DNA of 64,000 nt from a virus (Duplodnaviria; Heunggongvirae; Uroviricota; Caudoviricetes), in the IMG/VR virus record IMGVR_UViG_3300025859_000003, one strand, 5' to 3'. The notes beneath the pieces were generated by a model. That model had not been told where the DNA came from and searched no databases. It saw only the letters and a program-made list of their open reading frames with translations. A program made the translations under genes and the position numbers. Each line of letters begins with the position of its first letter. Position 1 is the stretch's first letter. Positions 1 through 64,000 of this stretch are shown one piece after another.

Positions 1-130
1 GCCCATGGCATTCGCGGCTAAGGTCGCTCCTCCCGCCGACGTTGATTTCGCAGCAGGGGCAGGAGAGGAAGCGGACGGTCCTGGTTTTGATGAGCCTCAA
101 GGTTGATTCTAACGCGAATGGAGCAGTAAT

Positions 131-637
131 ATGGCCGATGAGAACTCACCAGAAGGCAGGAGACGGATGAGATCGTTCAAGGAATACCTCAAGCAGTACA
201 ACGTCCTGAAGGACGTCTTTGGCTGTCGAGACGCCACTCCAATCATGCTGCGTGCGGAGATCCTGAACAGCGTGAGCGGTGCTCCTTCCGTAGACAGCTC
301 TGAGAACGAGATGCTGACCGAGATGGCGGCCATGCAGACCATCATCAAGAGCAGCATCGTCGACCAGGCTACCTGGACCTGGTGGATCGGTGAGAACTGT
401 CCGGACTACACCGACCGCAAGATAGAGATGTCACGTGGCGTCAACTTCGCTTCCGAGCACGGCTTCTCCTTCAGGTGCTTTGAGCGTAAGCACAATGCTC
501 ATCCTGAAAGGGAAGTGTGGGAGTGCGTCGGAGAGGGTCAGACCGTCGTCGAGGCGGTTTACAGCGCCACCGTAACTGATCAGTTCGGAGAGGAGGGCGA
601 GGCATGTCGTGGAGGAGAAAGCCCGCAACAAGGGTAG
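131..637 (+). CDS. hypothetical protein
   Basis: 168-aa ORF from track; no recognisable motif; 3' end overlaps next gene by 34 nt. Confidence 0.45.
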   Translation: MADENSPEGRRRMRSFKEYLKQYNVLKDVFGCRDATPIMLRAEILNSVSGAPSVDSSENEMLTEMAAMQTIIKSSIVDQATWTWWIGENCPDYTDRKIEMSRGVNFASEHGFSFRCFERKHNAHPEREVWECVGEGQTVVEAVYSATVTDQFGEEGEACRGGESPQQG

Positions 638-1017
638 AGCCTGGAAAGGTCTACGACGAAGTTCTCGGTGAAGAAGTGCCGACAGTCCTTCCAGTGGACC
701 CCGCAGCCAAAGAGATAACGACTTTCATCCTTCAGTCAGTGGCAGTCGAACACAACGTCCCGATTCACGCAATTCTCGGGAACCGCAGAAACAAGTCTAC
801 AGTAACGGCCAGGCACGCCGCGGTGTACCTGGTCTACTCGTGGACAGCTCTGTCACTGGTATCCATAGGCAAGATTTTCGGCAGGGACCATTCCACCATC
901 CACTCGACGCTGGATAAGATGGAGGCGGCAATGGAGCAGAAGATCACGGAGCAGATCGACAAGATGCTCGTGGTCGAAAGCAAGTTGATCGAGAAGTATC
1001 GAAAGCCCAAGGAGTAG
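604..1017 (+). CDS. DnaA C-terminal (domain IV)-like HTH DNA-binding protein
   Basis: RBS GGAGAGGAGG upstream of ATG; segment ARHAAVYLVYSWTALSLVSIGKIFGRDHSTIHSTLDKM matches DnaA domain IV signature (R..AMYL...T..Sl..IG..FGgRDHTTV.hA..K); no AAA+ domain present. Confidence 0.65.
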   Translation: MSWRRKPATRVEPGKVYDEVLGEEVPTVLPVDPAAKEITTFILQSVAVEHNVPIHAILGNRRNKSTVTARHAAVYLVYSWTALSLVSIGKIFGRDHSTIHSTLDKMEAAMEQKITEQIDKMLVVESKLIEKYRKPKE

Positions 1018-1019
1018 TT

Positions 1020-1853
1020 ATGACTGTAGCTGCTGGTGCTGACGAGCCCAATCCCAAAGAACTGAAGGCTACTACCGGGAACACTTCAGGCATCAGCGGG
1101 AACATCACCATCAATGGCGCCGGAGGAGCTTACCAGACGCACTTCGGTCCTTACTACCCAGGCGGTGTGGGCATTGGTTGGCCTGGCCACTGGCCGCCGC
1201 AGACGCCTGTCTTTCCGCCCCAGATTGGGCCCATCATTGGTCCTGGTATCTTGTTCCCTCCGGCGTCACCAACTGTCCTTCCTCCCAAGATCGAGCCCGT
1301 GGATTTCACAGGGACCGAGTTCTTCAAGGACTGGATGGAGCTTGTTGCGCGGTTCAAGGCCAGGGAGGAGTTGAAGGAGAAGGAAGAAGCAATGAAGGCA
1401 GAAACAGAGGTTTACAAGATCGCAGACAAGGACGAAACAGAAGAAGAGAAGAGACCGAGCTTCACCGAACAGATCATCTTCCTGTTCACCTGTCTGTACG
1501 AGATGTTCAAGCCGTTGGTGGTGTGGCCGGCGAAAGCAACCGTGGCTGTGGCCAAGTTGCCCGTGAAGGCCACCAAGCTCGCGGTACGTACAACCAAGCA
1601 CGTGGCGCTGGTAATGATGCCGCCGTCGCTGTTCGCAACTGCAGTGATAATGACCATCACAGGTCCACGGTGGATCAAGTGGTGCTGTGACGTAGGTGGA
1701 TGGCCGTACCTTCCACCTGGGCAAGGAGAGTGGTCCGGGTTCTACATCGGTGCAGTATTGTCGATCCTGGCCACAGGTATCTTTCTGATCTACCACGTGT
1801 TCCACCGCATTATGGAGAGCAGGTGGTGGTGGCCCACCCCCAAGAAGGACTAG
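1020..1853 (+). CDS. Pro/Gly-rich protein with C-terminal transmembrane segments
   Basis: 277-aa ORF; RBS GGAGTAG before ATG; PGxxG-rich N-half, acidic coiled segment, two hydrophobic helices near C-terminus. Confidence 0.5.
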   Translation: MTVAAGADEPNPKELKATTGNTSGISGNITINGAGGAYQTHFGPYYPGGVGIGWPGHWPPQTPVFPPQIGPIIGPGILFPPASPTVLPPKIEPVDFTGTEFFKDWMELVARFKAREELKEKEEAMKAETEVYKIADKDETEEEKRPSFTEQIIFLFTCLYEMFKPLVVWPAKATVAVAKLPVKATKLAVRTTKHVALVMMPPSLFATAVIMTITGPRWIKWCCDVGGWPYLPPGQGEWSGFYIGAVLSILATGIFLIYHVFHRIMESRWWWPTPKKD

Positions 1854-1856
1854 TTC

Positions 1857-3261
1857 ATGGAGCTGACGGACGACCGCCGCATCGCGGCTGGCGTTCTGTA
1901 CTCCACCATCTTTCACCTGATGAAGCGTAATCCCACGGCCTTCGTGGCGAGCGGCGACATCAACAAGCTCAAAAAACTGGCGGAACAGAACGCCCTGAAG
2001 TACGAGCAGGAGCTCACTCAGGGTGAGCGTGAATACATTCTCCGGCTGGCCACCAAGATGGGTGAGACCATGGCCGAGAAAGCGAGGTTAGTTGGACAAC
2101 TCCAAGATCATTCAGGGCTTGGATCTGGCATCCCCGAACATGAACGAGCTGGGTCTCCTGGAGCTACAAAGAGTTCAGCAGATGACGTACTACCAGGAGC
2201 TCACGAATCGGATGCAGAAGAAGGCCCGGAACATGTTTCTCCCGACGATGTACGTGGACACGGAGGGGGAGTTCGACCAGGAGATCCTGGAGAAGCTGGG
2301 CCTCAAGAGGGAGCCGGATCCGGGGATGCACGACGTCAGGGAGCTTATGACCCTGACCGGGCGCTACACTCCTGCCTTACCGAGCTGTATAGGCTTTCCG
2401 AAGTTCAACTCAAGTTCATTACCGAAGTCATCGATCGAATCAACTCATTCAACTCTCAATGAAGAAGGAACGGAGATCATGCACTCTCCTGCGATGTTTC
2501 GAAAGTTTGCCGTGAACGTGCGGCCGGCCACACATCAGGACAAGGAGAAGCTCTACTCGACGATAACTGACAGCTATCCCGAGTATAAAAAGGGGGAGGC
2601 AGACCCTGGTGTCAACCAAGTGCCGTTGTCGGGGGACTGGAGCGGCGCACACCTCCCCCTTGACACCTTGATGCCTCTGTTGGTGTTTGAGTTTGTGGGT
2701 GACCTCAAAGAAGCGTCTCTGATTCTGATGGGGACCACATCGACCAACAACATGGCTCAGAAGAACGCGAAATTCGCCTTCCAGTTCTTCCACCTTCACA
2801 AATCGCACTACGGACAGCCCTTGACTTGTCCCGTGCTCAGTAGATACGACAGCCAGCTGAGCCACATCAAAAACGACTTGCGTCGCGCTCTTCACGCCCG
2901 TGATCCTGAAAACAACAACTTCTCTCAGTGGTACGTGAAATGGGACAAAGTGGTCGAGGCGTTCGCCGATAAAGGCCTGGAGGGCATCTACCCGACCAAG
3001 AAAGAAATGGACATGTTCAGGAGGCGGGTCAAGCCGTTATCCTCGGAGCAGCCTTTCAGGTCTTGCCAGGTTTTGGTCGGCTACTTGTTCGCCGAGATGT
3101 TCCTGATGAACAAAGATCGCGGTTTCTGGCCTAAGGATGTGAACACCCTGGTTTACCATAAGCTGTTCAAGGCCCTTGTTGGCCATCGGTTTATGGTCGG
3201 TCATGCTCAGCAGGAAGACTGGTGGGCCTACCCTTCGGTTGGGGAACTTGTCTTCGTCTAG
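1857..3261 (+). CDS. hypothetical protein, reading frame interrupted by apparent +1 shift near 2088-2096
   Basis: Frame of 1857 ORF is protein-like for ~78 codons then becomes G/P/R-rich junk to 2462; frame +1 (track ORF 2092..3261, TTG start directly after in-frame TAG 2089-2091) is protein-like for 389 codons; no stop separates a sensible gene 1 from gene 2. Confidence 0.4.
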
Positions 3262-3270
3262 GAAGTACCC

Positions 3271-3912
3271 ATGTCTGAAACCAACTCTCGTCTGGCCACC
3301 GACCAGCTACCCCTCGTGCTCAGGAAGGTGGCCAGCGAGATGGAGTCAATCGTCTTCGGCATGGCCGAAGACAACTGTGTGGCGCCGGTACTTGTGCTGG
3401 CGAACGACCTGGGCGATGCCCAGGTCTTTTTACTCCGGGACGTTTGTGACACGGATAGGGAGCAGCATCTTCGTGAGTGTGTTCAGGAGTACAAAAAAGA
3501 TCATCGTTTGGTGGCCTTGTGTGTAGCTGTAGAAGCGTGGATGTGTGACGAGATCAGCTTCCGGGAGTACATGAATCTGGACATACAGGCGGCGATAGAG
3601 CACCTGGTCGCAACAGGAGTAGACGAGGAGGCAGCTCCGGCCATCGCCAGCCACGTCATACAGGACCTGATCATGAGCACCGCACACATGTACCATTCGC
3701 TGTACGGCGACTTGTCGTTGTTCCCGGCCTCCTACGAGGGTATCCCCTTGCGAATGGAGTCGATCTGGGGAGTGCATCAGCGCAGGGCCAAGATCATTCG
3801 AGGGATAGACGATATGCGGCTTGAGTTTGATGACGGCTGGCGAATCCTCGCTGAGCCAGGCGGTCCAGGTTCGTACACGGATCTACTGCAGCTAGAGCCG
3901 CCAACCTCCTAA
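3271..3912 (+). CDS. hypothetical protein
   Basis: 213-aa ORF; RBS AGGAAG upstream. Confidence 0.5.
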   Translation: MSETNSRLATDQLPLVLRKVASEMESIVFGMAEDNCVAPVLVLANDLGDAQVFLLRDVCDTDREQHLRECVQEYKKDHRLVALCVAVEAWMCDEISFREYMNLDIQAAIEHLVATGVDEEAAPAIASHVIQDLIMSTAHMYHSLYGDLSLFPASYEGIPLRMESIWGVHQRRAKIIRGIDDMRLEFDDGWRILAEPGGPGSYTDLLQLEPPTS

Positions 3913-3922
3913 GAGGACAATC

Positions 3923-4336
3923 ATGTCAATCATTCATCCGAAGTCCCTGTACAAGGGACCGAGTGCCCCGTTGCTTCAGGAGGCGAGGCACCAGTACGAT
4001 TATTTCGATGGCTTTGTGGAGCCGTGGACAGAGCGTGACGTGGCCTTGGCCGAGCCTGACTCCATGACAGGCATAAAAGCTCCCATCGTAATCCTGGTTC
4101 ATAAGAATAAGCGTTACCGGTACCGGCAGGGAACGTACCTGACCCCGGAGGATAGGATCCGGGTAGCCTCGACCAGGGCACTTTCTGCTGTGAGCGATTC
4201 TGGCGCCCCGCCTAATTTCTTCATCTGTGCGGTTTCAGCGGCGATCTGCCGGCTGAAAGGTTACGGCGAGAGCACCTGGGGCCGGGATTGGGGTCTGGGC
4301 GGGATCGATATGGACGTGCTCACCAGGTCGGGATAG
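3923..4336 (+). CDS. hypothetical protein
   Basis: 137-aa ORF; RBS AGAGGA upstream. Confidence 0.5.
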   Translation: MSIIHPKSLYKGPSAPLLQEARHQYDYFDGFVEPWTERDVALAEPDSMTGIKAPIVILVHKNKRYRYRQGTYLTPEDRIRVASTRALSAVSDSGAPPNFFICAVSAAICRLKGYGESTWGRDWGLGGIDMDVLTRSG

Positions 4337-4366
4337 ACTGAAAGCATCAAAGAAGGAGGACGAACG

Positions 4367-4690
4367 ATGGCTGTTTTTGAACGCGATTACATGCGGTACG
4401 CCAGTGGCCTGCAGGAATTGTATCCCGCTCCGAAACCTGAACCTTCGAAAGTACGGTCCGGGAATTCAGCAGAAGTGGTCCTTCGAGGTCACAGCGGAAG
4501 CGGAGAGGTTACACCGAAAGCCAAAGTGATCTCTCCCAAGAAGTTCAGTACCAGGAAAGATCCCCTGATCAGCGGAGCTGGGAATCACGAATACTCGGTG
4601 ACCGACATCTTCTCCAGGTTCTTCTGGTGGTCCTTCTTCGGCGCCATTTTTCTTTGTTTGACTCTGTGGTTGGTCATTTCGATTGCATAA
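4367..4690 (+). CDS. hypothetical protein with C-terminal transmembrane helix
   Basis: 107-aa ORF; RBS GAAGGAGGA; hydrophobic C-terminus FFWWSFFGAIFLCLTLWLVISIA. Confidence 0.5.
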   Translation: MAVFERDYMRYASGLQELYPAPKPEPSKVRSGNSAEVVLRGHSGSGEVTPKAKVISPKKFSTRKDPLISGAGNHEYSVTDIFSRFFWWSFFGAIFLCLTLWLVISIA

Positions 4691-4700
4691 GGAGGACGCC

Positions 4701-4808
4701 ATGCCCTGGGAACAACTCGCCTTCTGGATGACCGTGGTCTTCTTCAGAAAGATGGAGCTGATCCTGAGGGGTGAGGTCTCAGTGGAGTATTGGTGGAACT
4801 TGCCGTTA
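4701..4808 (+). CDS. small hydrophobic peptide (35 aa)
   Basis: Not in track (<60 aa); strong RBS AAGGAGGACGCC then ATG at 4701; MPWEQLAFWMTVVFFRKMELILRGEVSVEYWWNLPL. Confidence 0.3.
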
Positions 4809-4852
4809 GTCAAACCGATTCAAATCGTCAACTCCTAAAGAAGGGAGGCATT

Positions 4853-5422
4853 GTGGCTGTAGTGAAGAAGAAAGTGCCGGACAAGAAGAAGGTTGAGTTG
4901 GTAGAGAAGTTCAGCAGTGGTCCAACTTACAAAGGACCGCGGGTCGAGGTAGTATTTCCCTGGGCCTACGTCGAATACACGATCATCATCGAGCCCTGGA
5001 AGCAGAAAGACATCGACGCTCGCGACACCGTGAAGACCGGCACACCGTTATTCGTCGTGACACGACTCGATGGCGATGGGTACCCCTACCGTTCTACCGG
5101 GTACGCACTGTTGAAGACCACGATCAGGGAGTATTCCATCCGCGAAGGTCGCCACGGCTGGAGAGAGCCTGATCTCACCAGCATAGGTAATGTTGTGGCT
5201 CAGATATGGGTGTGCGCAACCGTTCCAGATCATCCGCTTGTGATGAGAGACCTGGCGAGACGAACCAAGTCATCCCAGTACGAGAAGGTGCGGGAGGCAC
5301 TGAAACAGCGGTTCCATATCTTCGGCGGGGTAGGCGAGTGGTGGCGCTCCGGCCGGATGAAAGAGCTCAAGATCTTCGACGGCGAACCGGTCAAAGCCAA
5401 GAGGAGGAAAAAGTGGGTGTAG
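4853..5422 (+). CDS. hypothetical protein
   Basis: Track ORF 4790..5422; probable GTG start at 4853 preceded by GGGAGG. Confidence 0.5.
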   Translation: MAVVKKKVPDKKKVELVEKFSSGPTYKGPRVEVVFPWAYVEYTIIIEPWKQKDIDARDTVKTGTPLFVVTRLDGDGYPYRSTGYALLKTTIREYSIREGRHGWREPDLTSIGNVVAQIWVCATVPDHPLVMRDLARRTKSSQYEKVREALKQRFHIFGGVGEWWRSGRMKELKIFDGEPVKAKRRKKWV

Positions 5423-5907
5423 CTGAACCGCACATCGAGTATCGGAGCTACAAAGGTCCACCACGGATTATCACCCTCCCCTACTTCAAAATCAGTGACC
5501 TCCCACCTATGGAAGGACTTCAGGTGGAGATCCGAGAGTGGACTTCAGAGGACACAGACCATGTGAAACGGGCTGGGTGGTACGACCACAAGATTCATCC
5601 GTTACTGGTCGTCAAGGGACACGACTATCCCAGCGGGGGCAGCTACCGGATGTTCGTTTACCAGGGGGGTCTCAAAGCTTCGGGGGACCTTAATACGTCC
5701 GCTGACCCGTACTACATCCAGTGGGTGGTCGGGACTTCCTGGCTGTCTATCTGGAACCCGGACACTCCCCCTAGCCGCGGTATACAGGGCTGGCTGAGGG
5801 AGATAAGGATTGACCTCAATCTGATGCGTTCGATACTGGGCGCACTTCCTGAAGAATGGTGGACCTTCCGATCCGTCAGTGAACTGAAGATCGTTTCGAG
5901 GTTGTGA
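5413..5907 (+). CDS. hypothetical protein
   Basis: Track ORF 5206..5907; GTG at 5413 preceded by AGAGGAGGAAAAA and overlapping stop of previous gene; upstream part of track ORF probably non-coding. Confidence 0.5.
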   Translation: MGVAEPHIEYRSYKGPPRIITLPYFKISDLPPMEGLQVEIREWTSEDTDHVKRAGWYDHKIHPLLVVKGHDYPSGGSYRMFVYQGGLKASGDLNTSADPYYIQWVVGTSWLSIWNPDTPPSRGIQGWLREIRIDLNLMRSILGALPEEWWTFRSVSELKIVSRL

Positions 5908-6293
5908 TGACCGATCCCTCGCCCAAGAAGAGAAAGAAGTGGAAGGGCGGGAAGAAGAACCTCAAGGCCAACCGCTGGAGAAAGCAGGGACGTGCCTGCG
6001 CGTACTGCAAACGTCCAATGCCACTGGCTCACGCCACTCTTGATCACGTGTTTCCGCGGTCGAAGTCCAAGCATGAGAACCCTGACCGGGACGATAATCT
6101 CATCGTGGCTTGCTTCTTCTGCAACAACACACGCGGAGACATGGAGTTCGTCGCTTTCCTGAAGTTGATTGAACAGCTGAAGGCGGACAACAAGCTCGGC
6201 CCAACTTGGCACCTGAACAAGACAAAGTTACGAAAGACCTTGGGCTTAGCGAAACGTTTGGCCGATATGAGGTATCGACCTTTTCCGCACTGA
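5904..6293 (+). CDS. HNH endonuclease
   Basis: CAYCKRP...LDHVFPRSK...N...ACFFCNNTRGD: paired Cys plus His/Asn spacing of HNH nucleases; GTGA overlap with upstream gene. Confidence 0.8.
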   Translation: MMTDPSPKKRKKWKGGKKNLKANRWRKQGRACAYCKRPMPLAHATLDHVFPRSKSKHENPDRDDNLIVACFFCNNTRGDMEFVAFLKLIEQLKADNKLGPTWHLNKTKLRKTLGLAKRLADMRYRPFPH

Positions 6294-6294
6294 T

Positions 6295-6313
6295 GGCTAC
6301 AGAGTCTGCGACC
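6295..6313. repeat. degenerate copy of 21-bp palindrome (GGCTACAGAGTCTGCGACC)
   Basis: matches TGGCYGCAGAGTCTGCRGCCA family seen 10 more times. Confidence 0.6.
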
Positions 6314-6323
6314 ACAGCAGAAG

Positions 6324-6367
6324 GGCACCCTCGTCAGGAATCGAGGGTGCCCTAAGTCTGCTTTTTT
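6324..6367 (+). terminator. intrinsic terminator
   Basis: GGGCACCCTCG-loop-CGAGGGTGCCC hairpin followed by TGCTTTTTTA. Confidence 0.7.
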
Positions 6368-6414
6368 ACGGCCTAAGCAGATGTAGCCTTTTCTATTAGA
6401 AATGGAGGTTGTTC

Positions 6415-6876
6415 GTGTCTAACAAGAAAGAAGCCCCCGCCCCGGAGGGGGAACCGAAAGCCAAGCTTCCCCCCGATGTCGAGCAGTTCATCAACGACGA
6501 GATCAGCTATCTGCGGAAGATGGGCCTGGCCGGCGATCTTGAGGTCATGGCGGAGAGGGCGATGGAGCGCCTGAACCGCAAACATGAAGAGCTCAGGGAC
6601 CTCGAATCCGAGCTCGACATCGTTGAGTACGACATCAAGCAGAAGGACAAGGTCATTGACGAGTGGTGCAAGCCCCACCGCAAGATCCTGAGCCGGCTGC
6701 TGGTACTGGTCTTCAAGATCCGCAAGCCCTTCGACAAGTACTACGACGAGTTCGAAGAGCTGAAGAAAAAGAAGACCATCCTGGAGGCTCGTCGGGGAGC
6801 CCTTCTCGATGAGATTGATTCCGAAACCGATCTGGCCAAACGCGCAGCTGCGTGCCGCCGGGCAATGACCAGGTAG
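6415..6876 (+). CDS. coiled-coil protein
   Basis: Track ORF 6409..6876; GTG 6415 preceded by GGAGG; charged heptad-like sequence. Confidence 0.5.
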   Translation: MSNKKEAPAPEGEPKAKLPPDVEQFINDEISYLRKMGLAGDLEVMAERAMERLNRKHEELRDLESELDIVEYDIKQKDKVIDEWCKPHRKILSRLLVLVFKIRKPFDKYYDEFEELKKKKTILEARRGALLDEIDSETDLAKRAAACRRAMTR

Positions 6877-6886
6877 GAGAACAATC

Positions 6887-7702
6887 ATGGGTCGTTTGAC
6901 TGTCCACGTTCCTTTCAACGTGGGAGACCTTGTATTTGCTGCTGGTGTTGATGAACACCAGTACACCTGTGAGTGCGCGATGTGCAGCGGGTACGGCACC
7001 CTCAAAATACCGGAGGGCACGAAAGTCATAGGGGCCGAGGAAGAGGAAGGAGACTGGCTCGCAGACGACGAGGCAGAGTGCCCTGCTTGCGAAGGCTACG
7101 GCTCAGATGACGAGGAGGTTGAGATCCTGTTCCCGTGCCTGGTTGGCCGAATCTCGCGCATCACAGCTGACGTAACCGCGGATCTCGACGAAGAGAGTCC
7201 CGACGAGTACGAAGAGGTAATGGTAGGCATCCGTCACCTTGCCGTCGCTAACCTTGACGGAGAGTCCGAGATGTCGATGACCGAACAGATGATTCGGTTC
7301 TACCACGCACTCAAGGCCGGCGAGATCATGGACTTCAACACCGTGGTCAAAGGATCACCCACCACGGTGAGGGTGGACCGCATTCACAAGACCTACAAGC
7401 AGCTGTGTGAATACGTCTTGAAGGAGAACCTGGAAACCTTCAAGAAGATCCACGAGGATCTGACCAACCAGGAATACGAGATTCCGACCGTGGACCGGAT
7501 GGGCGCCATCCACGTCTGCAACGAAATCGTGGCCATCCAGGACATGATCCTGGGCATCTACCCGGAGCTCGCAAAGCTCACCCCCGGCTACAAGGCCAAA
7601 GGCAAGAAGACCAACAAGAAGACCGAAGGGAAGACGGAGAAGAAGCCGAACGAGGCCCTCATGGCTCTGTCTTCTGTAGAGGTCGAGGAGGCACTGTTTT
7701 GA
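6887..7702 (+). CDS. DnaJ-type CxxCxGxG zinc-finger protein, paralogue 1
   Basis: RBS AGGAGAACAATC; N-terminal CAMCSGYG ... CPACEGYG. Confidence 0.6.
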   Translation: MGRLTVHVPFNVGDLVFAAGVDEHQYTCECAMCSGYGTLKIPEGTKVIGAEEEEGDWLADDEAECPACEGYGSDDEEVEILFPCLVGRISRITADVTADLDEESPDEYEEVMVGIRHLAVANLDGESEMSMTEQMIRFYHALKAGEIMDFNTVVKGSPTTVRVDRIHKTYKQLCEYVLKENLETFKKIHEDLTNQEYEIPTVDRMGAIHVCNEIVAIQDMILGIYPELAKLTPGYKAKGKKTNKKTEGKTEKKPNEALMALSSVEVEEALF

Positions 7703-8280
7703 ACATCCAAGACGTCAAGCCAGGCGATCGGGTCTGGCTGATTCGAAAAGGCCTGTCAGTTGGGATCAAGCTGGTATGTCCTGATTGTCGTGGTGTAGGG
7801 TTCGCGGGAGACATCATGATCCCCTGCAACACCTGCGATGGCTATGAGTACATCCGCAAAGAGGTTCCCACCTTCGAGGTCGTTGGCGCTGTGAAGGTGC
7901 GCTCGGTGACGCACACCGGTGAACATGACGACCCGGTCGTCGAGATTCTGAGGCCGCCGCTCTTCCTGTTGGATGCCTACGGGAACAACGTGATCGAGAT
8001 GTGCAAGGATTACTGGGACGACTTCGAGAAGGGCAGGTCCCACGCAGGAGCCTACCCGCAGACAATCCGAGACCTCAGCCATCTGACGCTCACCTACGAA
8101 GAGGCCATCGAGCGTGCCAACGAGCTGACCAACTACCACATTCAGGACGCCTGTGACCAGGAGAAGACCGTACTCTATGACCGCCCGGAAGATGTATTCA
8201 GGCAGACGGCCGTTGGTCAGGCCCAGGCAGACACGGTTGAGATCTTCAAGGAAACAGCGATCGAAGAAGCCCTTTGTTAG
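7699..8280 (+). CDS. DnaJ-type CxxCxGxG zinc-finger protein, paralogue 2
   Basis: TTGA overlap start; GAGGAGG upstream; CPDCRGVG ... CNTCDGYE. Confidence 0.55.
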   Translation: MNIQDVKPGDRVWLIRKGLSVGIKLVCPDCRGVGFAGDIMIPCNTCDGYEYIRKEVPTFEVVGAVKVRSVTHTGEHDDPVVEILRPPLFLLDAYGNNVIEMCKDYWDDFEKGRSHAGAYPQTIRDLSHLTLTYEEAIERANELTNYHIQDACDQEKTVLYDRPEDVFRQTAVGQAQADTVEIFKETAIEEALC

Positions 8281-8290
8281 GAGAAAGGTG

Positions 8291-9031
8291 ATGTCAATAC
8301 GTGGAAGGCGGAGAAACTCCGACCATCAGAGATACACCTCGTACTTCATGAAGCAGCACGTTCACATGATCGCTCCTCGGACAAAGAGCGTGTCGATCGA
8401 CTGCAACACCTGTCACGGCACGGGCACGGATGGGTACTTCCAGCCGTGCTCCGAGTGTGACGGTGACGGCAAGAAGACCTACAACCTCACCCTGTACGAG
8501 TATGTCGGTGACGTGGAGATCGCCGGCTGCTCGGTCACCGCGGGAGGGAAGACCTACAGCGTTCGCTACTTCGATCTGTTCCACATTCCAGAGATGGTTC
8601 GAGCAGAGGAGTCGAAGCGGCGTTGGGATGCCATTGATGTAGGCCGCCGGCCTATGTCCGACGCCAACTGGTCCAGCAACATACCTGAGGACTGTCTGTT
8701 CTCATCCATCGGTCTCGCAATGGACGTCGCTTACGAGAACAACCTGGACATCCTCCAGGGTTTCACCAAGACGCAGGCGTTGGCCATACTCAAGTTGTTC
8801 GACGAGCATGAATCGTCAACCGCTACTCCATCGGTTGACTCTTCTGGCGCCTTGGTTCCGAAGGAGCTGCTGAGTGATCCTCCGGAGACGGTGGAGATGA
8901 CGCTGGGTGAATACCCGATGCTCACGTTTGAAACCTACTCACAGTCGATGCAAGGCAATGACCGCATCGTTACCGAGTCTGACTTCCGCAAGCGGCACGC
9001 TGACGTGAAGATCGAGACCGCTTTGACCTGA
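8291..9031 (+). CDS. DnaJ-type CxxCxGxG zinc-finger protein, paralogue 3
   Basis: Track ORF 8153..9031; ATG 8291 preceded by GGAGAAAGG and directly after previous stop; CNTCHGTG ... CSECDGDG. Confidence 0.55.
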   Translation: MSIRGRRRNSDHQRYTSYFMKQHVHMIAPRTKSVSIDCNTCHGTGTDGYFQPCSECDGDGKKTYNLTLYEYVGDVEIAGCSVTAGGKTYSVRYFDLFHIPEMVRAEESKRRWDAIDVGRRPMSDANWSSNIPEDCLFSSIGLAMDVAYENNLDILQGFTKTQALAILKLFDEHESSTATPSVDSSGALVPKELLSDPPETVEMTLGEYPMLTFETYSQSMQGNDRIVTESDFRKRHADVKIETALT

Positions 9032-9040
9032 GGAGAGAAC

Positions 9041-10117
9041 ATGGGATTCAAAATTGACAGCATGGTGTGCATCCATCTCCCTCGGTGGAAACAGATCGCA
9101 TTCTTCTGCGGTCAGTGTGCCGGTACCGGGTTCTCCGGTACAGGAACTTGTTTCAAGTGTAACGGCTCTGGTATTCGCACAGAGAGGTTGCAGTACCTGG
9201 TCTTTGGCGGCGTGGCCAAGATTACAGGCTTGTTCTCCATCCAGGGACAGACCACGTACACCATCGTCTATCCGTTCCTGCAGGGACTTCTCGACCACTC
9301 CAAGCAGGACACTCAGCAGATCATGGATGTATCGTCCGCGTTCTGGGAGAAGAATAAGGACTCTCAACAGAAGAGCCCGCCTGGAACGGTCACGATGCAG
9401 ATTCCGGAAAGTCAGGTGTTCCACACCTACAACGAGGCCATCCAGAACCTCACCAAGTGCAACAAAGAGGTAATCGACGAAGGCATCCGCCGGCACGGTG
9501 GCGTTCCCGGTATCTTTGAGGAGAACCCGGAGAAGATCAAGCCGAACACGACATCCCGAACCGGCGGTACGCCGTACAGCGGTAAGCCGTATGGAGAGCC
9601 GCGGGTCAATGACTTGTTGTGGGCAGTCGAGTACCACGGCAATGTCCAGAAGTTCTTCCGGTGTCCGCAGTGCAAAGGCGAGGCCAAGAAGGCCAACGTC
9701 AAGTGCTCCAGGTGCCACGACTCAGGGCACATTGCGATGCACATCCCGCAGTACATCCTGAGGGGGCAGGTACGTGTTATCGGAACTATGTCCGGTGACT
9801 ACCTCGACCTTGAGGCAGCTCCGATTCCCTACGTGGATGACGACACCCACGCCCTGATCACCAAGAACTACTGGGTCAATCACGCCGAGGGCACGGACAA
9901 CCGCATCCCCAAGAACACGATTGCCACCTGGGAACATCTGTTCTACACGGTGGACGGGGCCAAAGAGTGGCTCGCCAAGAAGAACGAGACCATGCTCAGG
10001 CAGTGGTGCGAGGATCACCACGACATCCTCCCTGTGGGGATGGACGGCGAGGTTCTTGAAGGGTTCAAGCCCAAGGTCGGCCCCAAGCCCGTACCCATCG
10101 AAGCCTGCCTCTGCTAG
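9041..10117 (+). CDS. DnaJ-type CxxCxGxG zinc-finger protein, paralogue 4 (largest)
   Basis: RBS AGGAGAGAAC; CGQCAGTG ... CFKCNGSG N-terminally and second pair CPQCKGEA ... CSRCHDSG mid-protein. Confidence 0.6.
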   Translation: MGFKIDSMVCIHLPRWKQIAFFCGQCAGTGFSGTGTCFKCNGSGIRTERLQYLVFGGVAKITGLFSIQGQTTYTIVYPFLQGLLDHSKQDTQQIMDVSSAFWEKNKDSQQKSPPGTVTMQIPESQVFHTYNEAIQNLTKCNKEVIDEGIRRHGGVPGIFEENPEKIKPNTTSRTGGTPYSGKPYGEPRVNDLLWAVEYHGNVQKFFRCPQCKGEAKKANVKCSRCHDSGHIAMHIPQYILRGQVRVIGTMSGDYLDLEAAPIPYVDDDTHALITKNYWVNHAEGTDNRIPKNTIATWEHLFYTVDGAKEWLAKKNETMLRQWCEDHHDILPVGMDGEVLEGFKPKVGPKPVPIEACLC

Positions 10118-10125
10118 GAGGGACA

Positions 10126-10431
10126 ATGTGTTACTACCCGCCGAGGTTCCTGGAAGGGACCAGGGTTCGCGTTATCAGGCACGGCAGCGATCCAAAGTAC
10201 GCCAGGGAAGGCGTCGTCGTACAGATGTTCGGCGGCGCCACCTGTGGCGTGTTTGACGTAATCTTTGACGGCGACGACTACCGCTCTACGTGTTCGGAGT
10301 GGGACCGTGTGGAGAGGATCTATGAAAACGAAGAGAGGAAAGCCCCTCCCGAAAAAGAAGTACCCGAAGAATCTGAAGTGGATCTACGAAGTTTGCTACA
10401 GGATGCGTGGAGACGTCGAGGCGGAGCATAA
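10126..10431 (+). CDS. hypothetical protein
   Basis: RBS AGGAGGGACA then ATG; overlaps next ORF by 110 nt in a different frame. Confidence 0.4.
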   Translation: MCYYPPRFLEGTRVRVIRHGSDPKYAREGVVVQMFGGATCGVFDVIFDGDDYRSTCSEWDRVERIYENEERKAPPEKEVPEESEVDLRSLLQDAWRRRGGA

Positions 10432-10588
10432 GATCACCGAGATCATGAACTGCCAGTCAATCGAAGAGGTCAAGACGGCGTTCTACTCGACTCCACGCTT
10501 CAAGGGCATGACGTTGGCCAGCTGCCGCCGGCTGCGGAGGATGGTCCCCGAAGATCTTGAGAAACTTGAGGCCCCGGCAAGGCTGTGA
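10322..10588 (+). CDS. hypothetical basic protein
   Basis: Track ORF 10265..10588; ATG 10322 preceded by GGAGAGG. Confidence 0.4.
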   Translation: MKTKRGKPLPKKKYPKNLKWIYEVCYRMRGDVEAEHKITEIMNCQSIEEVKTAFYSTPRFKGMTLASCRRLRRMVPEDLEKLEAPARL

Positions 10589-10609
10589 TGGCTGCAGAGT
10601 CTGCGGCCA
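10589..10609. repeat. 21-bp palindrome copy TGGCTGCAGAGTCTGCGGCCA
   Basis: inverted repeat, PstI-like CTGCAG arms around GAGTC core. Confidence 0.7.
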
Positions 10610-10612
10610 CGA

Positions 10613-10645
10613 GAGAAGGGTGGTCGCTCAACCCTTCTCTTTTAG
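10613..10645. terminator. bidirectional intrinsic terminator between convergent genes
   Basis: GAGAAGGGT-loop-ACCCTTCTC followed by TTTTAG; stop of minus gene at 10642. Confidence 0.65.
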
Positions 10646-10881
10646 TACGTGAATTCACCCCGCTGCCGAGAACCCACCCAGGCGTCCCGAGCGTTACTCG
10701 CGTCCAAGGTCAGGTGGTACTCGTAACCGTCGTAATAGAACAGATCATGGTTCCGAAGAGCATAGACTCCAGTTTGAAGGTCCAGGAACGTGTCCACCTT
10801 CGGAAACGAATGCCCGAGCGCCTGCTCTCTGAGTATGTTCTGTACATAGTCTTCGAGCTGTTTTGACCAGTAGCATTTCAT
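10642..10881 (-). CDS. hypothetical protein
   Basis: 79-aa ORF. Confidence 0.45.
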   Translation of the reverse strand: MKCYWSKQLEDYVQNILREQALGHSFPKVDTFLDLQTGVYALRNHDLFYYDGYEYHLTLDASNARDAWVGSRQRGEFTY

Positions 10882-11183
10882 GTTCCCACCTTCTGGTTGG
10901 TCGGCTTATCGTTCTCATCCAGCCAGACGAACTCCCCGTTTTCTCCTACAGGGAAATAATTTCCACAGGAAGCGCAGAACGTCGACCCGTAAAATTCAGG
11001 ATTCAGTGCATAGGTCTCGGCAATCCTGACCCCCATTTTGGTGGTGCCACCGCACTTGAGATGTTGATACGCCGTCCGGATCGGACGCACGAACTTCTTA
11101 CCAGAAGGATCGACGGTAGGGTGGCTCTCGTACTGACCGTCGGGTCCCTTCTTACCGTAATCGAAAGGTTTGTCGTCAGACAT
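10878..11183 (-). CDS. small zinc-binding protein
   Basis: Track ORF 10878..11351; ATG at 11183 preceded by AGGAG; HLKCGG...CASCGNYF. Confidence 0.5.
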   Translation of the reverse strand: MSDDKPFDYGKKGPDGQYESHPTVDPSGKKFVRPIRTAYQHLKCGGTTKMGVRIAETYALNPEFYGSTFCASCGNYFPVGENGEFVWLDENDKPTNQKVGT

Positions 11184-11472
11184 TGGTACTACTCCTGTCC
11201 TGAAGCCACTGCTCTGTTTTGAGCTGAATAAGACGAAGCGCCCACATCGGATCCTTCCAGATGTCTTTGTACAACCACTGCCGCATCTTGGGAAAGTAGC
11301 GCTTGAGATCGTCACGAGCACCGTCGTATTGAGCCGCATACACCTTTGCATGATGAACGACGGTTTTCTGGTGAACCAAGGGTAGCCGTTCGAATCTCTT
11401 CTGTATGCGGTCCAGCCCCGAGGAGAACAGATCCAACGGAAATACCGACCTGAATTCTTCCCAGGGAGTCAT
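11176..11472 (-). CDS. hypothetical protein
   Basis: 98-aa ORF, 8-nt overlap with downstream gene. Confidence 0.45.
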   Translation of the reverse strand: MTPWEEFRSVFPLDLFSSGLDRIQKRFERLPLVHQKTVVHHAKVYAAQYDGARDDLKRYFPKMRQWLYKDIWKDPMWALRLIQLKTEQWLQDRSSTNV

Positions 11473-11954
11473 GCTGTGTTTCCTTTTCTGATGTCGGTTT
11501 TAGGGGCTCTACCAGGAATGAGCTTGAGGATAGGATCCCCGGTCTCGTCAAGGGGGACAGACCTGTTCTGCTTGCGCTGGCGTCCAAGCTTGATACCGGT
11601 CAGGTAGCGTTCGCTGAGCTCCGATCCCTTCATAAGGTGCTTGAGCTCGTCCATGGACTCAGGCTCAAACAGCAGGAAAAGGTTGGCCTTCTGGCCGGTG
11701 GACGCCCCGGTACGATTCACACGCCGAATCAGCCCCAGCTTCTCAAGTTCGGCAGACCATTCCCTCACCGTGCTCATACTTCGTCCGCACAGCTTTGCCA
11801 AGGTTCTCACAGAGGGGTGGCGATGCTCGCCTTTGAACCCGCCGTAGCTGGCGATCACCGTGTACAGGAACTTCCACTCCAAAGGTATAGGCAGGATGAT
11901 CAGCCACTTCGGCATCGTCGAGTAGGGCGTGGAGGGAAGATCTACTGATTGCAT
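11469..11954 (-). CDS. winged-helix/HTH DNA-binding protein
   Basis: Track ORF 11469..12002, likely start MQSVDL at 11954; HPSVRTLAKLCGRSMSTVREWSAELEKLGLIRR resembles HTH recognition segment; sits beside palindrome-rich non-coding hub. Confidence 0.5.
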   Translation of the reverse strand: MQSVDLPSTPYSTMPKWLIILPIPLEWKFLYTVIASYGGFKGEHRHPSVRTLAKLCGRSMSTVREWSAELEKLGLIRRVNRTGASTGQKANLFLLFEPESMDELKHLMKGSELSERYLTGIKLGRQRKQNRSVPLDETGDPILKLIPGRAPKTDIRKGNTA

Positions 11955-12002
11955 AAGAAAAGCTCCCGGAGCAGGCGTCGTTCTTTGGCGAAGAAGACAC
12001 AT

Positions 12003-12634
12003 ACACGGGAGCTTTAGCCGTTTGGGCCATACTCATAGTACGTGTCTTCTTCGCCGAGAACAACCCTACTCCGGCGAGAATTTTATGTCAAGAACGTATG
12101 GAGAAAAGCGTGCATCCCCCACCGGTGTATCGGCGGGGGACCCCCACCGGTGTACGCTACCCCTATAAGTAATACTAACTGCTAACCATCCCCCTACAGG
12201 GGATGGAAGTAACTGTACCAGTTACTTCCATCCCGCTCCCCCAGCGGCTGCGCCGCTGTGGTCGTCGGACGAGCTAAAAAGAAAAGGGTACTTTTACTTG
12301 ATCGCCTTAGCGGCGTAGGGTATACCACACCCGACGTACAGACCTCTGCCGATCTGTGCTTCATGTACTACCTTCCTTGTTTGAGTAAGACGGTCGAACT
12401 AACCTTCGGCCGTTTTGCTTTCAATGGGCCTACAACCCATCTGGCGTTCGATATGAGCAGCCTGAATGGCCGAAAGGTCTTCGGATACCCTAAGGTACCC
12501 GCCGAACGATCCTGGAGGCGTTTTATCGTAAAAAACAGGGGGTGGTTATGCTGGACCAAGGCCCACCCCCTGATTAGACGGTTTACCTGCGCCGCTCATT
12601 CGAGCCCACAGTCTCGGGCAGTCACGCAGGGCCG
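12003..12634. other. 630-bp non-coding regulatory hub
   Basis: No credible ORF; direct repeat CCCCCACCGGTGTA x2 (12116-12153); perfect 35-bp palindrome GGGATGGAAGTAACTG-TAC-CAGTTACTTCCATCCC (about 12202-12236) nested with CCATCCCC/GGGGATGG; 10-bp stem CAGGGGGTGG...CCACCCCCTG (about 12535-12570); possible sigma70-like TTGATC-17-TATACC near 12290-12320. Confidence 0.5.
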
Positions 12635-13057
12635 TCAGTCCCTGTCACTTGAAGACATCTGGTCGATTACGGTTTCGGCGCCCTCCGGAATGTTGTCGTT
12701 CGGCACCTCGACGTACTGGCCGTCTCGTACCTCGTACGTACTGTCGCCCTCCGCCTTATCCGGGTTTACTAACCTGATTGCCGGGCCGAGCCAGCCAAAG
12801 ATGCACTCCCCGTCGTCGGCCCTGAACCACATGACATCTCCGATGTCATCACCGCTTCTCCTGATTTTCTGGAGAAGAGTCACGGCTTCTTTTGAGATGC
12901 CGAGATGATTCTTGGTGTCTCGTACCAGGCAGCCGATCTTCGACCCACCGTTGGGGATGAAGAACTTCGTCCCACTCCAGTACTCTTCTGGCGTGTCGAT
13001 CACCAGTATCCCCTTGTACGAAAGCACTCTGATAAGCGGTTTGGTATCTTCCGTCAT
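12635..13057 (-). CDS. hypothetical protein
   Basis: 140-aa ORF; AAAGGAGA RBS; preceded by conserved motif. Confidence 0.5.
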   Translation of the reverse strand: MTEDTKPLIRVLSYKGILVIDTPEEYWSGTKFFIPNGGSKIGCLVRDTKNHLGISKEAVTLLQKIRRSGDDIGDVMWFRADDGECIFGWLGPAIRLVNPDKAEGDSTYEVRDGQYVEVPNDNIPEGAETVIDQMSSSDRD

Positions 13058-13087
13058 GTAAATCTCCTTTCTTTCCTACACCTTCTT

Positions 13088-13108
13088 AGGCCGTATGTGG
13101 CTGCAGAC
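13088..13108. repeat. 21-bp palindrome copy
   Basis: TGGCTGCAGACTCTGCAGCCA. Confidence 0.7.
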
Positions 13109-13115
13109 TCTGCAG

Positions 13116-13148
13116 CCACGGCGGGACTAAAAAGAAAGCCCCCCGGTT
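13116..13148 (-). terminator. intrinsic terminator
   Basis: GCCCCCC-loop-GGGGGGC with TTTCTTTTT on minus strand, just past stop of 13166..14068. Confidence 0.65.
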
Positions 13149-13165
13149 AGAGGGGGCTGTTCTTC

Positions 13166-14068
13166 TTATTCTTCCAGTGCCATGGGGTCCGGGATGTGTC
13201 CAGCCAAACCTTGTTTGTGGAGGGCACTGAGGTCGTCGTAGGCGGGGTTGATTTTAACGTCCATCTCGTTCCACTGGAAATCGAGCGAACCCCGAAGATG
13301 CCTTCGAACGATCACGTCGCATTCACCGGTGGAGGGATTCTTACGTTTATGCTGGCGAACCCAGTGCACAAGCCTTTTGATTCTATCGCCCTTCTTGACC
13401 TTATCTCTGATTTCCCAGAGCTCCATTAGAGATTCAGCTGAGACGAACCACCGAACACCAGGAGCTTCACCTAGCTTGATATCAACCGTCCACCACATGT
13501 TTTCCGTCCACTGAAGGCCCAGCGCGATACCTAACTGGCGGGCGTACGCTTTTTCCATGTTTTCGAGATGTCCTGGGACGTAGTCTCCTCCGTGCTTTTC
13601 AACCCACTTCCATCCACCTTTGGCTATGCTTCCTTGTGTGTTTCCACAGCCCCAGATGGTATCACTTCCTTCCCAGGTCCCGTCGACGATGTTCAGCCTG
13701 ACGTCAGTAACCTTCGCCATGAACGGAAGTATCTTTACCCCGCGAGCTTGGGCGGGAGAAATGCTCTTGACCCTGATGATTCCATACATGTCAGAACGAC
13801 GTCCCTCATCGAAGTTGTCAATCACCATGCCGACGTTGATTTTCCCGTTCAGATCTTTAGGTGTGACGTCGGTGAAAATACCAACGTTTTCGGAGTCTGA
13901 GGTAAGCCCTGCCACCATCGGGTGAGAGGCTCCGATCTTTTTCCAGTTGAGCCGCTTGTTGGCTGGGGTGTATTGTTTATTTACCTCTTTCCCTCCAATG
14001 GCGAGCAGGTAGACGAGTTTTTCCAGGTCCTCGTCGTTAGGCATGTTTGTCATTTCAAATCCTTTCAT
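13166..14068 (-). CDS. hypothetical protein
   Basis: 300-aa ORF. Confidence 0.55.
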   Translation of the reverse strand: MKGFEMTNMPNDEDLEKLVYLLAIGGKEVNKQYTPANKRLNWKKIGASHPMVAGLTSDSENVGIFTDVTPKDLNGKINVGMVIDNFDEGRRSDMYGIIRVKSISPAQARGVKILPFMAKVTDVRLNIVDGTWEGSDTIWGCGNTQGSIAKGGWKWVEKHGGDYVPGHLENMEKAYARQLGIALGLQWTENMWWTVDIKLGEAPGVRWFVSAESLMELWEIRDKVKKGDRIKRLVHWVRQHKRKNPSTGECDVIVRRHLRGSLDFQWNEMDVKINPAYDDLSALHKQGLAGHIPDPMALEE

Positions 14069-14086
14069 TGAAAAGAGAAGGCCCTC

Positions 14087-14356
14087 TTAGGAGGGCCTTC
14101 TTGACTTGCGGTTGATTGATGGTCTGGGTGCCGAACGGCTGTGGATGAACGGGTCTGCCATCGCGGCGAAGTAGGTGATGAACGGCAGCGTCGAGGCTCG
14201 CCGCGGCTTCTTGGCGTACTCGCGAGCCCGTTCTTCCTTGTACGCCTGCTCCTCTGCGTACTCGATCTGGGTCAGGCCGCCGCGGGGACCGCAGCACCTC
14301 TTGTACTTCTTACCGCTGTCACAGGTGCACGGTCCATTAGGTCCTGAATACTTCAT
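14087..14356 (-). CDS. SEC-C motif protein
   Basis: Track ORF 14087..14419, ATG 14356 with AAAGGAG; PCTCDSGKKYKRCCGP matches SEC-C metal-binding motif (CxC.SGKKYK.CCG). Confidence 0.55.
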   Translation of the reverse strand: MKYSGPNGPCTCDSGKKYKRCCGPRGGLTQIEYAEEQAYKEERAREYAKKPRRASTLPFITYFAAMADPFIHSRSAPRPSINRKSRRPS

Positions 14357-14523
14357 GCCGGCTCCTTTACAGAAAGATGAGAGGGGTGTGCGCGGGGCGG
14401 ATACATTGACGGCTCTCATTCATTTGAGCCACCTCCGAGAAAGCCCCTTCGTCCGTGTGTTCCGCCGCGCTACTACGATAGGCGCCTATCTTATGTTCAC
14501 GCTGCCGAGCACACCCCTTACTG

Positions 14524-15024
14524 CTACTCGTCGAGAGCTTCCAGGTACTCTCGACCAGCCTGGACTACCAAGAAGTTGTCGGTGGGGGTCTGGTAGATCA
14601 GCTGACCCCCGTGCAGGAGACTGTGGAACCGGAACGGCTCATCCAATCCGAACCGTTCCAGATCCTGGTCGCCGTACACCCCACAGATGATCGCCTTATC
14701 CAGCATCCTCTTGGCCGCCTGCTTCTCCAGGAGAACGTACCAGGACTGGAAATCGATGATGCGCTCGGGGGTGTCGTCGCGGTAGATGTACTCCCGCGTT
14801 TCCGTCTTCACCGCCATGAAACGGCGGAAAGACGGATCCCTGCCGTAGACCAGCGGCGAATCGTTCCAGATGACTCCCTGGACGTGCCCGCTCTTGGTCA
14901 ACTCAAGCTGGCCCTCACGAGCCCCGGTAAGGATCATGTTCTTCCACAAGAGATTGAACGGCTCGTTGTAGTAGTCTTGCCCCCAAAGCGGGGCGATCTT
15001 GCGAATGACTCGGGACACGGTCAT
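14524..15024 (-). CDS. hypothetical protein
   Basis: 166-aa ORF. Confidence 0.5.
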   Translation of the reverse strand: MTVSRVIRKIAPLWGQDYYNEPFNLLWKNMILTGAREGQLELTKSGHVQGVIWNDSPLVYGRDPSFRRFMAVKTETREYIYRDDTPERIIDFQSWYVLLEKQAAKRMLDKAIICGVYGDQDLERFGLDEPFRFHSLLHGGQLIYQTPTDNFLVVQAGREYLEALDE

Positions 15025-15056
15025 GTGTTCCTTTCTCCCAGAGGTCTGTGCTCAGA

Positions 15057-15785
15057 CTACGCCGGTTCCACGGCTCCGTCACCAGCGTCCCGGAACTTCC
15101 CGGAGCGCTGCAGTACTTCCACCAGCCAGCGATGACTGCGGTCTTCGCCCCACTCGTCCTCCAGGACCCGCAGGAGCTGGATCTCGCTGTTGGTGAACAC
15201 TTTGCTCATCCAGAAGCCGAGGGACATCATCGAGTTAGGCTCGATGTCCTCATGGGCCTTGCTCAATCTCTCCAGCAAGGCCTTCTCGAAGACCGGGGCG
15301 ACGTCTTCGGACTTGGCTTGGCGGTATACCGCACCGTCGATTACGATCTGCTCCTCCCCGTTCCGAAGGCGCGGCACAACGTTGTTCTTCAGGACCTCGG
15401 TCAGGTTCAGTGATTCGTCGACGGTAAGCTTGGAATCACTGAAGACACGGGCCTGGTTGCAGCAAAGCATCTTCTCGCCGTCCTTCTCCGCCACCAGGAT
15501 GACAGGGTTCAGCACCCAGTCGAGCTTTTTGCGGAACTCCTCCGATGACTTGTTGATGAGGGCCACGAGGTAACCATTGTCGATGATGAGCGGCTTTGTC
15601 TGTTCGTCGTCTGAGACGGCGCGGATAATCAGGCCGCCCACCAGGGTGACCGGCCAGATGAGGCCCAGGAACAGGCCGAGGAAGCTGCGGCCAAGAAAGT
15701 TGAACTCGTCATTGACGACGAAGCAGGTGATCCCGAAGATCGCCGCGACCGCCAGATACAGCAGCGCCAGTATCACGGTAAGCAT
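15057..15785 (-). CDS. membrane protein (two N-terminal TM helices)
   Basis: AGAAGGAGAAACGAC ATG; hydrophobic N-terminus. Confidence 0.55.
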   Translation of the reverse strand: MLTVILALLYLAVAAIFGITCFVVNDEFNFLGRSFLGLFLGLIWPVTLVGGLIIRAVSDDEQTKPLIIDNGYLVALINKSSEEFRKKLDWVLNPVILVAEKDGEKMLCCNQARVFSDSKLTVDESLNLTEVLKNNVVPRLRNGEEQIVIDGAVYRQAKSEDVAPVFEKALLERLSKAHEDIEPNSMMSLGFWMSKVFTNSEIQLLRVLEDEWGEDRSHRWLVEVLQRSGKFRDAGDGAVEPA

Positions 15786-15830
15786 GTCGTTTCTCCTTCT
15801 GGTTTCTTTCGGTTTGGAATGAGGGTTTGA

Positions 15831-16085
15831 CTAACCGTTGGCGTCAGGCAACTCGGGAGCCTTCATGTTCTCTGAGATCGAGTTGATGGTGGTCGAAACC
15901 AGGAGGGCAATGAAGCTGATGGGCCAGGTGACGGTGCCGATGAGACCGACGACGATGCCGGCAACCCACCCCAGCCGGTTGTCCTGGAAGGTGTTGTAGG
16001 CCCTGCGGAAGGCCGGCACGCCGAAGCGGGCACCGATCAGGATGTAGATGCCGCATCCGATGACGAACAGGATTGTGGTAAGCAT
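15831..16085 (-). CDS. small multi-pass membrane protein
   Basis: Track ORF 15831..16124, ATG 16085 preceded by AAAGGAGAA; MLTTILFVIGCGIYILIGA... Confidence 0.5.
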   Translation of the reverse strand: MLTTILFVIGCGIYILIGARFGVPAFRRAYNTFQDNRLGWVAGIVVGLIGTVTWPISFIALLVSTTINSISENMKAPELPDANG

Positions 16086-16135
16086 GTCATTTCTCCTTTT
16101 CTGAGGAACCAAGTTTCCTCTCACTTTCTTAGGCC

Positions 16136-16163
16136 GTAAAAAAGAAGCCCCCTATGCGGGGGC
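16136..16163 (-). terminator. intrinsic terminator
   Basis: GCCCCC-GCATA-GGGGGC then TTCTTTTTT on minus strand. Confidence 0.6.
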
Positions 16164-16652
16164 CCCTTTCTGTGGCTGCAGAGTCTGCGGCCATCGTTCC
16201 GGTCTTATGGTAAGGCCCACGTTATTCAGCCAGGTTTTGACCGTGATGTTGGACCCATCATGGTCGACGACCGCGAGGCCGGGGCTCACGATGCCCAGCT
16301 CCACGGTGCGGAGAACCGCCTCCTGCAGGGACTTGCTCGGAGGTGAATAACACCAACCGGAGTCGTATCCACTTAGACCATTGGCCCACCGGTAATAGAC
16401 CTGAGACCTCCCCTCGCTGTCACAATACCAGAGGTCGCGACCCCCCTGCATGTACTCGCGGCATTGGTAGTGACCGAGAAACTTACAGCAGACGCACCCT
16501 TTGAAGTGTTCAAACCGAGGTTTTCCCAGGATCACCTTTGGAGTAACCCCCATTACTTCTGCAAAGAGTTCAATCTCCCGGAGGCGTGCCTCGTAAAGAC
16601 CGCCGGGAGTCATTAGCTTCAGCAGTTCTTCTCTGTCCATTCTTTCCCCCAT
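16152..16652 (-). CDS. Cys-rich hypothetical protein
   Basis: 166-aa ORF; C-terminus reads through palindrome copy 16173-16193. Confidence 0.45.
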   Translation of the reverse strand: MGERMDREELLKLMTPGGLYEARLREIELFAEVMGVTPKVILGKPRFEHFKGCVCCKFLGHYQCREYMQGGRDLWYCDSEGRSQVYYRWANGLSGYDSGWCYSPPSKSLQEAVLRTVELGIVSPGLAVVDHDGSNITVKTWLNNVGLTIRPERWPQTLQPQKGAPA

Positions 16653-16675
16653 AAAAGAAGTAGCCCCCGAAGGGG

Positions 16676-17137
16676 CTACTTGTTCAGGAGCTCGGGCTCC
16701 TGATCCACGCCGTGTCTTAACATCAGCTCTTCGGTCCTTCGGATGCCTTCTTTCAGGATTGCCCGGCCGGGATCATCCTCTTCGAGCTCGGCCAGGTTCT
16801 TTTCCAGCTGTTGTTTCTGTTTGTTCAAGAAGATCATCAGGAACTCCTCCGCGTCGGCGTAGTCCCTGTCGGCCTTCCGCATTTCCTCTTCCCGCTTCTG
16901 CTCCTTTCTGCGAGATTCTTCTTCGGCGGCCTTGATCCTGTCGTTCTCTCGCCGGCGCTCCTCCTGGAGTTCGGGGCTGAGGTAGTAGATCAGCAACCCG
17001 ATCGGCCACAGGAAAGCCGATAGGAAGATCACCAAGGCGCGGTGCTCCATGTCCTCCGCCAGAGCAGTTTCACACTGCCAGGAAGTGTAGACAGCCACGA
17101 TCATGTAGACCGCGACAACTGCAAGTATCCACTCCAC
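16676..17137 (-). CDS. N-terminal TM plus charged coiled-coil protein
   Basis: 153-aa ORF; two hydrophobic helices then ERRRENDRIKAAEEESRRKEQKREEEMRK. Confidence 0.5.
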   Translation of the reverse strand: MEWILAVVAVYMIVAVYTSWQCETALAEDMEHRALVIFLSAFLWPIGLLIYYLSPELQEERRRENDRIKAAEEESRRKEQKREEEMRKADRDYADAEEFLMIFLNKQKQQLEKNLAELEEDDPGRAILKEGIRRTEELMLRHGVDQEPELLNK

Positions 17138-17161
17138 AAAGTTCTCCTTTCGTAACAGTGG

Positions 17162-17353
17162 TTAGTAAGTGTGGCCGGGATACTTTACCCATGCCCCATC
17201 CTTCTTCGTCCTCAGGAGGGTTCGCTTTATGCCGAACTTTCGTTTCTGCGTGAGGTACCACGATGCGGCCTGAAGCTCGTTGTCGAAGTACAGGGTGCCG
17301 GTAGGATCCTCCACTTTGTGGGTCGAAGATGATGACTCCTGTTTGGTGATCAT
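17162..17353 (-). CDS. small hypothetical protein
   Basis: Track ORF to 17386; ATG 17353 preceded by AAAGGAGG. Confidence 0.4.
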   Translation of the reverse strand: MITKQESSSSTHKVEDPTGTLYFDNELQAASWYLTQKRKFGIKRTLLRTKKDGAWVKYPGHTY

Positions 17354-17424
17354 TCGAAAACCTCCTTTCACCTTCTTAGGCCGCATCTGGCCACTAAAAA
17401 GAGAGCCCCGAAGGGCTCTCTGTT

Positions 17425-17778
17425 CTAGAAGACCAGCTCGACCATGACCGACCCCATGTCGACCATGGCTTCCTTGGCGTCATCCGGGAAGCCTTCAAGC
17501 CTGTTGTAGGCGTAGGCCAGGGATTCCCGCCAGAGTTCGGCGCTGACGCCGGCGTCGACCTGGTCGACCAGGAAATCGGAGCGGACCGATCCGATGTGCT
17601 GGTCGATCGCCTCGGAGCTGTCGAAGCCGTGCTCGACGAAGTATTCGCAGGCGCGAATGAATCCGGGGCGCTCCATGATCTTGATGACCTTGTCGTGGAC
17701 GTCCTCACGGCCCACGGTTTTGAAGACCTCTACGTTCCTGCGGAACTGATCGATGACCCGTTTGACCTTGGAATCCAT
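17425..17778 (-). CDS. hypothetical protein
   Basis: Track ORF to 17814; ATG 17778 preceded by AAAGGAGAAGG. Confidence 0.5.
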   Translation of the reverse strand: MDSKVKRVIDQFRRNVEVFKTVGREDVHDKVIKIMERPGFIRACEYFVEHGFDSSEAIDQHIGSVRSDFLVDQVDAGVSAELWRESLAYAYNRLEGFPDDAKEAMVDMGSVMVELVF

Positions 17779-17838
17779 GACCTTCTCCTTTGAAAGAAGT
17801 AATTTCCCTCTCACCTTCTTAGGCCATGGAACTTATGG

Positions 17839-18465
17839 CTAGTTGAGCCCCTTCTTCTTGTTCAGGAAGTCATCGAAGCGGCCACTGAGTGTCACTTCGT
17901 TCTTGATCTTGCCCCACTTGTTGGTTTCGGGATCAAGGCTCGGCTTGCCGTCCTGGTCGCGGGTGATATCGATGAACTTGGCCCAGTTGCCCCAGATGGT
18001 TTCCAGGGAGAACCAGACCTTTTCCTTGGCGCCGGGCATTTTCTCCATCGAGCCGTAGAGCTCTGTGTACAGCGTCCGGATGTTGATGACGACCCGGCTG
18101 ATCAATTTCAAGGCTTCTTGATCGGAGACCGCGATGTCGTTGAGTGTGATGTTCATGTGCTTCATGAAGCTGTCGTGGTCAGCGGCCCAGATCTCGGACA
18201 CGAAGAGGACAGCCTGGGTACCCTTGTCGCTGGCGGCCTTGCGGATGGCATCTCCAAGGATGTCTCGGTTCTTGCCTTTGGCCGGCGGCATGTCGATGGC
18301 GATGATGGTCCCCTCACCACTGCCGTCGATCACGATGGCTTCGGCAAAGCGGAGCTTGCCTTTTGCCAGGAACCATTCCTGGATGTGTTTGTCGAACTCC
18401 TCCACCTGTTTCTTGATTTGCTCAGGTAGGGGCACATTGGTGTCGATCAGGTCTTGGATTTTCAA
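17839..18465 (-). CDS. hypothetical protein
   Basis: 208-aa ORF, TTG start with AAAGGAGAAGAG. Confidence 0.5.
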   Translation of the reverse strand: MKIQDLIDTNVPLPEQIKKQVEEFDKHIQEWFLAKGKLRFAEAIVIDGSGEGTIIAIDMPPAKGKNRDILGDAIRKAASDKGTQAVLFVSEIWAADHDSFMKHMNITLNDIAVSDQEALKLISRVVINIRTLYTELYGSMEKMPGAKEKVWFSLETIWGNWAKFIDITRDQDGKPSLDPETNKWGKIKNEVTLSGRFDDFLNKKKGLN

Positions 18466-18561
18466 CTCTTCTCCTTTTCAAAAGGGTTTCGGTACACCTT
18501 CTTAGGCCATCTCAACCAACAGCTCTTGATAAAGACTTTGGACCAAGACGAACTAAAAAAC

Positions 18562-18951
18562 ATGACCAAGCCTACGATTGTAAGGGTTCCCGGATTAGCC
18601 GAATCGGTGGACAAACTAGGTGAAGCTTCCGAGAACAAGGTAATTGAAGAGATAGTTCAGGTCCTGGAACGTCTTGGCTTTGGCCCTCCACCAGATGGAG
18701 GCCCCGGAGGGTTTTATGTGTTGATAGGACAGGGAGATCCCAGACGCTCTGGCTCCTCTTCTGGAACACCAGACATTCTTGTTTTGACTACTGAGCGATG
18801 TTTTCCTTTTGAGGTGAAACGTCGAGATAGGAAGGCCCAGATGTCGGAAGCGCAATACGCCATGTGGGAGCGTGGGTGTCTACATGTCGTGAACTGCGCT
18901 GATCAGGTCCGGTCAGTGATACTAGGGGAATTGACAAAAACTATCAGATGA
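18562..18951 (+). CDS. VRR-NUC domain nuclease (PD-(D/E)xK)
   Basis: Track ORF 18454..18951, ATG 18562; GTPDILVLTTERCFPFEVKRRDRKAQMSEAQYAMWERGCLHVV fits VRR-NUC pattern G.PD...f.E.K...g.ls..Q..w...G; lone plus-strand gene inside minus block. Confidence 0.6.
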   Translation: MTKPTIVRVPGLAESVDKLGEASENKVIEEIVQVLERLGFGPPPDGGPGGFYVLIGQGDPRRSGSSSGTPDILVLTTERCFPFEVKRRDRKAQMSEAQYAMWERGCLHVVNCADQVRSVILGELTKTIR

Positions 18952-18952
18952 G

Positions 18953-18974
18953 GTAAGCCTCTACCGAGGCTTAC
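18953..18974 (+). other. perfect 9-bp stem hairpin after VRR-NUC stop
   Basis: GTAAGCCTC-TACC-GAGGCTTAC; no T-tract. Confidence 0.4.
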
Positions 18975-19116
18975 GTCACACCTAAAATCCAAAGTTTTAG
19001 TGAACGACAGCGAAGTTCAGGGCTTCTAAGGGAGCTCCGGCCAAAACTCTCGTTTGCACGGTGGTCACTGGATCGGACAGATTCTGTGCTGGTAAAAAGA
19101 AAAGCCCCGAAAGGGG

Positions 19117-19380
19117 CTATTCTTCTTCGATGTCGTTAGGGTTACCCAGCGGTCCTCTGCCCGCTCGTAAGAACAACCACCTGTCCAGCCACTCCCGTAG
19201 GACCTCGGCCTGGTCAGGGTTCAGCTCGATGTGGAAATGGTTCATCTTGTTGTTCATGTCCGGTGTGTACAGGAAAACGGCAATCGGTCCTTCCCCGTGA
19301 TCATCATGAGAGATCGAGAGATGGTCGTGATTCTCCGCCCGGATGACCTCGGTCATAGCGAACTTCTTCTTGTCAGACAT
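19117..19380 (-). CDS. hypothetical protein
   Basis: 87-aa ORF; terminator hairpin AGCCCC-GAAA-GGGGCT downstream. Confidence 0.45.
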   Translation of the reverse strand: MSDKKKFAMTEVIRAENHDHLSISHDDHGEGPIAVFLYTPDMNNKMNHFHIELNPDQAEVLREWLDRWLFLRAGRGPLGNPNDIEEE

Positions 19381-19418
19381 GCGTGATTCCTCGTGTAGTT
19401 ATTTTCGTGTGGCTTTAT

Positions 19419-19838
19419 TCAGGCCGACCAGTAGCTGCAGAGCAGCCAGGCCGGATCGGGAATCTGTCCAAGCTCCGGTTTCAGGAAGCCGGCCTGCTCG
19501 TTGATCATCTCCCAGGTATCCCGACCGATGTGTTTCCTCAGGAACTTCATGTACTCGACCTGCTCCTCGGGCTTGTTGAGGGGAAGCTGGATTCGGTGAG
19601 GGTAGCCGCGGCCACACTCCTGCACCGATCCCTTCACCGCCAGTACGTACATAGGTACACCGCCAGAGCAGTAGTTGACCATCTCGACGGGGAGCTCCTG
19701 CTTTTCCCCTCGCCCTTCCCACCAGGCTTCGAGAGCATCCTGACTGTTGCCGTAGCCCTCCTCGTCATACCAGGGAAACTCGGTTCCTTCGTCGAACGGA
19801 ATTCCCAGGCAAATGATGCCGTCTGTCGATACTCCCAT
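19419..19838 (-). CDS. hypothetical protein
   Basis: 139-aa ORF. Confidence 0.5.
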   Translation of the reverse strand: MGVSTDGIICLGIPFDEGTEFPWYDEEGYGNSQDALEAWWEGRGEKQELPVEMVNYCSGGVPMYVLAVKGSVQECGRGYPHRIQLPLNKPEEQVEYMKFLRKHIGRDTWEMINEQAGFLKPELGQIPDPAWLLCSYWSA

Positions 19839-20191
19839 CAGATGCTCCTTTTCTCTGGTGGCACGACCTCAAACCAAGGACATCCCATCTCCAGGATCGC
19901 ACACGCGATCATGCGATGGTTCCCTTCTCTGTCGACCGCAGCGTGTTTGACCCCGTTAGCTGCGATGTCCATCATCAGCTTTTGAATCAGAGGATTGCCC
20001 CCGTACGCGGCGTCCAGGTCGTAGTCAAATCGATCATGGATTTCGTCAGGGGTAAGAATCCGAAATCGGTACAACGCTTCACGGGCTCTGACACCCGGAT
20101 CCATTGTCAGCACGGCGTCTGACTTCTCTTGTTCGGTAAGGTCATCGTACGTGTAGACACGATCTTCAATGTACCGATCTTTTGCTTTCAT
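19838..20191 (-). CDS. hypothetical protein
   Basis: 117-aa ORF. Confidence 0.5.
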   Translation of the reverse strand: MKAKDRYIEDRVYTYDDLTEQEKSDAVLTMDPGVRAREALYRFRILTPDEIHDRFDYDLDAAYGGNPLIQKLMMDIAANGVKHAAVDREGNHRMIACAILEMGCPWFEVVPPEKRSI

Positions 20192-20574
20192 CGAGGGGCT
20201 CTCTTCTTGTGTCCCACCACATTAATGGCGGCCCGGCAGATCTTTTCTCCAGGGGTACCAGGCTCACTGCTGTCGAGGGTAACCCACCAGTTATCCTTCT
20301 CCGGACCGATTGTGATACCGAAGCCGCTACTGTCTGCGCCAGCCTCCCACGAGAACCCCAACACAACAAGACGGTCAAGTACCTCTACCGCATCCTCGAT
20401 GTTTTCTGTAGGGTCCCAGTATGACTTCGTCGGGCCGATGTCGTCTTCCCATCGGTGTACAAAGCTACCGTCCCAATAAGGTCCGGGGTCCCGAGCGGAT
20501 ACCTTGCCACGTCTCCAACCCATGACTTTCCGCGCCACAACCTCACGCAGCGCAACCCCTTTTAGATCGGTCAT
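20188..20574 (-). CDS. phage ABA-sandwich domain-like protein
   Basis: REVVARKVMGW ... W.P....DA.EVLD.L resembles Phage_ABA_S family (LD.LVAekvmGW ... aaAwevvekl). Confidence 0.45.
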   Translation of the reverse strand: MTDLKGVALREVVARKVMGWRRGKVSARDPGPYWDGSFVHRWEDDIGPTKSYWDPTENIEDAVEVLDRLVVLGFSWEAGADSSGFGITIGPEKDNWWVTLDSSEPGTPGEKICRAAINVVGHKKRAPR

Positions 20575-21041
20575 TCACCCTCCTCGCTATTGGTTTCGTT
20601 GGGGTTGAGAGGTAGCTGGCGGTCGAGCAGCGATTCTATGCGCTCCCGCAGTTTCTTGACTTCCCGTGCCGCCCGACGGTCATACGTGCCGGTGCCCTGG
20701 TCGTATTCAACGAATACTTCTGCCTCTTCCAGCGCCGCCCGCAGCTGCTCGTTTTCCTCGCGCAGTTTGCGGTATTCGGTAGGAGCGCTAAAGTTCAGCG
20801 CGGCCAAGCCTTCCACGCCAGGGTGGGCACTGCACAGTTCCGCCCGGTAGGCTCGGATGCCCTTCACGCAATGATGCCAGATGCGGTCAGAGTCCTGCCA
20901 CAGGGCCTGTGAATCCTGCAGCTTGGCGTTCTTGTCTTCAAGATCGGCGATGCGGGCCTGCAGCTTGGCGATCTCTGCATCACGCGGCCCCGCCGCCTCG
21001 CCGTAACCCTTGTCGAATCCTGCTGCGTGTTCGTAACTCAT
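20571..21041 (-). CDS. coiled-coil protein
   Basis: 156-aa ORF, heptad-rich. Confidence 0.5.
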   Translation of the reverse strand: MSYEHAAGFDKGYGEAAGPRDAEIAKLQARIADLEDKNAKLQDSQALWQDSDRIWHHCVKGIRAYRAELCSAHPGVEGLAALNFSAPTEYRKLREENEQLRAALEEAEVFVEYDQGTGTYDRRAAREVKKLRERIESLLDRQLPLNPNETNSEEGE

Positions 21042-21223
21042 TTCCCCTCCAGTCGCTGCATTTGGTGACTCACGGGCGGGCCGGGCTTGATACCGGCTGC
21101 GGGCTTTTTTAGGAACGCCCAGACGGTTAGCTAGGCCGTCCGCATTACAGGCCGAACCTGGCGCTTCACCTATCCCGTGACACAGAGGCCGCGTGTCCTT
21201 CCACGCCGCCGCCCGTGAGCCAT

Positions 21224-21511
21224 TTAGTAGTGCCGGTGAAGATAGGTCTCGGCGTTGTCCATCCAGTCTGCCATCTGGAGCATCACAGTGTTCTGGGCCT
21301 CCACCCGTTGTTTCAGCTCACGGATGTCAGCGCTCTGGGAGAAGTTCTGCCAGGCCAACAGGCCGATGATGATCACCCACACAACGTGCAGGCCGTGGAA
21401 GAACCCACCTTTGGGCTTGTTTGGTTTCTGGGGTACAGTCGGTACGGGTGTAATCTTGACGGGCATTCTGGCCTGACTCCGAGGCGGCGGAAGCACTACT
21501 TTGTGACGCAT
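21224..21511 (-). CDS. small TM plus coiled-coil protein
   Basis: Track ORF to 21616; ATG 21511 preceded by AAAGGAGA; central TM VVWVIIIGLLAW then coiled coil. Confidence 0.45.
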   Translation of the reverse strand: MRHKVVLPPPRSQARMPVKITPVPTVPQKPNKPKGGFFHGLHVVWVIIIGLLAWQNFSQSADIRELKQRVEAQNTVMLQMADWMDNAETYLHRHY

Positions 21512-21921
21512 GAATCTGTCTCCTTTACTTTGGTTAAATCTTCGAGCTTCTGAAGGCGGCGACATTCTTTTTTGGCCAGTTCCTTGGTCCTGAACAGGCT
21601 GGTTTCGGAGTAGCACGTTCCGGACACGACACCAGTCTCGTACATCATGTACTCAACCTTGTCGAAGGCTTTGTAGTGGGCCTCCGGCCGGCTCATCACG
21701 ATGGTAATCTGGCCGATAGTGTAGGGTCCGATGGCCATCCACTGATCAGGTATCCAGTTAGTGATATAACCTCGGTTATCGCATCCCTTACAGCTGAACT
21801 TGTTACGATCGAAGCCCGACATGTTACTGCATGACGGGCACGGTTCACGGACTTCTTTAGACCGGCGGCAAATGTAATACACCGTTTCACCGATACAGTA
21901 CTTGTGTTTGAGCGTAGGCAT
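21496..21921 (-). CDS. Cys-rich protein
   Basis: Track ORF to 21966; ATG 21921 preceded by GGAG; CPSCS...CKGCDNRGY. Confidence 0.5.
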   Translation of the reverse strand: MPTLKHKYCIGETVYYICRRSKEVREPCPSCSNMSGFDRNKFSCKGCDNRGYITNWIPDQWMAIGPYTIGQITIVMSRPEAHYKAFDKVEYMMYETGVVSGTCYSETSLFRTKELAKKECRRLQKLEDLTKVKETDSCVTK

Positions 21922-22127
21922 TAGTTCTCCAGTTTCAGTACGCTGCCGGTGGTGCTTTCGTCCCACCCGATTTCCTCATCGATTTCGGCTCCGGTCTTAC
22001 GAGAGAACTTCCAAGGTCCGCAGTGAATGTATTCATCAACGGCTGTCACCTTCAGCACCATCGGGATGGAGCCGGCAATCATCCTGGTGACGGTGTCGCC
22101 GACCTTGACATCTTCAAACTTACTCAC
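21921..22127 (-). CDS. small hypothetical protein
   Basis: 68-aa ORF. Confidence 0.4.
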   Translation of the reverse strand: MSKFEDVKVGDTVTRMIAGSIPMVLKVTAVDEYIHCGPWKFSRKTGAEIDEEIGWDESTTGSVLKLEN

Positions 22128-22130
22128 GGT

Positions 22131-22490
22131 TCAGTCTCCTTGGAAAATGCCGTCCGGCCGCATCTTGGCCAGGGCGATCAACTGCAGGAGAGGACGCTTG
22201 GCGTTCCCCTCCGTGGACTTCCAGTAGTCTGCGTCCACGTCGTCCTTTAGCGCGTCCGCGGCCTTCTGGAGCAGCGGAATGGCCTCGGCTCCGGTCATGC
22301 CGTAGATGACTCGGATGCCCTTCTCTTGGTCAAGGACGCGGTAGTAATGCGGAGCGTAGTTCCAGGTGATGTTCAGGTGGGCCGCAGTGGTACCGCCTAC
22401 GGCATACGTCCCACCACGCATGTGGTGCTTCTCGTCGAGCTCAATGACTTCTTTGGTCACGGGATCAACGAGCTTGATGTCGTAGCTCAT
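22131..22490 (-). CDS. hypothetical protein
   Basis: 119-aa ORF; GGAAAGGAGG RBS. Confidence 0.5.
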   Translation of the reverse strand: MSYDIKLVDPVTKEVIELDEKHHMRGGTYAVGGTTAAHLNITWNYAPHYYRVLDQEKGIRVIYGMTGAEAIPLLQKAADALKDDVDADYWKSTEGNAKRPLLQLIALAKMRPDGIFQGD

Positions 22491-22536
22491 AAAAACCTCC
22501 TTTCCTTGTTTCCTTAGACCGTAAAAAGAAGAGCCA

Positions 22537-23118
22537 CTAGGGCTCTTCTCTGGGGTTGAATGCCGATAAGTCCAGTGCCTTCGGGTTGGTGAGTTCCTTG
22601 ATCCGCTGACCTAAGGCCTCAATGGCGGCAGCTTCAGGTTCCTCGTTCTCGTCGACGCCTTCAAGCATGGCCTCGTAGAGCTGGGCCTTCTCCTGGATGT
22701 ACAGCTCCCGGAAGTCCGGCTCCAGGGTCTCCACGTCCTGCAGGTTGTCCAGGACGTCGCAGCACTTCACGATCCTGGCGATCATCGGCGCCACCTTCAT
22801 CTTGCGGCACACCTCGTCCTTGCGCTCCATCCTGGAGCCGGTGTGCCACGATGGATCGGTCAAGAAGTAGATGTTGCGAGCGACAGCCCGGCTGAACTCC
22901 TTGACGATGATCTCGATGGTGGTGTTCCTGTCGTCCTCGACGGTATCGTGCAGCCAGGCCACGATCACACCAAACTCGCGGAGCTTGTGGTCCTTCAGGA
23001 ATCCTTCAACCATGGCGGCAACACGCTGAGGGTGAACGATGTATGGCGTCTTGCTGTTCTTGCGGAACTGACCTTCATGGGCCTTGGCCGCATACCTGGA
23101 AGCCTTTTCGATACTCAT
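22537..23118 (-). CDS. HD-domain (p)ppGpp hydrolase (small alarmone hydrolase, SpoT/Mesh1-like)
   Basis: AAKAHEGQFRKNSKTPYIVHPQRVA ... WLHDTVEDD ... CCDVLDNL matches RelA/SpoT hydrolase HD motifs (A..AH.GQ.R..G.PYI.HP..VA, LHDV.EDT, L.D.L.N). Confidence 0.7.
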   Translation of the reverse strand: MSIEKASRYAAKAHEGQFRKNSKTPYIVHPQRVAAMVEGFLKDHKLREFGVIVAWLHDTVEDDRNTTIEIIVKEFSRAVARNIYFLTDPSWHTGSRMERKDEVCRKMKVAPMIARIVKCCDVLDNLQDVETLEPDFRELYIQEKAQLYEAMLEGVDENEEPEAAAIEALGQRIKELTNPKALDLSAFNPREEP

Positions 23119-23130
23119 GTAAATCCTCCT

Positions 23131-23478
23131 CTATATCAATAGTGATCCAATTACTATTAGCAGCAGAGCAATCCCTCCTATTACTAGAGCCGGGCGACCA
23201 AAAATCCACCACCACCACCTAAAACTATGATCGTTGGTGTCGTCGGTGTACGGCTTATAAACCGGATGGGGTTCTATGGATTGATAGCCATTCATGTATC
23301 TAACGGCGGTCTTATGGCTAAACTCCCACTTATTCCCTCGCGAGTCGGTGTAATCCGGCCCCTTTGGACCAACAAATGCTTGGACAACGGCGAGGACGAC
23401 AAGGCCGATGAATAGCCAAAGGATACAAATGAAGAAAACTAATATAGCCCAAATAACTACTTTAGCTTCTGTAGACAT
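23131..23478 (-). CDS. membrane protein
   Basis: 115 aa, TM helices at both ends, WWWW motif. Confidence 0.5.
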   Translation of the reverse strand: MSTEAKVVIWAILVFFICILWLFIGLVVLAVVQAFVGPKGPDYTDSRGNKWEFSHKTAVRYMNGYQSIEPHPVYKPYTDDTNDHSFRWWWWIFGRPALVIGGIALLLIVIGSLLI

Positions 23479-23532
23479 GTAAGTCTTTCTCTACTTCCTT
23501 AGCTCGTAAAAAGGAGCCCCTGGGGGAGCTCC

Positions 23533-23739
23533 TTATAGCTGATAAGATATTCCATCGGACCTAACAACCCATACTTGTTTGATTGGAATAGGTGGACCCG
23601 AAGGAAAGCTCGAAGTCAGATTAACTGGCCGGAAACTGATTCCATAGCCAAGAGCCGCTTTGACAACAAGCATGTTACGTTTACGCTTTTGAAACCTGCA
23701 AAGACGAATTTCTCCTGGGGTTCTATCTGAAGAAGTCAT
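23533..23739 (-). CDS. small hypothetical protein
   Basis: 68-aa ORF. Confidence 0.3.
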   Translation of the reverse strand: MTSSDRTPGEIRLCRFQKRKRNMLVVKAALGYGISFRPVNLTSSFPSGPPIPIKQVWVVRSDGISYQL

Positions 23740-24232
23740 GCTCTGTTTCCTTGGCTTTTGTGTTGCGGATCACCTGTCGAATGAGTTCTTCCTCCAACTC
23801 CTGGTCGGTCATGCCCGCTATCTCTTCACGACGAACCTCTAGTTGTGACTTGATTTTTGGATCTTTTTTCATTGCGTCTTTAAGATCCTGATATGAGATA
23901 CCAGAAAGACCACGACGCATGAGCCCAATAGCTACTTCAATTGAAACACTTTCAACCAGTAACTCGTATACCCTGGTTTCCTTGGCCACGCGTCTAACTT
24001 TTTCCAGTTCTACCTGTCGAAAATCTTCGTCTTCGGAACTACCCGATAAGTTAACTTCTATCTTTTCTTCTCGTTCCTTTAACTGTTCATATGTTCGATT
24101 GTCCCGGCGTATGCGCTCTTCCACCTGTTTCGGACTTTCCGATGGTTGGGCATTCGATTCAAAACATGAACATAACACGGCTGACCCAGAACATAGCAAA
24201 ATAAGCAAAACCAACGTTTTCATGACGTTCAT
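23723..24232 (-). CDS. secreted/lipoprotein-like coiled-coil protein
   Basis: Track ORF to 24322; ATG 24232 (MNVMKTLVLLILLCSGSAVLCSC signal peptide with Cys) then charged coiled coil. Confidence 0.5.
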   Translation of the reverse strand: MNVMKTLVLLILLCSGSAVLCSCFESNAQPSESPKQVEERIRRDNRTYEQLKEREEKIEVNLSGSSEDEDFRQVELEKVRRVAKETRVYELLVESVSIEVAIGLMRRGLSGISYQDLKDAMKKDPKIKSQLEVRREEIAGMTDQELEEELIRQVIRNTKAKETEHDFFR

Positions 24233-24819
24233 GGTGCTGCCTCCTCGTCTTCCCAGTACTCCAACGGGTAATCCACGGAATCCCATCGGTAGGTTGCCCA
24301 GCCTTTGTCTGCGATCTTCCACCTTCTCCAGGCGCGTTCAGACGGCTCACGAGTCCACATATCTCCGCGGCGATCTACTTTGAACTGCCGTCGGTGGTAG
24401 TCTTCCACTACATAGCCGAGAGCAAGAAGCTCACAGACGTCCCGGTCTGTTGGTTCTCTGAGTGTTCCGGAGCGGCCCCATTTTTCTTTGGGATCGACAA
24501 CTACTTCCTTCTCGACAATCACCTCTTTCTCGATGACTACCGGCCTTTCGACAATCACCGGTTTCTCGATGATTACCGGCTTATCCACCGTTCGTTCAAC
24601 CGTCACCGTCTTCTCGACAATCACCGGTTTTTCGACGGTGACGACGGTGGGATTCCCTGGACCGATCTGGGTGTGGGATACCTCCGTTCTGTGGTCAACG
24701 CGCAGGAAAAGCAGTGCGATGATCACGACGAACATGGTGCTCATCAGCCCCATCCCGTAGAGGATGTATCGTTGCGATCCTTCCTTTGGAACAGCAGATC
24801 CATAAGGGATTGAACTCAT
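24229..24819 (-). CDS. TM protein with tandem EKPVIVE-type repeats
   Basis: N-terminal TM; repeats EKPVIVEKTVTVERTVDKPVIIEKPVIVERPVVIEKEVIVEKEVVV encoded by about 15-nt tandem DNA repeats (around 24480-24660). Confidence 0.5.
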   Translation of the reverse strand: MSSIPYGSAVPKEGSQRYILYGMGLMSTMFVVIIALLFLRVDHRTEVSHTQIGPGNPTVVTVEKPVIVEKTVTVERTVDKPVIIEKPVIVERPVVIEKEVIVEKEVVVDPKEKWGRSGTLREPTDRDVCELLALGYVVEDYHRRQFKVDRRGDMWTREPSERAWRRWKIADKGWATYRWDSVDYPLEYWEDEEAAP

Positions 24820-24894
24820 GACGTTCTCCTTTGGGGTATTGAATTTCTCCTATCCTCTTAGACCGTAAAAAAGGAGCCCCTAAGGAGCTCCTTG

Positions 24895-24915
24895 TGGCTG
24901 CAGAGTCTGCCGCCA
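24895..24915. repeat. 21-bp palindrome copy
   Basis: TGGCTGCAGAGTCTGCCGCCA. Confidence 0.65.
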
Positions 24916-24916
24916 T

Positions 24917-25177
24917 TTAGGTGGTGACGGGCTTTTTGCCGAGGCATTCGATGGTCAGATCGACGAAGTCTCGCAGGTTCTCCAGCTGGTTCAGGCTGAG
25001 AGCGTCGTCGCCCTCGATGAGGGCTCTCGCGGTCATGACGAGCTCACCGCGGCCGTACTCGCGTTCACCATCGTCCGCTGATCTCATGGCATCAGCGACC
25101 AGCGCGGCGGCTTTGATCACCTGAACAGCCATCCAGCGTTCACGTTCTGTTGGTCCGATATCTTTGGCGATAGCCAT
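24917..25177 (-). CDS. hypothetical protein
   Basis: Track ORF to 25216; likely start MAIAKD. Confidence 0.45.
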   Translation of the reverse strand: MAIAKDIGPTERERWMAVQVIKAAALVADAMRSADDGEREYGRGELVMTARALIEGDDALSLNQLENLRDFVDLTIECLGKKPVTT

Positions 25178-25187
25178 GGTTTCTCCC

Positions 25188-25409
25188 TTACTTGATCTTG
25201 GTGAACGGGTAGACACCCTTCACCTTGCGGTGGAAATACCCGCCGACGCTCTCGGCCGACTTCATTCCCTCGAATACCTCGACGGGAACATTGTTGTAGC
25301 TGTAGAGTCCGCCGCCGATGAACTGCACCTGCATCTTCCCGTTCTTGTAGCCCACGGCGGCGATGTTGCTGGACTTGACGGGTATCATTTCGATCTTTTC
25401 GTTGCTCAT
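25188..25409 (-). CDS. KTSC domain protein
   Basis: VKSSNIAAVGYKNGKMQVQFIGGGLYSYNNVPVEVFEGMKSAESVGGYFHRKVKGVY matches KTSC pattern (SSni..vgY....L.V.F..G.vY.Y.gVp..v...f..A.S.G.yfn..i). Confidence 0.6.
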   Translation of the reverse strand: MSNEKIEMIPVKSSNIAAVGYKNGKMQVQFIGGGLYSYNNVPVEVFEGMKSAESVGGYFHRKVKGVYPFTKIK

Positions 25410-25412
25410 GAT

Positions 25413-25655
25413 TTACCTCGGGGCCAAGAGTTGTTTGTCTACCTCGGTCAGCACGGAGTTCAGCTTCTCGTAAAGAGACGGAGCTTCTTTGAGGTTGTTC
25501 TCCAGGAGTTCTTCCAGGACCTTGAACGCTTTATCTGTCTTCTCACCTTTGTACTCTTTGATGTCCTCACGAAGATCTTTTTCGGCATCGATGTTATCCA
25601 TGTACGCATCTGTTGCGTCACGGAGTCTTTTCAACAAATCTCTGTCTGTGCTCAT
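25413..25655 (-). CDS. small hypothetical protein
   Basis: 80 aa. Confidence 0.45.
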   Translation of the reverse strand: MSTDRDLLKRLRDATDAYMDNIDAEKDLREDIKEYKGEKTDKAFKVLEELLENNLKEAPSLYEKLNSVLTEVDKQLLAPR

Positions 25656-25657
25656 GA

Positions 25658-25891
25658 TTATTCATTCTCCTCAGCAGGCGCGTACTTCGTGTAGTCGCGG
25701 TACTTGCCCAATTCCATCAGGTCGTTCATTTCGTTTTCAAGCTCGCCGACGCGAAGCTCTTCCTCCTCATCCACCTCGGCGTTGTCCAGGTCGAGAATCT
25801 CCACGTTGAAGTCAAGATCGGCCGGCCCTACCACCGCGGTCAGGCAGCCGCCCTCAATGCAGATGTACAGCTTCTTCTTGTCCTTACTCAC
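25658..25891 (-). CDS. small acidic protein
   Basis: 77 aa. Confidence 0.45.
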   Translation of the reverse strand: MSKDKKKLYICIEGGCLTAVVGPADLDFNVEILDLDNAEVDEEEELRVGELENEMNDLMELGKYRDYTKYAPAEENE

Positions 25892-26098
25892 TTAGATCAG
25901 TCCTTTCTGTTCAGCAATCCAGGTTGTGATGGTCATCTCGATCATGTCTCCTTTGGAAGGAGAATCGTCACCATCAAGGATCTGGCTTATGGGGATCCAT
26001 TCCTTACCGTGACCGTCGATGTCGATCAAGATGGCCTTGTCCGTGACGGCGCAGACCTCACCTTCGATCTCGAATGCTTCATCATCTTCGAAGTTCAT
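25892..26098 (-). CDS. small hypothetical protein
   Basis: 68 aa. Confidence 0.45.
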   Translation of the reverse strand: MNFEDDEAFEIEGEVCAVTDKAILIDIDGHGKEWIPISQILDGDDSPSKGDMIEMTITTWIAEQKGLI

Positions 26099-26110
26099 CG
26101 GTCTCCTTTG

Positions 26111-26653
26111 TTACGGGTAACGGGCCAAAATGTCGATGTTGCCGAACTCCTTTTCGGCACGCGCAACGAGCTTGTCAACGTACTCCTTCGTCAGCTTCTG
26201 TCCCTTCGGGAGCTGGTAATGCCGGAACATATTCGGATCACTGTTGGTCGGGCGGAAGATCAGGCCGTGATTCTTGGCCATACGCTTGCACTGCTTCTCT
26301 GACTCGTGCCGATCTACCAGATACTCGATGAAGTCTGACGGGTCCCAGGCCGTCGGCAGAGGCGTGTCGGTACCGAAGCCGTATTCCTTGCGGAAGGCCT
26401 CTTCACGCTCCACCGCAAGCTTCACGCACTCAGGGCTGGCCAGGAACTCCTGAATGTACTCAGGCGCTTTCCAGTGACCTTCCTTCCACTCGATGCGGGG
26501 CTCTCCACCGGTAGCATCGTCAGCCACGAAGGCGACTTCTTTTTTGTTCAGCATCAAGGTGGCGTTGAATCCTTGTCCTTCCATGCCGCGGAAGGTCTTG
26601 AACCCCTTGAGGCTGAAGTCCTGCAGTTTGATGCTCTCTTTCGTTTCTGCCAT
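26111..26653 (-). CDS. hypothetical protein
   Basis: Track ORF to 26839; true start MAETKE at 26653; upstream extension is artefact of palindrome translating as MAADSAAI. Confidence 0.55.
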   Translation of the reverse strand: MAETKESIKLQDFSLKGFKTFRGMEGQGFNATLMLNKKEVAFVADDATGGEPRIEWKEGHWKAPEYIQEFLASPECVKLAVEREEAFRKEYGFGTDTPLPTAWDPSDFIEYLVDRHESEKQCKRMAKNHGLIFRPTNSDPNMFRHYQLPKGQKLTKEYVDKLVARAEKEFGNIDILARYP

Positions 26654-26682
26654 TCTGAGTTCCTTTCGACTGAAAAAGAAAA

Positions 26683-26703
26683 TGGCTGCAGAGTCTGCAG
26701 CCA
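26683..26703. repeat. 21-bp palindrome copy
   Basis: TGGCTGCAGAGTCTGCAGCCA (perfect). Confidence 0.7.
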
Positions 26704-26911
26704 TTTGAGTGATGACGGCGGGGACTTCAGCAGTGAGCGCAGTCCCCGGTTCTACCACCGCGCTGTCCCTGTACCGATCCACGCACCGCGGTTCCTTCAA
26801 GCCATGGAGCACAGCTTTTGGCCGTGCCCTGTAGTCCAAACGGCGTCAATGCCTCCTACGGCCTCGGTACACCGGCCTCACACTTACTCCCGCCCTATTG
26901 GGTCACCGCCA

Positions 26912-27184
26912 TCAATTCCTGAAGATCTGGGAGCGCCGGGGTATTTTGACTTTCCGCCGGCGGCCTTTCCACCACGGGCCTTTCCACTCCATCAGATCGT
27001 AGTAGTTGTAGCCCTCCATGTTGCGCTGGAATTCGGCCGCATGCTCTGCGCTGTCGAAGACCATGGCCTTGGCTGGAAACGGCCAGGGCAAGATCTTGCT
27101 GAAGGGCATCGGATGTGGTTTGTCGGTAAACCCGCTGCAGAGGACGTAGTCACCAGCCACAAGTACAAACCGGGCTGTTTTCAT
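26912..27184 (-). CDS. hypothetical protein
   Basis: 90 aa. Confidence 0.45.
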   Translation of the reverse strand: MKTARFVLVAGDYVLCSGFTDKPHPMPFSKILPWPFPAKAMVFDSAEHAAEFQRNMEGYNYYDLMEWKGPWWKGRRRKVKIPRRSQIFRN

Positions 27185-27203
27185 ATCGTCTCCTTAGGCC
27201 GGA

Positions 27204-27713
27204 TTACTGTTTCTTCTGGTGGTACATGTTGACCTTGCCGCCGCTCAGGTACGCGTTGTGCAGGCCCTCGATGTACTTGTCGTACTCGATGTTGACGCCG
27301 GCGATGGCATGAGACAGCACCAGGGCTTCTAGGGCTGAAACGAACTCGTTCCAGCGCCGAACCTCCTCGTGGGCGATCTCGTAGTCTTTGGCGGCGTTCA
27401 GGTAGACACAGCCGCCACATTTCGGGCACTCACCTGCAGGTACTTCCCCACCTGGCTCCAGACGGTCCCAGAGGCGGCTCATTCGCATCAGGTCCTTGCC
27501 GACCGATGACTCTTTGCCGGTCCAGTTACAGTTATCACAGTAGACCAGGCGGGGACCGCTGTTGCGGTACAGGAAGTCTTCTTTCTTCGGGTACTCTTTG
27601 CGAAGGTTGCTGGAGACCGCTCCCTCGCCTTTACCGTCGATGTAGACATCGAAGGCCATCTCATCCATCTGGATGTTGATGATCCTCGGTTTTGGCTCCC
27701 CTAGCTTGTGCAT
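27204..27713 (-). CDS. Cys-containing hypothetical protein
   Basis: Track ORF to 27842; probable start MHKLGEPK; CDNCNW...CPKCGGC. Confidence 0.5.
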   Translation of the reverse strand: MHKLGEPKPRIINIQMDEMAFDVYIDGKGEGAVSSNLRKEYPKKEDFLYRNSGPRLVYCDNCNWTGKESSVGKDLMRMSRLWDRLEPGGEVPAGECPKCGGCVYLNAAKDYEIAHEEVRRWNEFVSALEALVLSHAIAGVNIEYDKYIEGLHNAYLSGGKVNMYHQKKQ

Positions 27714-27876
27714 CTTCTTCTCTGCTTTCTTGCGTCTTCTGCCTGATCTCGCGGAAGGTGATCGCACACTTGGCGTGATGAACGCGCCAGCCACCTTTAT
27801 ACCGCTGAAAGTGGCCGGCGCCAGCCTCCACCCACTGCCCACACTGGTAGCAGGTTCCTCCGAACTTATTTCTCAT
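27661..27876 (-). CDS. small zinc-ribbon-like protein
   Basis: CYQCGQW...HHAKC; overlaps downstream gene start. Confidence 0.35.
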   Translation of the reverse strand: MRNKFGGTCYQCGQWVEAGAGHFQRYKGGWRVHHAKCAITFREIRQKTQESREEDAQARGAKTEDHQHPDG

Positions 27877-28445
27877 AGCAATGTCCCGCAGTATTCGTCT
27901 TCGTACCCGTCGGTGTAGCGAACTGTCTTGCCCCAGATTTCCCCCACCCCCGATGCGAAGTCTTGGTCAGGCCCCTTTTTCTTAGGCGAAGGAAGCTTAG
28001 CTATCTCCAGCTCTTTGACCGTCTGATTCTTCCACCAGTGGGTCTCAGGGTTCTCGTACGGAACGCGCTTCTTGATCCGCCACTGCTCGTAATCCCATTC
28101 CTTACCCAGGAACTTGCGGGCCAGGATGGTCACCTGTCCAGACTCTTGCCGTGGATCACCAGTGGCGATGACGTCGTAGTAGTTGACCGCGGTGATCTTG
28201 AGCCTTCGTCTACCACGAAGGACCACATCTCCAACTTCGGGGATGGTCCCTTCAGGTTCGAGCTTTCCAGTCAGCCGCAATGTCCAGCAAGCCAGGTTGA
28301 GCAGTTCCCAAAAAACATCCTTGAGCGCTCTGGGGACATTTTTGTAGGTGTGAACGTGGTAGGTATCAGTGAACCACGCAAGGAAAAATATCCCTCCGAT
28401 GGTCATTGCCACCCCGGTGACACAGCCAACAACAAATTGCCACAT
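27873..28445 (-). CDS. membrane-anchored protein
   Basis: N-terminal TM VGCVTGVAMTIGGIFFLAWF. Confidence 0.5.
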   Translation of the reverse strand: MWQFVVGCVTGVAMTIGGIFFLAWFTDTYHVHTYKNVPRALKDVFWELLNLACWTLRLTGKLEPEGTIPEVGDVVLRGRRRLKITAVNYYDVIATGDPRQESGQVTILARKFLGKEWDYEQWRIKKRVPYENPETHWWKNQTVKELEIAKLPSPKKKGPDQDFASGVGEIWGKTVRYTDGYEDEYCGTLL

Positions 28446-28792
28446 CAGCCTCTCCTCCTTTCAAGATCTTTCGTGGGCGGAAGTGGAACCTGCTTGATGT
28501 CTTCAACCACTTCGGCTTCAAGCTTGGTGTCTTCAGGGAGCCTGGCCATTTTGGCTACCTTTCCTTCCTGATCAGTCGGGGCAACCTCGGCCTCTGGGTT
28601 CGACACGATGGCGTCAGGCACAATGAAATATCCGAGCTCGTAGTAAGCTCGGATGTTCGGGTTCTTGGCCTGTTCAGGTGTCAGCGGCGGCCTCATCGAC
28701 ATGACCAACTTCTGGACTTCATTCGGGTTAGTTGGCCATCCGTCAGGTCTTGTCATGTGCTCTCCTATCCGGGTCGGTCGTCCCGATCCCAA
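28445..28792 (-). CDS. hypothetical protein
   Basis: 115 aa. Confidence 0.45.
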   Translation of the reverse strand: MGSGRPTRIGEHMTRPDGWPTNPNEVQKLVMSMRPPLTPEQAKNPNIRAYYELGYFIVPDAIVSNPEAEVAPTDQEGKVAKMARLPEDTKLEAEVVEDIKQVPLPPTKDLERRRG

Positions 28793-28965
28793 TCCTCTCC
28801 TCGTAAAATTTCCCTTACCTCGTCTTTGGCCGTATATCCGAGCTTGGCTGCGTAGTAATAAGCCTTGGCCAGCATGGCTTTACAGTCGGGCAAGTGAATC
28901 TCCGGCCCGGCCGTTTCGAACTCGTTCCAGCAGCAAGGACAGAAGCTGGTTCCGCTGCGGTTCAT
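28765..28965 (-). CDS. small Cys protein
   Basis: Track ORF to 29022; MNRSGTSFCPCCWNEF. Confidence 0.4.
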   Translation of the reverse strand: MNRSGTSFCPCCWNEFETAGPEIHLPDCKAMLAKAYYYAAKLGYTAKDEVREILRGEDWDRDDRPG

Positions 28966-29219
28966 GGTTCCACCTCTCCGCGGTAATCCACCGCCTTGAA
29001 GATCTCGAAACAGTCCGTGCACGTCACAGTGTCCGGGCTGGTCAGTAGCTCCCCGTCCATGCCGTTGATCTCGTCAGAGAGGTCGATGCCGAAGTGGGAT
29101 AGTATCTCCCGCTTCTCCTCCTCACTTTCACAGACGAAAGGCACGCTCTCGTTGAAGTTGCGGTGTCCACAGTTGGGGCACTTCCAGGTATAGGCGGGGT
29201 GCAGGCTGACTACTTTCAC
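28962..29219 (-). CDS. zinc-ribbon protein
   Basis: CPNCGH ... CTDC. Confidence 0.5.
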   Translation of the reverse strand: MKVVSLHPAYTWKCPNCGHRNFNESVPFVCESEEEKREILSHFGIDLSDEINGMDGELLTSPDTVTCTDCFEIFKAVDYRGEVEP

Positions 29220-29228
29220 AGATTACTC

Positions 29229-29444
29229 CTACTTGTTGAACCACGCGACGTGAGTGGCGTCCTCAGGGATCTGGGACAGCGGGAAGACAGACTTGGTGCG
29301 GTCCATCTTGCCGTCCTTGGCTGGATAGCCGCTACCGTCCCATTCGGTGAAGAGTCCGTCATCGCGAACGAGGCAGATGAACTCGTCCTTGGTCATGACG
29401 TCCGCGTACCCAGGGATCGGAACGTTGTAGTTCGACTCGGTCAT
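29229..29444 (-). CDS. small hypothetical protein
   Basis: Track ORF to 29540; start MTESNY. Confidence 0.45.
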   Translation of the reverse strand: MTESNYNVPIPGYADVMTKDEFICLVRDDGLFTEWDGSGYPAKDGKMDRTKSVFPLSQIPEDATHVAWFNK

Positions 29445-29445
29445 G

Positions 29446-29847
29446 TTATACGCCCTCCAAAGCTTCGTTCCGGAGACTTTGAATTTCAAGCATCTTGGTG
29501 TACTGCTCTTCGGTGAGAGTCGGGGTGGCGGCAGAACCATCCTGCCCCCAGGAACCGTCGTTCATGATCAGTTCCGCTTCCCACTTCTCGTGGGCCCTGG
29601 CAAAGGCCACCAGCTTCTTGTACCGGCGGCAGATCATCTGAATAACGGTCAGAGCTTCAGGTTGGAACATGGTCAAAGGCTGGCCGGCCAGGTTAGCGGC
29701 ATTGGCGATACCGCGGAGAGCGTTGTCACGCTCGTTCTCCATCCTGTCAAGTTTTTCGCGGAGGCTTTTGTTCTCGTTCTGCAGGTACTCCATGATGTCA
29801 ATCGGTCCGTTCGGGCTCATCTTTTTATTCTTAGCCTTCGCCATCAC
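29446..29847 (-). CDS. coiled-coil protein
   Basis: 133 aa. Confidence 0.5.
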   Translation of the reverse strand: MMAKAKNKKMSPNGPIDIMEYLQNENKSLREKLDRMENERDNALRGIANAANLAGQPLTMFQPEALTVIQMICRRYKKLVAFARAHEKWEAELIMNDGSWGQDGSAATPTLTEEQYTKMLEIQSLRNEALEGV

Positions 29848-29979
29848 CTACTCCTTGATTATGGTGAACTTCTTGCGTTTCTTGATAAGGTGCCAGGCCG
29901 CCCGGCTGTTATCCACGACCCGCTTGCGTTCAGCTTCGAACTCATCGTGGTAGTTCCTGACCGCCTGCTTTACAGACAT
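29848..29979 (-). CDS. small basic protein (43 aa)
   Basis: Track ORF to 30087; AAGGAGGACGTTC ATG at 29979. Confidence 0.35.
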   Translation of the reverse strand: MSVKQAVRNYHDEFEAERKRVVDNSRAAWHLIKKRKKFTIIKE

Positions 29980-30040
29980 GAACGTCCTCCTTGAACGATC
30001 CGATGAAGTACTTCTTCCGCCTACTCTCTTAGGCCCTATA

Positions 30041-30061
30041 TGGCCGCAGACTCTGCAGCCA
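30041..30061. repeat. 21-bp palindrome copy in divergent intergenic region
   Basis: TGGCCGCAGACTCTGCAGCCA. Confidence 0.7.
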
Positions 30062-30085
30062 CGGCTGGCTATACTGACTGATGTC

Positions 30086-31912
30086 ATGGCGATGCGGCTG
30101 CCAATGGATTCACCCCAGGAGAACCCGCTCTACCTCCGGGACCTCCCTGAGGAAGAGCGGCGCCGGCTCGTTGGTGCATTGTTGCAGCGATTCCTGCTCG
30201 AACAAGAGGCACGTAAAGCGATGGCGGAGCACGAGAAGAAGCTGATCCTGCAGAAGATGATGGCCAGCCGCGACGGTCAGAAGACGGCGGGAGACCTTCT
30301 GAAGAAAGCACTTATTGGTGTCAATTTTCCGTTGTGGAGCGGGGATCGGTGGTCCTTGAACTTCTCGATTCCCCAGCTTCTTTCGATAAGCCGTAGAATG
30401 GGCGGTCCGGATGTGATTACCACCCCGGAAGAAGATGCCGCCTGGAAAACCCACCTTGGCGTTGGCCTGGGTGGTCCCATGCTCGGTCTTGAGCCTCCCC
30501 TTACTCGCCGCAAGCAAATCATGGAAAGGCAAGCCAAAGAGAGAGGGGCTGCAGAAGGGGAGGTTCCCCGTGAAAAGACCGCGGGTCCTATCACCTCGCT
30601 GCTGAAGCACCCGTACACACCGTGGGTAGGCGGTGGAGCCGCTCTCGGCGCCCTTAGCGGTGCCGTTACCGACGAAGACAAAGTTATCCGTGAGAACCGG
30701 GCATCCAGGCTTGCCAGGATCCTTCAGGGAGCCGCCGGTGGAGCTGTCTCCGGTGCGTCTCTGAAGATGATGAAGGACATGTTCCTTCCCTCAACCGGTA
30801 ACGTTTCGAATCTTCGCAGGATGCTTCAGGAAGGCGTGACCGGTGATGAGTGGAAGCACCAGGCTCAGAAGGCTGTGGACCTGGGGAAGGTTCAGTCTGA
30901 GAAGGCCAAAAAGATGGAGAACATAGGGCTCGCGGAGAAGCTCAAAGGGCTTATTTCCGGCGGACCCAAGGTTCCGACTCCTGATGAGCTGAGCCAGTGG
31001 TACAAGCAGTCGTCTGTGGCCAGGGTCCTGTTCAAGAACGCGGCTCTTCCTCCTGGGATGAAGCCCGAACACCTTAGCTCCCTGATCGGCGCCGGCATCG
31101 GCGGCCTCACCGGGCTCGTCGGAGCCAGGGCCACTGAAGACAAGGACGAAGGCTACGGATCGAAGCTGCTCAAGCGCCTCGGCCTTGGTGCAGCAGGCCT
31201 GGCCGGCGGTGCTATGCTTGGTGGTGCTTTCCCGATGGCCAAGGCTTTCTACCAGCATGGCGGCGGCCTGAAAGGTCTCAAGAACCCTGTTGCTCGCGGA
31301 GCTATGTGGGAAGAGGCCAAGGCTGCTCCGATCGCGGCTGCGAAGCAGCTCCCCGGTTGGCTGAAAGGCATGTTCATCAGTCACCCGAAGACCGCCCAGG
31401 ACCAGTTCCCGCTCCGTGAGCGTGCGCTCCGGGAATGGAATCCCAAGACTATCCTGCAGGACGTCTCCGCTGGTGAGCCCAGGGATGTCTCCCCTGAAGA
31501 GTACACTCGTCTGAGGTCGGAAGGACTTCACCCGATTTCAACGATCCTCGGCGCCATTCTTGGCGGTTCCGGCGGAGCTGCTGTAGGCGGTAAACTTCTG
31601 CCGACCGGATCAAAGCTTCAGGCCCCGCTTGCTCTTGCCGGCATGGCCGGCGGTGGCATCCTTGGCCACATGCTGCAGAACATGCGTATGAAGAGCAAAG
31701 CCCGCGGCGAGATGGAAGAGTTTCAGATGAAGTTCCCGGAGTTCATGCGGAAAGAAATGGAGAGCATTCCGCCGGAACATCTGGAAGCCATTCTCGCCCA
31801 GAATCCTATGCAGAGGCTGACCGACGATGTTCCGTACCAGACCACGACCGAACATCTTCGTCGAGGCCTGCCGAAGGTTCCTGCCCGGCCGATGTTGAAG
31901 CACGAGTTCTAA
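30086..31912 (+). CDS. large Gly/Ala-rich glycine-zipper protein
   Basis: Track ORF 29978..31912; ATG 30086; repeated GxxxGxxxG blocks (LGLGAAGLAGGAMLGGAF, ILGGSGGAAVGG, LAGMAGGGILG); plus-strand island in minus block. Confidence 0.5.
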   Translation: MAMRLPMDSPQENPLYLRDLPEEERRRLVGALLQRFLLEQEARKAMAEHEKKLILQKMMASRDGQKTAGDLLKKALIGVNFPLWSGDRWSLNFSIPQLLSISRRMGGPDVITTPEEDAAWKTHLGVGLGGPMLGLEPPLTRRKQIMERQAKERGAAEGEVPREKTAGPITSLLKHPYTPWVGGGAALGALSGAVTDEDKVIRENRASRLARILQGAAGGAVSGASLKMMKDMFLPSTGNVSNLRRMLQEGVTGDEWKHQAQKAVDLGKVQSEKAKKMENIGLAEKLKGLISGGPKVPTPDELSQWYKQSSVARVLFKNAALPPGMKPEHLSSLIGAGIGGLTGLVGARATEDKDEGYGSKLLKRLGLGAAGLAGGAMLGGAFPMAKAFYQHGGGLKGLKNPVARGAMWEEAKAAPIAAAKQLPGWLKGMFISHPKTAQDQFPLRERALREWNPKTILQDVSAGEPRDVSPEEYTRLRSEGLHPISTILGAILGGSGGAAVGGKLLPTGSKLQAPLALAGMAGGGILGHMLQNMRMKSKARGEMEEFQMKFPEFMRKEMESIPPEHLEAILAQNPMQRLTDDVPYQTTTEHLRRGLPKVPARPMLKHEF

Positions 31913-31921
31913 GGATCTGAA

Positions 31922-32713
31922 ATGCCCTTTCAGTCACAGGCTCAACGCAGGTTCATGTACGCCAGGCATCCTGAGATGGCCAAGGAGTGGGAAGCCCATA
32001 CCCCGAAGGGTAAGAAGCTCCCTGAGCACAAGAAAAAGAAGAAAGAGGCTGAGATGAAAACAGCCAAGAAAGACATGCCCCACTTCACCGAACAGGATCG
32101 TCCTGAGAAGGTCAAGGACATCTACCGCGCTCTGAAGCGCGAGCACCCTGGGATGCCGGCGGAGATGAAGGCCCGTATCGCGGCCAGGCAGGGCAAGCCG
32201 GGCAAACAGAAGCAGGGGCCGCCGTACAAGGCTCCGATCAAGGAGCGGTACAAAGGAGCTAACTTAGGCTTAGCCCTGCCTATGTCGATGGGATTGTCCG
32301 GCGCCGCGCTGGGCCACTCCGCGGTGAGGCCTGGCGCCGAGAGTGAACATTCTGTGGCAGGCCCGGTAGCCAATCTTCTGTCGACGCTTAGCGGTCCCGC
32401 CGCAGGGCTCCTGGCCGGCGGTAGCATGCCGTCTTCTTATTGGAATTTGGTGAAAAGAGTGGCCGGTTCACCTGGTTCTGGTCTTCCAAGGGCGCTGGCA
32501 GCCGGGGGCATGACCCTGGCGCCATCTCTTCTTGGCGGGGCTGCCGCAGGCGGGCTGTCAGGCCTTCTGGCTCACCTCGGTAAAAAGAAACCGCCCGAGG
32601 AAGCAGACCTGTCTGATCAGCCTACAGAAGCCTCCACAGTGATGCCTGATCAGAAGATGGCAAGCCTTCGGGACATCGTGACCGCCGGTCTCACTATGGT
32701 CAAGGAACAGTAG
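31922..32713 (+). CDS. Lys-rich N-terminus, Gly/Ala-rich C-terminal protein
   Basis: 263 aa; LGLALPMSMGLSGAALG, LAGGSM, LLGGAAAGGLSGLLAHLG. Confidence 0.5.
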   Translation: MPFQSQAQRRFMYARHPEMAKEWEAHTPKGKKLPEHKKKKKEAEMKTAKKDMPHFTEQDRPEKVKDIYRALKREHPGMPAEMKARIAARQGKPGKQKQGPPYKAPIKERYKGANLGLALPMSMGLSGAALGHSAVRPGAESEHSVAGPVANLLSTLSGPAAGLLAGGSMPSSYWNLVKRVAGSPGSGLPRALAAGGMTLAPSLLGGAAAGGLSGLLAHLGKKKPPEEADLSDQPTEASTVMPDQKMASLRDIVTAGLTMVKEQ

Positions 32714-32861
32714 GTATGCGTAAGCTTGGTACAGACCGGCCTGACTTGATGCTCCGGTTCCTCGATGAGGACTTCCGGAAGCACTCGACCCATTTCTTCC
32801 GCCAGCTCGGAAGAGGTCGTTCTGTAGAAGATGCCCCCGGCAAGCTCGCTAAAGAACGGCC

Positions 32862-32892
32862 CAAGGATCTAAAAAAGAAGGCCCTATGAGGG
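32862..32892. terminator. bidirectional intrinsic terminator
   Basis: AAAAAAGAAGGCCC-TATGA-GGGGCCTTCTTTTG. Confidence 0.65.
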
Positions 32893-33300
32893 GCCTTCTT
32901 TTGCCTGATAGGCGCCGCCTCCCAGTCGACGCTCTTTCAGATCCTCGTACTTGAGCTCGGCCAGCTCTCTTCGTCGATCGGCGTGATCGACTTCACTTGG
33001 ACTCAGCAGTAATGCTCTGGCCAAGTTGAAGAAGATGAACCAGCCTCCCAGTCCGCTGATGATGCCCAAAAGGGCGTGGTTGAGCTCCAGAACGGGATAG
33101 ACGGTCCCGACGCACCAAAGTCCGAACCCGATGGCCGAGGACGTCAGGAGCCACCCCAGGAAGCCCAGGAGGAGCATTCCTGCGTAGGTCAGATCGCTCT
33201 CCGGCGTCTCTACCGCTTGCAGCTCTTCTTCAAGCTTCTGTATCCTCCGTTTGCGGAGGTCAGAGCCTGTGTACTGCAGGAGCTTCTTCAGGAAGCTCAT
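32884..33300 (-). CDS. membrane protein
   Basis: 138 aa with central TM helices. Confidence 0.5.
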   Translation of the reverse strand: MSFLKKLLQYTGSDLRKRRIQKLEEELQAVETPESDLTYAGMLLLGFLGWLLTSSAIGFGLWCVGTVYPVLELNHALLGIISGLGGWFIFFNLARALLLSPSEVDHADRRRELAELKYEDLKERRLGGGAYQAKEGPS

Positions 33301-33315
33301 GACTAACCTCCTTTC

Positions 33316-33759
33316 TTAGAACCGTAGCTCCGTCATGTGGGGGTACTTCCACCAGTCGCCTGTCCCCAAGCCCATGTCCTTGACCCAGAGAACCACAGGC
33401 GTTGCTAACATATGGTTCAACGATGGTTCAAGGTCTGGGTGAACACTTGTAATTTTCCCCCGAAGCTCATCATCGGGACAGGTTCGAATCCGGCGCAGAA
33501 GTTGTGCCGGCCATGTGTTCAGGAAGTACAGGCCGCCAGCGTAGTTGGTGGAAACAAGGTTGAATTCGGACCGGCTGCGTTTGAGGTCAGAGATGGTCTC
33601 TTCGATAAAGTTCTGGAGCTTCTGGGGAAGACCAAAGTAGGGCTTGAACTGTATCGGGTGAGCACCAATTTCTCTCAGCCAGTCGGTGTTGATCAGGTAG
33701 TGGAATTTCTCGGGGATTTGCTTCATCGCTGCTGCAAATCCTGTGTCGTCCGAATCCAT
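33316..33759 (-). CDS. hypothetical protein
   Basis: 147 aa; AAAGGAGGCAGTA ATG. Confidence 0.5.
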   Translation of the reverse strand: MDSDDTGFAAAMKQIPEKFHYLINTDWLREIGAHPIQFKPYFGLPQKLQNFIEETISDLKRSRSEFNLVSTNYAGGLYFLNTWPAQLLRRIRTCPDDELRGKITSVHPDLEPSLNHMLATPVVLWVKDMGLGTGDWWKYPHMTELRF

Positions 33760-33794
33760 TACTGCCTCCTTTCTTCTCTACCTTCTTAGGCCGT

Positions 33795-33878
33795 ATTTCG
33801 AGCAAGAAGAAAGCCGAGCTCGGGGCTCGGCTTTTGGACCAGTAAAAAGAAAGTCCCCTGCTACAGGGGGTCTTTCTT
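33795..33878 (-). terminator. two consecutive intrinsic terminator hairpins
   Basis: GACCCCCTGTAGCAGGGGAC+TTTCTTTTT and AGCCGAGCCCCGAGCTCGGCT+TTCTTCTT on minus strand. Confidence 0.6.
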
Positions 33879-33879
33879 T

Positions 33880-34338
33880 TTAGTACAGCTCGTCGAGATG
33901 GTCGCGGTGCTTGATGTAAGACTCGGTTCCATTGAGCCGGCGCTCCAGTTCCAGGATGGCTTTCCAGACGTCGGGAGTGTACGGGGGCAGGCGCTTCCGG
34001 TGGGATTCCTGGTGAACACGGAGGGATTCAAGTTCGATTCGAAGCTTGTTGTTTTCGGTGAGAAGCTCGTTGTTCTCGTTGACGAGGTCCTGTAGACGTT
34101 GCTGCTGAATCACCGCACCGCAGTAAGCGCAGAGGCTGTAGACCAGGTAGGCGAGCCAGGTCAGAGGCCACAGGTTGCTCAAGATGAACAGCGTCACGTG
34201 GGTGATGGGCTGCTTCTTGGTCCACTCGGCCAGATCCTTGCGGAACCAGATGTTGGTGAAGGTGAAGATGATCAGGTGAGCGAACAACCCGACAAAGATC
34301 AGCGTACCGGTGTCGGTGTTCTGAAAGTAACGCTCCAT
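33880..34338 (-). CDS. membrane protein with C-terminal coiled coil
   Basis: 152 aa, 3 TM helices. Confidence 0.5.
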   Translation of the reverse strand: MERYFQNTDTGTLIFVGLFAHLIIFTFTNIWFRKDLAEWTKKQPITHVTLFILSNLWPLTWLAYLVYSLCAYCGAVIQQQRLQDLVNENNELLTENNKLRIELESLRVHQESHRKRLPPYTPDVWKAILELERRLNGTESYIKHRDHLDELY

Positions 34339-34360
34339 AGGTAGTCTCCTTGCCAGCAGT

Positions 34361-34696
34361 TTACGCCGTGGCCTGCGTCTCTTCCAGTCGCTTCACCCGA
34401 TCAGCGTACTCGACCGGGAGTTCCATGCTGTAGTAGTCAGACTCCTCGTTGCTGAACCTGACGCCAAAGGATACATACAGCTCCGACGGGCAGTACTTCA
34501 GCAGGTAGGCATCCATCGGCCGGCCCTTGGCGTAGACCTTCCAGTTCATTTCCAGAACGTCGTAGTTGGTAAGCTTGCCGCCCTTGCCGTCACCCCAGCC
34601 TCCACGGCTTTCGATGTACTTGGTGTATTCGTCGGCAAGAGATCGAATGTCCACCGGGATGGCAACGTCTTTCCATGGGTTATTCCAGTGAGGCAT
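34361..34696 (-). CDS. hypothetical protein
   Basis: Track ORF to 34759; start MPHWNNPW. Confidence 0.5.
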   Translation of the reverse strand: MPHWNNPWKDVAIPVDIRSLADEYTKYIESRGGWGDGKGGKLTNYDVLEMNWKVYAKGRPMDAYLLKYCPSELYVSFGVRFSNEESDYYSMELPVEYADRVKRLEETQATA

Positions 34697-34923
34697 TAGA
34701 TCGACTCCTTCACGAAGGCTTTCATCTGGCCCAGGATCTCGATTGCCTTGTCCAGGCAAGCGGGGCAGGGTAGCAGTCGTCCCTCGTTATCAGCGTTCTG
34801 GATTGCGTGGGCCAGGCTCTCGAAACACCATCCAGCTACCAGCTTCGGGCGCCCACAAAAAGTAAGAGGCCGCGCATCAACCTTGTGCGGCCTGACAATG
34901 CAACGAATGTGGTCCGCGCTCAT
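34696..34923 (-). CDS. small Cys protein
   Basis: CPACLDKA. Confidence 0.4.
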   Translation of the reverse strand: MSADHIRCIVRPHKVDARPLTFCGRPKLVAGWCFESLAHAIQNADNEGRLLPCPACLDKAIEILGQMKAFVKESI

Positions 34924-35426
34924 GCAAACCACCCATCCTTTTCAAGCTGAGCTTCCACCCAGGACCAGTCCACACATCCGAACTTCTTCGGAATTCCGAT
35001 GTTGCGGTCGTCGATGTAACAGTCGGCAAGAACCTTGCGACGGAGACCCTGCGGGTTCCGGAAGTCGTCAGATTCCCTGGTGTCGTTTACGTTGTGGAGC
35101 TTGAGCCCAGACTCGTACATCCATTCTACTGCGGCTCTCAGGTAGTCGGTTTTAGCTTCGGGATCGGTTTCCCTGCAGGTCCAGAGGACGATCTTGTGGC
35201 CAGCTTCCTGGACCCGCTTCAGTACACGGACACAGTCATCGGCCTCCTTGCCAATCTGCGGATACATGTGGGTCACCACGGTGCCGTCGAAATCGACAGC
35301 CAGGATCTTCGGTCTACGCATAGGGTATTTCTCCGGGTGCTCGATGAAGTTTGTTACAGGGTCGTGTTCCCACTGATCCAGCGAATCGTGGCTCATATCG
35401 AGAACTCCTTTCCACACCGCGAGCAT
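34920..35426 (-). CDS. HAD-superfamily phosphatase, 5'(3')-deoxyribonucleotidase (NT5C)-like
   Basis: ILAVDFDGTV (DxDxT) ... ADCYIDDR. Confidence 0.55.
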   Translation of the reverse strand: MLAVWKGVLDMSHDSLDQWEHDPVTNFIEHPEKYPMRRPKILAVDFDGTVVTHMYPQIGKEADDCVRVLKRVQEAGHKIVLWTCRETDPEAKTDYLRAAVEWMYESGLKLHNVNDTRESDDFRNPQGLRRKVLADCYIDDRNIGIPKKFGCVDWSWVEAQLEKDGWFA

Positions 35427-35587
35427 CGGTAGGTGTAGAAGTGAGAAGGGACGCCATCTCCTCCCTTGCTTTCAGGGTAATCGTGGACGTCCCAACGTAT
35501 TGAATTGCTGATTTTACAGGTGAGTCCGTTGTGGATGCTATGCGTTCCAAGAACCGCCCAGATCCACATAAGGAATCGTTCGGTCAT
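35393..35587 (-). CDS. small hypothetical protein
   Basis: 64 aa. Confidence 0.3.
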   Translation of the reverse strand: MTERFLMWIWAVLGTHSIHNGLTCKISNSIRWDVHDYPESKGGDGVPSHFYTYRCSRCGKEFSI

Positions 35588-35602
35588 ACGGAGAGTCCAT
35601 TT

Positions 35603-35794
35603 TTAGGGTTTCTCCATCAGGGAGACGACGGTCAATCCCCGACCCTCAAGGACGGTTCTGGCATCATCCACGTCAGCCACGGCGATGTCTTCCTCGACTA
35701 CGGTGGCTTCCTGATAGGTGATACGATCGTTATCGTCTCGTGTTTCGACAAGTTTGGTGTACAAGAAAATCATGATCAGGCCTCCAACAGACAT
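35603..35794 (-). CDS. small acidic protein
   Basis: 63 aa. Confidence 0.35.
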   Translation of the reverse strand: MSVGGLIMIFLYTKLVETRDDNDRITYQEATVVEEDIAVADVDDARTVLEGRGLTVVSLMEKP

Positions 35795-36495
35795 TATACA
35801 GGCCTACCCTCCTTGAAGTAGTTGCCCATTTTGGAGGCCGTCGGCCCTGCCTGATTGACGTAGTTGCCTTCGTAGGGCTTGATCTCCCCATGAACGGTTT
35901 CGAACACGATCTGGGCAATCCGCATGTTCGGGTAAAGGCGGATTGGATGAGAGCAGGTCATTTCCAGCGTCCACTGGTACTTCCATCCAGGTTCGCCCAA
36001 GCCGGCGGTTTCGTGGACGGACAGACCCAGACGGGCCAGGGAAGACTTGCCGTGAAGAATCGGCTCGTAGTGGTCGCTGCCAGCCTTCTCGACGGTAGAG
36101 GCCAGATACAGAACACCGGGGACCATGATCGGGCACTGCTCCAGGTCATAGGTGAATAGTTCAGGCGGTTTCCGAGGATCGATCACTCCACAATTGGAGA
36201 AGTCGCCGCGGGCGTTTTCAGCCAACAGCGATTCACGGACCTGCTCATAAAGCCACTGTACATGCTCGTACGCCGGGTCGATCCCGTCGATGCACATGGA
36301 GGCCCTGTCCTCAGTACCAATAGCACGACCAAGGGCGCCCATCACCGCGATGTTCGTCATCACGGCCAACTTCGGCATCAACGTGAGATCGTAGCTGATG
36401 CCTTTGAGGTTCAGCTGTTCGGGGTTGAACGGGTCGATTACGATACGACCTGCATCTAGCTCGCGCTGGATCTCCGCTCCGGTCAAGACAGACAT
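35794..36495 (-). CDS. dcd: dCTP deaminase family protein
   Basis: LTGAEIQRELDAGRIVIDPF ... YDLTL and GKSSLARLGLSVHETAG..EPGW ... MRIAQIVF match Dcd motifs (GRSSLARLGL.VH.TA..IDPGW). Confidence 0.75.
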   Translation of the reverse strand: MSVLTGAEIQRELDAGRIVIDPFNPEQLNLKGISYDLTLMPKLAVMTNIAVMGALGRAIGTEDRASMCIDGIDPAYEHVQWLYEQVRESLLAENARGDFSNCGVIDPRKPPELFTYDLEQCPIMVPGVLYLASTVEKAGSDHYEPILHGKSSLARLGLSVHETAGLGEPGWKYQWTLEMTCSHPIRLYPNMRIAQIVFETVHGEIKPYEGNYVNQAGPTASKMGNYFKEGRPV

Positions 36496-36498
36496 CGG

Positions 36499-36702
36499 TC
36501 ATCCTCCCTTTTTCTCTCGTTCAAGGTCCTGGTAAAGCCTGGAGTAACGGTAGAGTTCCTCCGCTGCCCTGGATCCACATGTGTCCAACGTGTGGTCAGA
36601 GAAAAAGGCGAGGCACCTGAGTTTCTGTGATGTGGCGAGATCTTCGAAGGCGCGTCCGATAGCCTTCAATGCCTCGATCTCAGGATCAATAGGTTTGGTC
36701 AT
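36499..36702 (-). CDS. small hypothetical protein
   Basis: 67 aa. Confidence 0.4.
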   Translation of the reverse strand: MTKPIDPEIEALKAIGRAFEDLATSQKLRCLAFFSDHTLDTCGSRAAEELYRYSRLYQDLEREKKGG

Positions 36703-36756
36703 CGCGTGTCCTGGGGCTGGAGGGCCCCCGTGTTTTAGGTTTGCACGGATAGGTTA

Positions 36757-36933
36757 TCAAGGCTTACGGTTGATTTTCCGCCTCGCTTCCAGGACCTCGC
36801 GCATAAGGTCCGACCGAAGCTTTTCCGGCATTTCACGGAACGCTGGCTCTGCCTTGAGGGCAGCTTCCAGATAGATGAGATGTTTATCGACCTCGTCAAG
36901 GACTCTTCGAAGTCGGTCAGGTTCAGCTGTCAT
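36757..36933 (-). CDS. small hypothetical protein
   Basis: Track ORF to 37050; start MTAEPD. Confidence 0.4.
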   Translation of the reverse strand: MTAEPDRLRRVLDEVDKHLIYLEAALKAEPAFREMPEKLRSDLMREVLEARRKINRKP

Positions 36934-36935
36934 GG

Positions 36936-37247
36936 CTACTCTTTCTTTGTTTTGGCTCGACGCCGACGTTCCAACTCGGCCACGATCAAGGCACCGGCGC
37001 GAATAAGGTCCCGCTCGGGATCCTTGGGCTTCCACCACTTCCAATCCCATGGCCAGAAGCGTTTCAAGATCGCCTCGAATGACACAGGTGAAATGGCCCC
37101 CGTGTTGACTGCGTAGAGGCCAGCGGCGATGGCCATCTCGCCATCCTTGTGTTGGTTGTCGTGGTGGTCGGTCCAGCCCTCTACGTTCTTCTGGCGTTCA
37201 CGCTCCGCGGCGATGTCGGCCAGTACTGCTGCAGTTTCGCTACTCAT
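36936..37247 (-). CDS. hypothetical protein
   Basis: Track ORF to 37304; start MSSETA. Confidence 0.45.
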   Translation of the reverse strand: MSSETAAVLADIAAERERQKNVEGWTDHHDNQHKDGEMAIAAGLYAVNTGAISPVSFEAILKRFWPWDWKWWKPKDPERDLIRAGALIVAELERRRRAKTKKE

Positions 37248-37530
37248 GTTTTGACCTTTCGAGTTCATCCAGATACTTGAGGAGCATTTTCTCCCCAAGC
37301 TCATTCTTGGCGGTGATAGTTACGATCGCTTTGGATGGGTCGTCGGGATCCGTTCTTACGTCGTACTCAAAAGGTGGGACCCTGGAAAAGTAATCGACCA
37401 AAACCCTCTCAATGGCGCCCTGGACCTCACGCAGATCCTCTTCCACGGAGAGCTCAAACAGCGGTCTCCCGACGATCTTCTTGATTTCTTCCTTGAATTG
37501 ATGAGCAAGCCTTTGGACGTTTTCTTTCAT
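37240..37530 (-). CDS. hypothetical protein
   Basis: 96 aa. Confidence 0.45.
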   Translation of the reverse strand: MKENVQRLAHQFKEEIKKIVGRPLFELSVEEDLREVQGAIERVLVDYFSRVPPFEYDVRTDPDDPSKAIVTITAKNELGEKMLLKYLDELERSKHE

Positions 37531-37599
37531 GGTTATTCCTTTTGAACTAAGAGAAAAGGCCCGAAGGCCTAAATTCTCTCCATCTGCTTAGACCACACA

Positions 37600-37620
37600 T
37601 GGCTGCAGAGTCTGCAACCA
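37600..37620. repeat. 21-bp palindrome copy
   Basis: TGGCTGCAGAGTCTGCAACCA. Confidence 0.65.
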
Positions 37621-37624
37621 CGGG

Positions 37625-39010
37625 CTAAGCCGCGATGTTCTTGTCCTCCCATTTCTTGTTGAGAGCCGTGCGGATGCAGATCTCCTGGAAACTGGCCGGC
37701 GTGATGTCTTCGTAGGACCTGGCCATCTCCTCGATCTTTTCCGCGGAGATCATGTCCCCACAGATCATCTGAGCCATCTGCAGTCTCCCCTCGTACGGCA
37801 GCTCGCCGAGTTCAACGACGCGGTCGACACGTCCTGGCCGAGAGCCGATCTCCTCGGTGGACCCTCCGCCCAGCGCAGGATCGAGGAGCTCAACGTTGTT
37901 GGTGGTTATGAACAGCAGAGTACCGTCGGTACGGTCTACGCCATCAATCAGGTTCAGTAGACAATCGAACGTTACGCCCTGCACGTTTTGCGGGGTAGCG
38001 ATGTTCTTGCGACCGTGGAAGATACCGTCGATGTCCTCGATCAGGATGATCCTCTTACCGTACAGCTGGCAGCGGATGCGCCAGGCATTGGACAGGTACT
38101 GGTTGTCCATCGAGGCCAGGTCGAAGACGTAGATCGGAAGATCGAACTTCTGTCCGATGGCCCGAACGAAGCTGGATTTACCAGTCCCAGGTCTACCGTA
38201 AAATACGTAGCCGCGATGCCACGGGATGTTGCGATCACGGTACCAATCCTGGTTATCGATCCAGAACTCAATCTCCCTCACCACTCGTTCCTGGTTGGCG
38301 TCAAGAATCAGCGACCGGAACGCCTCAGCACCCTCGTTCTGACCGACGTCATCCCACTTGAAGTCGATCGGCAACTGAGCCTTCATGTCGAAGCCAACAC
38401 CGCCGGAAGCCTTGGTATGACTGCTCGGAGACGCCACCATATTTTCAGGGATCGGCCCGGAGTTATGGTCGGTCATCATTCTCAGGCTGCCGACAACGTA
38501 ATCGACGAAGAAGTTGGAGTCCTTGTCAAACTGTGTATCTTCTTCGAGGTCGCGGTTCAGGACCTTTAGCCCTTCTTCGACGAAATGATGGAACGGAAAC
38601 GTCCAACGGATAAACCGAATCATGGTGTGACTGTGTTGGTTCACTCCTTCTTTTGGCTCCGTCCTCGACGGCTGAAACCATACAGGACGCCACCCGATCC
38701 AAAACAACGTGGACTGCTCACTGAGACTTTCGTAGGCCACATACCGCCACTTCCGTTTGGAGCGTAGCCAGGCGAGGAATGAGCTGTACGCCCTGATACC
38801 AAACTTGCGGCGCCGGCCGTTTCGACCCAAGTAGGTCTGGATGCCGGTGCTCAGCTTGTAGTCTGAAACCTGCTGCGGAACGATGATGAAAGACAGGGCC
38901 TTGATCATCATCTGCCTGGTCTTCCCCCAGATAGATGCGAGGTAACCCAGAACCAAAAGGCCGGTAGCGCCAATGGCGGCCTCAAGGCCGCCTATCTGCG
39001 GAAATTCCAT
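37625..39010 (-). CDS. BCS1-like membrane-anchored AAA+ ATPase
   Basis: N-terminal TM (GATGLLVLGYLASIWG); IPWHRGYVFYGRPGTGKSSFVRAIGQKFDLPIYVFDL (Walker A), ILIEDIDGIF (Walker B); RGYL.YGPPGTGKSSF context typical of BCS1 family. Confidence 0.7.
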   Translation of the reverse strand: MEFPQIGGLEAAIGATGLLVLGYLASIWGKTRQMMIKALSFIIVPQQVSDYKLSTGIQTYLGRNGRRRKFGIRAYSSFLAWLRSKRKWRYVAYESLSEQSTLFWIGWRPVWFQPSRTEPKEGVNQHSHTMIRFIRWTFPFHHFVEEGLKVLNRDLEEDTQFDKDSNFFVDYVVGSLRMMTDHNSGPIPENMVASPSSHTKASGGVGFDMKAQLPIDFKWDDVGQNEGAEAFRSLILDANQERVVREIEFWIDNQDWYRDRNIPWHRGYVFYGRPGTGKSSFVRAIGQKFDLPIYVFDLASMDNQYLSNAWRIRCQLYGKRIILIEDIDGIFHGRKNIATPQNVQGVTFDCLLNLIDGVDRTDGTLLFITTNNVELLDPALGGGSTEEIGSRPGRVDRVVELGELPYEGRLQMAQMICGDMISAEKIEEMARSYEDITPASFQEICIRTALNKKWEDKNIAA

Positions 39011-39018
39011 TGCTCCCC

Positions 39019-39291
39019 CTAGAAAGGCTTCTCTGAGAGATTAGCCAGAGACATTTCCTTGTCGAGGCTCTTGACGTAGTCGGGGTGAACCTGGTCTACG
39101 ACGGCCCTGAGTTCAAGCTTGTAGTAGTTACCGTCCTCACCTTCGAAGATGACTTCTCCGAGGCATCCCTTGGCGTTGCTACTGCGGATAACACCGGCGA
39201 CCAGGATGGCCAGATCGCCGGTGTCCGCGACTTTGCTGATATCGAGGGTGCCTTTCAAGATGAACCTTTTGATCTTCACGATGTTTATCAC
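39019..39291 (-). CDS. hypothetical protein
   Basis: 90 aa. Confidence 0.45.
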   Translation of the reverse strand: MINIVKIKRFILKGTLDISKVADTGDLAILVAGVIRSSNAKGCLGEVIFEGEDGNYYKLELRAVVDQVHPDYVKSLDKEMSLANLSEKPF

Positions 39292-39305
39292 GAGAGTTCC
39301 TTCTG

Positions 39306-40004
39306 TTACTTGACCTTGATGAGATTGACCTTCGCGTTCACGGACGCGTGTCCCTCACGTTGAGTGTTTTGCTCCGCTGGCGGCTCCATTGATTCTGCGA
39401 TCAACAGGGCTCCGCGGAGAAGCTCTTTCAGGCGTTGCCTGTTTTCGGGCATCTTGTCGATGTCTCCGATCGTCTTTCCGATGTCTGCCAGGCCTTCGGA
39501 GAGGATGGTCTCGATGGCCATGAACTTGCCCTCCATCCGTGCCGCGCTGCGGTGGGCATCGATCTCAAGAACGTTGTCCAGCGGATTCTTCCTGCCGGAA
39601 TGCTTGCGAGGGAACTTTTCGGACTTGGCCTTCCCCTTCTCTTTGATCTTCTTGGGGTAGACCTTTCCACTCATGGTCCTTTTGACGTAACTCTCGGATC
39701 CACCGGTGGCCTTCACTACTTCCCTTGCCGTAGCGTTCGGGTGCTCTTTGGTGTAGGCCTGGATCTTTCTCTTCATCGCACCACGCTTGGTGACTTGCCG
39801 GGATCGGACTCGGGCGTAGGATTTCGATAGAAGGTGGGCGAACGTCTTCCTCGTGGCCCACACGTACGCATCAGACGAGCCGACGGACTCGGCCACCTGC
39901 CTTGCCGACCAATCAGGGTACTGGTTCTGCTTCGCGACGATTTTCTCTGCGACAGACCCAGTCTCGGGCAAGGCCACTTCAGTTTCTTGCATCGTTTCTG
40001 GCAT
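39306..40004 (-). CDS. basic protein with two HTH-like segments
   Basis: WSARQVAESVGSSDAYVWATRK and ATAREVVKATGGSESYVKRTM; Lys/Arg-rich. Confidence 0.45.
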   Translation of the reverse strand: MPETMQETEVALPETGSVAEKIVAKQNQYPDWSARQVAESVGSSDAYVWATRKTFAHLLSKSYARVRSRQVTKRGAMKRKIQAYTKEHPNATAREVVKATGGSESYVKRTMSGKVYPKKIKEKGKAKSEKFPRKHSGRKNPLDNVLEIDAHRSAARMEGKFMAIETILSEGLADIGKTIGDIDKMPENRQRLKELLRGALLIAESMEPPAEQNTQREGHASVNAKVNLIKVK

Positions 40005-40014
40005 AGCTCACTTT

Positions 40015-40569
40015 CTACTCAGCGGCCGGTGCTTCTGCTTTCTGGCCTTCCACGGGATGGAAGTCGGACACCCACGCGGTGCGCTCATCCTCGGGCATTT
40101 CCGTTTTGGCTTTCTCAACAAACTTCTTGTGGTCCTCCTTGCGCTTCTCGAAGGTGGTCAGGAGCTGGTCCCTGATCCGGTTGGCGGCGTTCATGATGTT
40201 GGTGACCTGGAGGATGTGGAATCCCAGGAGCTCCGGGTTCTCCATTTCCTTCTCGACCTTTTCCAGTCCTGACAAGACTGCCCTTATCGAGGACACGAAA
40301 GCCTGGGCCTCGCGGACATTTGCCGCAGCGTTGCCGTCCACGAGCAGAACCTGCATGGTCATGTTCGGCAGGCCGTCGACCGGTCCCTCGTGTTTGCGTA
40401 AGCCCTTGATGGAGTAATCGGTACGGCCGTTGCCCCCGCGAAGCTGTCCCTCGTCAAAAGCCGGGTTGTTCTTGGTCGCCTTCACCTTCTCAGGGGGAGT
40501 CGGGCTTTTTGCCTCAGCCTTCTTTTCTGTCTTCTTCTGCGACTTTACTGCCGCTGCTTTCTTTCCCAT
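40015..40569 (-). CDS. hypothetical Lys-rich protein
   Basis: 184 aa. Confidence 0.5.
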   Translation of the reverse strand: MGKKAAAVKSQKKTEKKAEAKSPTPPEKVKATKNNPAFDEGQLRGGNGRTDYSIKGLRKHEGPVDGLPNMTMQVLLVDGNAAANVREAQAFVSSIRAVLSGLEKVEKEMENPELLGFHILQVTNIMNAANRIRDQLLTTFEKRKEDHKKFVEKAKTEMPEDERTAWVSDFHPVEGQKAEAPAAE

Positions 40570-40777
40570 TGGACGGGATCTCCTCTCCTGATGACTTCAT
40601 CAGGTCAATGACGTACTTCCTGTAAGTTATGAGTTCTTTCCAGACACGTTCCATGTCCGGCCGGCTGGCGAAAAACAAGGTGTCACCGCAGTTGTAGGCG
40701 TTCCTGGTGGCCAGATAGCTCTTGTACTTCCACTTCAAGCGCTTCTTGTGCCACCAGATTTTGAGCTTCAGGATCAA
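40514..40777 (-). CDS. small hypothetical protein
   Basis: 87 aa, overlaps neighbour. Confidence 0.3.
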   Translation of the reverse strand: MILKLKIWWHKKRLKWKYKSYLATRNAYNCGDTLFFASRPDMERVWKELITYRKYVIDLMKSSGEEIPSNGKESSGSKVAEEDRKEG

Positions 40778-41409
40778 ACCATCCTCCCTCCTCGAACCAG
40801 TCGGATCAGACCGTTGTACATGACAATCTGCCGGTAGCAGTCGTAGATGGCGTCGTGTGCCTTACCCTCTGGAAGCTTGATCTCAGGGCAAAGCGCCATG
40901 GCCGCGTCGGTCAGAGGACCGTACCCCAGGCCAGTCACCCGCATCGCCATCATGCGGGCGCCGGTGATGTCCTCGACGCGGTAGTGGTAATCGCCGACCA
41001 GGTCCTGTGTCTCTCCGTTATCTACCCAGACGGACTCTTTCAGAATCCCGTGCTTGGAAAGGAGAGGCATGTCGAAGCTGGCGGCGTTCAATCCCAGTAC
41101 TGTCACCGGAGTCTGGGCGTGGTGGTTCTTGAAGAAGGTCAGGATGTCCTCGCGGATCGCCTCATGGCCCCGCGGCTCAACCTTGTTACAGAGAGCGTAG
41201 AGCTCGACCTGGTGCTCTTTGGCGAAGTTGGTCTCCGGCTGGCCGGCGTAGTGCAGGTAGGTGTGATAATCCGGGTCCTTCTTCTTAGGCAGCAAAATGC
41301 CCTGTTTTGACCAGCTGCAGGCGACGATCCCGATCTCCAGGATCTCGGCCTTGGACTTGTCGGCGGACGTGGTCTCGATGTCGACCATGAAGCATGGATA
41401 GTTGTTCAA
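40774..41409 (-). CDS. DEDDh 3'-5' exonuclease (DnaQ/RNase T-like)
   Basis: MVDIETTS (Exo I), GLNAASFDMPLL (Exo II), HDAIYDCYR (Exo III with His). Confidence 0.7.
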   Translation of the reverse strand: MNNYPCFMVDIETTSADKSKAEILEIGIVACSWSKQGILLPKKKDPDYHTYLHYAGQPETNFAKEHQVELYALCNKVEPRGHEAIREDILTFFKNHHAQTPVTVLGLNAASFDMPLLSKHGILKESVWVDNGETQDLVGDYHYRVEDITGARMMAMRVTGLGYGPLTDAAMALCPEIKLPEGKAHDAIYDCYRQIVMYNGLIRLVRGGRMV

Positions 41410-41657
41410 ACGGACTCCTTTTTGTAGTCATGAATCATTGCCAGAAATTTGATCCCCTCGGCGATACCGACAGCTACATCACGCGAGTCCGTCATGACGT
41501 AGAATCCGGTGTCACGGCACTGAATGATGTAGTGAGGAGACTTGCTCCCGTCGGCACGGAGAACGAGGTTGTTGTTGGTGCAGATCTTTTCGAGGTCAGG
41601 ATCGGTGGGGTACACCTTTTTCCGTCCTGAGGATGTTGATTGAATGAGGTGGCTCAA
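41406..41657 (-). CDS. small hypothetical protein
   Basis: 83 aa. Confidence 0.45.
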   Translation of the reverse strand: MSHLIQSTSSGRKKVYPTDPDLEKICTNNNLVLRADGSKSPHYIIQCRDTGFYVMTDSRDVAVGIAEGIKFLAMIHDYKKESV

Positions 41658-41857
41658 GGTCTCTCCTTCAGTCGCTTCGTGTACTTTTCGACCGCTGGTA
41701 GCAGCTCGTGCGTCAGGTCGTCCGCGATCAGCAGAACCTCGTTGTAGCCGCTTGCGTGGCCACGGTCGTATGCCTGATAACTTACGAAACTGCGGAACTC
41801 CTCAGGCAGTGGCTCAAGGATCTCAGCCAGCTTCTTGGCGTACTCCTTTTCGTTCAT
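41654..41857 (-). CDS. small hypothetical protein
   Basis: 67 aa. Confidence 0.4.
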   Translation of the reverse strand: MNEKEYAKKLAEILEPLPEEFRSFVSYQAYDRGHASGYNEVLLIADDLTHELLPAVEKYTKRLKERP

Positions 41858-42393
41858 CCGGTCGCCCCTTCCCCGTCGAAACGGGAATCGTAGTCCTCCC
41901 CGATGTCGAGGCCGATGTCCAGCCGCTCAACCAGAATGCTGGTGAAACCGGCGACCTCCAGAATGTACAGGAGATCGACATCAATTTGCTCGTTGATCAG
42001 ATCGCCGTAGTTGAAGTCTTCGCTGCTGTCTTTCCAGGCCTGCTGGCCCGTCTTGGTGCTTTGCAGCCAGAAGTTGACCGCGTCGCGGAAGGCAAACAAT
42101 GCCTCTTGTGCAACGGAGAACTTGCTGACCAGCGTGAGCTGGGCCGGGATCATGTCGTCAGGGCTACGCCGCGAGACGTCGATGACGTGCTTGAACATCG
42201 GCAACAGCTCCTGCGCTAAAGCCTCGACCTCTCCCCCGTCGTCTTTCTTGATGCTGATGATCTCGTCCCCGTAGGGGCCTTCTTCGCCGTATTCAACCGC
42301 GGTGACGGTTCCCAGACCGCTGCACTTCTTCTCGTCGGGGTCGTTCCAGTAGACGCGTTCCCCGATGGCATAGCGCTTGACCGCGTTTTTCAT
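41854..42393 (-). CDS. hypothetical protein
   Basis: Track ORF to 42456; start MKNAVKRY. Confidence 0.5.
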   Translation of the reverse strand: MKNAVKRYAIGERVYWNDPDEKKCSGLGTVTAVEYGEEGPYGDEIISIKKDDGGEVEALAQELLPMFKHVIDVSRRSPDDMIPAQLTLVSKFSVAQEALFAFRDAVNFWLQSTKTGQQAWKDSSEDFNYGDLINEQIDVDLLYILEVAGFTSILVERLDIGLDIGEDYDSRFDGEGATG

Positions 42394-42770
42394 GGATGTA
42401 CCTCCTCTACCTCGACCTCCGGCCAGTAAACCCATACCCAGGCCTGCACGTAACAACCTCGGCTATCACCGCGGCTGGTTTTGGCATCGGCGTCCACTTC
42501 ACATTCCCCGTCGCGGTGGTGCTTTTCCCTGGCGGCCTCAACAGCCTCTTCGTCAGTGAGCTCCATGCGAAGATCCTCGCTGTCCTCGTCGAAGAGCAGA
42601 CGTTCGTTGTACTCGATCCAGATGGCGTCGGATTTTTTAGCCGCCGGCTTGGATACCGAGCTGGCCTCTTCTTTGGTGAATTGAGTAGCGAAGCCAGCCC
42701 GGTTGATCCATCCCATCTCGTTGTTCCAGAAACCACACTCGCTTTCGCTGTAGATGATGAGCTTCACCAC
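42390..42770 (-). CDS. hypothetical acidic protein
   Basis: 126 aa. Confidence 0.45.
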   Translation of the reverse strand: MVKLIIYSESECGFWNNEMGWINRAGFATQFTKEEASSVSKPAAKKSDAIWIEYNERLLFDEDSEDLRMELTDEEAVEAAREKHHRDGECEVDADAKTSRGDSRGCYVQAWVWVYWPEVEVEEVHP

Positions 42771-42821
42771 AACCTCCTTCCCAGGAAAAAGAAAAGGGCC
42801 CGCCGAGTGGCGGGCCCCTGG

Positions 42822-43436
42822 TTATTCCTGGTTGTCGTTCTGCAGACTCAGCCGCTTGAGTTCCTTGCGGTTGAGCTGCTTTTCGGGGCGGAAGACGAGT
42901 TCCTTGCGACCACCGATGACGGTAGCGAAGATGTTCTCCTTCCATTCCCCTTTGAACCAACAACCGTTGATCTTCTTCACGCCCTTACCCGGCTTGAGCT
43001 GCGGATGCTGACGGCGGTTAGCGACCTTGTTGGGATGAGTCTCGCGGAGAATTCCGTGCTCATCCACGTAGAAGTCGCGAAGGCTGTACCACCGGCCATG
43101 GGGCCCGAGCGGCTCCCCGTTCTCGTTGTACGTGATCTTGGTGGAGACCATGTACTTGAGATGCTCACGGAGATGCCATCCGGCGACGTTACGGATGTCG
43201 GCCTGAGAACAGATCTCGGACCAGACATCGTCCCAATAGCGACCGCAGTTCTTGCGGAGCATACCGTAGAGCGGCGCCAAGCGGTCATTGAACCCCTTGG
43301 TAGCCTTCATCTTCATCGGTTCGCGGATCGGAAGATCCTCGTCCGGAAGACGGTTCCTGCGACAGTCCTTCTGGATGTCCCAGTCACTACGGGTGCGGGC
43401 CGTGTTGATGATCAGTCTGGCGTAATCTTTGCGCAT
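42822..43436 (-). CDS. hypothetical protein
   Basis: 204 aa; AGAGGAG RBS. Confidence 0.5.
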   Translation of the reverse strand: MRKDYARLIINTARTRSDWDIQKDCRRNRLPDEDLPIREPMKMKATKGFNDRLAPLYGMLRKNCGRYWDDVWSEICSQADIRNVAGWHLREHLKYMVSTKITYNENGEPLGPHGRWYSLRDFYVDEHGILRETHPNKVANRRQHPQLKPGKGVKKINGCWFKGEWKENIFATVIGGRKELVFRPEKQLNRKELKRLSLQNDNQE

Positions 43437-43489
43437 GACATGACTCCTCTAGTTTCACTAAAGTGTCATGGCACACCTCCTTTCGTTTA

Positions 43490-44038
43490 TCAGCACCCCG
43501 TAAGGTAGGGCACTACAGACATCATCTCTCGAAGCATCTCTGTGTACGACTTAGGCGGGGGAGGAACGTACTTCACGTAGGCGTTCTCATCCTCATCCCA
43601 TTGGTACCTGGTCATTGATTCCTTGTTGATCTCCTTCGGGATGTCGTCCTCATCCCGGAATACCATCAGTTTACCGTCGAAGGTCCTCAGTACCCAGAGC
43701 CAGTCGTCATAGACGTAGAACCACCGTCCCGTGTGGATCATCGCCAATTCTTTGAGTTCAAGGTAGCAGTACTTCCACCACTTCTTCCAACACTTCACCC
43801 TATCGGGCTTGGAGAAGATGGCGGCGAGCAGGTAGAGCCACTTGGGCAACCAAGGGAAGATATTCTTCTCTTCCCAGTAGGCGATCTCAGCACCACACCA
43901 GATACCCAGGCCGGCCTTTGCCTGGTTACGGTGGCTGGAGGCTCTGATGCCAAGCTTGTTGCGGTGAACGATGATGCTCAGCGGATACGGGTGCTCAGAA
44001 TCGTCCCAGTCGAAGATTATCGCGTCTTCCATTCCCAT
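43490..44038 (-). CDS. Trp-rich hypothetical protein
   Basis: 182 aa; TTTTAGGAGCCGCC ATG. Confidence 0.5.
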   Translation of the reverse strand: MGMEDAIIFDWDDSEHPYPLSIIVHRNKLGIRASSHRNQAKAGLGIWCGAEIAYWEEKNIFPWLPKWLYLLAAIFSKPDRVKCWKKWWKYCYLELKELAMIHTGRWFYVYDDWLWVLRTFDGKLMVFRDEDDIPKEINKESMTRYQWDEDENAYVKYVPPPPKSYTEMLREMMSVVPYLTGC

Positions 44039-44093
44039 GGCGGCTCCTAAAATTTTTCCGCCTAATGCGGATCATCGTCTTAGGCCCTAAAAA

Positions 44094-44118
44094 GAAAGGG
44101 CTCTGGGAGCCCTTTCTG
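44094..44118 (-). terminator. intrinsic terminator
   Basis: GGGCTCCCAGAGCCC + TTTCTTTTT on minus strand. Confidence 0.6.
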
Positions 44119-44139
44119 TGGCTGCAGACTCTGCGGCCA
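44119..44139. repeat. 21-bp palindrome copy
   Basis: TGGCTGCAGACTCTGCGGCCA. Confidence 0.7.
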
Positions 44140-44553
44140 CTAATTCCCTCCGCCCAGGACCTCGATCGTGGAGTTGCACCCATCCTCTACGACATGCACC
44201 ACCATCAACTCGTATCGCTTGTACAGCCAGGAGACTATGCGGTTTCTGAAAAGCTGGACAACAAAGAGAATCAACAGCATGGCGCCAGGAAGAAGAGTGG
44301 CCAGCGGAAGCCAGGTTGTCTCCGTGAGGATAGACAACAAGAGGGTAGCGAGAACAGCGGCGTGTCCGGAAATGATGAGACCGTGAATGTGCATGTTACA
44401 TCTGTGGAGGAGAAACAGGTGCACGATACGGATGAACGCCTCAAACTGGATCGAAGTGAGAGCAACCTTGCCGTTCGTAACCTGAATCGCTCCAACCATC
44501 TTTTGTATCTCGTCGGTGGTTACGATCACCGATCTTCCGGCTGTAAACATCAC
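44140..44553 (-). CDS. membrane protein
   Basis: 137 aa, hydrophobic. Confidence 0.5.
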   Translation of the reverse strand: MMFTAGRSVIVTTDEIQKMVGAIQVTNGKVALTSIQFEAFIRIVHLFLLHRCNMHIHGLIISGHAAVLATLLLSILTETTWLPLATLLPGAMLLILFVVQLFRNRIVSWLYKRYELMVVHVVEDGCNSTIEVLGGGN

Positions 44554-45017
44554 TTCCCCTTTCCGAACTTCTTCTGAAGGCGGGCGAACTCCTTACGGTC
44601 AATCTCTTCCTGCCGTCGCTTTTCGGCTTCCTTCCGCTTGGCTCGGGAAATCCTACCTTTTTCTCGTCTGATCAGACGCTGGATTACCTGAGCGTCAGTC
44701 TCGTGGATTTTCCACTCGAAGATGACTCCCACTTCGGGGGTTCCTTCGTAATTGTAACTTGAGATTATGCACGCAACTGCGTTCTTGGGGATCTCAGGGT
44801 TCTTCTGGCGCAATACCTCTACCTCATCGTTGATGGCCTTCAGGTATGCCGTGAGAGTCATACGCTTAGAGGCGTAAGGGTTTGGAACAGCCACATGCAG
44901 TGTCCACTCATAGGATTGCCTCTTCAGCTGTCGGCGCTCCCTGTTTAGGTCAAAATTGGCGAGAATCCATTCGGCGTTGACGTCTTTTTCGTGCTTCGGT
45001 GCTCCTGATGTCATCAC
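44550..45017 (-). CDS. hypothetical protein
   Basis: 155 aa, basic C-terminus. Confidence 0.5.
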   Translation of the reverse strand: MMTSGAPKHEKDVNAEWILANFDLNRERRQLKRQSYEWTLHVAVPNPYASKRMTLTAYLKAINDEVEVLRQKNPEIPKNAVACIISSYNYEGTPEVGVIFEWKIHETDAQVIQRLIRREKGRISRAKRKEAEKRRQEEIDRKEFARLQKKFGKGK

Positions 45018-45541
45018 GAGTCTCCATCCATGAGGCTCTGAAGATTCAACGCACGTCGCATGACGAATCCTCGAACGGCGTCCGTGATCTCACCCCAGGC
45101 CTTCTCGGTGGCCGGTAGCCAGGTTCCCAGCTCACGAGCGAACGGGTACTTGACCCAACGGACCTCTTCAACGGTGTGGTGGTCCACGACGATCTCCTGG
45201 TCCGGGTCGATCATCGTGGCCAGGTAGAGCTGGACCGCGAACAGAGAGTCCAGGCGACCAATAACAACGCTGCAGATGTACTCCTGGATTTTGACGTCTA
45301 AGCCCACCTCTTCTTTGACCTCGCGGACAGCACAAGCGCGATACTCTTCGCTGGCTTCAACCTTCCCGCCGGGGAACTCCCATTCACCGGTCTTGAGCCG
45401 CTTCTGGCACAGAATCTCGTCCCTGTTCGGAGACACGATGATAGTAGAGGCGACCCAGACAAACTTGTCCGGGTTGCGGGGAACCTCGCGGTGGTAGGTG
45501 GCAATGACTTCGTGCGGGATGGTGCGTTTCTGTTCGGTCAT
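45014..45541 (-). CDS. Nudix hydrolase
   Basis: GEWEFPGGKVEASEEYRACAVREVKEEVGL = Nudix box G(x5)E(x7)REUxEExGU. Confidence 0.75.
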   Translation of the reverse strand: MTEQKRTIPHEVIATYHREVPRNPDKFVWVASTIIVSPNRDEILCQKRLKTGEWEFPGGKVEASEEYRACAVREVKEEVGLDVKIQEYICSVVIGRLDSLFAVQLYLATMIDPDQEIVVDHHTVEEVRWVKYPFARELGTWLPATEKAWGEITDAVRGFVMRRALNLQSLMDGDS

Positions 45542-45837
45542 GGTACCTGCTCCTCAAGTTTCTCAACGGTGTGTTCGAGCTGGCTCGTTCTTCGGGCTGC
45601 TCCCACCGCATCCTGGTAACTGGAGGCACCCATCATTTCGCGCATTTCGCGCTGCAGGTCTTTACGGCCTTGTGTTACGCCGGCGTCGAAGATGATCCTC
45701 AGGGCCGGGTGGAAGTAGTAGTTGTGGCATCCCTTACACAGGAAGGCCGGGCCCTGATCGGACTCCGTGAAGATCATCTTTCGGTGGGTCTTGCACTTAC
45801 GGCACTTGATGTTGATCTCGTACTTTTTCCACGGCAT
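45538..45837 (-). CDS. zinc-ribbon protein
   Basis: CRKCK...CKGCHNY. Confidence 0.5.
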   Translation of the reverse strand: MPWKKYEINIKCRKCKTHRKMIFTESDQGPAFLCKGCHNYYFHPALRIIFDAGVTQGRKDLQREMREMMGASSYQDAVGAARRTSQLEHTVEKLEEQVP

Positions 45838-46015
45838 TGCCGCCTCCTTTCCTCAACTGCTCGTTCTCCGCCTTCAGATCGGCGGCTCGCTTGGCGGCGG
45901 ACTCATACAAGTCCAGAACGATGTTGAGCTGACCTCTCCAGTACAGAGAGGCAAGTACGACCCCGAACAAGAAGAGGTTCAAGGCTATCGACCCCAACAT
46001 CAGCCATGCGTTCAT
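45797..46015 (-). CDS. small TM/coiled-coil protein
   Basis: Track ORF to 46201; start MNAWLMLGSIALNLFLFGVVLASLYW. Confidence 0.4.
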   Translation of the reverse strand: MNAWLMLGSIALNLFLFGVVLASLYWRGQLNIVLDLYESAAKRAADLKAENEQLRKGGGNAVEKVRDQHQVP

Positions 46016-46034
46016 AACAATCTCCTTGCCGTGG

Positions 46035-46790
46035 CTACTCCAATCGAGCCTTGGCTTCAAGCTTCTCGTCGCCGTCTGAAAGGCTCCCGCTCTTGATCCC
46101 CGCGGAAGATAGGGTGTCGATCCCGATGTACCGGTACTTGTCCTCTTCGTTAGGCTCGGTGAAAGTCTTTTCCAGCTCCCCAGAACCAACCATCGTGTCA
46201 AGTACGAAGGCTATGAAGCCGTTTTCAGGATCAGACCACTCACCCCTCATCTTGTTCTTGCCATCTGACGGATCCTTGAAGAAGATCCCGTTCTTTCGGT
46301 AACGGGCACAGATCGCCCTAACTTCATCGCGTTTGACTTTGCCTTTCAAAGCCTCAGCGATTTTGTTTGAGTTAGTGCTTTGAACTCGGGCCATGGCTAC
46401 GAGCAAAACAGCGGCAGCATTCCACCCTGGAGTTCCGGGTTCAAAATCCGAAGCCATAACTTCCAGGAGTCCATCCAAGGTACCCAGCTTCGTTTCTACC
46501 TCGACGGACTTGATGAAGTTTTCCAGCGCAAGCCGGATGAGGCTTTTATATGCAGCCAAACTGGAAGGCTTCAGAGGGTTTTTACGAATCGTATTGCACC
46601 GCTGAACCAGGTCGTCAAGGTCGATAGTTCGGACATCCGCGGCCTCTTCAATTGTCATGACAGCAAGTGATTTTTTGACCGCATTCAATCGATTACGCCA
46701 TCGCTCCATGTCGGAATAGTACTTCTGCGCCTTGACCATCTCCTCGCAGTTATCCAGTAGACGGGCAACGCTGAAATCAAATTTCTTCAT
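46035..46790 (-). CDS. hypothetical protein
   Basis: 251 aa. Confidence 0.55.
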   Translation of the reverse strand: MKKFDFSVARLLDNCEEMVKAQKYYSDMERWRNRLNAVKKSLAVMTIEEAADVRTIDLDDLVQRCNTIRKNPLKPSSLAAYKSLIRLALENFIKSVEVETKLGTLDGLLEVMASDFEPGTPGWNAAAVLLVAMARVQSTNSNKIAEALKGKVKRDEVRAICARYRKNGIFFKDPSDGKNKMRGEWSDPENGFIAFVLDTMVGSGELEKTFTEPNEEDKYRYIGIDTLSSAGIKSGSLSDGDEKLEAKARLE

Positions 46791-46837
46791 GACGTAAACC
46801 CTTTCTTACTACCTTAGGCCAGCTAAGCTAAAAGAAA

Positions 46838-46858
46838 TGGCCGCAGAGTCTGCAGCCA
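46838..46858. repeat. 21-bp palindrome copy
   Basis: TGGCCGCAGAGTCTGCAGCCA. Confidence 0.7.
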
Positions 46859-46865
46859 TCTCCTT

Positions 46866-47315
46866 CTATCCAACCTTTCGGTAGGTCTTCCTTCTGGCGG
46901 CACCGTAGACCGTAAAGTAGCTCAAGTTGAGCCGGCGGGCGATGATGCTTATCGGGAACTCTTGATCAGCCATACGTCGGATCTCGGTAACGACCAGGTC
47001 CGGAAGGCGATCACCGGTTTGAAGCCGACTAACTGCTGCCCGCACCTCGTCAGGTATGGGTTCAACCTGAGCTCTCTTCCAGGCCTTCCTCACCCGACGA
47101 AGACGGTTGTGCTCTTTGTCTACCTTATCCCAATCAGGACAAATGAAATGTCCGGGAGTGTCGTCGTTCACCCAAGCCCAGCATTTTCTGTGGGCAATCC
47201 TCCAGGCATGAACCAACGATATGCCGTAGTCCAAAGCAATAGTCAGGGAAGACTCCGACCCAAACCGTTTACGGATGTCCCGAACGCCGTCGGCGTTCAG
47301 TGGCTTAGTCGTCAT
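46866..47315 (-). CDS. protein with N- and C-terminal HTH-like segments
   Basis: LTIALDYGISLVHAWRIAHRK and ISIIARRLNLSYFTVYGAARRK. Confidence 0.45.
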   Translation of the reverse strand: MTTKPLNADGVRDIRKRFGSESSLTIALDYGISLVHAWRIAHRKCWAWVNDDTPGHFICPDWDKVDKEHNRLRRVRKAWKRAQVEPIPDEVRAAVSRLQTGDRLPDLVVTEIRRMADQEFPISIIARRLNLSYFTVYGAARRKTYRKVG

Positions 47316-47324
47316 TGCTCCTCT

Positions 47325-47738
47325 TTATTTTGGTTGCCCGGTACCGTAGTTCCGGATGCGTTCAGCCTCCATGTGTTCCCACATGTTGGCCGGCGGAGCC
47401 TGAACCTCGTCGGTGAGCCCTTCGGTGTCCAGGCGTACGTACGAGAAGTTGTAGCTCTTCAGTGACCGCATCAACGCGATGAACTGGTCGCTGTACTCGC
47501 TCTTCTTTGCGTATTCGATCATCTCCTTGAACTCGGCATCTTCGCTCTGCAGCGCAATCAGATAGCCGTATTCAAATTTGGCGACGATCTGGATCAGGCT
47601 GTCGGGGCTCTCATGCTCCCACTCAAGCCTGATTAGATCCTTGTCCGTCAGGACGGACGTGTTGACGTCCGCGACGGCGAAGTACTTGTACACTCGTCTT
47701 CCTCCTCTTCGTGGTGGTATCTGGAGATGCGGAGACAC
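47325..47738 (-). CDS. hypothetical protein
   Basis: 137-aa ORF; true start uncertain (overlaps upstream gene by up to 90 nt). Confidence 0.4.
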   Translation of the reverse strand: MSPHLQIPPRRGGRRVYKYFAVADVNTSVLTDKDLIRLEWEHESPDSLIQIVAKFEYGYLIALQSEDAEFKEMIEYAKKSEYSDQFIALMRSLKSYNFSYVRLDTEGLTDEVQAPPANMWEHMEAERIRNYGTGQPK

Positions 47739-47920
47739 TTGGCAAAGTCGATCTTTTCCTCCTTGCAGAAGTGTCTGAGGTCGGTCAGGAAGTCTATGAC
47801 ATAGGTGTCCTCCATAGGAGAACCGTCCCAGGAGACTTCATTTTTGAACTTGACGATGTACCCGCGGGCCCGGTCAGCAAACTCCTTCGGCCCATACACT
47901 TTCGGCTTCTTCTTGGTCAT
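47648..47920 (-). CDS. hypothetical protein
   Basis: Track ORF to 47989; start MTKKKPKV. Confidence 0.4.
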   Translation of the reverse strand: MTKKKPKVYGPKEFADRARGYIVKFKNEVSWDGSPMEDTYVIDFLTDLRHFCKEEKIDFAKCLRISRYHHEEEEDECTSTSPSRTSTRPS

Positions 47921-48342
47921 GATGTGGATGCCTTCTTCTTCTTGAGCTTGGCCGCTTCCTTGTCGATGAAAGCGTAGGGAACGCACCACTTCTGACTCTT
48001 CGCGGTGATGAATACCCCGCCTCCGCTGAACTCATCGAGACGCATCTTCGAGCAGGTATTTGACCAGGTAAAACTGATGTACTCATCGGGGCGGTGCTCT
48101 TTCAGGAAGGCCTGAAGAAGGCAAGCCAGGTTATCGACCATGAAGCCTTCCTCGGCATAGATCCACAGATCCTCATAGCCTTCCTTCTGTTCGAACTCGT
48201 AACTGACCCCGATGTATTCGTCGAAGTTGTCCTCTTCGTCCGCCTTACGTTGACCCTCTTCGAAGGCATCCTTCAGCCAGGCGGACTCGACCGGGTTCAG
48301 CTTCGTCAACATGAAACTGGTCTGGGTGTAGTTATTCGCCAT
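47917..48342 (-). CDS. hypothetical acidic protein
   Basis: 141 aa. Confidence 0.5.
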   Translation of the reverse strand: MANNYTQTSFMLTKLNPVESAWLKDAFEEGQRKADEEDNFDEYIGVSYEFEQKEGYEDLWIYAEEGFMVDNLACLLQAFLKEHRPDEYISFTWSNTCSKMRLDEFSGGGVFITAKSQKWCVPYAFIDKEAAKLKKKKASTS

Positions 48343-49015
48343 CCTCGACCTCCGTTGACACGGTCAGCACCACCGGAGGATTCGTCGGTTGATATTCCTC
48401 GGTGCAGGTTGAGACGTTGTAGAAGGACGTCACCTCATCTTTAGGTTTGGCAACACCGTAGCTGCCGTGGATGTGGCCAAACACGTGAATCAGAGGCTTC
48501 ACCCGTTGAACTGCTTTCAGCAGCTCTTCGCAGCCAGCTGTTGTTCCTGGGTTGTCAGGATGGGGTTCCACCTTGTCGAGGATACCGATCGGCGGCCCGT
48601 GGGTGATCAGCACATCTGTATCGTCGGGGATCAGATCCCAATGCTTCTTGATCCCCAGCCCCCTCGGACGCATGAAGTACCAGTTCAGGAACTTGGGAGT
48701 CCAAGGCGAGCCCCAGAACTTCACGCCCTCGATCTCGACTCCTGTGTCTTCGAGGTACGTGATTTCCGGGTACTTCTTGAGTTCGGCATGGCACAGGTCC
48801 ATGTCGAACACCAAACAGCGATCATGATTGCCAGCGATGAGCAGCTTGTGCTTGTGAGGCTGGGAGCCAAACCACTTCAGGAAGTTACGGAACTCCCAGA
48901 AATGACCGTGGCCGCAGCTGTCGCCGCAATGGATCAGGACGTCCCCGTTGGGGACGGAAATCTGCTTCTCTCGGGTGTGCGTGTCAGAGATCAGCACCAA
49001 GGTTAGATTGCCCAT
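48332..49015 (-). CDS. calcineurin-like metallophosphoesterase
   Basis: VLISDTH, HCGD, GNHD, THGPP, GHIHG motif series. Confidence 0.75.
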   Translation of the reverse strand: MGNLTLVLISDTHTREKQISVPNGDVLIHCGDSCGHGHFWEFRNFLKWFGSQPHKHKLLIAGNHDRCLVFDMDLCHAELKKYPEITYLEDTGVEIEGVKFWGSPWTPKFLNWYFMRPRGLGIKKHWDLIPDDTDVLITHGPPIGILDKVEPHPDNPGTTAGCEELLKAVQRVKPLIHVFGHIHGSYGVAKPKDEVTSFYNVSTCTEEYQPTNPPVVLTVSTEVEDGE

Positions 49016-49413
49016 CCCTCACCCTTCTCCAGGGTTTCCTGGATCTTGCCCAGGAGCTCCATGAGCGTGTCCGCCGAGTTGGCTGCGTCGGCAACCTCGT
49101 GGTCCTTGATGACGCTGCGGCGGCCGAACCAGGTGAGGGCCACCTCAAAACGATCGGCCTCGGTTTCCAGCTGCTTCTTGTGGATCTTGGTGAGCTTGTC
49201 TGTCCAGATGGTCTTCCACTCAAGGTTCTGGTCAGCAAGCGCATTCTGCAGGCGCTTGATGACGGCCTTGAAGGTGTCTCGAAGTTCAAGCTTGGCCTTG
49301 GCCTTCAAGAACGGACAGCTGTACTGTCCAAGCTTTGCCAGGAAGAACTCAAGGCCGGCGAGGTAGTCGACCAGGGTCTTGCGTATGTTTCCAGGTACCT
49401 TTCCTTGTTTCAT
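49003..49413 (-). CDS. hypothetical protein
   Basis: 136 aa. Confidence 0.5.
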   Translation of the reverse strand: MKQGKVPGNIRKTLVDYLAGLEFFLAKLGQYSCPFLKAKAKLELRDTFKAVIKRLQNALADQNLEWKTIWTDKLTKIHKKQLETEADRFEVALTWFGRRSVIKDHEVADAANSADTLMELLGKIQETLEKGEGWAI

Positions 49414-49436
49414 CTTCGTAGTCCTAATTGAAAAGG

Positions 49437-49476
49437 CCGGCCCCCGAAGGAGCCGGCCAGCTTTTGAAAGTCCTCA
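49437..49476. terminator. intrinsic terminator (GGCCGGC-loop-GCCGGCC) with flanking A/T tracts
   Basis: stem-loop immediately past stop of 49485..gene on minus strand. Confidence 0.55.
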
Positions 49477-49484
49477 GGTTCTGC

Positions 49485-49868
49485 CTACCCGAGGTACGAA
49501 CTGTTGCTGAGCTTGGTGGCCTCGTAGCCGCTCTTCCAGTCCCAGTCGTCGAGAACGATCTGGGTGAAGACCTCCTGGGAGAGCTCGATCTGGGTGTCGG
49601 ACGTCAACGACAGCATCTCGATGATGCGGTCGTAGTGACGGGTCTGGTCGACCGGACGGCTCAGGTTCTTCAGCACGTGAGCGTGGTTGACATCCTTGCC
49701 GCTGTCGAGCATGTCGAGCACCTGACGACAGGCCGCGGCCGTCGCCTGGCGGTACTCCTTCATGGCGACCTTGAAATCCGCGGCGTGCTTGTCGCGGTTT
49801 GATTTCAGCTTTTCGAGGAGCTGGTCTTTCGGGTACTTCATGTCAGGTATTCCACGCATCTGTAACAT
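49485..49868 (-). CDS. hypothetical protein
   Basis: Track ORF to 50021; ATG 49868 preceded by GAAGGAGAAAGG. Confidence 0.45.
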   Translation of the reverse strand: MLQMRGIPDMKYPKDQLLEKLKSNRDKHAADFKVAMKEYRQATAAACRQVLDMLDSGKDVNHAHVLKNLSRPVDQTRHYDRIIEMLSLTSDTQIELSQEVFTQIVLDDWDWKSGYEATKLSNSSYLG

Positions 49869-49884
49869 CCTTTCTCCTTCGTCG

Positions 49885-50100
49885 TTAGATGAATTCTTTG
49901 GACGGATCGATCCCCAGCTCCTCAAGACGCTTGAGGAGCCTCTCAGCGGACAACCCGGTAAACATGCTCGAATCCTCGCTGATGACGGAGTATATGTCCA
50001 GGTCCCCGTTCTTGTGGACATCCAGGAACCATCCTAGTGCGTGGTCTTTGCCCCACAGCACGTGCCGCCCATCAGCGAGCTTCTCATGATGCTGGCTCAT
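49885..50100 (-). CDS. small hypothetical protein
   Basis: Track ORF to 50142; start MSQHHEK. Confidence 0.4.
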   Translation of the reverse strand: MSQHHEKLADGRHVLWGKDHALGWFLDVHKNGDLDIYSVISEDSSMFTGLSAERLLKRLEELGIDPSKEFI

Positions 50101-50102
50101 CA

Positions 50103-50603
50103 CTACTCCTCCGGTTCGGGTAAGCCAACACTGGCGTCCCACCGATTCGTGTGCTTCAGAAACTTGACAGCCAGAGCGTACATGGCTGCAGCCTGCGGTC
50201 CCTGGAACGGAGTGCTCATCGGCAGCCCATGTACGGAGTTACGGTGCTTCAACGCACACACCGGACATGACGCGTACGTCCCTTCTGTAGACACCGACTG
50301 GGCGATTAGTGCCAACGGGAAGTCGATCTTACAGATCTTACACTTTTCCAGGTCCTCTGGAGCAAGCGTGTCGAACTGTTCTTCCAGCCCCGGAAAGTTG
50401 TGTTCAAAATACAGGTAGGTCCCGTCTTCTTGTTGAATGCGGACCTTGCCCAGGTATTCCAGTTCTTCGTCAGCCTCCGAATCGAAAGGAATCCCTATCT
50501 CGGAGAGCTCATGAAGCGGGATCCAGATGAACACATCCTCGTGGCCCTTGGGAGCCGCGTACATCAGCTCGATGTTCTTGGCCTTCGTATATTTTTCAGC
50601 CAC
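50103..50603 (-). CDS. hypothetical protein
   Basis: 166 aa. Confidence 0.5.
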   Translation of the reverse strand: MAEKYTKAKNIELMYAAPKGHEDVFIWIPLHELSEIGIPFDSEADEELEYLGKVRIQQEDGTYLYFEHNFPGLEEQFDTLAPEDLEKCKICKIDFPLALIAQSVSTEGTYASCPVCALKHRNSVHGLPMSTPFQGPQAAAMYALAVKFLKHTNRWDASVGLPEPEE

Positions 50604-50619
50604 TCACCCCCCTTTCATG

Positions 50620-50656
50620 TAAATAAAGAAGAGGGGCTTTCGCCCCCGCTTCTTCT
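50620..50656 (-). terminator. intrinsic terminator
   Basis: AGAAGCGGGGGCGAAAGCCCCTCTTCT + TTATTTA on minus strand. Confidence 0.55.
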
Positions 50657-50672
50657 CGGCAACGCAGGACCT

Positions 50673-51140
50673 TTAGGTGGTCTGGGGTGTAGACCGGGCC
50701 CTGCTCTGGTATTCCCCAGCGCCTGTCCCCTCTTTCGGAAGGACGTTCATGGTGACCTCCTTCTGCTTAGGCGCCAGCAGCCTCTCTGCGAGGCCGCTAA
50801 TGAGTGTGTTGAACCGAACAACCTTGAACTTCTCCCTGATCGCCAACTTGATCAGGTAGACGGCGTCCGCCGCCAGGTCTTTGTCCCGTTCGAGGTTCTC
50901 GTACAGGACCATGGCGTCCGCCGACTTGAGAATCGGTGGAAGAACCTCTTCAACGAACAGTTCCAGGAACTCTGGATCTGATCGGTTGCAATCGTGAAGC
51001 CACTTCAGCCAGCAGCTGAAGTTTTCGAAGTCCTCGTCGTCGAGGACTCCTGATTCCTTGACGATCCTGAGGACCGTCATCGCGCCAACGGATAACCCCT
51101 TATCCGTTAACGACTTACCAGTGCCGAGTATACCTTGCAT
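50673..51140 (-). CDS. hypothetical protein
   Basis: 155 aa. Confidence 0.5.
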   Translation of the reverse strand: MQGILGTGKSLTDKGLSVGAMTVLRIVKESGVLDDEDFENFSCWLKWLHDCNRSDPEFLELFVEEVLPPILKSADAMVLYENLERDKDLAADAVYLIKLAIREKFKVVRFNTLISGLAERLLAPKQKEVTMNVLPKEGTGAGEYQSRARSTPQTT

Positions 51141-51188
51141 TGCTTCACCCCTTTCCGGTGAAAGGCCTATAGATTCCCTTTCACCTCC

Positions 51189-51803
51189 TTAGGCCGGATC
51201 GATCGGGGTTTTTGGGTCACCGCCTCCCATCAGTTGCAGGTTACCGTGAATTTTCATCCAGACGGGAAAGCGCATCTCCCAAAGTTTGAGGGCGAAGACT
51301 TCCCTGGCGCGGTACCGGTCAGACATCTTGTCGGTCAGCCGCGACGACCTCCAAGGCGGACAGATCCGTTTCTTTTCTGACAGCTTCGGTTCAGCCCTGG
51401 AGTTCCTGACCGCCCATGCCAAGGCGTTCTCGGTGCCTCGGATCATGTGAAGCAGGTTGGCCATTTTGGCTACTACCCAGTACAGATGAATCGCCTTCTC
51501 GATGCTTTCGCGGAGTTCACCCTGTATGGGTATCCCGCCGTTCAGGATACTCTGGAGTACCGTCTTACGGTGAACCACCTTGGCGGAGAGCTTGGCGAGG
51601 CCAACCGCACAGCGTGCACGATCTGAGGCGGAACAGCCGTGGTCTCCGATGGCCAACAAAAGGCTAAGTCCCTGCGCCTCGGCAAAGCCGGCGCGGCGGT
51701 ACTCAACCTCAGGAGCGATATTCATCACCGGCAACGAGATGTTGACGTGGTCCAGGAAATCGTCGAACGGGATCCATGGTTTATCTACGGTCATCGCTGA
51801 CAT
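51189..51803 (-). CDS. hypothetical protein
   Basis: Track ORF to 52022; ATG 51803 preceded by AGAAAGGA; first gene of minus block at divergent junction. Confidence 0.5.
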   Translation of the reverse strand: MSAMTVDKPWIPFDDFLDHVNISLPVMNIAPEVEYRRAGFAEAQGLSLLLAIGDHGCSASDRARCAVGLAKLSAKVVHRKTVLQSILNGGIPIQGELRESIEKAIHLYWVVAKMANLLHMIRGTENALAWAVRNSRAEPKLSEKKRICPPWRSSRLTDKMSDRYRAREVFALKLWEMRFPVWMKIHGNLQLMGGGDPKTPIDPA

Positions 51804-51830
51804 CGTGTCCTTTCTGGTTGTGGTCGCAGA

Positions 51831-51851
51831 CTCTGCGGCCATACTGTTTAC
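51831..51851. repeat. 21-bp palindrome copy (degenerate) in divergent junction
   Basis: TGGTCGCAGACTCTGCGGCCA. Confidence 0.6.
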
Positions 51852-52172
51852 ATGAGCACTGACAAAGAGGCCCGGCACGCTCACGACCGTATGGAGGAAC
51901 GAACTCCGTACGCACGTTCTCTTGTGGAGCTTCTGGAGTCCCGAGTAAAGAAGAGGTACCCTGAGCTGCCTCACGGGGAGTATTTTGTCCCCCTGCAGGA
52001 TCGAGGCAAGAGCGATGTGCAAGGTTACGGGGTTTTCAGGACCTTTGGAAAGCGAGAGAAGACCAGGCCGACTCTGGTGACAATCCTTAGCAGTCGTATG
52101 AAGCCCAAGGGCCAGCAGCTTCCACCCAGCTTGGGTAAGGTTCCCGGCAAGTACAAGGCCTCAAAATCTTAG
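51852..52172 (+). CDS. hypothetical basic protein
   Basis: 106 aa. Confidence 0.45.
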   Translation: MSTDKEARHAHDRMEERTPYARSLVELLESRVKKRYPELPHGEYFVPLQDRGKSDVQGYGVFRTFGKREKTRPTLVTILSSRMKPKGQQLPPSLGKVPGKYKASKS

Positions 52173-52218
52173 GCCACTCCTCGGGCTATAATGTACTTGG
52201 TTCCAGAGGCGGTTTTGG

Positions 52219-52779
52219 ATGGCTGATCCAGCCTACATCTTGGCGCGTGGCAGGAATGTAGCCAGAGAAGCGCTTCTGGCCGAGATCATCGTAGCCAAGC
52301 TCGATTCTCTCGCCGAGCTCAGCACTCTTGAATACACGACCCTCCTCAACGACTTTCAGCGGATTGGTCTGTTTGCCCCTCCTTACGAGGAGGCAGCCAT
52401 GCAACGTCTTTCATTACTGCAGCTTGAGTACATGATGGCGCTGTGTGACATCCGCCTTGAACAGACCGTTCCTGGGACATCTTATTACGGCCTGATTCGA
52501 GACGGAACTGCGCCCACCGGAGGCAATCCGTACTACGCTGAGATAGGGGAGTTGATCCTGGCTGACGGAACAGCGCCCTGGACGGTGATACTACCGGACC
52601 CCACTGTACTTGCTCACGAGAGGTGCGTGGTGAACGTGAAGATGGTGATAGGAACAGGTCCTATCACTGTAGTTTCCGACGGCGGATGGCCGATCGACAG
52701 CAAGCCTTCGATCACCCTGCCGTTGTTGAACATAACGAAGACTTTCCACGTCGTCGACGGTGAGTACAAGATCCTGTAA
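52219..52779 (+). CDS. hypothetical (virion-associated?) protein
   Basis: 186 aa, first of late plus-strand structural block. Confidence 0.45.
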   Translation: MADPAYILARGRNVAREALLAEIIVAKLDSLAELSTLEYTTLLNDFQRIGLFAPPYEEAAMQRLSLLQLEYMMALCDIRLEQTVPGTSYYGLIRDGTAPTGGNPYYAEIGELILADGTAPWTVILPDPTVLAHERCVVNVKMVIGTGPITVVSDGGWPIDSKPSITLPLLNITKTFHVVDGEYKIL

Positions 52780-52790
52780 GTGGGTGAACT

Positions 52791-53753
52791 ATGGCTGACA
52801 GAAAGATTGTACAAGACCAGAAGTTCATCTACGGATGGGACGACGTTGCCAACCTTCCCAGGTTTTCCACTGACCACGGGGCGACCTGGACAACCATCAA
52901 CTCAGGCGGTGGAGGTGGTGTAGATGTCCAGATGAACGATGTGGACATCGTACTCTCGGCAAGCCCGATCGACTTCGTGTCCGACATCGCCGGCGGAAAA
53001 GAGTTTGCCGAGGTCATTGCCGACGGCGGTGGTGGTGTCGAAGTAGAAGTCGACAAGCAGATCGATTACTTAAGCCTCGCTGGCGGAGTAGGTCCTGTCC
53101 CTACCGGATTTACGTTCGATCGAACAATTTACCGAGCCTGTGAAGTAATCTACGCCCTGGCTAAGGTCACGGGGGAGCTTGAGACTGGCCACATCATGAT
53201 CCTCCACGACGGTTCCGTTGCTGGCGTGGTGGTGACCCGTCGTGGAACAGAAATACTCCCGTTCGTGCAGGGCAATCCGGCGATCCAGTTCAGCGCAGAT
53301 GTCAGCGGAAATGACTGCCGCCTTCTGTACACGGAAACCAACGGCGACGGATTTGACTTGTCGGTCAAGCCTCGTCCGATACGCATTGTGCAGGAAATTG
53401 AAATCGAGTTTGTTGCTATCACCAGCGGCGTTATCAGTGACGTTCCGTCGACTCATCAGGTTCAGCTTCGTATCAACACCTCTGACGGCCTGCCGGCATC
53501 CAGGAACGTTGGGTGCACAGTCGATGATGATGGTACTGGCTCGGCTATTCCTGGAGCCGACTACTCTTACCTTGTCCAGAATCCGAACTGGTCAATCGGA
53601 GACCCGGACGGAACCATCGTCTCCGTCAACATCGATATCCTCGGAACGAATGTGGACAGGACCATAGACCTGAGCTTCTCCGGCCTCGCCGGCGGCGCAG
53701 TTGCAGGTCCGAACACAAACCACCAGGTTACGCTGTTCTCTGCAGGAGCGTAA
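52791..53753 (+). CDS. putative tail/structural protein
   Basis: 320 aa, G/T/V-rich beta-like composition. Confidence 0.45.
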   Translation: MADRKIVQDQKFIYGWDDVANLPRFSTDHGATWTTINSGGGGGVDVQMNDVDIVLSASPIDFVSDIAGGKEFAEVIADGGGGVEVEVDKQIDYLSLAGGVGPVPTGFTFDRTIYRACEVIYALAKVTGELETGHIMILHDGSVAGVVVTRRGTEILPFVQGNPAIQFSADVSGNDCRLLYTETNGDGFDLSVKPRPIRIVQEIEIEFVAITSGVISDVPSTHQVQLRINTSDGLPASRNVGCTVDDDGTGSAIPGADYSYLVQNPNWSIGDPDGTIVSVNIDILGTNVDRTIDLSFSGLAGGAVAGPNTNHQVTLFSAGA

Positions 53754-53789
53754 CGGGAACGGTATACTGGTTGGGAAAGGGGTAATCGA

Positions 53790-55496
53790 ATGGCGGATTG
53801 GTTTGTTGACCTTAGTGCTGCCAACAACGGCGATGGAACTGACGGAGCACAGGCTGCTGCTCCTGGTGGTGTTGGCGCATGGAACGTGCTAACTGCGACT
53901 GAGTTGCTCAGCGTGAGCGCAGGCGACAAGATCTGGATTCGGCGTACTGACGGCTCAGGTGGATCCAAGAAGACGCTCTCGTTCAAGGACGGTACGCTCA
54001 ATAGTCGCATCGAGTTCAACGGTTGGCCCGTAGACGCTGACGACGAGCACTACGCCGCCGCTCAGGCGACTACAAACACCGTCGCTGCGACATGGGACAG
54101 TGACCCCAGCGCGTTCGTGGTAATCAACCCGTTTGGCGCGGCGGCAACGGTCAAGCACCGTGTCTATCGCAGGCTGTACTGGGACGAGACAGCCGCCGCG
54201 GCGAATGAGCCCTTTGCCACGACCTGGTACGGATCTCTGGAGGTACGGTGGAACAAGTGCCAGGCCCGCCGCGCCACGTCCGACGCCCCGAAATGCAACC
54301 TTTGGCCTGATACCGGAAGACTGGAACTTGATGACGTCCATGTGATCGGCCAGCGCCCAGCTACGGGCTTCGGCAGCAATTGCGCCCTGTACACAGGTGG
54401 ACTGACTGGGTCTGCGGTCATTCGTGCCCGGTTTACGTTTACGGCGGCAGGATCTGAGAGCATGTACATCGGTGGCGAGGCCTACGACTCTTACGTTGAA
54501 GTTCTGGAGTGGAACGACGCTGGCACCAGATTCGTGAGACCCGGATATACCTCGGCCAACACCACATTAGGTGGTTTCGGTTCGGCACGCGCCGTCTTCA
54601 CAACAGATGATGATGTTGTCGGGATGCTTCCGGCTGGCGGCGTCATGTATATCAACGGCAGCGCGAACTCGCGCAGTATTGTTGTGCGCAATCTGGACTT
54701 TGAGCACGCAAATTCACCGGCACCGGATTCAACAACATACAACCTTGGGACAACGGCCGTCCGCTCGCTTATCCTGGAAAATATACGATTTCCGGCGGGC
54801 GCCTCGACGCACATAGACGCGGACGCAGAATATGGAAACAACAACCTTATCGGAAAAAACATCTGGATTGATACGACTAAAATCTTGAAAGCGGTTGATC
54901 CGAATAGCTACTGCGGAAAAGGCCAGCAGATACACCTGACACAGTTGAACGGCACCAACGCATGGTTCAGGTACGTCAACGGCGTTACCGCTCAATCCTC
55001 GAATATCAGCCGTGTCGGTGGTCACGCAAACGGCATCCTGGTAGAGACAATAAAGGCCGGTTCGTACTGGGATGATAAAGGGTTCAGTGCCGGTGGTCTA
55101 TTCTACTCGGAACGCGAAGGTTATGAGGCACTGGTGTTCCCGCGTTTCGGGCTTGCGTTCCCCGTAAACCAGACAATCACGCTGTATTTCGCCACGGCTT
55201 TCTGGGACGGACGCGAGAGCAAGCTCAACATCTGGGTTGAGGCCGACGTCTACCGCGACGCCAGCGGTTACCACCGCAAGATTTACGATTCCCGTAAGCT
55301 GCCTGGTGATGGCTTGATCGCTGACGGGTCAACATGGAACAACATCATGGGCTACAACGCGTGGCGCATTGAGTTGCCCATCACGATCAAGCAGGATGAC
55401 ATCGTGCGGGTCCGGTTCTACGTCGCTGATACTTTCCGTGACGGCGGCGGTAACCAGAACGTCACAATCTTCGATCCGGCGATTACGCTTGCGTAA
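53790..55496 (+). CDS. large putative tail/baseplate structural protein
   Basis: 568 aa; GGAAAGGGG RBS. Confidence 0.5.
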   Translation: MADWFVDLSAANNGDGTDGAQAAAPGGVGAWNVLTATELLSVSAGDKIWIRRTDGSGGSKKTLSFKDGTLNSRIEFNGWPVDADDEHYAAAQATTNTVAATWDSDPSAFVVINPFGAAATVKHRVYRRLYWDETAAAANEPFATTWYGSLEVRWNKCQARRATSDAPKCNLWPDTGRLELDDVHVIGQRPATGFGSNCALYTGGLTGSAVIRARFTFTAAGSESMYIGGEAYDSYVEVLEWNDAGTRFVRPGYTSANTTLGGFGSARAVFTTDDDVVGMLPAGGVMYINGSANSRSIVVRNLDFEHANSPAPDSTTYNLGTTAVRSLILENIRFPAGASTHIDADAEYGNNNLIGKNIWIDTTKILKAVDPNSYCGKGQQIHLTQLNGTNAWFRYVNGVTAQSSNISRVGGHANGILVETIKAGSYWDDKGFSAGGLFYSEREGYEALVFPRFGLAFPVNQTITLYFATAFWDGRESKLNIWVEADVYRDASGYHRKIYDSRKLPGDGLIADGSTWNNIMGYNAWRIELPITIKQDDIVRVRFYVADTFRDGGGNQNVTIFDPAITLA

Positions 55497-55504
55497 GGCA
55501 GTCC

Positions 55505-57016
55505 ATGGCCATACGTGCGATCAATGACGGTAGTACGGCCACCACAAACATTGTGGTGAACGGCGTGAATATCGGCGATGCAGACGCCGGGTATCCTACG
55601 TTTGCAGACGCACTGGCTGCCGCCTCAGCAGGTGACAAGCTGGTATGGACTGGTCCGCAAATCCTAATTGGCACGTTTACGATTTCGGTTGATCAGTTGG
55701 AGATCACGGTTGCGGATAACGTTAGGTACACGACACACGATTTCTCAACCGGCGTCCGCATCAGCAGCACAACTGGCACGGTGTTCACGTTCAATCAGGC
55801 CGGGGCACAGGGAACGTACATCAGAAATCTGGTGCTTGAGGCTACCGTAGCCGGTGGTGATACCGTACTGAACACCGGCACGAACACAGTAGTCCTCGAA
55901 GCTTGCCTGTTGAAGAATAGGGATGGTGGCGCCGCCGTACGTAGCTCGGACGGCCCTGTTGCTGTCAATCACTGTTTCATAGAGATCGGTGATGGTTCAC
56001 GTGGTGTAGTGAAGCCTGATACGGCCGATAGTTCGGCCAGGGCACGCAATACAGTGGTCCTGGCGGCACATGATGACGCCTTGGCAGCCTTTGAGGGAGG
56101 AGCCACGCTAGGACGTGAAGTTTACGTCGGTAACTGTTACGCCGGAGACGCCAGTGGTGTCACCACAGCAGCAGCGCGATACACGAACTGCGCCGAAAGT
56201 GTCAATGTAGTTGAAGACGGGTACAACGCGTCCAGTGCGAACGACGCTCCCGGAACAGTAACGTACCAGTCGTTGGATGCCAGCGATCTATTCGTCGATA
56301 CGACAATCGGCAGCTACGATCTTGACTGGAAGAACCTGCTTGACTCCCGCGTGTACGTCGGCGGCGAGAGTAACTTCTCAGGCACGTACGTCGACCTGAA
56401 CAACGATGTCCGCTCAACCGATGCCCCTTGGTTTATCGGGGCAGTCACCCCGTACCTGTACGGCGATGGCGCAGGTTTGACGCACTATGCCGAGGGCATT
56501 TTGCCCAGCGGTGAAGACTTTGAGGATCTATCCGACGACGCCGTTCGCAATTTCTTGTTGGAGTGGTTCCAACCGGACCCGCTGTGGACCGTTTCGATAC
56601 CGTTCGGCGGGTGGTTGGTGCCAGGACAGGCCAATCCGCAGCCATGGGAGAGCAACTACGAAGGCTTTGTACCTTCAGTTGAAGGAACCGTTCCCGAGGT
56701 TCATGCCGACATTCAGCAGGTAACCGACGAGTACATCGAGTTCTTCAAGCCCGATCCTGTCGGCACGGTTACAATACCGTTTGGCGGATGGTTGAACCCA
56801 GGTGTGCCGATCACGCCTTTTACTGTCGCATACTGGGAAGGTGGGGAGATTGATCCAACGATCATCAACCCCATATTCGAGAATGCAGAAGAGGAACGGC
56901 ACCTGGTTGAACTTTATCCGCCGGCCTTTGGCAGCCCCAGCAGTTATCCTATTGTCGGCAACGACATTGTAGGCTCGTTACTCGTTGGTACACGATCGTC
57001 GAAAATAGTCAGGTAA
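55505..57016 (+). CDS. right-handed beta-helix (pectate-lyase-like) tailspike/depolymerase candidate
   Basis: repetitive N/G/T/V beta-helix-like segments (NTGTNTVVLEACLLKNRDGGAAVRSSDGPVAVNHCFIEIGDGSRGVV). Confidence 0.5.
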   Translation: MAIRAINDGSTATTNIVVNGVNIGDADAGYPTFADALAAASAGDKLVWTGPQILIGTFTISVDQLEITVADNVRYTTHDFSTGVRISSTTGTVFTFNQAGAQGTYIRNLVLEATVAGGDTVLNTGTNTVVLEACLLKNRDGGAAVRSSDGPVAVNHCFIEIGDGSRGVVKPDTADSSARARNTVVLAAHDDALAAFEGGATLGREVYVGNCYAGDASGVTTAAARYTNCAESVNVVEDGYNASSANDAPGTVTYQSLDASDLFVDTTIGSYDLDWKNLLDSRVYVGGESNFSGTYVDLNNDVRSTDAPWFIGAVTPYLYGDGAGLTHYAEGILPSGEDFEDLSDDAVRNFLLEWFQPDPLWTVSIPFGGWLVPGQANPQPWESNYEGFVPSVEGTVPEVHADIQQVTDEYIEFFKPDPVGTVTIPFGGWLNPGVPITPFTVAYWEGGEIDPTIINPIFENAEEERHLVELYPPAFGSPSSYPIVGNDIVGSLLVGTRSSKIVR

Positions 57017-57026
57017 AGGAAGGTTT

Positions 57027-57359
57027 ATGGGATTCGCCCGCTACCAGATTGACGATACCTGGCGCCAGGACTTCGTGGTTTCTGACCCCGCCACAGGTGC
57101 TGCATCCGACGCCGATAGCGATCCTGACGTCGAGATCTACGAGGACGGCGATAGCGCACCGACCACCACGATCTCAGCAACAAAACGTGACGTCGGCACG
57201 ACCGGACAGTACACGGCTACGGTTGCTCTGACCGCCGCCAACGGATTTGAGATCGGCAAGACCTACAACGTCTACGCTATCGCTACTGTTGGCGGAACCA
57301 CAGGAAAGGCTATTATCTCGACTTTCAAGATCACCACTGAAGTGGTCTATGTGAACTAA
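57027..57359 (+). CDS. small beta-rich structural protein
   Basis: 110 aa, T/G/A-rich. Confidence 0.45.
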   Translation: MGFARYQIDDTWRQDFVVSDPATGAASDADSDPDVEIYEDGDSAPTTTISATKRDVGTTGQYTATVALTAANGFEIGKTYNVYAIATVGGTTGKAIISTFKITTEVVYVN

Positions 57360-57372
57360 AGGTTGCCACTAG

Positions 57373-58659
57373 ATGAGTTTCAATCCGCTCACAGACATCC
57401 TGGCAGCCGGCGGAATCAATTTCAAAGGTGCTTGGAACGCTGACGCCAACACTCCCATCCTGACGAGCGGGATGGGTACAGCCGGCGATTACTACATCGT
57501 CGGGGAAGCCGGAACCACCGTCCTCGACGGTATCGGTGTTTGGGACGTCAATGAATGGGCAGTATTCAATGGGACGGTCTGGCAGAAGGTTAGCAGCGAG
57601 GACCAGTCTCACCTCTCCTTCCCCGAGCCGATTGTTTTTAGGCCAGGCGGACCATCTTTAGATGAACCAGGGGTATACGGAACCTGGCTCGCGGTTATGG
57701 CCTTCGTGGGGACATTGAACAGCCCGGTTGAAGTTGTTTTTGACTCATCGCTGGCGCCGTGTGTGGTACCTACAGGTGTTCACACCTTTCCTTCCGGGTC
57801 CAGGTTTCGCGGCCGGCACGAGGGTATCAATACCACCGTCAGCTTCGATGACGGGGCCTCTTTGGTTGGGGTCAACACTTTCGAGCGCGGGCTGTCACTG
57901 GTCTCTAACAGCACATCCCCGATCCTCTCGGTCTCAGGGGCGGCATCAAATAGGTTCAGGTTCCAGCGGGATGTAACGATCACCTGCTTGAACACTGGGC
58001 CCTTCATAAGGGTTTCAGGAGCGGGCTCTTCAGCCAGGGTTGTATTGGCTGAAGCCGCTATGGTCTCTGGAGTAGCAACAATCCTGGACGTCGCCACTAA
58101 CGCCGTCGCAACTCTTGATTGCTTGGTGTCGGCCACTATAGGGCAGAACACCCTGGGGGTAGATGGCTCGTCGGCCCTGACGTTGAACCTGGTTGCCAAC
58201 ACCATTTTGAATCCAACCCAGACAGGGATTTTAGGGCTGTACACAGTCCTTCTTTCTCAGCGGGCAACCCAGGTTCTTTTCGACCCCTCTGTGCTATCTG
58301 GGCAATTAGCCGCCGACAATACCCAGGACGCTATCGACGAGCTGACTCTTAAGCACAACAACAAGCTGGCTCAGACAATTTCTTCACCTGGAACAGTAAA
58401 CATCTCTGCGTTAAGCGCGAGGTTGATCCTTGTAGACATGACATCCGCCGGGTCAACACCGTTGGACATCAATTTGCCAGCAATATCCGCCGATTCCGGA
58501 CCCTGGATGTTCAAGAGGCTGGACTCTAACACGGCTTCTTCGGTGAAGATTTACGGGACAGGCGGCAACACCATCGACTTGCTGCCGTTCCAGGTTCTTA
58601 GTGGTTGGCCGGCCTCGATGCACTTGGTATCCGGTCCGAGTAACTGGTACCGAATCTAG
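57373..58659 (+). CDS. tail fibre protein
   Basis: N-terminus INFKGAWNADANTP...GTAGDYYIVGEAGTT...WAVFNGTVWQK resembles conserved tail-fibre N-terminal domain. Confidence 0.55.
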   Translation: MSFNPLTDILAAGGINFKGAWNADANTPILTSGMGTAGDYYIVGEAGTTVLDGIGVWDVNEWAVFNGTVWQKVSSEDQSHLSFPEPIVFRPGGPSLDEPGVYGTWLAVMAFVGTLNSPVEVVFDSSLAPCVVPTGVHTFPSGSRFRGRHEGINTTVSFDDGASLVGVNTFERGLSLVSNSTSPILSVSGAASNRFRFQRDVTITCLNTGPFIRVSGAGSSARVVLAEAAMVSGVATILDVATNAVATLDCLVSATIGQNTLGVDGSSALTLNLVANTILNPTQTGILGLYTVLLSQRATQVLFDPSVLSGQLAADNTQDAIDELTLKHNNKLAQTISSPGTVNISALSARLILVDMTSAGSTPLDINLPAISADSGPWMFKRLDSNTASSVKIYGTGGNTIDLLPFQVLSGWPASMHLVSGPSNWYRI

Positions 58660-58695
58660 CCAGCAGTCCTGATACTGTACTAAGAGGCGGAATCT

Positions 58696-59862
58696 ATGAG
58701 CTATCTTTCATGGCAGGCCGTGAAGGCCTATATCGATGCGTCAATCGGAGCAGGTTTTCCGCTCTACGGACCCGACGATGGGTCACCGGCGTACGCTTTT
58801 GACGGCGGCACGATCCCTAACTCGGTCAACGGAGGCATGCGCTGGGACACGGTGTCAAAACAGGGACCGGCCTTATTCGATTTGAACGGGGCCATGCAGA
58901 TCAGGATTACCGCGGGTGGCGTGGCCATTCCGAATCATCTAGATATCCTCGGGGATGGGCCTCCAGCGGCTCCTCCCGCCGGTTATTCACGCGTCTACGG
59001 TGTGGATGAGCATGATCATGACCGTCTCGAAGTTATGGACCGGGACGGTACGCAGATCCGCCTCGCCCGTGACGTTCTGATCACGGCTAAAAACGTGGCC
59101 GGAGTCCAGGTCGACAAAGGCAAGATGGTCTACATCAATGGTGCGGTTGGTGCTAGCGGCGTACCCACGGTAGCACTTGCCCAGGCCAATCTGGACGTGA
59201 CAGCGAACAACGTCCACGTTGCCATGGAGGACGTCGCGCACAACGCTTTCGGTTCGTTCATGAAGATCGGGGTTATCAGGGGTCTTGATACGGCGACCCC
59301 CGGTTGGTCCGACGGAACAACGTTGTTCCTGGACTCCGCGGTGGCCGGAGGCCTGACATCTACAGAGCCGTTACCCCCCTACCCCGTGGTCTTTGTGGGA
59401 ACGGTGATCAGCTCTCACGCTATCAACGGTTTGATCCAGTTCAATATCGGCACCCGCATCAACCCGTACAAGCCCGGCCTGTACCCAACACCGGCCGGGC
59501 GGGTTGCGCTGACAGCGGACGTCGACGATCTCGCCCTGATTTCCTACCCCTCGTCTGCGGTTCAGTTCTACATCGATCCTGATGCCGATGGATGGGTCAT
59601 CAACAGCATTGTTAGCGACGCAAAGACCCGGCTGATCCGGCTCACGAATGTTGATACTGTCTTTGGGTTCGTGATCGCTGACGAAGGTACCGGTACGGCG
59701 GCGAACAGAGTCATTACCGGGCAGGGAGGACCTGTTACAGTGCCCCCTCTGGCGACGGCAATCCTGGTCTATGACGTGGCGGACTCGCGCTGGAGACTGG
59801 ACACTGTTGCCTCTGGTGCCGCTGGCGGCTTTCCGGAAGCGGTCGGGTACATGGGATGGTAA
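58696..59862 (+). CDS. putative tail fibre/receptor-binding protein
   Basis: 388 aa, G/A/V/T-rich. Confidence 0.45.
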   Translation: MSYLSWQAVKAYIDASIGAGFPLYGPDDGSPAYAFDGGTIPNSVNGGMRWDTVSKQGPALFDLNGAMQIRITAGGVAIPNHLDILGDGPPAAPPAGYSRVYGVDEHDHDRLEVMDRDGTQIRLARDVLITAKNVAGVQVDKGKMVYINGAVGASGVPTVALAQANLDVTANNVHVAMEDVAHNAFGSFMKIGVIRGLDTATPGWSDGTTLFLDSAVAGGLTSTEPLPPYPVVFVGTVISSHAINGLIQFNIGTRINPYKPGLYPTPAGRVALTADVDDLALISYPSSAVQFYIDPDADGWVINSIVSDAKTRLIRLTNVDTVFGFVIADEGTGTAANRVITGQGGPVTVPPLATAILVYDVADSRWRLDTVASGAAGGFPEAVGYMGW

Positions 59863-60180
59863 ATGGCGACGTACACTGAGAAAAGACTGGCCAGCGGGCA
59901 GGCAGCCAACACCCTGACCACCATCTACACCGTCCCGGGAGCGACGACGGCATTGATGACCCAGTTGTGGGTCTACAACACGGGCGGAAGCACCCAGACA
60001 GTGACGTTTGCAGTAAATGATGGCGTGGACCGCACCCTGGCTACCATCGAGCTGTCGGCTGGGGACTACGCCATTGTTGAGCTGAAAGGCATGGCGTTGA
60101 ACACAGGCGACCTGGTGAAGTTGCAGGCCACCAACGTGACCACGGTCAATTACCTTCTGAGCGGAGTGGAGAAGGCGTGA
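59863..60180 (+). CDS. small structural protein
   Basis: 105 aa. Confidence 0.45.
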   Translation: MATYTEKRLASGQAANTLTTIYTVPGATTALMTQLWVYNTGGSTQTVTFAVNDGVDRTLATIELSAGDYAIVELKGMALNTGDLVKLQATNVTTVNYLLSGVEKA

Positions 60181-60818
60181 TCAGCCTGAACAACATCTGG
60201 GGTTTCCTGAAGCAGTTCATCCCGCCTCTACTGCAAAGGCCGGATGGTGTGCACACCAGTACAGCGGATATCGGAGCCGTGGAGTACACCGCTGGCGGCT
60301 TGTCAAGTTACGCAGGGTCTGTGTTTTCGCCAACAGTTCTGGCGATGTACTGGATACCGTTTATCGCTCCCAATACCCGGAAGACGCTGACGCAGCTCGC
60401 TTTTGAGGTCACGACGGCGGCTGCGGGTGGGAGTTTTGGTCGGATCTACCTGGCCGACAACACAGACGCAGACGCTTTTATGGGCCACGGCGCAAGGTTT
60501 TCTCCGTGCAGGCTGCTGGCAGACAGTGGGAATCTTGACATCAGCACGACGGGTTTGAAGACCTACGCTACGAGTGTGCCGCTCAAGCCTGGGCGAATGT
60601 ATTGGATCGGTGTCCACTGTGACGCCACGGTCACTCTGCGCGGGCAACTCGCATACAATGTTCTGCCTGTTGGAGGTTCCGCAGGAGCCGGTAATCAGTT
60701 GCACTATCTTTCCAGGACCAATGTGGCCTTGGGGTCGTTCAGCGGGTTTGTTCCGATTATGACCAGGGCCACCGTCAGCGGAGCAGCCTCGATCGTGATG
60801 AGGTACACCCTGGCATGA
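60177..60818 (+). CDS. tandem paralogue A
   Basis: GTGA overlap start; conserved PFIAP, AFEVTTAAAGGSFGRIYL, LLADSGNLDISTTGLKTYA, C-terminal MRYTLA. Confidence 0.55.
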   Translation: MISLNNIWGFLKQFIPPLLQRPDGVHTSTADIGAVEYTAGGLSSYAGSVFSPTVLAMYWIPFIAPNTRKTLTQLAFEVTTAAAGGSFGRIYLADNTDADAFMGHGARFSPCRLLADSGNLDISTTGLKTYATSVPLKPGRMYWIGVHCDATVTLRGQLAYNVLPVGGSAGAGNQLHYLSRTNVALGSFSGFVPIMTRATVSGAASIVMRYTLA

Positions 60819-61432
60819 ATCTGAAGATTTTCCGAGACGGTATCCAGAAACTAATCAGGACCGGACCCTGGTCTACTTATGCGCCGTGCATTGTAGGCAA
60901 CGACTCGTCCACCGGCTTTGAAGTCGTTCATTTCATCAACGCAGCCAACGCGCAGACTGTGGTCTCCGGCCAGATCAACATCGACGAGTTGCATGTTGTT
61001 CCTTTTATCGCACCGGCCCGTGGTGGCCTGGTTTCCAGTATACAATGCAATTTCAACACTACTGGCGATCAGGTGAGGCTCGGGATCTACGCGAACGTCG
61101 ACAACCAGCTGGATCTGTACCCGGGTAAGCTGCTCTTCGAGTCAGAGCCCATCACCATTGCTGTTGGTGAGCTGCCGGCGCGGTGTTCGCTTTCTCTGGA
61201 TCCCGGACATCTCTACTGGGGCGCGATCGTTGTTAGCGCCACAAAAACTCCTTTTCAGTGTTTACAGACCTACCAGTGTTCTCATAACCTGGGCATTCCT
61301 TCGACGGAAACGGTTAACTTCGCAAGGTCGCTCGTTGTTGCCCATACCTTTGGGGCGCTGCCTGCGACTTTTCCTGGTGGAGCGGCCTGGAGTACGCTGT
61401 CCCCGGCGCTGAAGCTGAGGTACGCGGCATGA
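60815..61432 (+). CDS. tandem paralogue B
   Basis: ATGA overlap; PFIAP, LYPGKLLFESEP, ends KLRYAA. Confidence 0.55.
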   Translation: MNLKIFRDGIQKLIRTGPWSTYAPCIVGNDSSTGFEVVHFINAANAQTVVSGQINIDELHVVPFIAPARGGLVSSIQCNFNTTGDQVRLGIYANVDNQLDLYPGKLLFESEPITIAVGELPARCSLSLDPGHLYWGAIVVSATKTPFQCLQTYQCSHNLGIPSTETVNFARSLVVAHTFGALPATFPGGAAWSTLSPALKLRYAA

Positions 61433-62058
61433 GGTTCAGTCTTGAAGGCCTGCTTCGCGCCATGTACCTGCGGCCGTCAAACCGGCCGCTGATTTCCGGT
61501 GTGTGCACGTCAGCACCGGCCATCGACTACATCGCGAACTGCTCGAACACGAATGCGCTGACTGTGCAAGCGCTGGCCACTGGTAACCTCAGAGCGGTTC
61601 CTTTCTGGGCACCGAAACGTGCATCTTCGCTGGATCGTCTCGCCGCAGAGGTAACGACCGCGGTAGCAGGCCGGTTTTTCAGGCTGGGGCTCTACCGTAA
61701 CGTCGCGGACCCCGCCAGCTTCTACCCTGGAGCGCTGCTCGCTGATTCCGGAGACATCGAGTCCGCCACCACCGGCATCAAGGCCTACGCGATCAGCCAG
61801 GCCTTGGAGCCGGACGTGTTGTACTGGCTCACGATCAGCACCAGTAACACGGTCACGATCCGCGCCATGAGCTATATCTCGTGCTTCGCAACTATCGGTA
61901 TCCCGGCGGGAACATCCGGTACAGCGGCTCCTTTTGGCCTCTGGATACAGGCTACGTTCACTCATGGAGCATTACCCGGTACTTTCCCCGCAGGTGGAAC
62001 CTACGGAGGAGTAGGATCAACTGTTTGCCCCGCGTTACGCTACAGGTTCGGGACTTGA
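61429..62058 (+). CDS. tandem paralogue C
   Basis: ATGA overlap; PFWAP, AAEVTTAVAGRFFRLGLY, LLADSGDIESATTGIKAYA, ends LRYRFGT. Confidence 0.55.
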   Translation: MRFSLEGLLRAMYLRPSNRPLISGVCTSAPAIDYIANCSNTNALTVQALATGNLRAVPFWAPKRASSLDRLAAEVTTAVAGRFFRLGLYRNVADPASFYPGALLADSGDIESATTGIKAYAISQALEPDVLYWLTISTSNTVTIRAMSYISCFATIGIPAGTSGTAAPFGLWIQATFTHGALPGTFPAGGTYGGVGSTVCPALRYRFGT

Positions 62059-62060
62059 TC

Positions 62061-62264
62061 ATGGACAAGGAAAAGGCCAAAAAGGTTCGTAACAAGCGTA
62101 AAGTCAGGGCCTTAAGTGACCCAACTTATGAGGACGCCGACCTGCACTTGGAAGAGGTGTGGATTGAGCACTGGTCCGGTGGCGAGTTCCTGGACACGGA
62201 ACTTTATGTCAACGGGGTAAAGATCGCTGACCCGGAAACCTACCTGGACAGCCTGTATCGGTAG
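62061..62264 (+). CDS. small basic/acidic protein
   Basis: 67 aa. Confidence 0.4.
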   Translation: MDKEKAKKVRNKRKVRALSDPTYEDADLHLEEVWIEHWSGGEFLDTELYVNGVKIADPETYLDSLYR

Positions 62265-62487
62265 CGGGAAGGAACACGGGTGGATTTTCTATACTTGAGA
62301 TAATGGGAGATACTGCCTGTTTGCATTGCCGGTTACGAGGACCGCGGCCTGATCAGGTACAAGTACTGGATCAAGGTGGTCGGCAATGCTACCGGCGTCG
62401 ATGAGTTCAGCCTGGGCACTAAAACCGGTTCCGGTGACACTTCCAACGGTATCAACGGCTGTGTAGGACAGAAGATTCCATAACTAA

Positions 62488-62520
62488 AAAGAAAGCCCCC
62501 GAAGGGGCCTTCTTTACTTG
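62488..62520. terminator. bidirectional intrinsic terminator
   Basis: AAAAAGAAAGCCCCC-GAA-GGGGCCTTCTTTACTT. Confidence 0.65.
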
Positions 62521-63551
62521 TCGAGGTCGTGTAATAGACCCGAACCAGCCGGCAGAATCCTCAGTTCTTTCAGGTTCTTGGCAGCCTCTACCTTGGCGTC
62601 TGCTTCAGCCTTCCTGGCATAAAGTTCGGCTTCCAGCATCAATGCCTCTTTCTGCTCCATCTTCAGCTTGGCTGCCTCGGCCTCAGCTTTCGCCTGGTCG
62701 ATGAGCATCTGATTTCGAACGCTTTGGGTCTGAGCATCTTCCTGGGCCGCAAGCTTGGCCGCCTCAGCCTCTGCCTGGCGTTTGGCCAGCATGGTCTTGT
62801 TGCGCTCATCCTGTGCCAGTTTTTCCTGCTTGGCGGTTTGGATGTCAGCCTCAGCCTGGACTTGGCGGTTGATTGCGTCCTGGATCTTCATGTCGTCGAA
62901 CGTTAGACCCTCCGCGGCACCGAAGTAATCAACGGTGACACCGAGCTCCTTGAACTTGGTCTGGACGATCTTTTCGACCTCCTTGAAGATATCGGTCTTG
63001 GTAAACTTACACTCTTCAAGTTTGAACTTGCCGAACCGGTCGGCCATCTCTTTCTGGGCGAAGCCCCGAATGTTGGTGTCGATGATCTCCTCCAGTTGTT
63101 TACCGCCGAAGTGGTACAGGAATTTCGCGGCATCAGTTTCTTCAACCCTGGCCATGATGGTGGCCCCGACACTGAACCCGATACTGTCGAGAGACTCAAC
63201 ATGAAGCTTTTCAGTTTTGTGGTCATTGGACTTGGCGTCGGTCCACTGTCGAGTGACAGGGGCTCGTTTGACGGTGATGACCCTTGCGGTCGGGATCCAC
63301 TCGTAGCTCCACCAGGCTCGGCCGGTGTCTCGGCTTCGAAGGGGAAGGACCACTCTGGCGGCTGCGACTTTGTGTTCTTCCAGAAATTCAATGCTCTTGA
63401 ATTTCCCTTGTTCATCGGTGTCTTCGATGTTGATCAGGAACGCGGTTTCATCCGGTTGGACCTCGACGCTCTGTTCGAGTTTGGCCGGACCACACCCCAT
63501 GAGAATCAGCATTACGGCCGACAATACGGTGGTCAACGTGAATCTGTTCAT
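62514..63551 (-). CDS. SPFH/band-7 domain lipoprotein
   Basis: Track ORF to 63584; ATG 63551 after GAAAGGAG; signal peptide with lipobox LILMGC; SPFH-like core then long Ala/Glu/Gln/Lys coiled coil. Confidence 0.55.
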   Translation of the reverse strand: MNRFTLTTVLSAVMLILMGCGPAKLEQSVEVQPDETAFLINIEDTDEQGKFKSIEFLEEHKVAAARVVLPLRSRDTGRAWWSYEWIPTARVITVKRAPVTRQWTDAKSNDHKTEKLHVESLDSIGFSVGATIMARVEETDAAKFLYHFGGKQLEEIIDTNIRGFAQKEMADRFGKFKLEECKFTKTDIFKEVEKIVQTKFKELGVTVDYFGAAEGLTFDDMKIQDAINRQVQAEADIQTAKQEKLAQDERNKTMLAKRQAEAEAAKLAAQEDAQTQSVRNQMLIDQAKAEAEAAKLKMEQKEALMLEAELYARKAEADAKVEAAKNLKELRILPAGSGLLHDLDK

Positions 63552-63637
63552 GGCACTCCTTTCGGGAAAAGAAACACCCGCCAACGATATGGAGTCGTTG
63601 GCGGGCGGTTGATTACAAATTTAGGGGGTCTTTGGAC

Positions 63638-63970
63638 CTAGTCCCAGGCGCGAGCTCCGACGGTGTCCTTGTCCATGGTCTTCTGGATGTAGAAGTAGAG
63701 CGTGGTGTCAGCCAGGACGTTGAACAGGTGGTCAGCGTGTTCAGGGTGACGGAGCAACAGAGGCTCGCCGTTTTTCGGCCGGACGAAGTAGGTTCCTTCC
63801 GGAGTCTTGTGGACGTGGAAGGATCCAATCAGGACGTGGTTCTTGGCGATCTCCAGTTTCTTGCTCGGCTTCTTGTCGGTTTCGAAGTTGATGGCGTGCT
63901 CCGGGAGCTCGCCGTTTGACAACGTCAGGAAGTATACGTCACCCTGGCGAGACTTCTCATGGAGCCCCAT
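63638..63970 (-). CDS. hypothetical protein
   Basis: 110 aa. Confidence 0.45.
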   Translation of the reverse strand: MGLHEKSRQGDVYFLTLSNGELPEHAINFETDKKPSKKLEIAKNHVLIGSFHVHKTPEGTYFVRPKNGEPLLLRHPEHADHLFNVLADTTLYFYIQKTMDKDTVGARAWD

Positions 63971-64000
63971 GGAGTAACGGCGCTCTTCTTTGGATGCCTT

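What the first reader, a model, noticed from the sequence alone, without database searches (positions are those of the whole stretch)
37625..40004. Phage-encoded BCS1-like membrane AAA+ ATPase with an adjacent basic double-HTH protein
The 37625-39010 product has a single N-terminal TM helix and an AAA core whose Walker A context (IPWHRGYVFYGRPGTGKSSF), Walker B (ILIEDIDGIF) and spacing resemble the BCS1 family. BCS1 translocates folded proteins across membranes. BCS1-like ATPases are unusual in phages and could act in virion protein export, DNA transport, superinfection exclusion or a defence-type role. Downstream-transcribed neighbours are a 90-aa protein (39019-39291) and a 232-aa Lys/Arg-rich protein with two HTH-like segments (39306-40004).
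Basis: partly seen in the sequence, partly recalled or inferred. Interest (0 to 1): 0.6.

Follow-up and report, generated by a model that had tools for sequence, protein, structure and literature searches.

The report
Phage membrane-anchored Bcs1-like AAA ATPase
A large, uncultured phage encodes a membrane-anchored ATPase built like mitochondrial Bcs1, the machine that pushes a folded protein across a membrane; such genes were already reported in jumbo phages, this one is a divergent branch, and its cargo is unknown.

The parts
37625..39010 (-). Gene for the 461-aa Bcs1-like membrane AAA ATPase (stop codon at 37625-37627)
38927..38986 (-). Residues 9-28: predicted single TM anchor, the start of one continuous helix spanning 8-42. 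Predicted topology is N-out/C-in.
   Evidence: KD19 maximum of 1.68 at residues 9-27; C-flank charge +3 and N-flank -1; family means +1.7 and -0.4. AF2 helix 8-42. hhalign aligns it to the Bcs1 TM segment. Membrane insertion itself is inferred, not shown.
38519..38884 (-). Residues 43-164: Bcs1-like middle ('Bcs1-specific') domain, with element order strand A, helix I, hairpin B/C, strands D, E, F, helix II. An extra polar hairpin (117-126) sits where Bcs1 has its seal loop.
38375..38488 (-). Residues 175-212: variable, low-complexity linker. It is an insertion relative to Bcs1, lying between the two extra beta-strands (169-173 and 213-215) that precede the AAA core.
   Evidence: pLDDT 41-54 for residues 185-205. 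This region is gap-rich and variable in the family alignment and is skipped in the hhalign match to Bcs1.
37628..38374 (-). Residues 213-461: Bcs1-type AAA module. Walker A is 272-279 (nt 38174-38197); Walker B with the 'ED' signature is 321-328 (nt 38027-38050); sensor-1 is N371; arginine fingers R391 and R394 are at nt 37829-37840.
   Evidence: Invariant or near-invariant across 64 family members. 33% identity and 2.3 A rmsd to the Bcs1 AAA crystal structure 6u1y. A single-stretch 172-bit profile match to Bcs1, against about 94 bits per p97 domain.
37548..37570 (-). Terminator-like hairpin AGGCC-TTCG-GGCCT followed by a T-rich tail, in the 94-bp gap after the ATPase stop codon
   Evidence: Consensus scan and the sequence itself. 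The total count of such sites in the region is not above chance (8 found, 5.6 expected), so this is only suggestive.
39019..39291 (-). Upstream 90-aa acidic protein of unknown function, probably co-transcribed (8-bp gap, GGGGAG before the ATPase ATG). Not a conserved partner.
   Evidence: ORF. No Pfam, PHROG, NCBIfam or PADLOC hits. No homologue near the ATPase in related loci. Junction sequence.
39306..40004 (-). Upstream 232-aa basic protein with two repeated HTH-like segments (about residues 27-52 and 87-112). A likely DNA-binding protein, but not a conserved partner of the ATPase.
   Evidence: pI 9.9, net charge +16. Internal repeat at E 2e-6. phrog_14131 'DNA binding protein' at 1e-5; HTH_31 at 0.0056, below cut-off. 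Absent near the ATPase homologue in other loci.

Best explanation
The 461-aa product is a phage-encoded homologue of the mitochondrial folded-protein translocase Bcs1, with the complete three-part architecture. Shown: an N-terminal hydrophobic helix, a Bcs1-like middle domain, and a Bcs1-type AAA module with intact catalytic residues. Inferred: the helix anchors the protein in the host inner membrane with the N-terminus outside and the bulk in the cytoplasm. This is the same orientation as Bcs1, whose bulk lies in the matrix. The subunits form a ring whose middle domains cap a cytoplasm-facing chamber. A folded client protein of phage or host origin, probably not Rieske, enters that chamber. 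Concerted ATP binding and hydrolysis then contract the chamber and push or insert the client into or across the inner membrane. One possibility is membrane-proximal virion or envelope-related assembly, as Iyer et al. 2021 proposed for jumbo-phage BCS1 orthologues. The gene sits at the end of a densely packed leftward block of small early/middle-type genes. It has no conserved operon partner, so it probably acts as a stand-alone machine.
Confidence: 0.4

Rival explanations
1. It is a membrane-tethered, chambered chaperone or assembly factor that does not translocate anything, working like B. subtilis YjoB. The ring would hold or remodel a specific folded client, such as a virion or replication-complex component, at the cytoplasmic face of the membrane without moving it across.
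Against: YjoB has no TM or amphipathic helix. This family keeps an N-terminal hydrophobic helix, on average more hydrophobic than that of true Bcs1. By sequence the protein is closer to Bcs1 (E 2e-27) than to YjoB (4e-14).
Confidence: 0.3
2. It is a host-function mimic. The phage copy would substitute for, or hijack, the cellular homologue that Planctomycetota carry on their chromosomes, keeping a host membrane-biogenesis step running or redirecting it during infection.
For: 217 genome hits to full-length homologues, nearly all in Planctomycetota and including finished isolate genomes. The host copies are stand-alone genes among housekeeping-like neighbours.
Against: The window protein is only 32-35% identical to host copies. 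In the NJ tree it sits in a deep clade of large viral contigs, not inside a host clade (no support values). The phage's host is unknown. The function of the host family is also unknown.
Confidence: 0.12
3. It has a conflict role, such as superinfection exclusion, anti-defence or an IetA-like defence ATPase, acting at the membrane against incoming phage or host immunity proteins.
For: Weak similarity to IetA/IteA models (PADLOC 1e-10; NCBIfam 2e-8). The location among small early-type genes is typical of takeover and conflict genes.
Against: The NCBIfam score is 33.6 against a cut-off of 510, and the matches cover only the AAA core. No IetS-like protease or other defence partner is adjacent. 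No partner is conserved. The gene is conserved across distant large phages and in host chromosomes outside defence islands.
Confidence: 0.1
4. It is a generic classical AAA unfoldase of the FtsH, p97 or PAN type whose resemblance to Bcs1 is superficial.
For: Many AAA proteins match the C-terminal half. NCBIfam lists PAN and FtsH models first.
Against: Those matches cover only about residues 240-450 and score far below family cut-offs. There is no aromatic pore loop 1, no protease domain, and an 'ED' Walker B. The N-terminal half is homologous to BCS1_N, and the best structural matches are full-length Bcs1.
Confidence: 0.03

Closest known systems
Mitochondrial Bcs1/BCS1L (heptameric AAA translocase of the folded Rieske Fe-S protein; PDB 6sh3, 6uko, 6ukp, 8tp1, 9gs2)
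   Same: It has the same three-part architecture and predicted orientation: TM helix, middle domain with the same order of secondary-structure elements, and a single AAA module. It shares the 'ED' Walker B, RPGR arginine fingers, the WY..R.IPW.RGY..G.PGTGKS signature and a degenerate pore loop 1. Bcs1 is the best sequence and structure match in the PDB.
   Different: The setting is a phage, not a mitochondrion. The N-domain is not detected by Pfam BCS1_N. There is a variable insertion of roughly 30-40 aa before the AAA core. Pore loop 1 is 2 residues shorter. The DDR Rieske-contact motif is replaced and the E and R of EWR are absent. The seal loop is polar, variable and lacks the conserved motif. 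Oligomer state and client are unknown.
BCS1 orthologues of jumbo phages (Iyer et al. 2021, PMC7824862), for example Tenacibaculum phage pT24 BAV39403, Serratia phage Moabite QDB71291, Brevundimonas phage Bajun UTC29678 and Caulobacter phage CcrColossus
   Same: These are also phage-encoded and about 410-490 aa, with an N-terminal TM helix, a Bcs1-type N-domain and an AAA module. They occur in very large phage genomes, and their function is likewise untested.
   Different: They share only 25-33% identity, confined to the AAA half. Their N-domains match canonical BCS1_N directly (94-99%), whereas the window's family is more remote. In the NJ tree they group with eukaryotic Bcs1, while the window's family forms a separate clade.
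Bacillus subtilis YjoB (PDB 7w42; soluble hexameric AAA chaperone with a Bcs1-like NTD)
   Same: A prokaryotic relative with a Bcs1-like N-domain, an 'ED' Walker B AAA module and an internal chamber. It aligns end to end with the model.
   Different: YjoB has no membrane anchor, forms a hexamer and is restricted to Bacillales. Its sequence match is weaker (E 4e-14 against 2e-27 for Bcs1).
Chromosomal homologues in Planctomycetota (for example Aeoliella sp. SH292, Stieleria marina K23_9, Zavarzinella formosa DSM 19928), annotated only as 'AAA family ATPase'
   Same: They belong to the same full-length family, at 32-35% identity over about 95% of the length, with the same N-domain and motifs.
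   Different: They are cellular, stand-alone chromosomal genes, and they form two derived clades separate from the window's viral clade. They are uncharacterised.

Membership tests
Bcs1 family (architecture and homology) | Single N-terminal transmembrane anchor, with the bulk of the protein on the matrix- or cytoplasm-equivalent side | tested here: met
   KD19 of 1.68 at residues 9-27; family median 1.6 against 1.25 in canonical Bcs1. The positive-inside charge bias favours N-out/C-in. AF2 predicts one long helix spanning 8-42. This is a prediction only; membrane insertion has not been shown.
Bcs1 family (architecture and homology) | Bcs1-specific middle domain (sheet I strands A, F, E, D; connector hairpin B, C; helices I and II) | tested here: met
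Bcs1 family (architecture and homology) | AAA module of the Bcs1 clade: 'ED' Walker B, RPGR arginine fingers, non-canonical pore loop 1 | tested here: met
   E325 and D326 are conserved in 62/64 and 64/64 members; R391 and R394 in 64/64. The pore-loop region reads DLASMDNQYLSNAW, with no aromatic-hydrophobic-Gly motif. 33% identity and 2.3 A rmsd to 6u1y.
Bcs1 family (architecture and homology) | Seven-stranded AAA beta-sheet, with two extra N-terminal strands linking to the middle domain | tested here: inconclusive
   The model has two strands (169-173 and 213-215) before the AAA core, at the positions hhalign equates with the Bcs1-specific strands. Model coordinates could not be inspected to confirm that they join the same sheet. 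A disordered insertion separates the two strands.
Bcs1 family (architecture and homology) | Homo-heptameric ring with two vestibules | not testable with these tools
   No multimer prediction or experiment was available.
Bcs1 family (architecture and homology) | Conserved seal loop forming a hydrophobic constriction (mouse M121, M123, V124, L128; DLxTGxPWE context) | tested here: not met
   The equivalent loop (residues 113-129) reads QPSRTEPKEGVNQHSHT. Across the family it is 7-31 residues long and 75% polar, with no conserved motif.
Bcs1 orthologue in function (Rieske Fe-S protein translocase) | EWR and DDR motifs that contact the Rieske Fe-S domain (PMC12219900) | tested here: not met
   Bcs1's D25/D22/R16 columns correspond to N60 / mixed / E32+D10 in the family, and to N303-Q304-Y305 in the query. 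Pore loop 1 is 2 residues shorter. The E and R of EWR are absent, though the alignment in that stretch is less secure.
IetA/IteA anti-phage ATPase (IetAS system) | Score above the family cut-off, and an adjacent IetS serine protease | tested here: not met
   NCBIfam NF042959 scores 33.6 bits against a cut-off of 510. The PADLOC IetA match (1e-10) covers the AAA core only. No protease is present among the neighbours.
FtsH / PAN / Cdc48-type classical AAA unfoldases | Aromatic pore loop 1, family-specific N or C domains, and a score above the family cut-off | tested here: not met
   Scores are 37-55 bits against cut-offs of 500-1000. There is no pore-loop aromatic motif. Structural matches cover only the AAA core.

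The most novel reading that the evidence does not exclude
This lineage, found in large phages and Planctomycetota, could be a prokaryotic/viral sister group of mitochondrial Bcs1 that works as an ATP-driven, Tat-independent route for moving folded proteins into or across the bacterial inner membrane. Phages would use it to export or insert a folded client of their own. It would also bear on where the supposedly eukaryote-specific Bcs1 translocase came from.
Probability: 0.25. Interest if true: 0.8.

Novelty: new variant of a known kind. Interest (0 to 1): 0.45.

Why it matters
Bcs1 is one of very few machines known to move a fully folded protein across an energised membrane, and it is usually treated as a mitochondrial invention that replaced Tat. 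Complete TM, middle-domain and AAA homologues in large phages were noted in silico in 2021. This work shows a second, more divergent lineage that spans large viral contigs and Planctomycetota chromosomes. If any of these proteins translocates folded clients, bacteria and their phages would have an unrecognised ATP-driven export or insertion route. The missing Rieske-contact and seal motifs suggest the scaffold has been adapted to another cargo. Identifying that cargo would clarify both phage biology and the general mechanism. As it stands, the finding is a well-supported annotation of a known kind of phage gene, not a new system.

Tried and rejected
1. Pfam BCS1_N (PF08740): no hit for the query, and it does not appear among the families listed for the 80 family members scanned. 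Homology of the N-domain had to be shown by profile-profile and structural comparison instead.
3. Conserved-neighbour search across 8 viral and 52 host loci: nothing beyond close-relative synteny. The high-count clusters were alternative-frame ORFs overlapping the ATPase itself. tblastn of 20 window proteins against related loci found only the two genes at 42822-44038 to be syntenic in the closest relative.
4. Defence assignment (IetA/IteA, TRIP13): far below cut-offs, AAA core only.
6. tblastn of the 568-aa and 644-aa ORFs against isolate phages gave no match, and Pfam and PHROG were blank for most large ORFs. Phage identity therefore rests on a tail-fibre-like N-terminal module, the gene organisation, and a syntenic IMG/VR relative.
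7. Literature searches for Bcs1 together with Planctomycetes or bacterial homologues found nothing relevant.
8. The phage's host could not be determined, and no tRNAs were found in the window.

Full report
OBSERVATION. All three are on the minus strand. The transcription order is therefore 232 aa, then 90 aa, then the ATPase, with 14-bp and 8-bp gaps, so the two small genes are upstream of the ATPase and not 'downstream-transcribed' as written. A GGGGAG Shine-Dalgarno-like motif precedes the ATPase ATG. A terminator-like hairpin (AGGCC-TTCG-GGCCT followed by a T-run) lies in the 94-bp gap after its stop codon. This is only a consensus match, and the number of such sites in the region is not above chance. 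The quoted Walker A and Walker B strings are present, and Pfam AAA matches at 3.5e-14. The 232-aa protein is basic (pI 9.9, net +16). It carries two related HTH-like segments (internal repeat E 2e-6; weak HTH_31 and PHROG DNA-binding hits).

IS IT A PHAGE? The window corresponds to a 64-kb JGI metagenome contig. The identical ATPase is found on 13 contigs from several samples, the longest 195 kb. The region consists of long one-directional runs of small genes with few database matches, plus a dCTP deaminase, a 3'-5' exonuclease, a HAD phosphatase, a NUDIX protein and a metallophosphatase. A 428-aa protein at 57373-58659 shares an N-terminal module with tail-fibre and minor-tail proteins in 75 phage records. 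A syntenic relative whose ATPase is 61% identical lies on a 194-kb IMG/VR viral contig. Other large ORFs have no match in isolate phages. The window is therefore very probably part of a large and highly divergent tailed phage. Its host is unknown.

WHAT THE PROTEIN IS: THE AAA HALF. By sequence, the best solved-structure match is Bcs1 (E 2e-27, query residues 218-442). That is nine to ten orders of magnitude better than the next family, VCP-like at 6e-18. A profile built from 64 full-length homologues gives a single-stretch 172-bit match to Bcs1, against about 94 bits for each p97 domain. The family has the Bcs1/YjoB-specific 'ED' Walker B (E325 in 62/64 members, D326 in 64/64). It also has an invariant sensor-1 Asn and invariant RPGR arginine fingers. 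The pore-loop-1 region (DLASMDNQYLSNAW) has no aromatic-hydrophobic-Gly motif. These are the features published for Bcs1 (PMC7994207 and PMC9565160). The AlphaFold model is confident (pLDDT 87.9), and its AAA domain superposes on the Bcs1 AAA crystal structure at 2.3 A with 33% identity.

WHAT THE PROTEIN IS: THE N-TERMINAL HALF. Pfam BCS1_N does not hit the query, and it is not among the families listed for 80 family members scanned. Three other lines of evidence support homology.
1. Profile-profile comparison restricted to the N-terminal parts (query 1-165 or 1-185 against Bcs1 1-225 or 1-228) gives Prob 94%, P 1.3e-7 with one family alignment, and Prob 97%, P 1e-10 with a second, independently gathered one. 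Without the TM helix the values are P 1.7e-5 and 4.8e-6. Fifty-two shuffled or reversed controls gave P of 0.025 or higher.
2. The modelled domain (residues 43-164, pLDDT 88-97) has the published order of elements: strand A, helix I, hairpin B/C, strands D, E, F, helix II.
The N-terminal hydrophobic helix (residues 9-27, KD 1.68) is on average more hydrophobic across the family than proven Bcs1 anchors (median 1.6 against 1.25). Its flanking charges predict N-out/C-in, which is the Bcs1 orientation.

WHERE IT DIFFERS FROM BCS1. The loop corresponding to Bcs1's hydrophobic seal loop is polar, varies from 7 to 31 residues across the family and lacks the DLxTGxPWE motif. The DDR motif, which together with EWR contacts the Rieske Fe-S domain (PMC12219900), is replaced by N-x-E/D, and pore loop 1 is two residues shorter. 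The E and R of EWR are also absent, although the alignment in that stretch is less secure. A disordered, variable insertion of about 30-40 residues separates the two extra strands that precede the AAA core. This is therefore not a Rieske-translocase orthologue. It is the same scaffold, with a different and unknown client.

HOW COMMON, AND IS IT NEW? The claim that such ATPases are unusual in phages is wrong. tblastn finds the AAA half in 164 phage genomes, mostly jumbo phages, and several are already annotated as BCS1 or 'mitochondrial chaperone'. Three that I examined (pT24, Moabite, Bajun) have a TM helix plus an N-domain that matches canonical BCS1_N at 94-99% probability. Iyer et al. 2021 (PMC7824862) explicitly report BCS1 orthologues in all three jumbo-phage groups, and they propose membrane-proximal assembly and translocation of folded proteins. 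I found no experimental study. What is less obvious is that the window's protein belongs to a separate, more divergent lineage. About 75 full-length relatives were found in the first search. The N-domain alone retrieves 214 representative clusters, almost all about 430-500 aa with the domain at the extreme N-terminus. Six relatives lie on viral contigs of 28-219 kb. There are also 217 genome hits, nearly all in Planctomycetota and including finished isolate genomes. In a rough NJ tree without support values, this lineage is separate from eukaryotic Bcs1 plus the jumbo-phage BCS1s. The window protein falls in a deep clade of viral-contig sequences, and the Planctomycetota form two derived clades.

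NEIGHBOURS. Neither the 90-aa nor the 232-aa protein has a counterpart within about 8 kb of the homologue in the closest relative or in any other locus. Only the genes at 42822-43436 and 43490-44038 are syntenic in the closest relative. A clustering of all ORFs in 8 viral and 52 host loci found no conserved partner. Host copies are stand-alone genes among ordinary planctomycete genes. The 'adjacent double-HTH protein' is therefore real but incidental.

MECHANISM. Shown: the architecture, intact catalytic motifs, conservation, and homology to Bcs1 in both halves. Inferred: inner-membrane anchoring with N-out/C-in topology; ring assembly with a capped cytoplasmic chamber; and ATP-driven handling of a folded client that is probably not Rieske. 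My preferred reading, at 0.40, is Bcs1-like insertion or translocation of a folded client at the inner membrane. The main rival, at 0.30, is a membrane-tethered YjoB-like chaperone that does not translocate, which the unconserved seal loop favours. Lesser rivals are mimicry of the host function (0.12), a conflict or defence role (0.10; the IetA/IteA matches are far below cut-off), and a generic AAA unfoldase (0.03; effectively refuted).

VERDICT. This is a real and well-supported feature. The claims about rarity, gene order and neighbour linkage are not. It is a divergent variant of an already-described class of phage genes whose function remains experimentally open. Interest is moderate.

Noticed in passing
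Loci L092-L171 (for example L092 Aeoliella sp. SH292 at 6001-7365; L097 Stieleria marina; L167 Zavarzinella formosa): Planctomycetota of three orders carry a chromosomal, stand-alone, full-length homologue (TM helix, Bcs1-like N-domain and AAA module), annotated only as 'AAA family ATPase'. There are 217 genome hits and no conserved neighbour. In a rough NJ tree these copies form two derived clades inside a mostly viral and metagenomic radiation, which hints at exchange between viruses and hosts. The literature searches turned up no description of this family.
   Followed up: partly
Loci L147, L148, L155, L157, L159, L164, L165: A few full-length homologues sit in MAG bins labelled Methanoregula, Methanofastidiosum, 'archaeon', Bacteroidetes, Aquaspirillum and Alcaligenaceae, several on contigs of 120-490 kb. 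In the NJ tree they cluster with viral contigs, so they may be mis-binned phage genomes or prophages rather than genuine cellular genes.
   Followed up: no
window 36936-37304 (-): A 122-aa protein matches the C-terminal ~95 residues of at least nine different PHROG families of unknown function at E 1e-20 to 1e-30. This looks like a widespread phage domain fused to varied N-termini. Its ORF overlaps the upstream ORF 37240-37530 by 65 nt, and gene callers use a shorter start.
   Followed up: no
window 8153-9031 (+) and 9041-10117 (+): Two adjacent proteins each have a DnaJ-type CXXCXGXG zinc-finger hit below the Pfam cut-off. They may be a tandem pair of zinc-finger, chaperone-like proteins.
   Followed up: no
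window 57373-58659 (+): The N-terminal ~70 residues are 47-56% identical to tail-fibre, minor-tail or endosialidase-chaperone-annotated proteins in 75 phage records. This is the clearest virion-gene signal in the window. The neighbouring large ORFs (53790-57016 and 58696-59862) have no database match at all.
   Followed up: partly
L001 3250-4851 and 9928-11541 (194-kb IMG/VR contig, the closest relative): The related phage encodes a class-I glutaminyl/glutamyl-tRNA-synthetase-like protein and a Ro60/TROVE-vWA protein within a few kb of its Bcs1-like ATPase. Both gene types are typical of very large phages.
   Followed up: no
window 37548-37570 (-): A short GC hairpin with a TTCG loop and a T-rich tail lies directly after the ATPase stop codon, suggesting the ATPase closes a transcription unit. 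This is a consensus match only, and the count of such sites in the region is not above the shuffled expectation.
   Followed up: partly
L026, L036, L042, L043 and other GVMAG loci: Giant-virus (NCLDV) metagenome-assembled genomes in IMG/VR also encode AAA proteins that match the Bcs1-like AAA core at 25-36% identity. Whether they have the N-terminal Bcs1 domain was not examined.
   Followed up: no
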